Source of the DNA: Yuukianura sp. NJ FZ-2021
Taxonomy: Eukaryota
Length of the DNA stretch: 64,000 nt
Assembly (NCBI GenBank): GCA_046563655.1
Contig: CM102288.1
Span: 4,588,001-4,652,000 of the forward strand
Direction: 5' to 3'
The notes under the pieces are model-generated. The model had not been told where the DNA came from, made no database searches, and saw only the letters and a program-made list of their open reading frames with translations. The translations under genes and the position numbers were made by a program. Below, in pieces: positions 1-64,000 of the stretch (positions are counted from its first letter, which is position 1; every line of letters starts with the position of its first letter).

Positions 1-905
1 TAGTTGTGTTGCACCCTTGATGGCAAAACTAAAGCAAGCACTTTTTATTATGAAAACTGCACAGCATTACATACCAAATAGACTATGTTTTTCAGAAATA
101 TTTTATGGAACTGTAGTTCAGTGTTTTTCGAACCGTGGTGATGACATCTACAAAGTCGGCGTCTTTCGGGTCAAGACGTTCCTTGGGGTCACTTGTTTGC
201 GAAAACTGGTGTACCCACGGATCAAGTCCAGTGACTCTCTGCAATTTCGTGTTTCTCGGAAGGTTTCGTGCAATGAAAGCACCGATTTGTGCTCCCAAAC
301 TGTGTCCAATATGGTGAAAATCAGCGTATTTGGAGTACTGATGCCTCACTAAAGTTTTCATTAGTTTTGCAATTTCGGCTCCAACGTTTTCAGTATTTTT
401 GACTGCAGAGGAGTAGGAGACGTCCATGGCGGCCCAACTGACCAAAATTATGTTGTAACTATCGGAAAGTGACAGATAAGCTACGGAGGAACGAGAAAGT
501 TAACCTTTGACCTTTGAACTTTTTTTTTCAAAATATTTTTGAAACTGTTACCATCTTTAGTGCTTTGTGGAAATCCTGATTTATAGTCAACCCCATGGCC
601 GTGGGAAATAAATTTAACGGGTTTGTTTTTGACAAATTTTGAGTCCGAGATGGTTTTCCATTTGCTTGCTTTGAGTTCTTGCTCTTGACCTATTTCAGTG
701 TTTGACCTTGAGGAATGCAAATTTTGAAAAGCAAACACAAATAAGAAGTTTTTAAAAATGGAATTTTGCAAACTCACTTTGTGTACAGAAAAAACTGAGG
801 TGGAGACGCGGTGTTGTTTTTATGTCGCTTTTTTGCAACAACTCCGAATGCTGGCAGCGAAATCACAAATACTAAAACCAGACTAAAATTTTGCAGCGTC
901 CGCAT
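1..905 (-). CDS. Secreted pancreatic-lipase/phospholipase A1-family lipase, 3'-truncated by the window edge
   Basis: ATG at 905. Exons 905-778 (signal-peptide-like MRTLQNFSLVLVFVISLPAFG...PQFFLYT), 706-552 (KPVKFISHG) and 480-134 (YNIILVSW, HIGHSLGAQIG nucleophile elbow, RVTGLDP, LDPKDADFVDVI) join in frame through GT-AG introns. Downstream exons unresolved. Confidence 0.85.
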
Positions 906-1589
906 TTCCAAAGCCAATTTACTGAATTATTTTTTCAAAATTTTCAAAATCTCTATGTTCTAGTTAGGGAGCGGAAGTGTTATTTGTCGCTTGCTAGACT
1001 TTCTTCAAAAAATTTTCCAAAAATATTAGTACAACTCATCAATAACTTCAAAATTGAAATGGGGTCAACCTCAACAGGAATAAAAAGAATAAAGCACATG
1101 AAAATCCAAGACATTTTTAGGTCACGTCATGTTTTGGATTCCTTCTTAAAACGTCTATACGTCTAAACCTCTACTTTTTTTTTAAACTGAAAACTAAAAA
1201 ACTGTTTTTGACCTTTGACACAAAACGTGAAATGGTTCCGAAATACTTTTAGTGACACATAAAATGACATAATTTGTAAGATAACCTGTGTGTATTGCAA
1301 AATGTTTGTGGATTTGATAAGATTCGTTTTAGCACGGCACCTTATGACCTTGGAATCACATAAGATAAAACTGTGTCAATCGCTAAACAGCATAATGCAA
1401 AATCAATCAGCCCAAAAAAGCACGATTTTAGCTAAATTTTAGATTTTAGAAGTATAAAATCTTGTTCCATTTATGAAATTGATCTCGGAAGTGGTGTCCA
1501 GAATACTTTTGCATTGTTTTTATAACTTTTTGAAAACACATCATTCCCAATTTTCCATTTTGATTTAGATTGACCTTTGACCTTAAAAG

Positions 1590-2324
1590 ATGAGTAGCGA
1601 AGTTGCAGGTTCTTCTTATAATACAGAACCCACACGATACATCAATTACCGCTACTTCATTACACCTCCAGGGATTTTGAAATTAGTTGAAGTGGTTAGT
1701 ATTTCTAAACATGTAAACTTCATTTTTAAAACTAATCAATTAATTGAATTAGTTAACTATTTTGGTGCTTTGTGACAGGTATTTTGCTCAATTTGTTTTG
1801 GCACAGCTTCACCGCCCTACCTTGGTGTCAATATATTTTTACTAGTCGTAGCATACTTGACGCTTGCCTGCAACTGTGCCTGGATTGTCATCTACCTCTT
1901 CAACATCAACACCAAATTCCAACATCCCAAATTCTCATGGCCAATTGTCGTAAGTTTTAGTAGTTAAGATCAATTAGCCAATTGTTAAGTCAAAGTTGAT
2001 GCAAATGCGTCAAAAGATTCATGAAATGTGCAATTCCTAGGAACTTTTGTACAATGCAGTGGCAACGCTCTTCTTCGCGTTAGCAGTGACAAGTCAATTT
2101 GCAGTTTTGTCTCTTCCTAACTCCGCTCTAGTGGTTGTCCACCCTGGAATAACAGATGAAGTGCCTCGCTTTTTCGCATCCGCTGTAATTCTAAATTCAA
2201 AATTCTAAAAATTCTTTCCAAAATGTACAAATTCTGAATTTGAAATTCCGTTTTTCAGTCCTTCGGACTCATGAACTCAATTGTACATGGACTCAGTGCC
2301 GTCTTTGTCTTCAACCGTCGATGA
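1590..2324 (+). CDS. MARVEL-domain membrane protein (plasmolipin/CMTM-like), about 161 aa
   Basis: Exons 1590-1694, 1779-1949, 2041-2184, 2259-2324 join in phase 0 through GT-AG introns. YFITPPGILKLVEV start, four hydrophobic segments, WPIVELLYNAVA and FGLMNSIVHG are typical MARVEL patterns. AATAAA at 2370. Confidence 0.8.
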
Positions 2325-2548
2325 TCAATTCTGAAGAGCAAGAAATACAGTTGTCTAGTCACATTCGGAAATAAACCAACTCCCGAAACAGCTTTGATAT
2401 GTCCTTTTCTTCTCTGTATTTGTAAGTGTTAATTAATCCATAACAAAAGTTAGAGTTAAGGATGGGTGTGACAACGAGTGTCTTGTTTTGGTACTCCCGT
2501 TCCCCTCCGTGTCACTTCAAGGACGTCGGACACCCATTCACTCCGATT

Positions 2549-5500
2549 TTACTCCCATTCAGTTGTTCCTGGTGGCTTGGAAGTGAGGTCATAGAGGACC
2601 TTGGAGATTCCGTCCACTTTTTCCACTTGCTGAACCATCATCTGAATCACTTCTACCGGGAGGTGACGCCCTGGCACTGCTGGTACACCCGTCATGAAGT
2701 CATTCGTTACAAAGGGACGTATGACAACAGAACGCTTGCAAGAAGGCATCCGTTCCAGTGCACTGCGATCGAAATGGATCGGTATAAGAACCACTGGCAT
2801 CTGACTGATTCGCTTGATGCAGCCGGAGTCCATCAAAACCTAAAGTTCAAAATCCAAAATCATTTGAAATAGTTTTAAAATAAGTTATTTTATTGTAATT
2901 AACATTTTACCTGATGCACAAGATGGTCACATTGTCTGACTATATTAAGGACATGGGGTGTGAGCAGCGTTTGTGTGACGTCTGTAACTGGCTCCTTGAC
3001 GCATCCACCAAACAAGTAACAAACACGGTTCACAGAGTGGCAAACCTAAAACGATAATTTTCAAACTAAAACTCATGTTTAAATATCGAATTTCGGCAAA
3101 AGTGTTGTTTAAAATATCGAATTTTTGCATACTTTCGGGATAACTTTGGCTAAGAAAATGAGGTCTTCCCAGTCTGGCGTTCCTTCTGAAGAAATGGCAG
3201 CAACGTACGAGTAGGATCTCTTGTCTCCCTGCACTCCCACACTTCGGATTGGAAGCAGTGTAGAACGAAGTTGAGTTCTTCTAGAAATTTCAACGAGCCT
3301 CTGTCGCTCTTCAGCTGAACAAATGTTTTCAATTCGATTTATCAACGCATGACCCTATTCAAAAACAAAAATAAACTTCACCTTCTCACTTGAAGTCTTT
3401 TAGTTTTGCAATTGACGATTGTTCATACCTTTTGAAGAATTGAACTGAACTCGACGATGAGACGGAACAGGACTTGGGTTTCTCCGAAATCACTTTCCAT
3501 GTAAGGTTCTTGTGCACAGATGACTCTGATGGCCAATCCTGGTCCAGGAAATGGATGTCGGTCAACTATTTCCGAAGGGAGGCCAAGGTCTCTTCCAAGC
3601 TGACGAACCTAAAAAACAACAAAAATGCATTTCAAAAATATTCAACAACTTTTTGAGGAAACTTCGATTTCTTAAAAATGTTTCAATGAAGTTTTAAGTT
3701 GTAGAACAGTGTGTAGCCACAGTTGTTTAATCTTTTGCAAAGCTGTGGTGATTCTACAGTTCTCTCAAGGCTTAACTCAAAACCTCGTGAAGAGCAGCCA
3801 TTGAAAATCTTTGATTTTGGAAGATTGTATCGAGAATTGAACATCGCTTGGGATTCAATTCCCTTCTTCTCTTCCAGGAGCAAAGCGGCTTATTTTTTAA
3901 ATCCGATCCGAATTCAAAAATTCTCACCTCATCCTTGTGGAAATCCTTGAGTGGCTCTACAACACGTCCCGCTCTGCGCAACGTTCTAACAAGTTCAGAG
4001 TCATTGTGATGAGTTTTAATCGTATTAGCTGAGCCTGAGGCGAGATGCGACGCAGACTCAATTAAATCTGGTCGCAACGTCCCTTGACCCAGAATCACAT
4101 TCGCAGGATCCAAGTGAAGTTCCTCAGTCACACGATGTGCAACCTGCAAACAACATAAACATTCAATAGTCGAATAAATCGTAGATGAACCTGAGCAATT
4201 GAAAAACTCACTCGCATGAACACATCTCCAATAATTTTCCGTTTCTCCTCAGGTTCTGTCACATAGCAGAGTTGTTTCGAAGGAAGGACTCTCTTAGGAT
4301 TAGCGGGATCAATTGGTAGATTTGTTGTGCCCATCAAAAATTCTGGTCCTGCTCGAATGATCTTGATTTTGAGTCCTAATCGAGCTAAAGAGGCTTCCAC
4401 AGCTTCACTCTCATTCTTCCGTAGAAACCCATTGTCCACATGTACTGCCACGATCTGTTGATTGAAAAAAAAATTGAATGACTTTTAGAAAATGATGTAC
4501 GTATTTCTAGCTGGGAAAATCGTTCCCAATTACTTGATCTTCTCGGAGAGCTTTCTTTAGCAGCGCTGTACAAACTGTAGAGTCCACTCCACCGCTCAGC
4601 ATCATCTAAAAACACAGATGAAGTTAGTATTGGTAAAGCTTCAAAGTCACTGGATGACTTGTGGTAGTAAATGACAATTCCAGTTGGTAACTTACCAGGA
4701 CTGTGTTATTCGCAGGGACGGCAGAGCGAATGTATTCAAGACACTGAGCTTCCCTTGATCTAAGCGTGAAACTTGGTGTGATTCTCGCAATATCAAAGAG
4801 AAAATTGCGAAACATTTTAATTCCATCCAAAGTCAGATCCACCTCAGGATGGAATTGAACTCCGTAAATCTTCATTTCTTCACTGGAAATTGCCGCGACA
4901 AGACTCCCAGAAGAAGCAATGACTGAGAACCCGCTTCCTATTCTATCTAAACTGTCTCCATGCGTCAGCAGCACTTCAGTACTTTTTCCAAGTCCACTGT
5001 AAATAAGACAGCGAAGGATTACATTTAACAGTTACAAATTAGTGAAGTGAAGAAGTAAGCTGACTCTTTGTTGGAAACTCACGTGAATAGTTGCGATTGT
5101 GGTACACAATCCACTGCATATTGACCATCTTCACGTATTTCCTTCTTGATTACGGATCCGCCAAACTCCTTATTTATAATCTGCATACCGTAGCAAATTC
5201 CAAGAATCGGAAGACCGAGTTTAAAAATCTTAGGATCATAGGCAGGAGCATCTACATCGTAAACTGATTTTGGACCGCCGGAGATGATCAATGCTCTGTA
5301 AAATTAAGTTAGTATTTATAAATCAGTCACAAATCATAAGTAAAAGGAACTTACTTAGCACCACTCAGCTGGATTTTAGAGGCAGGGGTATCCAGAGGAA
5401 GTAATTCGGAATGAACAAAAAGTTCTCTAACTCTACGGTCGATTAACTTTCCATACTGAGCTCCAGCGTCCAAAATTAGAACTTGAGCATTGACTAATCC

Positions 5501-5704
5501 TTCAGTGGTGCCGTTCCCTTCCATTGTAATCGTAAGTATCCTCTCGTTTGTAGCAGTTACAGTTGGGGAAACCTGGTTACTGGAACTTGAGGTACTTGAA
5601 TGATTTGCTCCTGTAATTGACGCTGAATTATTTAATTGAGATTGAGTCGTTTCCATTGCCTCATCTTCAACAACAGGAACAGCAGTAGGAGTACCAGATA
5701 CCAT
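2549..5704 (-). CDS. GMPS: GMP synthase (glutamine-hydrolysing), multi-exon
   Basis: Exonic motifs [46 protein letters not shown] (PP-loop), [26 protein letters not shown] and the C-terminal [14 protein letters not shown]. About 70 aa of Ser/Thr-rich sequence precedes the GATase domain. Confidence 0.96.
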
Positions 5705-6714
5705 TACTCAACTCTACATGACAAAAAAAACAAGACATTAGAGCTTAAGCACGTTTACGAAGGATTGCGAAATCGATGATGATAATCTTTCCAATGAACT
5801 TGACATTTAAAATTTGCTCGAGTTTAAAGGTAAAGCACATGAATGAACTAATGAACGTGACGAAAGCAGCCAAGACTTGGGTAACCAGGAATTAAGATTG
5901 CATGGACATGACATGACCGCTCTGAATCTAATAATGTGCACATTCTAACTTACATAACTAAAAGTAATTGAAAATTAACTTACAACCGGCCAGGTAAAAG
6001 AAAGCAAGCTTAATCGATGTTTCTGAAACAAATACTGATCAGATTAAATCAATCCCCGATTCCAATTGGTCCTGTTCCTGCAGGATTTGCTCAAAGTAAA
6101 AAAAGTTAACTGTTGACGATCCACACCGATACCCGGACAAGTTGGTTCTCTTTCACGTCGCTACAGCAGTTGAAATTTAGATGGGATGAATGAAGGTAAC
6201 GTTATAATTAGCAACAATATCAATTAATTAACTTAGTTATAAATTTAACTACTCAAAAAACAAGTCTGAAGATTTTATGGAGTAAACGGTACAGCAGCAG
6301 CGGTCCGTCTACACATGAATTGAAAGATCTTCCTTCCTTCCACTGTTTTTTTACAAGCTACCGGCACTCAAGGGTGCGCACGCGTCCAAGGGTTTGGCCA
6401 GTCTAAAAACAACTTTTTGAAACTAGTTTTTAAAAAATCATGTAAAGTCTCACACCATCATCCAAAAGATTTTTAATTAGTTTAATTAAACACAGACTAA
6501 AAGAAGACCGGTGGCTGGCTGTAGAATTGAAACCGATTAGAAAGAACAAAAGTGAGGAACTTGAAACTAACCATGTTAGCAAAGAGCAATTTCCTGGAAT
6601 CGAAATTGTAATTGATGAGACTTGAAAAAATGCATTCCTGAGAAAAATTACTCGAAAGGGGAGTAAAAAGTGATGAGAATTAGAGTGATCGAGACGTTAG
6701 GATGGTTGACGCGA

Positions 6715-8552
6715 CTATTGAAGAACGAGTCCAATTTCGTTAGCTTCAACGGTGGGACATTTCCAGTTATACAAGTAGTATTGTAGATTTCCATCACCAA
6801 CGCCAAACTTAAGTGGCTCCAGGAACTCTTTGTTATCCATCAAGTCCAAGGCGTTGAACACATCAAATCCATTCTACAAACAAACATATGAAATAGAACT
6901 GTGTTCGTTTTGAAAAGCTCCGTCTAAAGTTCTAACCGAAGCTGTGAATCAAGATTATAGACACAATTTTGAAAGAAACTTTTTTTTCTCACCCGTTTGG
7001 CCAGAATGAGCGCATCCGACATTAGGTCTTGTAGCGACATGGATGTGGCGACGTTGTAAAATGAATAGGCAGCTTTGATGGACTTGTGCAATGGGTTATT
7101 TACGACAGTCGACGGCAAGAAATAGTAGCTGATCATATCTGCGGAAAGCAAACAAACGCTGGCAGTGTTAAATATAAAAAAATTAAAAATTAGCACAGAA
7201 ATCTAACCTGTAACGACTCCATTTGATTCAACGACGTACGCCTCCACGATGTTTGGCTTAGGCAAAAACCAATGTTCAAATTCCGCCCGGGTAAATACAG
7301 GAGTAAGTTTGAACTTAGGTAGATATTTAGACAGTAGTTCGTGGGCCGACGGAATGTCCTTCTTTGTCATTGGTCTAAGTCCAGCACACTTGGTTTCCGC
7401 TGGAAGTCGATAGAGTTTGATAGTACGCTGAAGAGTCATGTTGCGGGTCAAGTGAGAAAATCGTGTCTCGATTAACTTCTTGGGATTGAGAGACCGGTGC
7501 CAGTAGCGACAAGTAGAAATTGGTTTCGGAAGAACCACGCCAGCGGTGTAGACGGCTTGGAAAATTCCATGCAAGTTGACACGCCGAGTGATTTCTCGAA
7601 TCAGAACAGGAGCTACTCTCTTTGAACGTAATTTTTTGTGGACGCAGAGAAAGTTTATTTCAACAATCTTCATTTTCCTGAAATCAACACATTTACTTAT
7701 TGTTATAATGTTTAATTTTGAAAAAAAAACAAAATTGAATGAAAACATACTGCGAATGGACTGAAATTGTTGCTGGAACTCCGGAAATGAACCCAACAAG
7801 TTTCTTATTCTTGGCAACACGAACACCACAGTGCCACTCCAGTTTCCAGCCGGGAGGTTTCAGTGCCCTGTCAGAAGTAGGTGATTCACTAACAGGGTTT
7901 ACCGCCAAACGTAATGCTGCAAATTAATTAAGTAACATACCACATAAGAAACTCTGCAGGATAATCGAACCGGAACAAGCAGTCGTCATCCTCTACATAA
8001 TTTTCACTTAGAAGAGTATAAAGTTCTTTCAACTGTGTAAAGAAAATACATTATGACAGCAACGTAAGTGTATCAAGTGAAGGATAAACATTAATTGATA
8101 ATCAAATCATACAATGGCTGGATCATCAATGTCAAGCGTATCCCAAATAAAGCTGTCCGGCAAACTATAAGGTTCTTGTCGGATTTGATCGGTAGGCACG
8201 TTCGGCTCAATAGCTTCATTCACAGTTACGGTCTCGTCTAAATAATTTACATAACGATTTATTCAAGCACAAAACAAAATTTTTTGGAATACCATAATTT
8301 AGTTAACTTACCTATTTTAGGGACGGGTTGCGTTGACCAGAATTCATAGGGTCGACTCGCAGCCTCAGCTGTCGTCTTTGGTGCTTTACCAGTTCCCAGA
8401 TTTAGTAATTGAACAGCCTTTTCCAAATCTTCGAGCTGTCAATTAAAAAAAACGTAAATATTTGCAACAGTGAAACATGAGCTGTCGCTCGAAAATCCGG
8501 GAAAATTGTGTTTAGCATTTACCTTGATAGTTGGCGGTGGATTATTTGCCAT
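6715..8552 (-). CDS. NMT: Glycylpeptide N-myristoyltransferase, multi-exon
   Basis: [80 protein letters not shown] and C-terminal IGLVLQ with TAG at 6717-6715. Start ATG at 8552 is inferred from a 30-nt first coding exon. Confidence 0.95.
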
Positions 8553-11500
8553 TTTGAGACTTGCACTTGATAGATTGTTACAAAAAGGAGGTGCGACAGT
8601 GTACCTAATTTACTGTAATTAACACTTTAGTTTTCTAATTTGTGAAAAATTATGCAAAACTAGATTGCAAATGCAATCAATCAATCTCTTCTCAACAACA
8701 AACAACTGACTGATTTGAATGAAAGAAACCGAAACTGCTTTTTAGTGTATCATGCAAAACTGTTTGTTATGAAATTCATGGAACAAATTCGACACACCAC
8801 CCCTTCACCCGCAATCAGGTAGCCACATATGCGCATCGACGACCAAAAATTAAATAGAGAAATTATATAAAATTACCAAGTTGCAAATAATTTTACATAA
8901 TAATTAAATTATAATTATTAAATATTGATAAACAAAAATATTTTTGTTTTTAAAATCGCCCAAATATTTACTTATTTCACATTAAGGGCATGGGCCGGGC
9001 GAATAAATAAATATTTAGTAACTAAAAATCCGGAAATATTTGTTTATTATAAAAATATTAATATATTATTTTATATTTTTATGGCACTATGGGTATGAAG
9101 GCTAAGCATTTTTGACATTCCTAATACTTAATTAAGTCTGACCTAACTGTAATTTTTTTTAATTAAAAATAAATTATTGCTTTTTTTTAATTCTTTGCCC
9201 ATCTATGCTGAAGATGTGATAACAAGAGAAGGAGCTTTTAGTGTGACCGTTTTTTGGTGGTAAATTTTGAAATTTGGGGTGTGAGAGGGTGGTGGTGTGT
9301 GTGACGTCAGAGAGTGTAGAGCGAACAGACGGAAGGAGCGTTGAAGAGACGGTCGAATGTAGCCGAGCCACGCCCTTACAACAGCACTCCACTATAACTC
9401 CAGTCCACAAGGGAGCCTATAGGGATATCACCAACATCCCTCCCGTCTCTTATCCTCATCCAACACATCTCTTCAATCCATTAATCAATTCACACTTTGT
9501 TTCTCAACTAAAATAATCCCAAACAACAGAAACACTAATCAAGATATCCCGCAGGATCAAAAGCCCTCTACACTGCCCTTCGTCGTCGCTCAAAACACTC
9601 TGTGACACTTCCGCACTGCCGACTCCCTCACCGTGACCTCAACGCACAAACCGACCATCACTGGAAACCAGCCCGCCTATTCATCTTCCTTTCTGTATGC
9701 AGCCAAAGAGGTCAAGTCCATTCGGCTCTGTAGCGGAGTCAACAGAAACAAGACTAAGGTGAACATTGGTCTCAGCAGAGCGGACCACCGCAGACTCATT
9801 AATTGCCAATTTATTAAGCTTAATTACTATTCGGAGTATCATCTGTCCTTAACAAACAAGGTTGTGTTTAGTTGACTCGGAAATTGTACTTCGGGGGTTC
9901 GGAGGAGCACAAGGAAGCAGTTAGTATTAAACTTCTAACAAGCACAAACGAGTAAGTAATTGAATCTATAAATCAAACCCGGTCATACCGGATTAATCAT
10001 TACGAAGTTGAGATTCATCAACGTCTTTATGTCTTTCCTGTTTTGTAGGAATTCCTGCCTCCATTGATGTGGAAAGCACACTAAGAGGATCAGCCAATTA
10101 AGAATCAACTGGTGATATTGGAGCACAGGGGATAACGTTGTTACTCAACTGGGTGATAGTGGTTTGTGTAAGTGCGGCATTGAGTGGAGTACAGTAGGAT
10201 TGGATTAGTCGTGTCGTGACTTTGGTCAGCACTATTGCAATTGCAAGGGAACCGGTTCCGGAGTGTCGGAGGAGGCTTGAATTGGTAAGAATTTGAATTT
10301 ACTCTAAATATTTTTATTGCTAACATCGGAGATCACGAGTATTAGATTTTCCATTCAATTCTGTATACCCGCGCAAGTACGGAAGCTTTAGTTTATCTTC
10401 AAATTATACGACACTTCGATCATTGTTTATTGTTTCTGATCGGAATTGATCAGAAATTCGGATAAAATCTGGTGGATTTTATCCGAAACATTTTACTTTT
10501 ATCCGAAATTGAGGTTTGGAAGGTTTATGAAAAGAGTGGCTCAAGCCATTGAAGCATCAATTTCGCAGTTTCCTTTGAAACTGTTTGTTTAGTTTCTAGT
10601 AAAGACTGTGCTTGTCGTAAACTCGTGACCTTTCCTTATTTCCTTCCTAGTAGTATGACGCCTGATCCTTGTTTACCCCATTACTACCCGAATTGCATAG
10701 GTACTAGTTGATCTCCGTTTTGGAAAAGTAGGTGTCGATTTTAGGTAGGGCGGTATGGGACGGGATGGTGTGGGAGATGATGAGCTGGTTGTTCTAATTC
10801 TAGCCTCCTCTAATTAGTTCACTCTCACATAAATATTTATCTTCATCTTCTAAACTCAATTATGGATGTTAATTTTTGGAGAATTAGAGCAGGTTGTCCA
10901 CACCTAAACTAGGCAAATACTCTAATGTCCAACGATTAATGACAATATCCATAATACAGAATGAGTGATGCATCCAGAGTTGTTGCTAACGTTAACGTTA
11001 ATGGATTGATTAAAGTTGGAATTGAAACACGGAAATACCTAACCGAAGCGATTCCAGTTCCAGCAATGAAGCGATAAGGAAATGGGAAATGGTCATTTAT
11101 GGATCGCATTGTACTAAAAGTACTGTTTTTCCTAGTATTTTATACATGTCTCATTTTTGTTTTGACTTTCAATATAACAAGGCGAAATCGCTGACATTTT
11201 CCTGTTCAGTTTATGATTTTTAAGATGTATTGAAAATGATAGCGTGAATTTCATTATTTTTGAAACATGAAAGAGTGGATTTTTTAAGTTTTTGATAGAA
11301 GTTTGAAAGATAAAGTGAATTTTTAAACATAGTCTTTTTCAGTTTCAAGTATCGAATCTGCATTCTCCGGATTTCAATAAATGTCTGCAAAGTGAAAAAA
11401 AAAACGAAAAAGGAAAAAAGAAGATGAATTTGAGCCTGTGAGCGTGATGAGTGGAAATGTTGAATTTGAAGCGCCAGTTCCCTGACAGCCTCGCTTTCTC

Positions 11501-12555
11501 CTGCCGGAGAAAGGAGGTGAGACTTCACCGGTTTTTGGAAAGGAACTTTTCCTTTTAATTTTTTTGTTCGCTTTTTAAGTCAAGTCCCTTTGGTTTGACT
11601 TCGTTCACCGAAATGCCCGCTATTCTGTTGCTCTCTCTCTCCTCTTCTGTACCATGGTTTCCGTTGATATGGGTTTTTGCAGTCAGGGAAAGTAGAATCG
11701 ATACATCTCCGGGATCACATCTCTCCTCATCTCCCTTTTCGTCTCTTCTGCCTCACCCTCTCAGTTCACAACTTTCTCCTGCTACCCGCTAATCCCCGAC
11801 ATCCTTATGCCCGCCACCCTCCCGGGTTCCTTACTATAGGCTGTGTGGAGCATGGGCAGGAGTGGTGGAGGCCGACAGACACCGAGTCTGGGAGTGATTG
11901 TGGCCATTCCGCCGCCGCCTCTCGTCCAGGACACCACACTTTCCCACTGACGTCATTCAGAGAGAGACCACACGACCCTTGACCTATTCACTCCTTGGAG
12001 TGTTCGGAACACTGAGGAGGTCAACAATCGCTGGGTTGGAATGTGGTCCAGGTCGGAGGCTCAGTTGACCCCGAGTAGCCCTGTGCTTGTGCCTGGAAGG
12101 ACCCCGCCCCCTGAATTAGAACTAAACCTGTTTGTATCTACTACTGCTGGGCTGATACAGGCTCTATGAGCGGTGAACTATGCGGTGAAAATGAACAGAA
12201 ATTGGGAAATTAACTACCTATTTGCTAAGTGTTTGATTAAGTGGATGTTTTCCATTGGTAATTAATTTAGTGTCTAGTACTCGTGATACTGTGCTCATCT
12301 TTTCGTTCAAGTCTGGAGGTGAAAGTGAGATTTTCAAATTCCTACTTTTACTTTGAGTATATTTTAACTTGTAATTTCCATTTTTAGTTGGAAACGGAAC
12401 TTGTGATTGTTACAAAGTTAGGATTGTACACGTACAGCGCGGTTAATGTGGTGTAAAAACAAATACGAACAAAAACTGCGTGACTAACTGCTGATTTTTT
12501 GTGACTTTTAGGTCTGTGATCTCATCAGTCCCAATTTCAAGAAGTGTCGGTGAGG

Positions 12556-15088
<2,533 letters not shown>

Positions 15089-17509
15089 GAAAAAATTTAG
15101 AAGAAGATCAGGAACCAGTGCACGAGGCTTTTCGTCTGTCACACAATCGTCGTCATCTGTAAAAAACTAACTAACTGACTTTTAAAATTTAAACAAAAAA
15201 TTCTAGCGAGTGAGGTTAGGAACAAGAAAGAAGAGAAGGAGAAGAGGAAACTGGCCTTTTTTGTAAGGGAAAGGTCAAGAGGTCAAGTTGAAGCTTCGTG
15301 ACTAAAATCGTAAGCGCCTTCAGCGTCCAAGAGGAGAGGTCCTGTCCCTTCAAGTGCCCCCACCCTTCTCCATCTCATCTTCAATGTTCTCAACAGCCAC
15401 AAAAAGCCTCAATTTCTCGGGAGTTTCCCACATCCTCCCTGCTTGTCCCGCCAGCGCCCCACCCTCTTTTTTGATTTTGTATACTTACACTTACTAAACT
15501 CTCAACTCGCCGGAAAAACGTCAAATCTAGGAGCCACATCATTTCAAACACACATTACTCTAATGGAAAATCATAACACAAATTCCACCGCAAAAGCTTC
15601 TTGAACATTGTTTAGCATTTTAGAACAAAAACACACTTTTTGAAAAAAACTCTGACCAATTGAAACAAGTCTAGAAAAATATTAAAGTCAGACGTGAAGG
15701 GGAGGTGGATGTCGCGTGAGAGGGGGAGGGGCTTGAATCGAGTCTCTGCTGTTTTAAACAAATGAATTAATTGATTTCCACTGTTTGTTAATTATTAGTG
15801 TAACAAGTATAAGGGAGTGTGAATGAGTGAGTAACTTCTTATAAAAACAAAATCTGGGCACGCGTGGTTTCCTGTACATATGAAAATAACATTAACACAA
15901 GTTAGGCTAAAACCTAACCTAGGTTAACTTAAAAGTGTTAGGTTTAGGCTCCCAAACAAACCTTATTATCAAAAACAAGAAAACAGAATGCTGCCAAAAA
16001 GTCATTCGAATCTTCATTTCCTTCTTTAAAAAAAAGAACAAAGGAAAAACCTAGTGTGGAATCAAAAGAGCAAAACTTTCTCTTCTATCGCCCTACAACA
16101 TTCTTAAATTTATTAAAATTGCTTTTGCGATTGTGTTATTATCAATAATTGGCTTTTTGTAATGTACATATAATATAATTGTATTTAAGGGAAAAAGGTT
16201 GCAAAACGATTTTAGAGAAGTTAATTAATTATTGTTATATTTAACTTCCTTTTTGAGTTACTTCTTGTTCTGAAAATGTCCAAGTTACTCTTCTTATTGC
16301 GAGATACAAAAATAGCGCAGGAAACGTTTACAACTTCTTTTTCCTCTCCTCTTTTTGTTGTTTTTTCTTCTTTTTCATAAAATTATGAAATGACTTTTGT
16401 TTTCTTACTAAAATTGTGTTAAAACATGAACAAAAAGTTATTGTTGAACGAGGGTTTTGTTTTTCTTCTTGATACGCCCATTGCCAACATTTTTAGTGAA
16501 AGTTAAGGATGGTGGAGCTAATTTACAATTCTTGAATTATCCGTTCAATTATGTTAAACTTTAGTTTTAATTAATTAATTAATGACTATTATGGGAATAC
16601 TGTAAAACACAGCGAAGAGGAAGTTTAAGTTTAAGAAAATGAGGCACAAAAACTTTGTCCTCTCAATTCTCGAATAAAGGAGAAAATGCTTTTTGTCTTT
16701 ATAAAAACAAATGGCCTACGGACAGACAGACAGACGGACAAAGTCGTATTAATAGTACTAGGCGTCTCCCGCTAACTAATGAAGGAATCGAAGTGTGAAA
16801 AAAATGTTTTTTTTAGACCGATGATTAAAAAACAGGTTTTTTTTAACGTATGATCTAATTTTTATTTTGAGGTCAAAGGTCAAGAAACAGTGATTTTAAA
16901 TAATAACAATTTCTTGTTAACTAATCTTCAAATCTTGCGTAGTTGAGCTCACTTTCTAAACATCAAATTGATGAATAAATGCTAAATAGGAAATCAAGTA
17001 CTTTGGGGCCTACTAAAAATTATGGCAAAGAAAACGTATTTTCTAACATCATTTTAACGTTATGTCCTTTAATTACTCAATTCAATTCCTCAGTCATCTT
17101 CTACTAAACTAATCGTGATTAAGGCTAAGGTGTGAACCTGACTTTCTTTTTACACTTTTTACCGCCTTTCTATCACAATTCCAACGTTTGACTAAACAAT
17201 ATTTTTAAACTTATTAGTTTTTAGGCTTCTTCGACCAACTAAAAAAAGTCTAGTGCCGTTTACGTTTTTTTCTGAAATTATTTCTTGAGGTCAGTACTCG
17301 TTTTTAAGTAGATTTCTGAGAATGGAGAAGTGATGTGAACCTGCACACTACTTAAATACTTCCTTTCTTTTTAGTTAATATTTAAGAGGCTATTGCTGAG
17401 ACCATCAATGAGTCAAAAGAGAGTGCTTACTCTTTTTTAGTTTTTTCTTTGGTTATATGACTTGTTTTTAAAAAACAGGACCAAGATCGTCAAGAGTTGT
17501 TCATGCCAT

Positions 17510-19750
17510 TTAGTCCTGTTTGACCCCGTTGACCTCTGTCTTTGATTTTGAACGCGGCACGATGACAGCTCTCACCAGAGGAGCAAAGAGAGGCCACAGG
17601 ACGAAGACGAGGCAACCCGAGAAGTAAAGATCCTAAACAAATATTATGATTTTAAATATTATAAATAATAAAGCAAAATACCAGAAATGTTGTTTGTTTA
17701 TGATTCTGACCTTGTAGACTGCCCACCATCTCGCTGTTTTGAGAAGTCCAAAGGGCAGAGTGCAGTAGCCGAAGAAGATGGTAACCAAGATCTTGAGAAT
17801 GACAACGTCAATCCAGAAACAGACCGGATGGGAATGCCAGCGCTGAATTGCAGCGTTCTTGGAGAACATGGCCTCCAACTGGGTAAAGGTCAAAGGTCAT
17901 TTGAGCTTTGGTGAATAACGTAGTAAGTTAATTAATGGTAAATTCTCTTACGTCTTTCTCCATTTTCATGACGAGGAATTCCATGAAGAAGCAGACGTAG
18001 TAGCCGGAATGGAGCCCATGCCACACAGCGAGGAACAGGAGAGCTGCTAGCTGAGAGATGTAGCGATTGCCCAGGAATTTGAGTCTCTTGTACACGTTCC
18101 TAAAGTTTAAGTATTAAGTGTTAATTTCATCATGTATAGAATTATTAATGTAAAATTAGTTGTTAATTAGAAACTTACTCTGCCACCCAGTGATTTGTAC
18201 ATTTATTAAAGGAAGAGACAAGGTGACTAAACTTGTACGCTCTCTCGAAGACAGAAATGTTGATATTCTCACACCCATCCCATCGATCGTCTTTCCCATC
18301 TTCCGACTTCCCATTGTAAGCAATTCCTAGTAAATTGGAATGATACGATAATTACTAATTAGTACACGTAGTTTAATTAATGTTAAACTGTGAACCAGAT
18401 CTTTCAATGTAAAAGCCAAAGAAATACTACCAACCTGCCACGATACATGCTCCCTCTCCCACAATCCAGCAGCTGACATACTTGTATAGCATGATCTTCC
18501 CGTAAATGCCGATCATGATCATTCGCTGCCAAAATGGTAACCCCTATGAAACAATGAATTGTGTTTAGAATTCTCAAGGATTTCTTAATCATTAATCTCT
18601 CTTAATCATTTCTTAAAAACTTCTTACAAGATAGCGATCACTGGTAATGTAGTCATTGTTGACGACAAGTGCTCCTAATTGATAGATTCCCACGTAGAAT
18701 AATCCAATGAACAGCCGACGGAAGCCAGGACCAACGCTCTTGGGAACTTCTCCGACCTGAAATAGAAGTTAATTGTTTTAAGGAAAAAGTAAACACGACA
18801 TCCATTATCCTCTCCATTGTCTATTAATCGTTGTGCAACAGCTTACGGGTGAGAATTTTCCATCCACAAAGTCGAGGTAGCGTTTTAACGAAAACTGAGG
18901 ACCGATCTGAAAAGTTACAAAGTCAGATGAGTATGACTCTCACTTCAAAAAATAATTTATCAAAAGTTTTTATTCTAACCATAAAACTTCCCGGGTAAAA
19001 GACGTGAGCGGAAACTTCGAGTAGTGTTGGGATTGTCTTCAGTGCTGTCTCCTTCTGTGTTTTGGTGAGTTTCTCTTCCTTCTGTTGTCCATCGTAAATG
19101 TCCATGGCTTGTCCAATGAGTCGTAAAGTGAGAACGCAATGCGGAATGGTCCACTAAAATTCAACAGTATTGTTAACTTCTAACAATATTTTGACATTGT
19201 TATACAACTCGTACCTTGATGTCATACATGGCTGTTTCCGTAAGGTAGTATTCCGCCAGGAGGTAAATCATTTGAAACAGGAAGAGAAACACTGTTGAAA
19301 CGAGTGTTCCACGGCCTACCGTAACCACCACGTAGTGAACAAATATGCAGATGTAGGCATGTATTATGGCGTCACCTAAGAAAACAAGCAACATGATTAT
19401 TACTGATGTAAAAACAAGGAAATCAATTTTCATCAACCAATGCAACTTGATTTTACCGTAATTAAAGTAGCCAATGTAAGATCCTGCTAAGATGAAAAAC
19501 AAATGCTGGATCATAGTCTCCTTTCTGTACAGAAACGCTCGGTGGAATAGAGCGAAGGGGTACGCTGTGAACCAATTGAAATCGTATTTAAATTATTTAA
19601 ATATTATGCAGAAAGAATAGACAATACTCAAGCTGATTGTTTACCCATGAGTACGGAAATAAGAAGTCGGAGCGCTGGACCAGGGGCCCCGAGGTATCCG
19701 GCCAGCATCGAGACCCAGTCATTGTCGACAGGTTCTGACACCAAGCCCAT
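17510..19750 (-). CDS. LPCAT3: Lysophospholipid acyltransferase, MBOAT family (LPCAT3/MBOAT5/nessy-like)
   Basis: N-terminal PALRLLISVLMAYPFALFHR...QHLFFILAG...YFNYG, YDIKWTIPHCVLTLRLIG, FYPGSFMIGPQF, and the catalytic-His motif LFLAVWHGLHSGYY; ends GVKQD then TAA at 17512-17510. Confidence 0.92.
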
Positions 19751-21998
19751 GACAATCTTATTTTAGCACTTAGTAGTTCAATTCCCTGAGGTGATAATTA
19801 TGGTGTGAGATCTTGAATAACTTAATATCGGGTTTAAGTAGCTCAAAATTGTTGTCGTCACTTTTTGAAAGCTGTCTCTTCCCAAGTTGTTTCTACTCCA
19901 ATGTCTCTGCAATGCAACCAAAATGATTGTTGTTACTTGATTAGTTCCTACGCAACACCTTGACACGCGACGACATCCCATTCCCAACATATCACCATCG
20001 TCTCCTCACGTGTTGTACGTGACACATGAAATGAGTCCATGAGAATTGGGATTGGGATATGATATGATCCCAATTCATAAATATATAATTGACACGATTT
20101 ACCCACCTTGTCAATCCCCAGTGTCTGCTGTGTCCACTTTCCTTGTCCAGAGGGGCGTCAGTTTGCCAGTCCCGGGTAAAACGATTGTTCTAAACCGGTT
20201 CTGGTGATTTGTATACAGAGAATTTAGATGTGGACACTATTTAGATATTACAGAAACACATGAAAACAAGGTGACGAGGAACAAGCACCCACCGACCATA
20301 TGACACGAGTTTAGGTGGTGTGATGTTCTGTAGTAAACTCACAATCGCAATCGCAATTCTCATTACGCAACGTGACGCAACGAACAAAAGTCCAATGTAC
20401 ATTGTACAATGCTTACGTCAAATATTCACCCGGTTGAAGTGCACTTTACCTACCATTATTGTTATCATATTAGCCGCACCAGGTAGCTTAACCTATCACA
20501 AGGAGCTTGTATTCGAAACGTCGTAAACCGGGGTTTGGGTTGAGTGAGTCGACTAATTCTCAGAAACCTATATTATGTTTGGTAAGCAATCGCAATGTCA
20601 ATTCTTACATATCGCAACAGTGAGTATACAACTTTCCAAATTGTAGTCACGGTATGGCCACAATAAGTGGCTACGCTGTGGGACAAACTTAAGTTGCCAC
20701 TGTAGTGAATGTCTTTTTATTCTAACCAAAGGTGAAGTTACGTCACCTTATGCAGCCACGGCTGCCTAAACAAACATTGTCAGTGACAATGAGGCTGACA
20801 ATTTGTCACCCTCACCAACAAGTCATTAAAATTTTAAACAAAAATTAAAAATTCAAAAATTTTAAAGCATACAAACATTTTATAAAATTTTTATATTTTA
20901 TATTTTTATATTTATAGTAAGGATGGCCTCATTTCCGATACAATGATGGTGTTGGAAGTTTATGTCAACCAGAGTCTGCTGTAAAGTTGGTGAATTACTT
21001 TGAATTTGGCGCCACTTTTTTTACTCACTTTTTCATTTTTTTTCGGAATTAAGTAGTATCAGTTCACTTTTCACACCTTTGATCACAAGATAAGAAACCA
21101 CCCACCTCTCCGCCTAAGTAATTGCAGATAAAATAGATCTAATTTTAAGACATCTACTTTTTAGGTTTAGACGTCTATTTTTGGAAATCAGGATTCCCCG
21201 ATGCAAAAATGTGACGACGCAACTTAAAATCATCCAATTGACTTTTACTTTCACAAAATAAAAAATCGTAACACAAACACTACTGTGTAGAATTTATTTT
21301 TTTGTTTATTAAGTTTACACTTTTTTAGTTTTTGAAAAGATTTTCGAATATACTAATTTTAATTTTAGGTGACAAACAAGCAATCTAATTGTTCATCTAA
21401 AGAAACTGTTCCCGACATTTCGCAGTTACTACCATCATTTCATTTTATATCAAGCGGCATTATAAACTCTGAAAAATGTTAACAAATTATCATTTTGCTG
21501 TTCCAGAATACAGATGACCGTAGTGTACTCATTCTTTAGCAGCAACTTGAAATTTGTTTTTCCCCGACGAAAGTACAGGGCCACTTTGTTTAAATTTTTG
21601 ATGCTCCAGATTCCCTGACCATTTACCCTTTCCCATTCCTCCTGTGGAGCAAGCGGAGAGCCATAAATTGGTGACGCTGGAAGATATGCTTGGATGAGGT
21701 GGTGAGAGAGTCGTTGTCTGGATTTGGGTCCTTGGGTCCCTTGGTTGCCATGAGAGACGCCCTTGACTGTCCCCTCCGATCATGCTCCCTTGGATCCTGG
21801 ATGTGGGATGATGATGTGCTGGGAGGGGGAGAAAGTGGGAGTGAAAGTGAATCTGCAGAATCTCAGTCCATCCTTGGCCTTCCGCTCAGCATCACACCCT
21901 CTCCCGCTCCTTTTCTGTTCAAATGGAAGTGCTAGTTGAGGTAACATCGAGGGTCCACGGCCTGGAAGGCGGGTAAAAACCATGTAACACCGTCGAGG

Positions 21999-24641
21999 AT
22001 GTTCCTCGTCCACAAGTACACGGAGTACAGGGCGGCTCAGGCTCAGCATGCCAAGAAGAAAGTCACGGAGAAAGAGCTCTTCCACCTCAACACCAAAATT
22101 GTAAGCCAAAAATATCAAAAAGAAAAAAAAATTTCAAAAAATAATTTCGAAATTTTCAAAACGATTCTGACAACTACCATAAATCTTCTTTTTATATCCA
22201 AACACGATGCGAAACGCGTCGTTGTGAATTTCATTCAGCTTCTTTTCCCAAAAAGGCAAAGAGAAATTGTATCTAGTGTTTGGAATTTTAAAATTCTTAA
22301 AAGCGAGTTTGAAGTTGATTGGGTGGAATTGAAAAGTGGAATTTATGGAATAGTTTTGTGAGATAGAAGAGACGCGTATTGCTTTCACCATTTGGTGAAA
22401 GTGGGGCAAAAGGAGTGCAGTGGAAGTGAAATGTCAGATCAGGAGCATCCTGAGGGCCTTCCTTTGCCCTTTTCTTGGGCACTTTGGTCGTTTCCAGAAT
22501 TTGGAAATCCATTCGTTCCCATTAGAGTCACTCCGAAGAGAAAAGTTCTTTCAACGCAATTACGAAGTCCATCTCTCTCTTCCTTTCCCACACCCTCCCA
22601 CTTCCTCCGATAAAAAAACAAATCACTTCCACACAAATTACTTCCAAGCCTCAATTCACGCTATCGATAGGCTAGTCAGCGGAATACCCGCTTTTTACCG
22701 TCCCACACAAATTCCCGGGTAGAGAAAGCTCCGGGAAATTCCCGATTTTTTTTTGAATTTTCCAAAAGAGATGAGAATTTCTAGGAAACCGAAAATGAAG
22801 AAAATTTCTGGGGCAAAATAACAATTTCTTGGAATGAGACGAATTTCCCGAGGCAGAAGAGAATTGCAGGCCAAAATACGAATTTCCGGTGAAAGTAACA
22901 ACTTCGTGCAATGATAGAATTTTTTCAATAAAGAACAAACTTTTCCGGGAATAATTAGAATTCCCGTAGAAGGTTAGAATTTCCCGGGGAAAACAAAAAT
23001 CTCAAGAGGAAAATGCGAAATCCTCGGAAAGATCAGAATTTCCCTCAAAAAAATGCAACTTTTCGGGGGAAAATAAGAATTTCCGGAGGAAAACTGGATT
23101 CCTTGCGGAATTAGAAATTTCCCAACAATGATTTGTGGGGTGAAGGTCACGATTTCCGGAGAAAACGAATTTTCATTGAAAAGATAGAAAATAGAGAATA
23201 GAAAAAATAGAATTTCCCGAAATAGAAAAAGGAATTTCTCCGAAGCACGTTTTTCAGCACAATGAGCGTTAACAAGCACTCGCCCTTGGGAAATTCCAAG
23301 CAGTAAAATTACTTTCGATTGGGAAGAAAGTAAAGTACTATTTCTAAATTTTTCAGTCGGAAATCACTCGGAAGTATCCCGAACCCTGAAAAAAATGGCC
23401 AACCGAGTAGCATACACCTTCCTTGGTTCCATTATGCTTCAAAAGAATGAGACTTTTTCAAAGGTGTCTCCCGGTGAGATGCCCCATTTGCCCAGGCCAT
23501 ATCAATAATTGCGTTTCTTTTGTGTTTGGGACTCTTAGGAAAAATTACTTTCCAAATTGGATGAGCACGAACTTGAAATGGCTCGGAACGAAGATGAAGA
23601 GGTCAGAGGTCACGCTAACTTTCTTTTCCCAACCTTTCCAATTTTCCTGATTACAAACCGATTGATTTTCACTTTCAGTGCGTCGTATGCATTACGGCTA
23701 AGGCGAACATGACGACATATCCTTGTGCCCACTCTGTCCTGTGTCGAAAGTGCTTTGTCAAGACAATTCAAATGGCCGTTACTGAACGTCGCTTGCCGCT
23801 CCGTTGCGTCATCTGCCGAGCCAAGATTCTGAGACTCAAGCAAGGAAATGTACCCGTGTCGGACTCACTGTACTCCGTTAGCTCAAATGCTTCCACAGCA
23901 TCTGGAACTTCCTGGAAGTCTTCTGCGTCCACAACAGGCTCAGTCATGTCAACATCTTCTGGAAAATCAGGTTGCACGTCTGCCTCATCTGTCATTTCTG
24001 GAAGATCTTCAACTAGAGATTCTCCAGCAGCCTTTTATTCCTCAAAACACGCCTCCTCAACTAAACATTTCTCCGGTCTTTCCGGTAATTCCATTTGGAT
24101 TCGGGATTCTTCTGCGTCTTTTTCGACTTCGTCTTCGCGTCAGCCGTACCGGATTTCCCGCACAACTTCTCCAGCTCCATCGTCTTCGAAATCTTCCCAC
24201 TCATCAACTTCCGGTTCCAAAAGTGTTTTTGATTTCAAAAACGCCGCTTCAGGCTCCAAAACGTTTTCCGTTTCAAAAAGTTCTTCGGATTTGAAAAATG
24301 CGAACACTTCATCCACTTCAACAACTCCGAAATCCGAACCGTTTTCATCTTCAACTTTTCGTAGAGTTCAAATGGCTCGTATGGGGTATGAACCACTTCG
24401 GTCCTCTTCCCCACCACCAGCTTCGACAGCATCGGTGCCACCACGTTCCAAGAAATCCGGTGGGAAGTACAAGGTGGGGCAAGAAAAAGTGGACCCACCG
24501 AAACCCACGATACAACAGCCACTTTCTCCTGCCAAAGGAAAAGTAAAACTAAGCCAAGATTTTCAAAGACAATTTAGAAATGGAATGTGTCAAGCAAGTA
24601 CTAACCAAAATGGTGGACTCGGAACTGGGCGCGTAAGGTAA
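21999..24641 (+). CDS. Uncharacterised C3HC4 RING-finger protein with a long Ser-rich disordered tail; 3' end uncertain
   Basis: Exon 21999-22100 (MFLVHKYTEY...LNTKI, GTAAG donor) splices in phase 0 to 23679 (ttcag acceptor): CVVC...YPCAHSVLCRKC...RCVIC RING, then about 260 aa Ser/Thr/Lys-rich. A further exon probably starts at 24859 (ttttcag), but the donor used (24633 or 24638) is ambiguous. Confidence 0.75.
22705..23240. repeat. Degenerate tandem repeat of about 19-20 bp (consensus near AGAATTTCCCGGGGAAAAT) in intron 1 of the RING gene
   Basis: GAATTTC(C)/AAATTCC cores recur at roughly 20-nt spacing, separated by purine/A-rich spacers, over about 500 bp. Confidence 0.6.
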
Positions 24642-24704
24642 AACTTTTCCCGCCATTTTGAATAACTTAAGTGAAATTCCAAACTTTCCCGCACAAACTT
24701 ATTA

Positions 24705-24838
24705 AAACTTCCCAACTTCTCATAATTTTTTGAAACTTCCCAACTTTCTCATAATTTTTTGAAACTTTCCAGCTTCTCATAATTTTTTGAAGCTCTCCAG
24801 GTTCTCATTTAAGCTTCCCAGCTTCTCATAATTTTTTG
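24705..24838. repeat. Minisatellite, about 28-bp unit AAACTTCCCAACTTCTCATAATTTTTTG, about 5 copies
   Basis: Directly visible tandem copies, one internally deleted, in a probable intron of the RING gene. Confidence 0.85.
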
Positions 24839-25613
24839 TGACCTGATTAAATTTTCAGGTCGAGTCGTGGTTTGGGCCCAGAAGCTGCTTGGTCTGAACC
24901 TGTTCACAGCAAGGGTCAAGGTCATCCTGCTCAAAGTCCAAAAGCTAGTCCAGGAGACTCTGCGCAACAAAGGAAAGTGCACCAATCAGCGTCAGTGAAG
25001 GGCCCTAGAGTGTCCAAAGTATAGTCTGGGGATCGATACGAAGCAGAAGCAAGGTTTTGGAATGGAGATGGAGATGGAGATGAAGAGATCAAGAGATATG
25101 TGATGAGAAAAACTTACGAAATAAGTCCCTCCAGGGATTCCTAGATTTTTAGAACAAAGATGCAATACTCTATGAAACCAGAACATATTATTTAATTAAT
25201 TAGTTTTAGAATTAGTTTTAGTTTTGTAGTGGAGAAACCAACTCATTTCAAACATTACCTTCTAGAGAAACTGATCTCTCTCATTAGAGCCAAAAAAACA
25301 TGGGTCGGAGTAAGATTACTATCATCATTGTTGCCACACGGTGTAGCCACTTTGTGGCTTCTGTTGCCACTGCAGGTTAGATCTGCATATATTGCCAGTC
25401 AAGTGTAGTCATCTACTGTAGAGAGACACGATGGCTACACTGCGAGGCTACAATGACGGTAATTAATCCTTACTTCAACCGAAACCTGAATAGAAAGTCT
25501 ATTAAATAAATTAATTTAGTTGTATTTTAATAAAAAATTACAACAAAGTGTGTAAAATTTACAAACGAGAGTAACTTTTATTAGAATTTCTGTGATGTTC
25601 TAAAAATAATCGT

Positions 25614-26838
25614 TTACTCGTCGTCGTCCTCTTCATCAGCTTCATTTCCAATCTGGAAGTAGCGCAGTTCGTACACATCACGACCGGTGGCAATCACTCG
25701 AAGTGTATCTCGGAGCAAGTTCTTCTTCAAGTACTTCTTCGTGAGGTACTTCAGGTATCTAATGAAATCAAAAATTAGTATAACTTAGAATTGTTCTCAC
25801 TTTTACAGAACTTTTCGGTATTTTTAGATAAATACTCACCGCTTAGAGAAGGGGATTGACGCATTGACGATGATCTTTGAGTTCTTGTCTCCGCGTTCAA
25901 TGGTGACATTGTTTCCAAAGTTACCTGTCTTCCCTCCAACCTTGATTCGCTCCTTCAAGAATTTCTCCTGTAGAAAAATCATAAAAATCAGAATGAAATT
26001 CAAATTGTTTCAGAACGTTTTGCTATTTTAGATTATTTTACTAAAGAGGGATGAACAGCCTACAAGTGAAATGGAACGATTTAAAAATGAATTAGGGAAG
26101 GAAACCCTAATCATTTCTATGGTTTTAGGGAAGATAACCCTAAGTTTTTTTCAGTTGTCCATGCCAGTCGTTGGTCATGGCTGATTATGTCCAGTGGCTT
26201 ATCTGAATCGTACAAAGTCGGCAGAGTTGAATAGTTGATCTTCAGCTGGAAGTGTACAGTCAATAACGAATCGAGATACTGTCTTCTTCTTCTTGCCAAG
26301 CAAACCCTTGCCACGAAGAGTGGCCTTCACTGCTGGCTTCTTGGCTGCTGGAGCCTTGGCCTTGGTGACCTTCTTCACATCCTTCTTCGGCGCAGCAGCA
26401 GCGGCGGGTTCCTTTGGTGAAGCTGGTTTAGGTGCTGGCTTAGCTTCGGCTTTCTCTACTTTTGGTTTGGCAGCGGCTGGAGTAGCGGCTTTCTTCTCTG
26501 GAGCCTTCTTGGTTTCAGCTGGCTTGGCCTTGGGCGGGGCGGTGGCTGGAGCTGGTTTGGCCTTTGGTGCTTCCGCTTTCTTGGCTTCTGGCTTGGCCTT
26601 GGGAGGGGCAGCCTTCGCAGTTGCAGCGGCAGCAGGTTTCGCGTCCTTCTTGGTTGCGGTAGCTCCAGCTGCTGGAGCCTTTGTGGCTGTTCCGGCTTTC
26701 TTCTTTTCCGTAGGCTGGAAAAAGTCAGGAACAATCAGAATCAGAACATGCCTTGAAAGCCTTGATTAGTTTCAACCTTTTAGCAGCATGAATTATAAGA
26801 TTCAGCCTTTTCGGAATAAGAATAGTATGACTTACCAT
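25614..26838 (-). CDS. RpL22: 60S ribosomal protein L22 (eL22) with an Ala/Lys/Pro-rich N-terminal extension, 258 aa
   Basis: Exons 26838-26836 (ATG), 26714-26214, 25967-25840, 25758-25614 sum to 777 nt. Core [58 protein letters not shown] and an acidic tail. Confidence 0.96.
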
Positions 26839-26875
26839 TGTCTAAATTGAAGAGTTCTCACAAATTAGTGGACAG

Positions 26876-26890
26876 GATTGAAAAAGACGA
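26876..26890 (-). promoter_or_regulatory. Candidate TCT initiator / 5'-TOP start of RpL22
   Basis: Minus strand reads TCGTCTTTTTCAATC about 48 nt upstream of the ATG, close to the polypyrimidine TCT motif typical of animal ribosomal protein genes. The TSS itself is inferred. Confidence 0.6.
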
Positions 26891-27600
26891 CTAGCCTTTC
26901 CTTGATTGATCGAGAGATCGCGACGAATGACTGTGCGAAAGACAATTTGTCCACCACACGGAACGGAGAGCAGTGAAGTCGACCACGCTGCTTCCAAAAG
27001 TCGGCTGTCAAAATGTCCTTTTGGGGTGCGGAAAATTCTGCTGCTCTATAGTGCGCCCCAATCAGTTGAGCTAAGGATTAACGATAATCATTGTGATTGT
27101 AGTGTCACGGTGTAGCCACTTCGGCCCATCTTGTGTGGTTACAACATGCAGCGGTAAAGTGGCTACACTTGGAGGCTTCAATTATAATCGTGAACCTTTC
27201 CCCAACCAAGTAACATTTGTATTTACAGCCCGCAGCGTAAAAGAATTTGCAATTTTACTGAAATAAAGGCGCCCCAATTTCTCATACCTCTGATTTGGAA
27301 GATTTTTTGCAGTCATGTGCACCAGAGGCGGAAAACCAAATTCAAAACCGCTACGAAACTGTGTTTTTATTTTGAGTTTTTTTGGGCAAGTTAAATAAAT
27401 CAACAATCAAGCTGACTGAAGTTGAATTTAGTACATTTAAGTTGATTAATTTAGTTTTGTTGTCAATTCTCAGTTCTACATATCAGGTAAGACCGGTCTA
27501 GGTTGATTGTTTCCGAAATTATTCGAATTCATAAAGATTTGTGCTTTCAGATTCAAAAGACGAAAATCAGATTGATTTGGATTGACCTTTACCAACAAAG

Positions 27601-31546
<3,946 letters not shown>

Positions 31547-32264
31547 AAAAGGAAGGGGAGAGCCAGAAGAGTCCACAAATCCATTTAGAACTTACGGTTG
31601 AGGTACACTTAAATTGCATCAGTTGTAACCACGAAGTGAAACCACCGACATCACTTACTTGTATCCACCGACATACTTACTTGTATTTTTGGGGTAAAAA
31701 ATAGCACTGTTATATTGTAACGTAGCTAGTGTATCCACATTCCACACAATGGTTGCACTAGCCGGTGCGGTGGAACTGCCGTTACACATGTGGGCACAGT
31801 TTTGCGTTTGAACAAAAAAATAGTGGTTGCATTGCAGTGTAACCACCTAGGGTATCTACGGAGTGGTTAGAAACATGGCGGTAGCGGTGGTAAACTGAGT
31901 GGTTACAACTGATGTATTGTGCGTTTACCTCAGCCGAACGCCCTTACTGTATAAGCTGCGTGTGGTTGAAGGAACAATGATAGTTTGGGAGATGCCTGGC
32001 AGATTACCATCACAATCCCATTAGGAAACGAAGGCATCTGAGGCTTGGGCGAGCCTTTGTGGTCTCTAGGTCTAGAAAAAATATGGAGAGAAGGGAGTAC
32101 TTTGTGTTTACATTTTTTAAGAGCCTTTCTGAGTGGGCGTACTTTGATTATCATTTATTAACATATTCCCTTCTTCTTCCTGGAGTAAATTTAGACAGTT
32201 TTGAAATTCTAAATCCATATTTTAAAAGTGCCATTTTTGAAACACCAGAGATGAATTTTTTAAA

Positions 32265-34710
32265 TTATCCAAGTCGATCTTCGTATTCTTCAACTGAATC
32301 TTTTTTAGTCTCAGTCTCAGTCGGTAGCGTAGTAGTTTCATAGGACTCGGAATTTCGCGGGGTTGGTTTTGCAAAATTTGTGGATTCTGTAGTAGATTCT
32401 GTGGATTCTGTAGTAGATTCTGTGGATTTTGTAGTAGATTCTGTGGATTCTGTGGTAGATTCTGGGAATTTTGTTGTAGATTCTGTGGATTCTGTAGTAG
32501 ATTCTGGGAATTCTGTAGTAGATTCTGGGAATTTTGTTGTAGATTCTGTGGATTTTGTAGTAGATTCTGTGGATTCTGTAGTAGATTCTGGGAATTTTGT
32601 TGTAGATTCTGGGAATTTTGTTGTAGATTCTGTGGATTCTGTAGTAGATTCTGGGAATTCTGTAGTAGATTCTGGGAATTTTGTTGTAGATTCTGTGGAT
32701 TTTGTAGTAGATTCTGTGGATTCTGTAGTAGATTCTGTGGATTTTGTAGTAGATTCTGTGGATTCTGTGGTAGATTCTGGGAATTTTGTTGTAGATTCTG
32801 TGGATTCTGTAGTAGATTCTGGGAATTCTGTAGTAGATTCTGGGAATTTTGTTGTAGATTCTGTGGATTTTGTAGTAGATTCTGTGGATTCTGTAGTAGA
32901 TTCTGGGAATTTTGTTGTAGATTCTGTGGATTCTGTAGTAGATTCTGGGAATTCTGTAGATTTTTGTGTACTTTTGTCCAGAACTTTTGTGACGTTAGAA
33001 GTTGCTTCCGCTTCAGCAAAACTTGATTTCCGGTTGACCTGAGACAAAACTTTTTCGGTTCCGTTTCTGTCTGTGGTAATTTCACGCTCATTTTCAACTT
33101 TACTTCCAGAATTGGCACTTGTAGAACCGTTCATTGACGTGACCATTGGCACTTCTCCGGCATTAGTCGTATTTGAACTTTCAGTTTGAGCAGAAGAGTG
33201 TGAAGTACTGCCGGTACTGTTATTGGTAGACTTGGTGTCGTTTTTGTCCATTTCAGAACTGGGTGCAGATTCTCGGTGGAATTCGGAAGTATTTGAAGAT
33301 GCTGCGGCGGTTTGTCGCTCGTGAACTTGTTGCGTCATGTTACTGATTTTTCCTTTGTCAAATTCCGTGACATTGGCAGAGTCAAGGTTGGTTTGTTTTT
33401 GAGCGGCAGAGACAGAGTGGATTTGAGTCGCTTGATTGGTTTTTACGACCCCACCGGATGTTTCGGATTTGTTTGTAGCCGAAGAGACTTGGTCCAGTGT
33501 CGAGTCGTTCCGAACTGACGAATCGGTTGAAGTAAGGTTGGAAATGAGTGTAACCATTTCCGTGTAACTGGAAGTTGAGGAAGCATCTTGCCATGCAGAG
33601 CTGTTCAAATTAAAAGTTTTGTTTAAAGACCAGCTTTTCAAAACAGAAGTCGTAGGTGCTGCATCGCCTTCGGAGCCATCCGTACCGTTTTCGGAGAAAT
33701 TCGGATGGATATCGCTATTACGATTCTCGTAAAACAATTGAAACAGGTCGAAAGCTTTGTCAACATCGGATTTTTGAGTGGAAGCGTTTTCGGTTCCTGT
33801 TACGTTATCAGATTTTGAAAATTTTTGAGTTTTTGTGTTTTCAATTTCTTTACTTGAATCTGATACAGAATTTACTGTGCTTCCTGTTTCAGAATCTTTG
33901 AATTTTTCTGTAGTTGCTTCCACTTGTTGACTTTTTTCCAATCCCGAGCCGGATTCCAAATTTTTGTCTTCAGTTTCAGTGAATTCATTAATTTTTTGTA
34001 CTTTCTCTGTTTTGTTATGAGGAGGAGATATCGTAGTAGAAAGGTCATCACTTTCACTTTTCTTGCTTTTCTTTTTATGTGACTTGTGCTTGTGTGTTTC
34101 ACTTCCGTTGACCTTTGTGTGACCTTTGACCTTTGTGCTTGGTTTTTCTTGCCTACTTTTTGTCTCATTGCTATCAGAAGGCTTTATGTTTTCTTCTTTT
34201 GTAGTGTGATCGCATTTGACCTTGCTTGCTTTTTCACATTTTCGTAGCTCCGGGTCGAAAAGTTTTCCTTTGGCGCAAGAATGCATACTGGCAGCATTCA
34301 TACCCGAGAAGAAACATTTGTAGTAACTGGAACAATCGTTTTTCTTCGGAAAATACCCGGGTTCTGGGCATTTGAATTCACCAAACGATGGAACTTGTGG
34401 TAAAAAAAAACAAATTAAAATTGAAAATCTTCAATTCTTTCTAAATTCGAAAAAATTGTGTTGAAAATTTTGTTTGTAACTTTTCACCTCGTGCTAATGT
34501 GTCGAGGTCGACCTCTGACGTTATCCAAGAGAGCCCTTTACTGCTAACCACAACCTAAGTACAAAAAATCCACAAAAGTTAAAATTTCAATTAGTTTAAT
34601 TGTAGTTCTAATTAAGTTTAATTGGAATTTACTTGGTCCGAAATTAACAACAAAACTACGACCACTGCTGAAGAGACTACTGTCAACTGTGGGCTCCAAA
34701 TACTCAACAT
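32265..34710 (-). CDS. Secreted mucin-like protein with one N-terminal chitin-binding peritrophin-A (CBM14) domain, about 757 aa
   Basis: Exons 34710-34633 (hydrophobic signal MLSIWSPQLTVVSSAVVVVLLLIS), 34554-34488 and 34393-32265 join in frame. Six-Cys CPEPGYFPKKNDCSSYYKC...HSCAKGKLFDPELRKC...VKC, then a Ser/Thr/Glu-rich region with many N-x-S/T sequons and tandem repeats. Confidence 0.85.
32378..32962 (-). repeat. Coding minisatellite, 21-bp unit (7 aa, TT[E/K][ST/FP]ES), about 28 copies
   Basis: Visible tandem units such as GTAGTAGATTCTGTGGATTCT and GTTGTAGATTCTGGGAATTTT on the + strand. Confidence 0.97.
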
Positions 34711-37700
34711 GGCACCAATTCCTATTATTTACTGCAGTGAACGTGTCACAGGCCAAAAGAAAATTAAATGCGACCTAACCTAACCTTTGTTAAATTTAAT
34801 TGTGTTTGTCATTGTGTAAGAATTAGGAAACAATAGTCGTATCTTCATTGCAATTTCATTGACTTTCATTAAAATTCAACTCAGCAAAGAGAGTAAAAAT
34901 GAAAGTATTTCATAATTGCAGAACTGTAGTAGTACTGGTTAGATTTAGTCAATAAGTTGTGGAGGATCGATGGCTAGAAATAAATTGTCCTTGTGCTGAA
35001 ACACAAAAAATCATTTTTGTTGCTAGAAATGAACAAAAAGAAAGCAAAAGCTCTCGCTCTCGGTCAATTTTGGAAAGTCTGGAAAAGGTGGAATGGATCG
35101 ATACACAGAAGATTTCAAAAAATAAAAAAAAACTAGTAAGAGAAAAATTACTTTAAAAAAGTTAGCCTAACGCTAGGGTAGCCAAAAAGTTACTGAAAGT
35201 TACTAAAGTTATAAAAAGATTTTAGAATGTTAAAACTTTAAATTCCAAAAGACAATGACGCAATTAGTCAATTGTTCAATTCATTTTTTGGATTGGCTTT
35301 CCAAAGAAAAATAGAAATTGAGCTTAGATTGCAATATTTTCATTTTCCCTGTCATTTTTTGACAACTTTTATTGCAACTGTGTGCATTTTGTTGGACGTG
35401 AACAAACTTTTTTTGCAATTTGAAATGACTTTGAGTTTTAATTGAGTTTAGAATGGAAGTGTCACTCCCCCAGACAATGGCTCCATTTATTCCCGTGTCA
35501 GTAGATGATGGAGGCAGAGAGACCTCATTCTCTGGTCCTTGTTCTGCATTTTCCTTGTGTCTGACCTCAATAAAGCTCCCACTTGGGATGCCAAACCAGA
35601 CACACAGCAGCAGTATAAGTCCAACACAACAGGAAGTTTTTGAAGCCGCTTTTTACTTTAGGCAGGCTAGCATTTTCTGTGTCTGTTCAGAAGCTCACAG
35701 TGTACAAAGATTTCGTTTGAAATTTTCTGTTCGTGAAGAGAGATGCCGCTAGTTGAAAAGTGAAAGTGGGTGAGAAGGCGGGTGGGCAGAACCCCTGTGC
35801 ATAGGAAGAAGCGGGAGGCAGGGGACGACGCCAGCTTTAACGCCCAGATTCTACTACTAACAACGGCATCTGCATCTCCCTCTCAAACATCTTCAGCTCA
35901 CCAGATCATTTAGAGCATGACAAAAATTTAAAAGTACTCGAAATCTGAAAAGTGTATAAAAAAAAAACATTAATTTTCACCCAAACGGAAATTTTTGCGT
36001 CTTGAGACAGGAGAAAGCAGAGAAATTTGGAAACTTCTATGAGTGGCGTCGATATTTTACTCAAAACAAAAATTCTGAAACATAAAAAAAGCTTTTAAAG
36101 AAACGCACAAGTCCAACGCCATGTGAAACAAAATTTGAAGTCAACGGGCATATTTTCATTTAAATTCTTTAGTTGCGTGTTAATCACCTTCGAGTTTTGT
36201 ATAGATTGTACTAAATTTTCAAATTCTAGAGCAGTTACGGTTAGACTTTCAACTTCTAGAATGAATTCTCCTATTCCTATTGATGTGTAGAGTGTGGAAG
36301 TAATATTTTTCTAGATTTATCTTCGCAGTAGAACGTATAGAAAGTACATGCATTTGAAAATCCACTCCCTGAAACGCAAGCTGAGACTCCAGAGAGACCA
36401 ACCAAACCCACTCCCATCCATTCCACTCACAGGCAATTCAGTACACGACACTTTCAATTCGCTTTGAAACCCACCGATTTGCAAAAAAAATCCGGTCAAA
36501 TTCTGCCTCGAAATCCTACTAACTTAAATTTCAACTCAAATTAAACCTTCAAATTAAACGTAAATTTTTAAGGAATTTACTTTAAAAATTCTGAAAAAGT
36601 GCTATATGCTAAGACAAGGATAGTTGTTTTACTTAGCATAACCTTCACGTCGTCTGAAAATTGCTTTCTTTGAGGCCTGTCAATCCCAAGCCAAACAAAA
36701 AGTTTTGTAGTCTCCTGTCACATCCAAACTTTTTAATGAATTGATTTCTTTTATTTCTGTGCCAAAACTCCCGTGCAAGAGTGACCAGTTCCTTGTGAGG
36801 GGAGCGAGAAAGAGCCTCATTAATCTATTCTCAGTGGATGGAAGTTAGGGGAAGCTTTTGAAAGTTTGGGCAGAGGTTCTACGAACTTATTCATCGCAAC
36901 TCTAGCACACAAAAACGAAGCACATAGCACATTTCTCAACACGAAATTACGTCAGACCTTCTTCACTACAAACCCCAGCCACAAACTTCACAAATTTATT
37001 CCTGCCTCGATCCAACCATCCAAACCAAACCAACCAAGCGAACAGCAACCAGAAACTCACTCCAGCTACACAAAAAATACACTTTTCAAAAACAAAAAAA
37101 AATCACGATTTCCCAATTTTGGATTTCAAATTGACATGAAATTTTCAAATGACAAAACAACACTTTCTCTCAAAAGATGTTTCAAGTAAAAACAATCTTT
37201 AAAACTCTGACTTTAAAAGATTACCAAATTTGCCAATTTTTTGAAATGACGTTTTGAAAAAAGCGGAAACCCTTTTTCTAGAAGTTTTTTCGAACTTTTA
37301 CTAAACAAGCAAGATTGAAAACAGAACAAAGAAAGAAATGTTGATGGTTGTGTTGCATTTTGAAAACTGTAGTGTGTTTTTTAGTTGTTTGAGATGCGGG
37401 AGCCTCCTAATTGCCAAGTTTTATGAGGATTGAATTAAAAGTTGAAGTTTGTAAGTTTTTGGAAGGAGAGTTATGATGATTTATGGTACGATTTGGACTT
37501 GAGAGCTTAATAAAAGATGATGGTTTGGAGCTTCAACGCATAACTCTTCCTCAGTCTTCCCTTTAGCTAGTCTCTCTCTGTAAGGAATCAAAAGACGATT
37601 AAAATCAGTCACTTCTGACAACTCTCAAACCAAAAGAATCGGAACTGGCAAAACAACAAAGTTTTGCCAAAAAATGTTGGAAAATGAAAGACATGACCAA

Positions 37701-40700
37701 AATAGCAAGAAAAAAGTTTCAGTTTAGAACAAAATTCTGAATTCTATATGCGACCTACCAGAAAAAGCGACAAATTTACACGACCTGTTAGGTTTGAAAC
37801 TGTTTTAGCTTCGCTTCGGAACATTTTGAAAAGTGAGTTGCGTTTTTTTAAACTCTGAAAACTCCGTACAAGTCTGTGTCCATAAAAGAGTTAAGAAATG
37901 CGTCAACATTTTCCCACAATGGACCAAGAGAGAGAATAAGAATACGTTAGCATACATTAGGAAATGAACAATGCATCTCCTGGCCAGTTTACCTTGACGT
38001 CTTGGACGTGATAAGAGAGATCTTAAGGCCTCCCCAGCCCTTAACCCCTTCTGCCCCCAAAGTCCTCCTAAGCCTCAACTTACTTTAGAATTTTTACTTT
38101 CATCTTGAGGTGACTGACTCTGAGGACTGTGAAATTCAGGAAACAACTGAAATGCAGTTGATAATGGGCAAACCACAAGAAAGAGAGAGACCCTTAAGTG
38201 CCCCCATTACCCCTGTCCCAAGTCTCCTTGACTTTGGTCCATGCATTCTGTGAAGCCAAGACCTGACCACGCCCTCCCCAACAATCACCCACTTCCATTG
38301 TCTTCTGTATCGCAGTCTCCAATCTTAGCTTTTTCCTCATCGAAGAGGCACAGGTTCAACTCCCATCGCCCGCATTCTTTTATTTTCAAATCAAAATCAC
38401 ATTCCGATCTTCTCAAATGGAAAAGTCTTAGGGGAAAATAAGATTCGTAGAAATTGAAAAGCTTTCACTGCATTTGAAATTTTCAATACTTTTAATGTCG
38501 AAAAACTTCGGCAATTGAAAAGATACATTCACAATTTTTTCTAGTTAGTTTTAAAAAAAACTTTGTAGTGCACCTTAATTGTGAATTTTTGAGTTTGGTT
38601 AGTCCTAAAAACGCAGTAAGAATTCGTTTTTAGTGTAAAATCATAAAAGTAGTAAAAATGTATTTTACGACAAAGTTAAAGTGGAGAGTGTGTTTGACTT
38701 TGTGGGTGAGTCGTAATTTGTTAGAGGACTTTTGTTGGCTCAAGGGAAAAGTAAACAGGGAAAGTCATGTTCCCAGTCCTGGGAATCGCCTGATAACAAA
38801 TCCACCAAAAAAAGATCCAATGTCCAGCATGTCTTACTCGGAAAATACCCGGGTCACGGAAAAACCGAACCGAAAGAATCCCGAACTTAGCTTGCGGTTA
38901 CTGTTAGCCGAAATTCGGTTAAATTTCGGAAAAACTCTTCATTTTTGTTAGAAATAGCCACAATTTCATTCTGTTTTTTATGATTTCCTGATTTAGTTTC
39001 TGTTATTTTTTGTTTGAAAACAAAAGTATAAATCACGTCAATTGAATTCAGTAGAAGCACTTTATAGCGTAGTTTCTGAAGTAGAATTTTGGTCGTTTCC
39101 AAATCAGTACAAGGACAACGAGGAGATAAACAACAAGTTGGGAGCTTCCTAAACCTCACATGCAAAAATCTACCAAAAAATCTCATGCTTCAAATTATTT
39201 TCCAAACCTCAAATGCATAAAACGAGTCCAAAAAATGCAATTTTTTCAAAGTGTTAAAAACCATCTGGTGTTTTAGTAACAAAACTAAAAAGTCAAGTCA
39301 AGATGAAAAGAGTTTGAAATTAACTTCCCAGGATTAACAATCGATGGATTGCCCTTTGACCTTTGGTCAACCCCCACTGGCGTCAGCAGTCAACTACTAA
39401 AAAGGAGATTAGTTTTGCCAAAAACGCTTCTGTCAGCTCCATTTGCTCTCTTCATGTTTTCTGTGCCAAAACAGCAGACTTTCCAATTGACTTTTGCAAA
39501 TTTGTTGGCAAATCCTCAACATCAATTCATCTCAAGGTGAAGTGTGGTCTCTGCATAACAACAACCAACTTAAGGACGCTCGCAGAGGCACGAATTTACC
39601 AAATCCACAACATCAACCACAACTTAACACTAGCAATTTCCAAAGTTTCATTTTAATTGACCTCGCAAAAACTGTAAAGTAAAAAAAACTAAATGAAGAT
39701 ATGAAGAACAATTCTAAAAACTTAAACTGAAATAAGAAGAATCGCCTTTTAGCAAATGCTAAGCTAGCATGATCAAAAGATTTCGAAAATTTCACATGAA
39801 TTTGGACAGTTTTCCTTTGTTCTGGTTTTTTGTTGAAAATTTTTGAACAAAGTCAATCACGCTTGCCCTAATGTGAAACCTTAATGAAAATCTGGTTTTG
39901 TGCGAGAAGTAATTTGGAAAAGGAAATTGGAAAATCGCATGTCTGTGTCCATGTTTCCAAAAATTCAACCCTTTTGGACTTCATTTTCGATTTTTTCAAA
40001 ACGAACTGTTTCGGCTTCACTTTTTTTTTCTCTTTTAACGTTCTATGAAGTTACAACCCACAGGGCCCCTTCTGGAGCCCTTGCGTGCTACAGCCAAGGG
40101 CCCCCGAAGAGTAGTAGCTGAGTAAGGGCCCCAGCTGCCCCTGCCTTTTCTAAAAACCATTCTAAAAAGCCGTTTTGAAATGAAGCAAGGGAAGTTCTAG
40201 GGCTATAGTGAAGCTTTATCGTAAGGGAGAGACCTCATGTAAAATTTATTCTGGGAGAAAAGCATTCTCTGTATTTTGGAAAAAGGAAAAGCATTCTTGT
40301 TCAAATGGAAGAGGGAGAGGGGAAAGACGTATTAAAGTGGAAATTGGAACCATATCTCCGATATGCGGAAGAGATATAGCAGGAGGAGAAGCGGGTATTA
40401 GGAAATTCGGGGGACCAAAGGCTCTGTTGCTACCCGCCAAAAAACCCACTTTAGCCGAAACAGAGGCACCAGACGGCACAATTCTCATATCAACTTCTCC
40501 CTCTCCGCATCCTTTTATCTTTTCAAAAGAAAAAGAGAAAATATTAGGAAGAAAAGAAAGAAAAAGAGAAGAAAATTACTTATTAAAGTAGTTCAGTTGC
40601 CTAAAGATTTAAAATTTTGGTTCAAAATTTTTCAAAATTTTGCCTTTTGTAACAGTCACTGACAAGAATTTACTTTAATCAAGCAATATTTCGGGAAGAC

Positions 40701-42404
40701 TCTTCAGATACGTATTTCCATTGAAGAAGTTCCCTAATTTTTTTTCGCTAATTAATTTCGCTAATTAACGAATTTAATTATAAATGGCTTCTGATAATAC
40801 AAGATTTCTGATATAAAGATTTTGCTAATGTACATTTGAAATGGCATTAGTTTAAACATAATTTCAAAATTTCAAATTCAAAATTTTAATTGTTCAGTTT
40901 CAAATCTGAACTCTCCTGGGCAATTTAACCTTCAATTTCAAATTTACGTGCAATTTAACCACCTTTTATCATTCCCGGCCAATTCAATCAGATTAGAATT
41001 TCTGATTTAGTTCGGAAAGCTTTTAAACTTTTTTTATTGTCCCATAATCCGCATAATTTTTGAACACATCTAGAAATGCTGAAAAACCAATTCTGTCATA
41101 TTGCAATGTAATTTAGAATTTGAAATTATAGATTTTTATATTATATGCACTTTCGCTTTTTATCCCCCAAAAATCTCATTTTACGGAGAACTTACGAAAT
41201 GGACTAAAAACTTTTCGTTTTTTCCAAAAAAAGAGAAACAAAAACTTTAAAATTTCTGGATTTGCATTGCAACATCAGTTCATAAATTTTTTGAGGTGTT
41301 CAATATTTCAGAAAATGAAAATGTTTTGAAGTGTAGCATAAAGTGAAAGCGTGAGAAAATCCATTTCTCTTCCGCCAGAGAGAAAGAGACGCGTCGTTTT
41401 GTTGCCAAAGAAAGTGAAAGTGCGTCTGTTTTCTGGAGGCGCCAAATTTCAAATTTCGCTTTCTCTCGCTCTAGGCTTTGCCGCATTCCCAAAAAATTGC
41501 CATTTTTGGCTTAAATCTTTGTTACCGTAATATTTCTTGTAGGATGCTTTACATTGTTGGGATTGTTACGTTGGAGTGTCCATTGTTGTCCAATTGTTGT
41601 GTCCTATGTGTGACACGTGTAAAGCAGTGGTAGTCTGTAAGTTTGCGCAAGAGAGGGGGATTTGTGAGGGGGAGATTCGTGGATGGTCCCCTTCCTTTTG
41701 AGCTCCTGCCAACCACACTCTGCAGTTCAGTTCAAAGTTGAGGTCCAACCGAAGAGGAACTACGTCAACACGAATCTTCACAGGCGAGGGGGATCCACCC
41801 CACCCACAGCACCCGCTGCCCAAAATATTCAACTGATCACTTCAAAAAACACACAGGTAAACTAATTTTTAATTTCATCTCTTCTCTGCCACCCTCAAAA
41901 AAATATTTTCTATCACTCTTTCGAAAATTTCAGTTTTTAGTTTTTGGATGGTGGCTTCTCATTCTTACTCTGAAATCTGAATCGATTTCTGCGCAAATCT
42001 AGCTACAATAGGCTCTGTTGTCTCTCCTAATTTAATTTTCAAAATGAAATTGACCTCTACGGAAAGGTCAAGGTCATCTCTGTTTGAATTCGGCTGGAAA
42101 CGAGCCGAGATGTTGGTTTTGAAGCCGATTTGGAACAAAATTTGGGCCATGGTTAGAATGTGTCCAAATATGGACACTTGGCATGAAATTATGGAAAAAA
42201 CTTAAGAATTTGGAATTTTCGAAATTCAAAAGTAACAGGACTGGAAAACTTGAATATTTTAGAAAACAATGCATCGGAACTCAAATTTATGAAAATTCTC
42301 GTTTTTGAAAATTTTTCGAAAAACGTAAAACAAGAGAGGAGGGAAGGCACGAGTAGAGCATTCGGTGGTCGGTTTTTGGGCCGAGTCTTCGCAGAGGTCA
42401 AAGT

Positions 42405-42900
42405 TAGGTCGATGATTTTAGTACCAATGGATTCAGCATGCGATTTCGAAAAGGATTGATATGTTTTTGGAACTGTCATGTTTCAAAATTTTGAGAATTT
42501 TGGAAAAAATGGAAGACAACTGGAGTCGAGGAGGTTGGTCCTTATTGTCTTTGCAGAACATTTTCATCTTAAATTTTTCAATCTATGGCAGTACAGGTCA
42601 TGATTTCGATATGACTGGATTCAAAATTCAATTTCGAAAAGGATGGATATATTTTCGAAGCTGTAAAATTTAAAAATTTAGAGAATTTTTGAGAAAATGG
42701 ACACCAACTGGAGCTGAGGACGTTAGGCCCTATTGTTCTTCCAGACCATTTTCAACCGAAATTGTCCAAACTACAGCTTCAGATGTCATGATTTTGGTAT
42801 AACTGGATTCGAAATTCAATTTCGAAGACAATGACACTAATTTTGAAAATATCTGTTTTACGATTTTTGAACATTTTATGTTTTTTGAGAGATGAGAACC
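42405..42900. repeat. Diverged tandem repeat, unit about 190 bp, about 2.5 copies
   Basis: GTCATGATTT...ACTGGATTC.AAATTCAATTTCGAA recurs near 42597 and 42785, with a weaker copy near 42407. GAGAATTTT.GA.AAAATGG...CAACTGGAG recurs near 42493 and 42681. Confidence 0.75.
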
Positions 42901-45900
42901 TCTCCTCATCAATCAGTTTGGAATAGACATGTGTGCGTACAGTTTTGCGCTAGTTTTTTCAAACTAGAAACATTATAAAGATCGGATCGTCATTGTTTTT
43001 GAAATTACCAAATTTAAAAATTTTCATAAATTAAAAACTCCAAAAATCAATTTTGAATTAATTTTCAGTTTCATCAGTTTTAGGCCGGAAAAGTTTTTCT
43101 ATGGTTTTACTTATTCTTTTTTTCTTAACCCGGGCTAGGTAGGAGAAATACGATATCCATGTCATGTATTTAAAACGTACTTGACGTTCTTTTGGTTTCG
43201 TTCGATTTTAGTTAGAAGATGAAAAAATTGAAAGAAAATGTTTCGGATTTTGAAAATTTTCCGAAATTTTGAAGAAAAAGTTGCTGCAAGTTTTTGATCT
43301 GTAGTAAAGTTAAAAGTTGAAAGGTTTCCTTTGTTTGTCATGGGCTGCTTGTGGATTCTTTGAGATGTTGGAGCAGCTGCTGGAACTTCTGTTTCTAAAA
43401 TTCAAAAAACACCAGGCAGGAAACCCCTTTCAGCACTGCGTCAATTAGCACTTTAACTTTTTACATTTTACGGGTTTACAGTTTACGTTTTCCCAGAAAA
43501 TTTCTATTTTGATGAAGTCATTTTTCCATGAAACTGCAACGATAAAACCACTTCACTTTGGTTAAGAGCCGATACTAACAAATTGTAATTAACTAACTAC
43601 AATTTTCTTATTCACATGTAAACATCATGCCTTTTTACATCCATTTCCATTGTTCTTGAGTCCAAATCGCTGTAAATTTAGCAGTAATCGCTGATTCTTT
43701 TCTTGGGGTAAGTTGAGACTGAGCAGAGAAAGTAGGCAGTTCACTTTTTGACAGCCGATTTTCACCTCAAAACGGACGAAATTCGAGGTGAAAGTTAGTG
43801 CAACGGAATGGAAATGCGATTGGCTTTCGAAATTTCATAGTTTCATTTTGGAAAAGTTTCGAAATTGTGTGAAATTTTGAATTTTTTGGGCCCTTGGTCT
43901 GAATTGGGCGTGAGAGTCAAAATGGCGCCTCCAATACTCAACTCCCTCCTCTTCTCTTCTCTCGAAATTCTCCGTTTTCCGTCAACTTTAAACGCTTGTA
44001 GCGTCGCAGCGATTTGACCTAGCGCAAATCTAAAACCAGATCCAAAATCTACGTCCGATTTTGTTTCCGAAACTGATTTTTTCAAAATTTTGAGTCCCTT
44101 GGTCTCTGCAGGATTCCCTGTTTTGTCGGCCATGTTTGCTCCATTTGAGTCCTACGGAACAACCCAGTCCTCCCTGCAAACGGCATAGGAAAAACTAAGC
44201 CTTCGCCTCCACGTCCCTTCTCACTTCTCCTCTTCATCAATCTGCACATTTCGCAAACTTTTTTTTGCAAACAACTGTGTACATGCCATTTTTGCAAAAT
44301 TTTCAGCCATCTTGGATTCCTCTGGAAAATGAATCTGGGCATGAACCTTCAACTGCCTTTCACACTCAACTGCTCTCCGATTTCCCAATTTTGACTTTTG
44401 GCAATACGATGAGCAAACTTCCACGAAAAGCTGGCATTTTTTGGTTGGTTGACACTTTCAAAAAACTGCCAAAAAAACTTTGAAAAGCTCGATTTTGGGA
44501 TGACTCAGAGTCATGCAGGGGTGACGTGACTAGGAATTGTGTTGTTGTTGTTTGCGAAATATCCGAAAGTAGTTGAGAATTTGAGTGATAAACTGAAGAT
44601 GACTGCGTTCGAGTTGTCAGTTTTGAGTGCAGATGCTCCTATTTTAATCAAAACTAAAACAAAATTAACTCAGACTTTTCAAAAAAGAGTTCAAAAAAGT
44701 ACGACACAAAAGCATCTGAGTTCGAACGTCAACATTTTCGAAAGGTCAGACATTTTGATTTGAGATTTTAGGGATTTTGGTTTTTCGTCTTAGGAGGCCT
44801 TCTAGTTTTGAAAAACTTTTTTGAGTCTCCTTGTTTTTGATTTCAAAAAGGGAAAAGAGGATGTTTTTCAGTTTTTGAAAAACAGATGCAATAGGGAAAA
44901 ACCAGAGTTGTGGTAGAGAGCGTCAAATTTGTAACCTACAATTCTGTCCATGTCTTTCTGTTGATCAAGTAAAATTGGATCATGCATAAATTGTTATTAT
45001 AAATATATTTTACAATATAAATATATATTTTTAATATCGCAAATTATTAGTACTAGACGCGAAGTTGAACGACAAAACTGACTTTATTTCAAAAAATTTA
45101 AAAGCAATGTTGTTTTATTTTGTTAAGGATGTTAAGGATGACAATTTGAAAATTTTATATTTTCACTTCAATTTTCCAAAATTGCGTTGACTGTTTTGGT
45201 TTGACGATTTTGAGTATTTTCAAGTTTGAGCTGAGGGTGGTAGGATTTTGAAGGGCTCACAGAAAGCCCTTCGAAGGGCTCGTGCGACTTTGGGTTGTGA
45301 GAATTCAAAAGAGAGATTTAAACTTTGTTTGAAACTGAAAAATCTCTTTCTTTTTCCTTCTCCCCAAAATTTTTCTAAAATTTTTTGAAAATGACTTGAG
45401 ACGCTCCAAGATGAAAATGGAAACGTCTTTGGAGGTGAGCCTAGCTGTCTCGAAAAGGTGAAGAAAAATTTCCAGCAGATTCTAACCTCGAGGCACAACA
45501 GAAGACAGGCGTCTCTCCTCTCTCCCTCTCTGTTCAATTTCAAACTTTTTCAAATTTGAGAAAATTACAGAGTCCAAATGCCCTTCGAGCCCTTAAGGGA
45601 TACGCACCCCTTTTCCATTTTCAAAATTTTACAAAAGACCTCATCAAATTTTGAAATGATTTCAAAAACACGTTCCATTTTCCTCATCTCCTCAATCAAA
45701 TTTTTCAACTTTCGAAGTTTTTTCACTTTCACGTGATTTGTTACGCCTTTCTCCAAAAAAGTTCAAAATTTTTTCTGACAGCCTAAAGACCTTGTGGCTG
45801 AAAAATTTGTCAGATTTAGAACTGTTTGACTTTGTTTAGGTTAAGATTCGGTACATTTCGAACAGAACAAAAAGAGGAGAGAACAATGTGGAGGCATTAA

Positions 45901-48900
45901 ATTGAGCATAAAAAAGTTACATAAAAAGTAGAACATTTTCTGAATAGTTGAGCATTCCTTGGCCGCACAACGGAACGACATGAAGAACCTCATAAATGTT
46001 TCGGCTCGTTTGGACTTTTTGTGGATTTACAAAAACCAAAAAAGAAATTCAAAAAAGATTTTGGGTGTAGTAAGTTGAATATTAGAGCGTGTTTCACACT
46101 TGAATCTTCATACAGACCAGTCCGTGGCCATATGGAACTCCTCTTCCCAGAATCTATTTTCCTATCTGCGTCGTAATTTCCTTTCCGGAAAAACTCCCGC
46201 TTTTCAAATAGAACGTACAACACAAGCCGACTCTCTTCGGTCGATATTTCATTCGGCTAAAGAGCCTCATCTCTTCTTCCTTTCTAAGCTTTTTCTCCTA
46301 GTGGGGCCTTTTTGGAACTCAAAAAAACCCGGGGAGAAAGAAACCCCAAAGGGAGGGTAACGCTTTACCCGGGCATTTTCCACTTTTCCTTTCGTCCCTG
46401 AAAAAAGTGACAGGAAGAACTAAAAGTTCAGAGATTCAGAATCAGAGTGAGGAGATTTTCAACTCCAAAGATTTTTTTTTTAAACGAAAAATCCCACTCT
46501 CTTTGCTCTCTCGTCAAAAACTGTCTTTCTCAGCTGCTGGCACGCGGAAACATTCAAACTTTCATTTAGATGCTAATGGAGGTCTCGGGGCAGAGACTAA
46601 ACGTTGGAAAGTTGAACATGTTTGAAATTCAGACTTTTTTGAAAGTTTTGTTTTTTTGAAAATTTTGGACAAACTTGTTCTGTCCAAGATGTTTGAGAAG
46701 ATGAGAATACCTGGAGGGGCCCTTATTTGGTCGTGGTAGGGTGGAGACCCCTTTTTCTGTTTGACTTGAATTTAAGAGCCAATTTCTGTGAGCTGTGGGG
46801 TGGGGAGCCTATCATTAATTGAATTGAAAGTTGGTGGAAGGGCCCCCTGCCCCCTTGAATTTAAGGGGGGAGGGTGAGGCCCTTTGACGGCAGTAGTGGG
46901 GACTTTCGAAGCCCAGTTCCGCTCTCCAAGGCTCCTACACCGTTACGCTAGAATGCCCGCAGTCCCTTTGTACAACCAAGGGCCCCTTTTTATTCCTACG
47001 AATGATCGTTTTAATGCCAAAGTACCCTCGTGTTGTTATTAAGGGCTCCTCCAACAACCAGTTGGCTACTTCTCTACGACAAAAGAAAAATACTCACTTC
47101 CTCTTACAACTTTTTACTCAAATCGAGACACGAATTACGACTCTGATGAGTTCCACTTTTTAGAGGATTTTAACTTTGACCTAATTAACTTTCTACCTAA
47201 CGCCTGTTGAAATTTTTAGGTTTTCACTGTTTTAACCAGTGTTGAAAACTTTAGTTAGGTTAGCTTTATGGTCAAAGGACTTGAGTGTTAAAATATAAGT
47301 TGAATTTGGAAAACGGCTGAGTTGAAATTTTTTTTTTCAACTCAGCTTCTTGCTTTTTATGCTTTTTAAAAAAACCGTGAAATTAAGAGAATTTTTTACT
47401 TTTTTTGTTGTAAGTTTTGGTTTGAATGTTTGTAAATTTTAAAATTTTGTGCTTAAGGATCCCTGTTTTTGTGGCAAAGGGGTCTGCTGCTTGATAGCTG
47501 ATGTTATCATAGTTTTTTGAGTAGTGGCTAGAACTGTTTTGTGGGAAAGAGGAAGAATAATTACGCTGTGACTCCTTAAGTGAAGGCATGTCGTAAGGAC
47601 TCTCTTGGCAATCACAAACTGGTTTCTGAAACAATTGAAAAGTTCAAAGGACCAACATCTCAAGACAACGTGTTCCCAGTGACACTGCAGACTCATAACC
47701 AGTCATGTCTTACCATTACAAGCCTCATATTCTAAAACAACTCTTAAGGGTGCGCCTTAACTTCTTCAGTTCACGCACATTCACTTTCAAATGTCCACCT
47801 AATTCGAATTTTTACGGTATAAAGGCACTGTTTTTAACAAAAAAAATTGGTTTTGAAACAATTTTCAAAAATTGAGACACTGCTCTCAATTTTTCAATTG
47901 CTGCTCCTGGGAAAATTTGAACTTTGACCTTCAATTCCAATTCACTCTCATTCCCTTTTGAGTGTGAACCTACTAAAATTTATTTTCAAAATTTTGATTG
48001 CATGAAGTGAAACTCGTTTTTGAAGGAAAGATAAAAATTTTGAAACGATTTTGTAAATTTTATAGAGACGCCGCCACTAATCCTAATAGAAAATTTTGAG
48101 GTTATGTTTTGCCCTTCACTCGAAGTTGAATTCGTTTCTTGTTTGAGCATACTCAATTTGAATTGCAGAAAAAGTAGTTTTCGAGGAAAAATTAACAATT
48201 TTGAAGCAATTTTTAAAATTTGAGACGCCACCGCTGTTCCTATGAAATTTTGAATTTGGTTTTGACCGAAGTGATGATTAGGACTGAGGTTTTCTTCTTT
48301 CTTTTTTTAAAGGAATTGCGGGGGATAGGATAATCACTGCCTAATTTTGATTTATGAAGGTGTGGTGGCTGTGGAAATGGAAGTAAAAAGTTACTTTTGA
48401 GTATTCTCAGGGTACTTTTTGGTTTGTTCATAATTTTGAAAAAGGACCAGGGAGCCTTTTTCAAAGTCCCTTTCACTCTCCTGGGATATTGGAAATTTTG
48501 GAACCTTTTTACCTTGTGTCTGTTTGAGTGAGAAGTTGATTCGTTTTCGGTTTGTGTTACGTCGTGATTGTTTCATGTATAAACAGTGCTTACCGTAAAA
48601 CTTCTAAAACGTACATGGACTTCCATTTCGCGCCTCTAGACCAGACTTCAACTGGAGGTCACCTCCTATTAGAAACCCGGCATGTATATGAGACCGGCTT
48701 TTATTAGAAGTTTTACGGTAGATTCCCCCTGAACGTTAGACCAGACGAAGGTAACCGTGAAAAGGGCCATGAGAACAATGTTGAAATAGGAGATGTAAAA
48801 AATAGAAAAGGCAAAAACTGGATTTTCACTTCGAACAACATGGGAAAAACTGAGGTGGGAAAAAGACGCTTTTATATTTTCCAGCTTCTCAAAATCTTTG

Positions 48901-51439
48901 CTAAAAACTTCCTCCTGAGAAACAAATTCAATTAAAACTCTCCTGAAAACATTCCCGAATTGAATTCTCATTCAATTTTTCTGAATTCTAAAGTATCCGC
49001 CGTTTCAAAAAAAGTGGAATTAAAATTGCGAAGAAAAGTCAATTGAAGTTGAAATGGAGACCTTCACTCGTTAGTTCTGTAGCTAATAACTTAGGCTGTA
49101 GTTGGGTTATTCAGGTTAGTTAATCATCGTAGTTAAAAGTTGAGTGTTAAGTAAGGAGTTATTGTGGATTTATTTGTTAGGTTACCATATGTTAAGTTGG
49201 CGTTGATTGGTTAGACTATGATGTGTTAGTTACGTTAGGTTGTTGTGGCCTGGTTAGGTTTTGGTGCGTTTTGAGGTGTCGATGAAGCGTGAATTGAACT
49301 GGGAGGCTTAGGAAACTGAATCTTTTGGGAAGCTTTAGAGTGTGTTTTTTGTGTTGTATTTTTCGGAAGATGTGGAGAGGGAGATGATGAGAAGCGGAAG
49401 TTGTTTGAGGAAGTTTAAAGTGTCCCCTTCTCACTTGTACTTTTGGAAAATAAGGATTAAGTCTCGAGTCTTTTGGAGGGAATTGGACTCCCTTCCACAC
49501 ATCCCGCGGATCGTTGCGTTAAAAAGGAAAAGTTTCCATTTTAAACTTTTTGAACACAACATGATAAGTTGGAGAAAAGTTTTAAATTGGGAAACACTGG
49601 AATGGGAATGAAAAGCAGGAAAATGCTGGAAGGAAACAATTATTATTATTTTTCCTATAAAAAACTCATTCTCCAGCATCACAAAAATCCTGGAAGGGAA
49701 GATCTGTACACTGCAGTGTTGGTTTTTGATTTGAAGGAAAGGGGAAGGAAGAAGGGGGAGAATTTTTAGTAGTTGAGAGTTTTATGAGAGCATCAATTGT
49801 ACAAGGAAAGACAAATCAGCGACAGTCAAAGAGCCGAACCGAAGTCAAGTATTTATTTTTATTATTCAAAATTTTGAAAAAATGACTGATTCTCAAAAAC
49901 TTACCTACAACAATACCGCGACCAAAAACTGCTGAAAACATGAAGTTAGCATAACTGACTCAAAAACAAAGTTATCTGGCGTCAAAAGAGACTAGAATCT
50001 TTCCTTTTGAATTCCAACTGACTTTAAATTTCTATTAAAACTAATTATTATATGTGAATACATATTAATATTTATTATATTAATATGAAATTAACATATA
50101 TTTAATATTCTGGTGACGTTGCATGTGGTAGGAGGGCAGATGCTGATGTGGCCATGGGCACGTGCCCTTAATACCCGCTTCTTCCACACTCACCTGTCCT
50201 ATTCAATTCACCTCACTTTTAGAACAGGATTCAAATCTTGTAGCTCCTGGCAAAACACGGGAAGCTCCTTTCAATTTTTCAATTTCATAGTTTTTTCTCC
50301 ATTGCCCCTATTTTTCTAAATCGAAATTTGAAATTCCTTAAGGATTTTGTAAGTAAACCAGACAGTTCCTGGGAACAGAAGAAACTGGGTTGAATTGACG
50401 CTGGTGTTGTGTAATTGTGACGGTTCGTTGGTCAGCGTTCCATTTGTGGCGATGTGTCTTGGAGGTTCTTCCAATCCATTTGTCACTTCATGCACCTTCG
50501 TTTTTTTGAATGTGGATTGAATAGTGGAATGATCCAGTGGATGGAACGAGACAAGAATAGCCCCTTTGTCAACCACATAGCTCAATCCAAACCCCCCGGG
50601 GAACACCAAACCCTCTTACACGATTACACTTTCTACAACACAAGACACAATTTCTGTTAATTCCACTAAAGTTTTGTAACTAGAAAAAATTTAACTATAT
50701 GATAAAGTTTAACTTCGTTCAAAATTTCCTCATGTGAGAAGCTTTCCAAAAAACTTGACGATTCTAGATTTTTCGTCAGGATACTCCTCTTGTTTCGGAA
50801 GGTGGCTGATTTTTGTTGCAAATTTTTGAAGATTTTTTTAGACTTTGTTTGAGCATGCGTGTCCAGTCCTTCAAAGCGTGGAATGACGATGACAATGGAG
50901 TTGGTTTTGACCAGAAAGGAATCGCCGGATCATTGGTTATGCATAGGATTTGGATAGGGATCTTAAGCATCTCTCCATTTGGAATTCCACAGTTAATTTA
51001 GGCTTTGGCCAAATTGAGTGGGCCCTTTGAAGGGGGCGGGAGCCTTGGATTCGGTTACAATTTATGAGGCAGTGGTCAATTAGACATTAATTCTCAAGTC
51101 ACCCCACCCTGCTTTTCTTCCTCCTAAAGAAGCAGCGCTTGTCTCGTACAAGGAATCGCTTGTCTCTTACGATTTCGGCTTTGAAGTTTGTACAGAAGGC
51201 CAAACGAGATCATAAATCTTCCTAACTTCAACTGAGGAAGGAGAAAACACAATAATTTTATTTTGTTCTGCGTTTTTATCCTCTGCGACAAAATTCATGC
51301 TGCAAAATGACATCTCTTCCACTTTGAATCTCATTGCAATTTGCAAACTCCTTTTGCCTCGTACAAGTGCTGGAATAATTGCGAAAGTTTTAAAGTGGCA
51401 TTGATTCTCATTATGAAAATTCGGTTGAAGTAAGAATTA

Positions 51440-51610
51440 GCGGCCATCAGTGTAGTCGTACTCATAGCCACTTCGGTCATCTTGTGTGGCTACATTAGCC
51501 AACTACAACCGAGTGGTAACATATTTAGCCGCGCAAATATAACATCAAGGGGCAACTAAAGCAGCCATCCATTGTAGCCGCAATGTGGCTACAAATTTAC
51601 CACGACCAGC
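51440..51610 (+). mobile_element. Copy of a dispersed, internally palindromic TGTAGCCAC-family repeat (MITE-like)
   Basis: Collinear with 59962-60157: GCCAT..TGTAG, TAGCCACT.GG, TGGCT.CA, TAGCCGC, GGCAACT.AAG.AGCC, GTGGCTACAA, TTACCAC.ACC. Confidence 0.55.
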
Positions 51611-54600
51611 GTTAACCCTGACATCAACTGAAATTTCATTTAGGAGCAGAAGTTGTATACAAAAAAAAAGTTAGTAAGAAAGGAAATTTTTTCAGCAAAT
51701 TGGTAATTGTCAGTTTGCAAAAAGGAATTGCGAATTGTGGGATTTTTTTGGAAATGGAAATGGTTTCCTCCTCCTCTTGTGCCTAATGTCTGCCGACGTA
51801 GTAAAAGCAGCCGAAAGCGTGTCCTTGAAAAGCCTGTTTTTTTTCTTCTCTGCAAATAACACCCATCCATCGCCACAACAGAAACATTTTGGCTCTGGGT
51901 TCAAGTAATTGTGGCGCAGATTTTAATGGAATGGCAACAACCTCTATTTGAACAGTCTGGCAGTTGTCAGTTCACTTTTTCAACTAAAAATGAAATTATA
52001 TATTTTACATTAATTTATAAATTTATTTTTAACTTATTTTATTCCATTTCGTACGTCTGACCACTTTGAAAGTGATTTTGGACAAGGTGATTTGGAGCTT
52101 AAGGTGGATGACGCAGATAGAGGAGCTTTGTAGGGTGCTGGATCGATAGAGTTCAAAGGAAGTAACTATCCAGAACCCAGAAAGAAGCTTCCAAAACTCT
52201 AAATCGCTTATCCTCACACTTAATGGTTTCTTGATTAACTTACTTTTTACTTTTCAACCTAACAAAATCTGCAATACTAACTTTTAATAACCTAGGTTTA
52301 GGCGATAACTTAGAAAACTTCTCAAGTGAAACATTTTTCATCGAAGGTCAGCTTTCATCTCATTATTTTTGGTACAACATTGCCTTTCAACCTAACAATT
52401 TCAAAATTGTTAGTTTATGTTGACATAATTTGTCACTTGTTATGTTGATGCATTGTGTAAAATCAGTTGTAGAATGTTAATTGGAGGGTGATTGGGTAGC
52501 GTCCATTTCCAAAGACACACCCATTGACCTGCTATCCCTTACGCAACACCACTTCACAAACAAAAGTTACAAAACTTTTCTTGAGGCTTTTTCTGAAAAT
52601 GTCTAAGTAGTTTTTGTTTTTGAAGTTGATGGTTGAGTGAGTTGGAGCTTTGGTTAGGTTAGTTGCTGAGATCATTGACTCATCTGCACAAGATGCAGAA
52701 AGAGAGAGGGAGATGTTGCATGTGATGGGGAATACAAGAACCTCCCTCGAACCCTCACTAGGCTTATCGACCGCCTCACCACCCAAACCAGCCAACAAAC
52801 AAAACCACCCTCTATCCTAACAATTTCCAAAATTTCACGTTTTCAAAAAACTCAGTTTTTTGGAAAAGCTCAACACCACTCGAAACTTAGCCAGTCCAGA
52901 TTCAGTGGATCCATTTCAACTTTGGCAGTTCATCTGAGGAAATATAGGAGTTGTGTGAATTTCGAACTTTGCAAAGCTCTTTGACGTTTCTAGAAAACCG
53001 AAACTAAGTTTCAAAATTGTTTTTTTTTCAAATTTTGAACTACTGTCACTCCTGTCGTGCCGTCACTACGCATTCCTGTGGCAGGGTGTAGAATATTGCA
53101 CCTTCAGTGACTCTCGCCTGGAATTAAAAGCATAGGATAACCTAACCTTAACTAAAAAGCTGATTTTGATTATAAATGTTTGTGGAGTGAAGGAGAGGGA
53201 GACAAGTTTGGAAAAAGTTGTAGAAGGGAAAGCACCCAGCACATACCTAACAAATATTCCTCTACAGTCGAGCTGGATGGAATGAACGTAACGTTGAGAT
53301 CTGCTCTCATAACGGTTAGTTCAGTGCAACCGATCTTATTTTCAGTGCTGTTCAAACAGAAGCTCTGGAAGCATTTTGAGAAAAAAAAGTTGGCAGGAGG
53401 AAGGGATCGGTATGACTTATATTTTTTCAATCTTTTCCTGTTCCCAGGCATTTGGGCGCTGGAAATTCGAAAACGGATGACTGGAATATTTAAATATAGT
53501 TGCAGAACATATTTGAATAATATGTTTAATTGTTTGGGATGCAGGAGTATCTCATCTCCATGCCTCTGTCATTTGTGGAGGTGAGATACAATGTAAAGCA
53601 ATGTTAGATCTGTGGGATTCTGCTCCAATGTTTTCCAATTTCACCACAAATCCCCTGCTGCCACTGAGAATTCAATTCCAACTCAAGAACTCCCTTGTTA
53701 CATCTTCTTTGCTTCAATATTTTGGTAAGGTTAGACTGGTCTAGACGCTCAAAGTTCAAAATTTTGTGTAGGAGTTGAAAGTTCAAGATTTTGTTAGGTT
53801 AAGAGCTCACCAGTCTAACACTAAAAAGTTCCTTGGAGAAAGTTGGAAAGTTCTGGCTTTTGCTCCATCCACAAAAAAAAGAGAAATTTCTCTGGAGAAA
53901 GTGCAAGAAAAAGCTTCAGCTTGAATTGTCTCGATCAATTGAACCTTTCATAAAAAAAAGTTAATTTTTTCTTTCTTTGTGTATCACCCCACCCACGATT
54001 TTTTATTTTTCAAAATTGGATTTTTTTTGAATTTTTTTCTTAGTTTTTTTAAGTTTTTGACTTTTCGTGCTTTTGGTACGCTTCGAAAGTTTGTGCCGAT
54101 GGATGACAGTTGCTTCGTCACTGTTGTGACTGTGTGATGATGTGGCTCTGCTTTCACATTCACAGAGAGGCTCACTTCCTCGTTTGTGGTTTAGAATTCC
54201 AGTTGAAGAGTTTTCAACATAGGTTAAGTTAAACTCCATAATGTAAGAGGCATATGCTATGCTACATAATGTATACATGCATAGGATATGTTTAGAATAA
54301 ATCTCTGTGCTCCACCGTGTCACTTGTGCCAGTGATTAATGAACCATCACCACAGTTAGGCATCGCAGCTTCACAGTTCACAACTAAGCAAAAGCAATTG
54401 ATTCCGACACTCAGATTAGAAATGGAGGTCAACCGCAGAGAATGGTCATCTCTTATCACCCAATTAAAAGCTGGTCACAGGGGGTCAAGTGACCCCTCCA
54501 ACCCTGGGGCCTTCAAGGGTCACTTCCATCAGGGCTCTAAATCTGTGTGTGGAGTGAAGCGAAGCGTATTTAGCACCTCTCTGAGCCTTCAAAGACACAA

Positions 54601-55598
54601 CTTTGTAATGGATCCTTAGAAATGAATGGGATGCTCTGCTCCCTTTTCCCATTGTTCTCTCCCGTATCTCCTCAAACCATCTCCCCTTCACACACAAAAT
54701 CCAAAAACCAAAATCAATTCCACTTTCAAAACGGAAATTCCGTACGGTATTTTTACTACTTCATCCAACTTCCATTTCTAAATCCATCTAGAATGCCTTA
54801 AACTTACGAGGAAACCCGAGCAAGAAGTATAGGAATTAATTGCTTTGCTAACTTTCCGTTAAACCGAAACTGACTCCAGTGAGTGAAAGCAGGGGAATAC
54901 GGAGAAAAAATATTTTTGTGGCGTTTTCATTTCACTTTTGAAATTTTATGAAAATTGACCAATTTTTAAATAATTTTGGATTTACGGTAGAAAAGAAACC
55001 TCGGAAAGTTTCTTTTCAGTGCTTTCTTTTTTCTTTTTTGTTTTTGGAGAAGTGGAGGCGTTTTGGTTCTTTAATTTTTTTTTACAAGTTTTCTCTCGAA
55101 ATACTTTTTCTCGGGAACTGTGACGTTAAAATTTTTTTTCACTCGAATTTTGTTTTCTGTTTTTGAGTGACGCGGATTGAATCGTTATTGAAGTAAGAGT
55201 CTTTTCATTCCCCCTTTCTCTTCGCTTCTGCTCCTGGGAAATGTTCTGTGGAACTCTGGACTTGGAGTGTTCCATTATTCATGAAGTGCCTTCTCACATT
55301 CAACCCAGATTAACCCGTTTCAAGGGGACACTTCCTAGACTTAAGTCCTCCCAGGGACCCTTACGAGACACTTCGTAGTCATTACAACTCTAACCAAAAC
55401 AAAAGAATCTATTTCAACACAAAACTTTACCTTTGACCTTTGTTTTTCTTACAGGACCTGGAAAAGTGTGAAATGACTCTGGAAGTATCGTAGCCTCAGT
55501 TTCAGAGAATTGTCGTGAATCCAGAAAAGTGCTGGAATTGGCATAAACTTCGAAGTTCGGAAGTATTCGGAAATTTTGAATTTCGGGAAGCCGTAGGA

Positions 55599-58500
55599 AT
55601 GAAAATGAGCGGAGAGAAGAAGGAAGAGCGGTGGAAGACGCGGGTGCCGGCGAAAGTTGCTTTGACAGAGATCAACGAATACCTCATGTGTCAACTCTGC
55701 ATTGGCTACTTGATTGATGCCACGGCCATCATCGAATGTCAACACACATGTAAGTCAACCTCCCTCCCATACACCCGCAGTAGCCCAGGTCACAAGGTCA
55801 CAGGTCATCACAAGCGTTGTGCTTTGTACAAAAACAAAAACGCACCCCTCACTTTCTCTTTCTCTTTCAAAAGTTAATCCGATTTGGTCCGTCTTTGTTA
55901 GGAACTAAGGGGCCATAAAACTGTTCGCATCTACCACTTTTCAACGTTTGTTCTAAAAATGTTCAAACAAAAAATTCAGAATACATTTCCATTTTGGTAG
56001 TGGAGCTTCACTCGATAGCTTTCTAAAGAATGAATAATTGAATCGATGAATAAAATTGAATTGTTAAGGAGGGTGTGCGACCTGTGAAGCCATTATGAGA
56101 TTATCGGTGGGTGGTGGCACAGTACCTACTCAAAATAAAGTAAAAAAAAAAAACTTAGAGGTCACAGGGGTCATGAATTTTTAAGCAAGATTTTTGGTTT
56201 TTGAAAATAAAATTAAAAGTAGTAGAATGCTACCTGACTTGGCGGAATGAGTTGTAAACAGGTTGACAGTGAGCATCTTCGTTTAAGTTGCCACTTCAAA
56301 GCATAAAAATTGTGTTTGTTAATTTAGTTGTGGGAGTGTTTTAAGTGTTTGATTGTTTCCAGTTTGCAAATCCTGCATCCTCAAGTACCTGGAGACGAAC
56401 AGCTACTGTCCCATATGCGAAGTCCAACTGAACATTGCCAAGCCTCTGCTCAGCCTCAGGTGAGAAAACAACAATTAGCAACTTCCACTCATTATCAAAG
56501 TATCAAACATATTTCCCGCGAATTTTAAAAACTTATGATGAAGGAATGATGAAGCTCCCTAAACTGAAAAACTCAAAAATCTCGTATGAAGTTGTCGGAT
56601 TTTTTTTTCATTGGCGTTGAAATTGGATTTTTTTTAGAAATAAGATGTTGCTGACCATGAGACTGAAATGTTTGATCGATTTGAGATTCTAGAGGCTAAA
56701 AGTAGAAAATGGGCTCACGGAGCAAATAGGATTTTGAACGTACACAAAAAATCCAAGTAGAATTGAGGTTAACCCTGGTCGTAAGGAACTTAACTCAGGT
56801 TTTCGAAGGGGTCCAATTAAGGGTACACCCAGGGCCCTTGGATTTGGGGTTGGGAAGGGATCCACCAGCATCTTCTCATCATCTTCTAAAACCGAAGCTG
56901 TTTTTTGAAACATTTTTTTAGATGTTCTTATTAGGACTCTTGAAAATTGAACATCCTGCTTGAGAAGCATAGTTGAGAACGTGCCCCTCATCATCTCCCT
57001 TTTATGAGTTTAAGGGCTACATGAAACAGATCATGAGAACAGCTGGTAGGGGGACCCTTTGCTAAGTACTTTTCAAAAATTCTGAAAAAAGAGACCAATT
57101 TCAAAATATTTTCAAAAAAAAATTGTGATGCTGTGATATTGGTCAACGTCACTTCAAAAATCATTTTCGATCGTCACGCCATAAATAGTTAATCCAGTTT
57201 CGTCGTACGTTAAGAATGAGTCCAAAAAATGACCCCCGAGAATTTCCATTTTTGATTCTTGTTTAGTTTTTCGATTTCATGTTTGTTGAAATTCAAAATT
57301 TTAATTGTTTTTGAATTGTGATTAGGTCTGATGAGAATCTGCAGAAGTTGGTGTACAAGTTGGTTCCAGGTTTGGTGAGTTCAGAGATTCAGAGACGCAA
57401 GGAATTCGGACTAAAAATCAATCCAGACGCTGCATCAGCGTCAGAGGAAGCGTCTTTTGAAGGACTCAAGGAAACAGATGAACTCTGCTTCCTCGCTCCA
57501 GACGATTCAGTCACACTCTCACTCGAGTACTTCAAAAGGTAAACAAAAATTCTAAAAAACCTAAAAGTTCAAATTTTGAACTTTTTAAAATTTGTCTAAT
57601 TTTCTCTGTAGTGAGGAGGGGGAGGGAGCGACTGAAGTGAAAAGTGAAGATGGGAAATCATCCAAAACTGAAGTTGGTCCCAAGAGTAAATCCCCTCCGT
57701 CAACTGCTGCTGACTCCAAAGACAAGGTAACTCAAAATTTCGAAATTTTGAATTTTCAAAATTCCTTGCGAAACTGAAATATTTGGAAAGCATTTTAAAC
57801 ACTTGAGCGTGAGAAGTTAGAAAGATGAGGTTGTTTTGAACAATGAGACACTTCTGGCCCTAGAGCTATTTGTCCAGAGCGTGATAATTATTAATAAGTT
57901 CGGTTCCTTTGACCATCATCTCTCTTCATCTTCTTACTTAACAGCTTAAAAGAAAAAAAGAATTGAAACCAAAAAGTTTTCAAAATCTAGCAGTAGCAGC
58001 GTTTATCCAAAAATTCCTCTTTCATTTCAATTTTTTGAGAAGTTTTTGCCACTTTAGCGATAGTATTGATTGAAATCACGAACTTTTTCAAAACCGTTTG
58101 CAGCTTCAAGCCAAAATTTTTTCTCTCTTTTCGATTTTTTGAGCTGTTTTTGCCACTTTTGGTGAGAGATTTGTGAGTTTGTGCCAAATGTGTTTCTGAA
58201 AGTGAAGAAGACTTTAGGTTGAAGTAAACCTCCCGAGGAGAAGATGAAGGAGTGATGCTGCGAGATAATGGACACACAAACTGTTCTTCCGAACCACAAA
58301 GTCTCTTAAACTCACTTCCAACTTATAACGGGGTCCAATTGTTACTCTTTTAAGCCAACATTTTAACATTGGCAAAATTTGGGAAAAAATCAAAGAGAAG
58401 ATAAAAATTAGACAAAAAGGAGAAAATCAGAAAACAAGTTTTGTTTCTGAGAAAACATTTTGAGTTTCAGCTCAATTTGGATCTGCAAGAAGAAAAAATA

Positions 58501-61500
58501 TAGAAATGACGAATGAGAAGATCAAAATTTTGAAAGACAACGGAAGAATTGATCACCAATTTGAAACTGAAATTTTGAAATTGTGGTTTTGGAGTGGAGG
58601 TGTGAAATTTTGAGTGGATTCAAGTTTGAGTACAGAGTTGCTGGTTAAATTGTGCTTTGAGTTGAGCTCTTTTTTGATTCTGTTCTTTTGATTGTAGGCC
58701 AACGACCGACGCTATCTTTCATGCCCCGCAGCAGTGTCTGTTGGAATACTAAAGAAATTCATAAGACAGAAGTACGGACTCTCAGATGACTACAGGGTAA
58801 GCAACATTTTTTCAAAATCAAAATTTCACAAAATTCTAGTCAAAAAGTTTCAGAAACTAGTTTTTGAAAACTTTCCTAATGACTTTTCCGTATGGTTTGA
58901 GCAAAGCAGAAAAAAGAGGTAGGGGAGAGGTGGTTTAATGTTTAAATCTTTTTTTGAAAAAAAAAAAACGAGAAAGGGGGAGACAAATGAAAACATTTCG
59001 ATGCTCTAAAAAGTTTTTAAAGTTGTACAAGGGTGGAGAGGGGATTTGTGGCAATGAGCCATAAAACAACAAATGAACTCTTGTTCTTCTCCTAACTACA
59101 CATTTATTATTATTATAATAAATTATTTTATATTAATAATTATATAATATTGGAATTCGCTCTTGAGTGAATTTAACAAGTAGGGCATGATTTGAGTGTT
59201 CGTGATGTGGAAGATGCAGTTTTTCAATTGTTTTGTCTCTCTTCTCTCCAAATTGGTTAAAATTGCACCCAGGTTTTTGCGCCGTGAAAACAATGCGAGA
59301 GGAAAAGAGTCATGCGAAAGTCAGAGTCATTAGAAGGTCATTTCCAATCGAATTCATTTTGCGTCGTTGATTTTGAAAAAGAGAGGAAATGGAAAAGTTT
59401 TGGTGTGAATTGGATGACGCTGTGAACTATACTAGAATTTGGGTTTGGAAAAAGCGGCGTGAGTTACTAGGGTTTTCGTTTTGGTGCAAAGTGTCACCCT
59501 ATAAAGAGAAAAATGTCATTTTATTTTTAACTTTTCAAGCTAAGGTGTCACGTAATTCAATTGGTAGTTAACGAAAATGGAATTGAACGCAATTTAGAAC
59601 TAACCACAGTCAATTCGAGCTGGAGTGACTCAAATTTTATTTTTTCTTTGAAGAAAAAAAAAGCGAAGTGGACTAGACGAGATTTTGTTTTAAAAATAAC
59701 AGTAAAATGTAAAATTTTTCCAAATTTTGAATTGTAGAATTAAGAATTAGAATTTTTTTTCAACAATTTTGTGCTTTTGGATTTTTGAATTCATCTTCAA
59801 AAATTCAACATCTTGAGCAAACAATCCTTACCTGGATGGAAATTAGGAGTTGGAAAAAGAAAATGACCAGAAAAAAAGTTTTTGTAGTGGCGGCTTGGCC
59901 TTACGAAATTTTATGTTCGAATCTGCAGATTTGAATTTACGGTTGAGATAAGATTTAACAATCGCCATTGTAGCCTCACAATGTAGCCACTCGGGCCGTT
60001 TTGATGGCTGCAATAGTTGGCTACACCTCAGTGAAAACATTTATAGCCGCTCTAACCTAATCAAAACTAAAATGGCAACTTAAGTAGCCGTATTGCGTAG
60101 CCACCTCGTTGTTAGCGTAAAGTGGCTACAATGACATTCGTTAGAACTTACCACAACCAAATTTAGTAGATGCTGGTTGGGCAATAAAGGCCGTGGTTTG
60201 TTAGTTTCGAAAAATAACTAATTAGTTCTTACTTTAATGTGTTTTTAAACCAGAGGGAAAGCATTTTGTAAAAATTTTAAATCTGAAAATTTCAACAAAA
60301 TGCAGCGCATTAGAGCTTTTTTAAAAGATGATAAAAATGTGAGTTTTAATGCTTTTCTAGTCTCTTTCTCGTCATCAATTTCAATTTAAGAGAAGCGTCG
60401 CTTGTCGTGACGAAAAACGGCACGTCATCTCCAGCCTTATTCCTCTCTGTTCTCGCTCTGCTCAAGCACTGGGAAATCCTCCTTTTGAACGACCTTGAAC
60501 TCAACTTTATTTAAAAAAACTCATTTAAAAACACTCCTTTCAATTTCAAAAATTCTAAAACTTTTTGGTTTATTTCAGGTCGATTTGCTGTACAACGGAG
60601 AAGCAGAAAACAATTTGGAGAATGACCTCACTCTACTCGACCTCTCTTTCATCTACAAGTGGAAGAAGGTAAGCAGAACTCAAAAATTCTATTTCCATTT
60701 CCAAAATTACAAAATTCTGTTTTTTTTTCTCTTTTCAAAAATTTTTTTTTCAAAAGTAGCGGAGACAAAAGTAGGATGTAAAACTTGCATGTTTTGAGGA
60801 AATCGAGTAAGCACATTGTTCGAAAATGTTACGCGGTGTCATACCTTGAATTTTGACAAAATGTTAAAGTTTTTCCAAAATCGTGTCTGTTTTTGAATAT
60901 TTTTTGAACTGTGGTGCTGTGTGGTTGTGATTAATTGTTGTTAGGGAGTGTTAAGTGTTGTAAAGTGGATTGGAAGTGGGAGTGAGAGGATGGGTGGCTG
61001 GTAGTCGCTCCCTTTCATCTAGGCCTTACGTTATGGTCCAAATATCCACTGCCAGTACACTGGATCGATAAAGTTAAAGCCTAAAGTAGACTTACAAGGG
61101 ACTCCAAATACATTTTGAGCTTACAATTTTATACTTCTCCCCTCACACTCTACTTCCAACGGAACACAACATAGGGTAGGCAACTTCAAGTCAGGGTTAT
61201 ACAAAGTACAAACTCAACTTTCAACATCATCCTCTACAAAATCCACACACAGCACAGCAGAAGTACAAAAATTAAAATTTCATCTTCACTTCCTCACAAT
61301 TGGCTTCCTTCCATATTTTCCTCGCATAAAATCTCTCCAAAAACGCATCAACATCGCATCTAACTAAAATCTTTCAAAATCTCACTGATTGAATACCATT
61401 AAAGTTTAAGAGGCGTCTAACTTCTGAATTTTTCTGCTTTTTGAAAACCTGTCTCAAATTTTTCCGAGTTTATTTTTGGATTCAAACTTTTCTGCTCTGA

Positions 61501-64000
61501 TTTTCATCACGATTATCCTCTGACTAAAAATTTTCTACCACAAAGAAAGATGTTGTACAGAAAATCAGAGTTTAGTTTGTTCGGTTTAGAAAAAAATAAA
61601 CAAGAAAAAAAGTTTGCAATAGCAATTTTCGGTCATGACCATATTTTTTCAATTTTGAATTAAAAGAAAAGTTTGGTTCAGTTGGTTATGAAATTTTTGT
61701 TATGTGAGCAAACACAATTCAAAAGAAAAGTGAGACTCATCTTGCTTAAGGAGACGCTTTTCCATTAATGAACTCCATTAATTACACCAACGTCTCCCTC
61801 ACTTTCACAAAGCTAAAAGTAAAGCACAAGACGCATTCCCACTAATTACTGATTTTTATAATTAACATTTTTAGAACTAATTAACACATTTCGAGGTTTA
61901 GATTTGGCTTAGGAGCTTTTAAGTCTGAGACGTGATGAAGGGCCCATTTTTCCTGATCCCAATCATCATTATTTGCACGCCAAGGGCTGACAAGATGCAG
62001 TTGCATCTCTGTTTCTTCCTGTTTCTGAGTTATCTGACGAATAGTTACTCCTTTTTTCTCTTCAAATTCTTGTCTTCTTGCAATCGATGGAAATCTATTG
62101 AAATTGACTTTTGTAATCGACCCTATGCATGGTCTCAGTCCATCTTATTCTTCCTTTGTTCACTTTTGGAAACACGCAGGAATCAAAGAGATATACGCAC
62201 ATATTTCCATTTGAAACAAAGTTTAATTTTCATTGCGTGTTTCCTCTTTCTGCGGAGGACTTTAAATTAATAGCCAAAGAGCAGGCAGATTGTTCAAACA
62301 TTTCATGTTCCTCCTTTCAACAACTCAAAACTCAAATTCCTCGGATGAAATTCAAATTCAGTTTTTCATTTTTTGGAAACAATTTTGGAAAAAATGATAT
62401 TTGAGCGTGGCGGGTCATGATAACTTTCCCTTGGTGTGCTGGTGGTGAGTCAAGTAATGAAACCACTTAAGTGCAAATGCCCCTCCGAAGGGAAAGGCTT
62501 TTAGGCAAGGGCCGATGCGATAGCATTTATCATGTGAGGATGTGGGTGAAAGCAGTTCTCTGACATTCTTGGACGGTAACGTATGAACCTCACAGTCTTA
62601 CGGACGGCCACTTATGCACAGTAGACTTACGGACACATAACCTAACTAAATTTAACCTAAAACTATTCAAAAGTCACTGTCTATAAGAATGCAAAGTCCA
62701 CCATTTACCGGTTTTAAGTGTCTTGTCATGGGGTGAAAGCAGGAGAGAAAGCGTCATCATTTGTAATGATACGGGGACAAGGGGTTCTCTTTTATCATAC
62801 AAGGCAAAAGGGGGTTCTTTTTCAATAATAATTCTTATGGTCTCTCCTTCCAGGACGAACCCATGTGTTTCCACTACAGGATATTCGATCGCCCCTCCAA
62901 AACACTCCCTGCAAGACCCCCAGTCAAGAGAGCTGCTCCGGTTCTCGATGAGCCACCACCAGACGATGCCCCACCGTCCGGATCCCACCAAAATGCGCCC
63001 TCTCCCGGCTCATCTGCTCCCTCTACTACTAAACAGCCCCGCCTCGGAACTGGATCCACCACAACTTCAGATTCCAAGGGAGGTCAAACTACTACAGTGA
63101 CTTCAGAGAGTGGAGGTCAAGGGTCAAAGAAAGAACGTGGGAAAAGTTTCGGAATTCCATCACCGGAACAAGATCTAGAATGTTCCGGATTTTCATCTTC
63201 TCCAACATACTCAAGTTATGACAGCTTGAGTCCGACTGGAAAAGGAGCTGTTTTCACCACATCTTCGTCGTCACCGGACAGCCCTTCGAGTCCCCTCAAA
63301 ATGTCAATCAAGGCCGATGGGAAGACTCATCGTCATCGTCATCGTCACCACAAAGAGAAGCACAAGAGAAAGAGCAAGTCGAAGAGCAAGAGCAAGGACC
63401 GTGACAAGAGCAAAGAGCGTGACAAGAACAAGGACAAGGATCGCTACAAGTACAATGCCCATCCTAATCCTACGCAAAGTCAGACCATCACTGTGAAGCC
63501 AGGGAAGCATCGGCATCGTCACCACCATAAGAACCGGGACAAGGATGGAGACAAGCCAACTACTGTCAGTAACGCAGCCACTTCGGCCATGACACCCTTG
63601 AATGTACCAGCAGCGTCAAGTCCAGCTCCACCGACGGTTGGAAGCGATCAGCGATCCAGGACGTCATCAGTGACTTCAGTTGGTTCCATAGCAAGTTCCT
63701 CTGGAATCGAGTTGACTCCGATTCCAATTCAGACTGGAAAGCAAGTTCCTCCGAGCACTACCAACTCAAATGGTCAGAAAATGAAGAACATCAAAATCCC
63801 CGATTCGTTGCAATTGCAAGTCCCAAAATCAGTGACTCTCATTCCCGTGACCCCAGGAGTGACCAAAACCTCCAGAAATGTGACCCCTAGCGGCGAAAAA
63901 GCAACCGGGACGCGTCCAACTTCTCAAACCTTTACACATCCAATCACGAATAAGTCACTACACCAAATTACCGTTACAGAAGTACCCCCACCCAATGTCA
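55599..64000 (+). CDS. Polycomb group RING finger protein, Psc/Su(z)2/BMI1 (PCGF2/4)-like, 3'-truncated by the window edge
   Basis: Exons 55599-55749, 56363-56459, 57326-57538, 57612-57726, 58698-58796, 60579-60668, 62854->64000 join in frame. RING [56 protein letters not shown], RAWUL elements VTLSLEY / RRYLSCPAAVSVGILKKFIRQKY / LTLLDLSFIYKWKKDEPMCFHYRI, then more than 370 aa of disordered sequence open to the window end. Confidence 0.92.
59962..60157 (+). mobile_element. Copy of the dispersed TGTAGCCAC-family repeat (MITE-like), intronic in the Psc-like gene
   Basis: Begins CGCCATTGTAGCCTCACAATGTAGCCAC and contains GTGGCTACAATG near its end. Related segments occur near 20641, 25335, 27090 and 51440, some in reverse orientation. 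Confidence 0.55.

Follow-up and report, generated by a model that had tools for sequence, protein, structure and literature searches.

Our analysis revealed a short hairpin that is repeated within intron 2 of RpL22, and comparison of two species indicates that it is under purifying selection and is a real, selected cis-element. The hairpin array is probably an autoregulatory site of RpL22, a type of mechanism already known for L22 in yeast, in flies (at second hand) and in humans. The candidate site is a clean one: a 19-nt hairpin with two variable loop positions, present in two to three copies and kept while the rest of the introns diverged.

RpL22 is encoded on the minus strand of the window (the whole 64,000-nt stretch of DNA that was analysed) as a protein of 258 aa with a histone-H1-like tail, and the spliced coding sequence is 777 nt long and in frame. 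The gene is laid out as follows.

26838-26836, minus strand: exon 1, consisting of just the ATG before a strong donor (ATG/GTAAGT)
26714-26214, minus strand: exon 2, the Lys/Ala/Pro-rich histone-H1-like tail and the start of the L22e domain, with NSADF as its last residues
26213-25968, minus strand: intron 2, 246 nt, phase 0 (exon 2 closes on a full codon), donor UUU/GUACGA, acceptor UUUUUCUACAG
25967-25840, minus strand: exon 3, which encodes the L22e domain core (Pfam PF01776, E 7.4e-10 from exon 3 alone)
25758-25614, minus strand: exon 4, the KKYLKK RNA-binding motif, an acidic tail and the stop codon

The introns measure 121, 246 and 81 nt, in agreement with the first-pass annotation, which had given intron 2 as 246 nt long and the longest of the gene. 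Of 41 candidate proteins, 9 passed at E ≤ 1e-3, and these homologues carry PF01776. Mutation of KKYLKK to EEYLKE is reported to abolish RNA binding by vertebrate Rpl22 (PMC3750023), and the RpL22 of the window retains the intact motif. The one public RNA run found, X1, a sediment metatranscriptome, contains 0.04 of the sampled words; it yielded five contig pieces from a relative, lying over exon 2 and exon 4, none reaching intron 2 and none spanning a joint. The single long piece (277 nt) spans 26279-26555 with 10 differences.

Three stems lie within intron 2, and the coordinates and sequences that the first-pass annotation had given for the hairpins all agree on the minus strand.

26180-26159, minus strand: third stem, CCAUG(ACCAACGACUG)GCAUGG, -8.4 kcal/mol, z -5.20, 0/200 shuffles as good
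26143-26125, minus strand: hairpin W1, UUAGGG/UUAUCUU/CCCUAA, 6 bp with a 7-nt loop
26119-26082, minus strand: hairpin W2, 12 bp at 26116-26085, core UUAGGG/UUUCCUU/CCCUAA at 26110-26092, one bulged U

W1 folds at -6.1 kcal/mol (z -1.95), a value equalled by 4 of 200 shuffles. In W2, the same core is lengthened by AUGA/UCAU and then by more A-U and G.U pairs across the bulged U, giving -10.7 kcal/mol (z -3.94), and none of 200 shuffles is as good; its 3' arm contains a branch-like CUAAU. The 106-nt segment with all three stems reaches -33.4 kcal/mol (z -5.76, 0/200 shuffles), and all three are present in both the minimum free energy fold and the centroid fold of the whole intron. The end of exon 2 taken together with the 5' block of the intron folds no better than shuffles (z +0.46 and -1.02).

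The repeated unit is rare. UUAGGG-UUNNCUU-CCCUAA occurs twice in intron 2, with a separation of 33 nt (repeat family D8). The 19-nt pattern TTAGGGTTNNCTTCCCTAA, with up to 2 mismatches allowed, has 2 matches in the 64 kb against 0.02 expected, and at least two matches arose in 0 of 100 shuffles; no behaviour as a genome-wide repeat was seen within the 64 kb. Requiring at least 6 Watson-Crick pairs closed by G-C and a loop of 7 nt leaves only three hairpins on the minus strand of the window, among them W1 and W2. When hairpins of the RPL22-ligand type were counted more broadly (at least 5 bp, a loop of 5-9 nt, U as the 3' loop base), intron 2 held 3 against 0.139 expected per 246 nt (Poisson 4e-4), and its plus strand held none.

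A metagenome scan provided at least four confirmed relatives (L001-L004) among 597 listed stretches. L004, a metagenome contig, comes from a deeply diverged relative whose RpL22 has the same exon structure. The two genes encode the same residue in 110 of 123 codons, and 106 of the 128 nucleotides of exon 3 are identical, while four-fold sites agree in 14 of 42 cases (JC distance 1.65). Introns 1 and 3 align with 50/118 and 37/80 identical columns, and their best shared segments, of 12 and 11 nt, were reached by 105 and 215 of 300 shuffles, respectively. In intron 2, a 31-nt segment around W2 and its counterpart R2 is shared with 29 identities; none of 300 shuffles reached this, the shuffle maximum being 17. 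In L004, too, intron 2 (808-1085, 278 nt) exceeds the other introns of the gene in length; it contains the hairpin three times (R1, R2 and R3) against two in the window. W1 is orthologous to R1 (903-921), judged from the common 3' flank. The third stem, which the first-pass annotation had also listed, does exist and is stable but lacks a counterpart in the aligned region of L004.

The five copies from the two species give the consensus (U)GA-UUAGGG-UUNNCUU-CCCUAA-N-UCA(U), in which 18 columns are invariant in 5/5 copies, comprising both arms and loop positions 1, 2, 5, 6 and 7. The spacers between copies cannot be aligned between the window and L004. Because these columns are invariant while copy number (2 versus 3) and spacers differ, selection acts on the hairpin unit itself; and because the hairpins were kept where the other introns and the synonymous sites are saturated, a regulatory RNA element in RpL22's own intron is likely. 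A covariance model of the unit scored W1 at 29.1 bits (E 5.6e-5) and W2 at 50.1 bits, and recovered only the five copies in the window and L001-L004, the next sense-strand match scoring 15.4 bits (E 0.43). The motif is absent from the spliced mRNA contigs L001-L003. Elsewhere, a motif scan gave 3 viral and 26 prokaryotic loci with one match each, which we regard as chance, since 17 fixed bases should be matched at random about 69 times in 596 Gb.

The hairpins could instead be a functionless remnant of a tandem duplication or mobile element, or an intron-encoded small RNA (snoRNA or miRNA). Two copies only 33 nt apart and the MITE-like inverted repeats around the gene fit a remnant, and ribosomal protein introns are frequent hosts of snoRNAs. 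A neutral copy, however, is not expected after such divergence: the hairpins have outlasted a divergence in which introns 1 and 3, along with the four-fold sites, became randomised, which disfavours a remnant, and the motif is not repeated through the 64 kb. As for small RNAs, Rfam gave no match with E ≤ 1 in 20000-32000 and none at gathering score across the window, so that the snoRNA scan suggested in the first-pass annotation turned up nothing relevant in the intron 2 region. On L004, the only match was one of 22.8 bits to mir-4662 (cut-off 97), located in intron 1. A pre-miRNA or an H/ACA arm would need more length than the 19-41 nt of the hairpins, and inspection of intron 2 in the window and in L004 showed no conserved pair of C/D boxes with a terminal stem. 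We therefore regard both forms of this explanation as highly improbable.

Since the stems are invariant and do not covary, conservation does not separate an RNA structure from a DNA palindrome or from single-strand motifs. None of the nine base pairs changes on both sides and six are invariant; 39 of 45 cells are paired, compared with 33-58% for slid partners. The element might thus act as DNA, with TTAGGG-N7-CCCTAA as a palindromic site for a dimeric transcription factor in an intronic enhancer, maybe together with the GATAAG of the 5' block. The palindrome is a perfect 6+6 with no covariation, and its conservation would equally suit reading of the double strand. At 10 nt from its start, the intron has a conserved AGATAAG, which resembles a GATA site, and telomere-repeat-like boxes are cis-elements of plant ribosomal protein genes; we know of no animal factor for the TTAGGG-N7-CCCTAA palindrome. 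Two features would be unexpected for a symmetric DNA site. The spacer is conserved yet asymmetric (UU..CUU on the sense strand), forming a pyrimidine-rich loop. Between the core and the UGA/UCA extension, which is kept, 4/5 copies carry a variable one-sided bulge or a 1x1 mismatch (U, A, C, C.C), and the extensions of W2 and R3 contain G.U pairs, which the opposite strand would read as A.C. The folds also speak for RNA on the sense strand: the antisense fold is the more stable one in 0/5 copies, and the sense fold is strictly more stable in 4/5 (for W2 in its 41-nt context, -14.7 versus -10.9 kcal/mol). Action as DNA is, in our view, improbable.

The shape of the hairpin agrees with what is reported for RPL22 ligands, as the first-pass annotation had proposed. 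The rule of Dobbelstein and Shenk (1995) for ligands of the EBER1/SELEX type, as given in PMC4838235, describes a hairpin with a G-C closing pair and a loop that is 5-9 nt long and has U as its last base. All five copies have a G-C closing pair with G on the 5' side, a loop of 7 nt and a loop end of CUU, which places U in the 3'-most position. The two papers render the rule differently: PMC5755908 writes it as 5'-NNNNG(N)7CUNNN-3', and here G(N)7C is present in 5/5 copies, while the base after the closing C is C rather than U in 5/5. The rule was derived from the human protein in vitro. In human CLIP work, the SELEX-derived rRNA sites were reportedly not detected, and the RNA recognition rule of RPL22 was described as still "loosely defined" (bioRxiv 10.1101/2024.08.15.608201; PMC12035866); the regulatory element of yeast is likewise reported to be unlike the SELEX rule (PMC4838235, PMC5755908). 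Within the ribosome, eL22 contacts rRNA helices 57 and 59.

The invariance of the stem exceeds the demand of a rule of shape plus two bases, so that another or an additional reader is possible. In this alternative, the hairpins form a conserved splicing element read by a factor other than RpL22, such as an hnRNP A/B-type protein on UAGGGU in the 5' arm or a PTB-type protein on the loop YCUU, or they conceal a branch site (CUAAY hidden from U2). Invariance of arm and loop sequence suits sequence-specific readers better than a loose shape rule, and UAGGGU and UCUU/CCUU resemble the preferences of hnRNP A1 and PTB. CUAAU or CUAAC is found in the 3' arm of W2, R2 and R3, and a pyrimidine run with an AG lies 18-32 nt past each of W2, R1 and R2. 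There is also an animal precedent, since stem-loops that conceal branch sites are reported to control poison-exon use in animals, including Drosophila (PMC11162794). Nevertheless, a single-strand reader leaves the retained complementary arm, the bulge and the UGA/UCA extension unexplained. The cryptic acceptors are positionally unconserved in the two sequences, pyrimidine runs followed by AG are common in such introns, and this alternative gives no reason for the element being in RpL22. We consider a reader other than RpL22 rather unlikely.

We tentatively prefer the interpretation that the intron 2 hairpins are an RpL22-binding array that limits RpL22's own production by negative feedback, which we hold to be somewhat short of probable on the basis of the conserved sequence and the parallels in other organisms. 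Free RpL22 that is not yet in ribosomes would be the ligand of the array. When RpL22 is in excess, it would occupy the array on its own pre-mRNA, and occupancy would make the productive removal of intron 2 poorer, the GUACG donor of this intron being already weak. Unspliced or mis-spliced RNA would meet an early stop and would be degraded. As unproductive RNA with an early stop gives no ribosomal protein, the loop would be one of negative feedback. Judged against the donor consensus, the donor of intron 2 is indeed weak: it reads UUU/GUACGA in the window and UUU/GUACGG in L004, compared with ATG/GUAAGU for intron 1 in both. Against the feedback reading, the 9 homologous proteins include no truncated retention product.

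The donor belongs to a second conserved part of the intron.

26213-26198, minus strand: conserved 5' block of intron 2, GTACGATTCAGATAAG, 14/16 nt the same as GTACGGCTCAGATAAG in L004

This block includes the weak donor, with C at +4, and the retention reading V-R-F-R-stop (TAA at 26201-26199). A retained intron 2 would read ADF-VRFR-stop in the window and V-R-L-R-stop in L004; the two differences in the block are one synonymous and one Phe/Leu change, and conservation stops just past the stop codon. Intron 2 might accordingly be a switch with two outputs, namely a tail-only H1-like protein ending in V-R-(F/L)-R-stop upon retention and an intron RNA that serves as a sponge for RpL22. RpL22 would fill the array and cause retention, and the tail-only product could act on chromatin or otherwise extra-ribosomally. 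The conserved 16-nt block after the donor, with its conservation ending just past the stop, is the reason that such a switch fits. The "short" isoform of Drosophila rpL22-like, which retains mainly the H1-like domain (PMC3074143), is a loose precedent for the tail-only product. We regard a switch with two outputs, as opposed to a simple shut-off, as improbable.

A rival reading concerns the acceptor. The first-pass annotation had proposed that RpL22 binding shifts the choice between the acceptor at 25968 and two cryptic sites, and that NMD destroys the resulting products.

26061-26060, minus strand: cryptic AG after UUUCACUUGU, the use of which adds AVHPSLVK and then a stop
26042-26041, minus strand: second cryptic AG, TAA immediately after, inside a weak A/U-rich hairpin at 26045-26027

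The readings proposed for both sites (AVHPSLVK-stop after 26060, TAA after 26041) were reproduced. The CUAAU in W2 is at intron position 119 and the first AG at position 153, which places the branch A about 32 nt upstream of the AG, and the 15 nt upstream of 26060 are 80% pyrimidine, a fair tract. The stops that had been taken as the mark of these acceptors are present. They are not special, however: 9/9 non-canonical AGs of intron 2 reach a stop within 0-33 codons, and plain retention does so after 4 codons, so that a premature stop after a cryptic AG carries no information. Neither the AG at 26060 nor that at 26041 is matched in position in L004, in which the 58 nt between the last hairpin and the true acceptor are entirely free of AG. 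L004 has its own pyrimidine run and AG after hairpin 1 (AG 944-945) and hairpin 2 (AG 993-994), each followed by an early stop, which is a point in favour of the switch. A further parallel comes from the human protein, for which CLIP peaks are reported on two stem loops of RPL22L1 intron 2, with splicing directed to a non-productive form (bioRxiv 10.1101/2024.08.15.608201; PMC12035866). The likeness is that two small stem loops lie in intron 2 of an L22-family gene and, in the human case, are bound. There, however, a paralogue is cross-regulated through intron 2 / exon 3A, and a single, defined alternative 3' splice site is used, with which the stem loops overlap. In the window the intron is the gene's own, and its cryptic acceptors, which are unconserved, come 25-45 nt after the last hairpin. 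In addition, the main text of PMC2689934 names fly ribosomal protein genes that are AS-NMD targets, and RpL22 is not one of those named. The switch between acceptors 26060 and 26041 is therefore not upheld in that form, and a shift of acceptor choice is, like two outputs, improbable.

The closest parallels to the preferred reading of negative feedback are in yeast. Like few other ribosomal proteins, RPL22 has a documented second role in regulating splicing, acting on its own genes in yeast and on RPL22L1 and MDM4 in human cells. Yeast Rpl22 is reported to bind a stem-loop in the intron of RPL22B, which has the donor GTACGT, and to inhibit its splicing (PMC4838235, PMC5755908), and Rpl22 homologues, the human protein included, are reported to complement this function (PMC4838235, PMC5755908, PMC13630204). 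Yeast RPL22B and RPL22A and K. lactis RPL22 share with the present gene an intronic stem-loop within their own gene family, with inhibition by the protein being a prediction in our case. The donor of RPL22B also has C at +4 (GTACGT there; GTACGA and GTACGG here), relatives share the yeast intron element, as the two species here share theirs, and the RNA-binding lysines are required in yeast; KKYLKK is kept here. Two marks of the yeast type of autoregulatory intron (RPL22B/RPL30/RPS14B) are present: a conserved structured element in the gene's own intron, seen in two species, and a sub-optimal splice site. In contrast, the intron in yeast comes after a first exon that is very short, and intron 2 here interrupts the L22e domain. 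Yeast has a single structure, long and complex, that works as an allosteric switch and departs from the SELEX rule; here there are two or three identical short hairpins, known from sequence, that fit the rule.

In Drosophila, the RNA that RpL22 binds may itself be the active product. Ng, Chan and Pek (2024, Cell Rep 43:114228) are cited as describing circRpL22, a stable intronic sequence RNA of the RpL22 locus that is bound by RpL22, and RpL22 is reported to repress itself and its paralogue (PMC11883427, PMC11508205, PMC11844049). The likeness lies in an H1-tailed, fly-type RpL22 that is reported to bind RNA of its own locus with intronic sequence. The difference is that the active RNA in Drosophila is circular and that, by one account (PMC11844049), which we cite at second hand, its stem-loop is in exon 2. 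By extension, the excised intron 2, or some circular or otherwise stable RNA made from it, might be stabilised by the hairpins and titrate RpL22 in trans. circRpL22 is reported to modulate the levels of RpL22 and RpL22-like (PMC11883427, PMC11508205, PMC11844049), several identical sites on one RNA would suit a sponge, and the whole of intron 2 is more stable than shuffles in both species (z -2.53 in the window, z -3.94 in L004). The placement of the bound stem-loop on exon 2 in the fly (PMC11844049) weighs against this view, which in any case overlaps the autoregulation model and does not exclude it. We regard an active intron RNA as distinctly unlikely.

Two further systems bear on the feedback reading. 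Zebrafish Rpl22 is reported to bind a SELEX-type hairpin in exon 2 of Rpl22l1 that is necessary and sufficient for repression (PMC3750023). From a published primer, we infer that the codons of this hairpin immediately precede the ...ANF with which exon 2 ends, next to the same exon-intron neighbourhood. In contrast to the present array, the zebrafish hairpin is exonic and single-copy, is reported to affect mRNA abundance, and has the paralogue as its target. RPL10A/rpl-1 has a strongly conserved intronic stretch with AS-NMD autoregulation (PMC4937301), and so resembles our case in having a ribosomal protein intron that is unconstrained apart from a conserved island; it is a single 40-nt stretch as opposed to a repeated hairpin. 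For RPL10A and for the concealed branch sites reported in PMC11162794, alternative junctions and NMD sensitivity have been demonstrated, whereas our case is read from the genome. In the literature searched, mostly outside subscription journals, we found no description of a hairpin array in RpL22 intron 2 of insects or other arthropods.

If RpL22 binds the hairpins, they would provide a sharp natural ligand for the specificity of eL22 with regard to stem sequence, bulge and loop UU..CUU. Intron-based autoregulation of L22 would then extend to an arthropod-type gene, and the variable copy number would make it possible to test whether dosage is sensed cooperatively. Should RpL22 not be the ligand, the reader of an intronic hairpin under strong selection would still have to be found.

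Two minor observations concern repeats in and around the gene. Tandem Repeats Finder did not call the hairpin pair as an array, its sole report being a 12-15-nt repeat in exon 4. MITE-like inverted repeats are located on the flanks of RpL22.

The hairpins lie in intron 2 (25968-26213) of a four-exon RpL22 gene on the minus strand, which was read over 25000-27600 and then spliced by script. The spliced gene model comprises the following exons:

26838-26836, minus strand, RpL22 exon 1
26714-26214, minus strand, RpL22 exon 2
25967-25840, minus strand, RpL22 exon 3
25758-25614, minus strand, RpL22 exon 4

Introns 1, 2 and 3 are 121, 246 and 81 nt in length, respectively, and intron 2 is in phase 0, between ...NSADF and EKFLKERIK.... 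The pyrimidine run GTCGTCTTTTTCAATCC at 26877-26893 (minus strand), approximately 40-55 nt 5' of the ATG, resembles a TCT-type initiator, a motif typical of ribosomal protein genes. The predicted protein of 258 aa consists of a Lys/Ala/Pro-rich tail followed by the L22e domain, and Pfam PF01776 matched with exon 3 alone (E 7.4e-10). In RpL22, a tail of this H1-like type is reported as a fly feature (PMC3074143), on which basis the source would be an arthropod, probably an insect. The KKYLKK motif, whose mutation to EEYLKE is reported to abolish RNA binding by vertebrate L22 (PMC3750023), is retained.

All coordinates in the first-pass annotation proved correct in the minus-strand read. Hairpin 1 (W1, 26143-26125; -6.1 kcal/mol), hairpin 2 (W2, 26116-26085; -10.7 kcal/mol) and a third stem, CCAUG..GCAUGG (26180-26159; -8.4 kcal/mol), gave z-scores of -1.95, -3.94 and -5.20 against shuffles, and the 106-nt segment with all three folded at -33.4 kcal/mol (z -5.76), which none of 200 shuffles equalled. 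The fold of the entire intron retained all three stems. The same 19-nt unit, TTAGGGTTNNCTTCCCTAA, underlies W1 and W2, which lie 33 nt apart; with up to two mismatches, they were its only occurrences in 64 kb (expected 0.02), and two occurrences were found in 0 of 100 shuffles. W1 and W2 are two of just three minus-strand hairpins in the window that have at least six Watson-Crick pairs, closed by G-C around a 7-nt loop.

Nine homologues, all full-length L22e proteins, were recovered from 41 candidates when the end of exon 2 served as the protein query; eight have the long Lys/Ala/Pro-rich tail, which is absent from P0003 (134 aa). Metagenome contigs scanned with P0001, the closest of the homologues found, gave at least four loci, L001-L004. 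L001-L003 are spliced mRNA-like contigs, and L004 (1802 nt) contains all three introns at the same positions as in the window. The window and L004 encode the same residue at 110 of 123 compared codons and agree at only 14 of 42 four-fold sites (JC distance 1.65). Introns 1 and 3 are identical at 50/118 and 37/80 aligned columns, and their best ungapped shared segments (up to two mismatches) are 12 and 11 nt, lengths that 105 and 215 of 300 shuffles, respectively, also reached. The best segment of intron 2 is 31 nt with 29 identities, a length reached by none of 300 shuffles (maximum 17), and L004 intron 2 contains three hairpin copies (R1-R3), at 903-921, 958-976 and 1009-1027. Of the comparative support sought earlier, conservation of the hairpin unit was found in the two species compared, and covariation was not. 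The third stem, stable in the window, has no counterpart in the aligned L004 region. A neutral duplication or transposon remnant could not have persisted across such divergence. A pre-miRNA or H/ACA arm would be longer than these hairpins, and no C/D box pair with a terminal stem is visibly conserved between the window and L004. Rfam gave no match at E<=1 in 20000-32000 and none at gathering score across the window; on L004, its sole match was a far sub-threshold miRNA in intron 1. The intronic snoRNA that was to be excluded was not seen, either in Rfam or as box architecture, and it is highly improbable that the hairpins are a remnant or a small RNA.

Alignment of the five copies showed 18 of 41 columns to be invariant, namely both arms and loop positions 1, 2, 5, 6 and 7, so that the loop consensus is UUNNCUU. 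In four copies the stem is extended by UGA/UCA or longer across a one-sided bulge or 1x1 mismatch of variable base (U in W2, A in R1, C in R2, C.C in R3); W1 is the 6-bp core alone. Six of nine tested pairs are invariant and the remainder deviate by unpaired cells alone, and the structure is therefore backed by conservation and by asymmetries (loop, bulge and G.U pairs), not by compensatory change. The same asymmetries speak against a palindrome acting at the DNA level, which we consider improbable. Folded in 41-nt context, the copies gave -7.0 to -15.4 kcal/mol; the sense fold was at least as stable as the antisense in all five and more stable in four, most widely in W2 (-14.7 vs -10.9). A covariance model of the unit recovered the five copies alone in the window and L001-L004 (29.1-50.1 bits), and the next-best sense-strand match scored 15.4 bits (E 0.43). 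Viral and prokaryotic collections scanned for the motif gave only loci with a single match, at chance level.

According to Gabunilas and Chanfreau, an RPL22 ligand is a G-C-closed stem with a 5-9-nt loop whose 3'-most base is U (PMC4838235). All five copies fit this rule, and the G-C closing pair and 3' loop U noted at first in W1 and W2 are present in each. Abrhamova et al. give the rule of the same source as NNNNG(N)7CUNNN (PMC5755908); the copies match G(N)7C and lack the U after C. Intron 2 contains three ligand-type hairpins (stem of 5 bp or more, 5-9-nt loop ending in U), against 0.139 expected. Precedents are strong. Yeast Rpl22 is reported to bind an intronic stem-loop and block splicing, the unspliced RNA being degraded partly by NMD (PMC5755908, PMC4838235); the yeast intron is described as a switch in RNA structure that the protein stabilises (PMC13630204), and L22 homologues up to the human protein reportedly replace yeast Rpl22. 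In human cells, CLIP is reported to place RPL22 on a pair of RPL22L1 intron 2 stem loops located at an alternative 3' splice site (bioRxiv 10.1101/2024.08.15.608201; PMC12035866), and a zebrafish hairpin, at the end of Rpl22l1 exon 2, is reportedly bound by Rpl22 and sufficient for repression (PMC3750023). Given these precedents, and since the array is conserved and fits the rule, we favor autoregulation: free RpL22 would bind the hairpin array and lower productive splicing of intron 2. This is the most likely reading, held tentatively; we infer that RpL22 is the ligand, in which direction splicing shifts and what becomes of the RNA. Drosophila RpL22, a further precedent, is said in three second-hand reports to repress itself and to bind a circular stable intronic RNA of its own locus (PMC11883427, PMC11508205, PMC11844049). 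A trans-acting stable or circular intron RNA is quite unlikely here, and this alternative overlaps RpL22 binding. In favor of another reader, the arms, which contain UAGGGU and CUAAY, are more invariant in sequence than a shape rule would require; stem-loops hiding branch sites are also described as a control of poison exons (PMC11162794). Another reader or a concealed branch site is nonetheless rather unlikely beside RpL22 autoregulation.

L22 gene autoregulation via intronic stem-loops is already known; new here is the unit itself, sharply defined, present in several copies and conserved over a deep divergence between two species, in an arthropod-type RpL22 and with a predicted ligand role. 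The array was not described in a literature search whose scope excluded Ng et al. 2024, the likeliest relevant source, together with supplements on bioRxiv or in PDF form, among them the human hairpin figures.

The first-pass annotation proposed a switch to PTC-generating acceptors at 26060 and 26041. These AGs and their stops exist as described, but all nine non-canonical AGs of intron 2 are followed by a stop within 0-33 codons, and simply retaining the intron gives one after four, so that the label is uninformative. Neither AG has a counterpart in L004 intron 2, where no AG occurs across the 58 nt between the last hairpin and the true acceptor; a switch at these two sites is improbable. By direct reading, L004 has a pyrimidine run and AG after hairpin 1 (944-945) and hairpin 2 (993-994), with early stops after both, although two sequences cannot show an excess over ordinary pyrimidine-rich introns. 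A weak A/U-rich hairpin in the window, UUUAG/UAAAAUAAU/CUAAA (26027-26045, minus strand), fits the formal ligand rule and overlaps the second AG and its TAA; it is not conserved in L004.

The intron 2 donor is UUU/GUACGA in the window and UUU/GUACGG in L004 (intron 1, ATG/GUAAGU), and judged from the donor consensus it appears the weakest of the gene in both species. The donor of the regulated yeast RPL22B intron, GTACGT, likewise has C at +4 (PMC5755908). Of the 16 nt that open intron 2, 14 are identical (window 26198-26213, minus strand, GTACGATTCAGATAAG; L004 808-823, GTACGGCTCAGATAAG), and the block translates in frame to V-R-F/L-R-stop. One mismatch is at a third codon position and synonymous, the other is at a first position and exchanges Phe and Leu; the similarity ends directly past the stop codon. 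The block includes AGATAAG; a splicing element, a DNA site and the last codons of a retention isoform are all possible readings. Its AGAUAA complements the hairpin 1 loop, UUAUCU, in the window but not in L004.

Upstream of the first L004 hairpin lies a purine-rich run (855-871, GAGGAGGAGGAAGGGGA) whose sequence complements the pyrimidine-rich loops and 3' arms. The minimum-energy structure of the L004 intron has it in long-range pairings in place of hairpins 1 and 2, possibly an alternative conformation; the window has no equivalent run. The RpL22 3' UTR is conserved around AATAAA (window 25558-25586, minus strand; L004 1506-1537). Just past it, L004 has AAAACG/UUGCUCU/CGUUUU, a 6-bp, G-C-closed hairpin with a 7-nt loop and 3' U, formally of the RPL22-ligand class; the window counterpart has one C fewer and would need a bulge.

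The surroundings of RpL22 in the window include the following:

7203-7829, minus strand, N-myristoyltransferase exon (PF01233 1.9e-29, PF02799 7.2e-29)
23709-24641, plus strand, 310-aa ORF with a sub-threshold RING-finger match (19.7 bits, cut-off 27)
32265-34301, minus strand, 678-aa ORF with no Pfam match

RpL22 is flanked by a short MITE-like element with inverted repeats, present twice (repeat families D4 and D6, pairs I1, I2, I4 and I5), whose arms end in GGTGTAGCCACTT / AAGTGGCTACAC: one copy is just 3' of the gene's 3' UTR (25314-25465), the other approximately 250 nt 5' of the start codon (27083-27188). A tandem array at 24696-24848 (family D1), of about four 28-29-nt units, (A)ACTTCCCAACTTCTCATAATTTTTTGAA, sits between RpL22 and the upstream plus-strand ORF.
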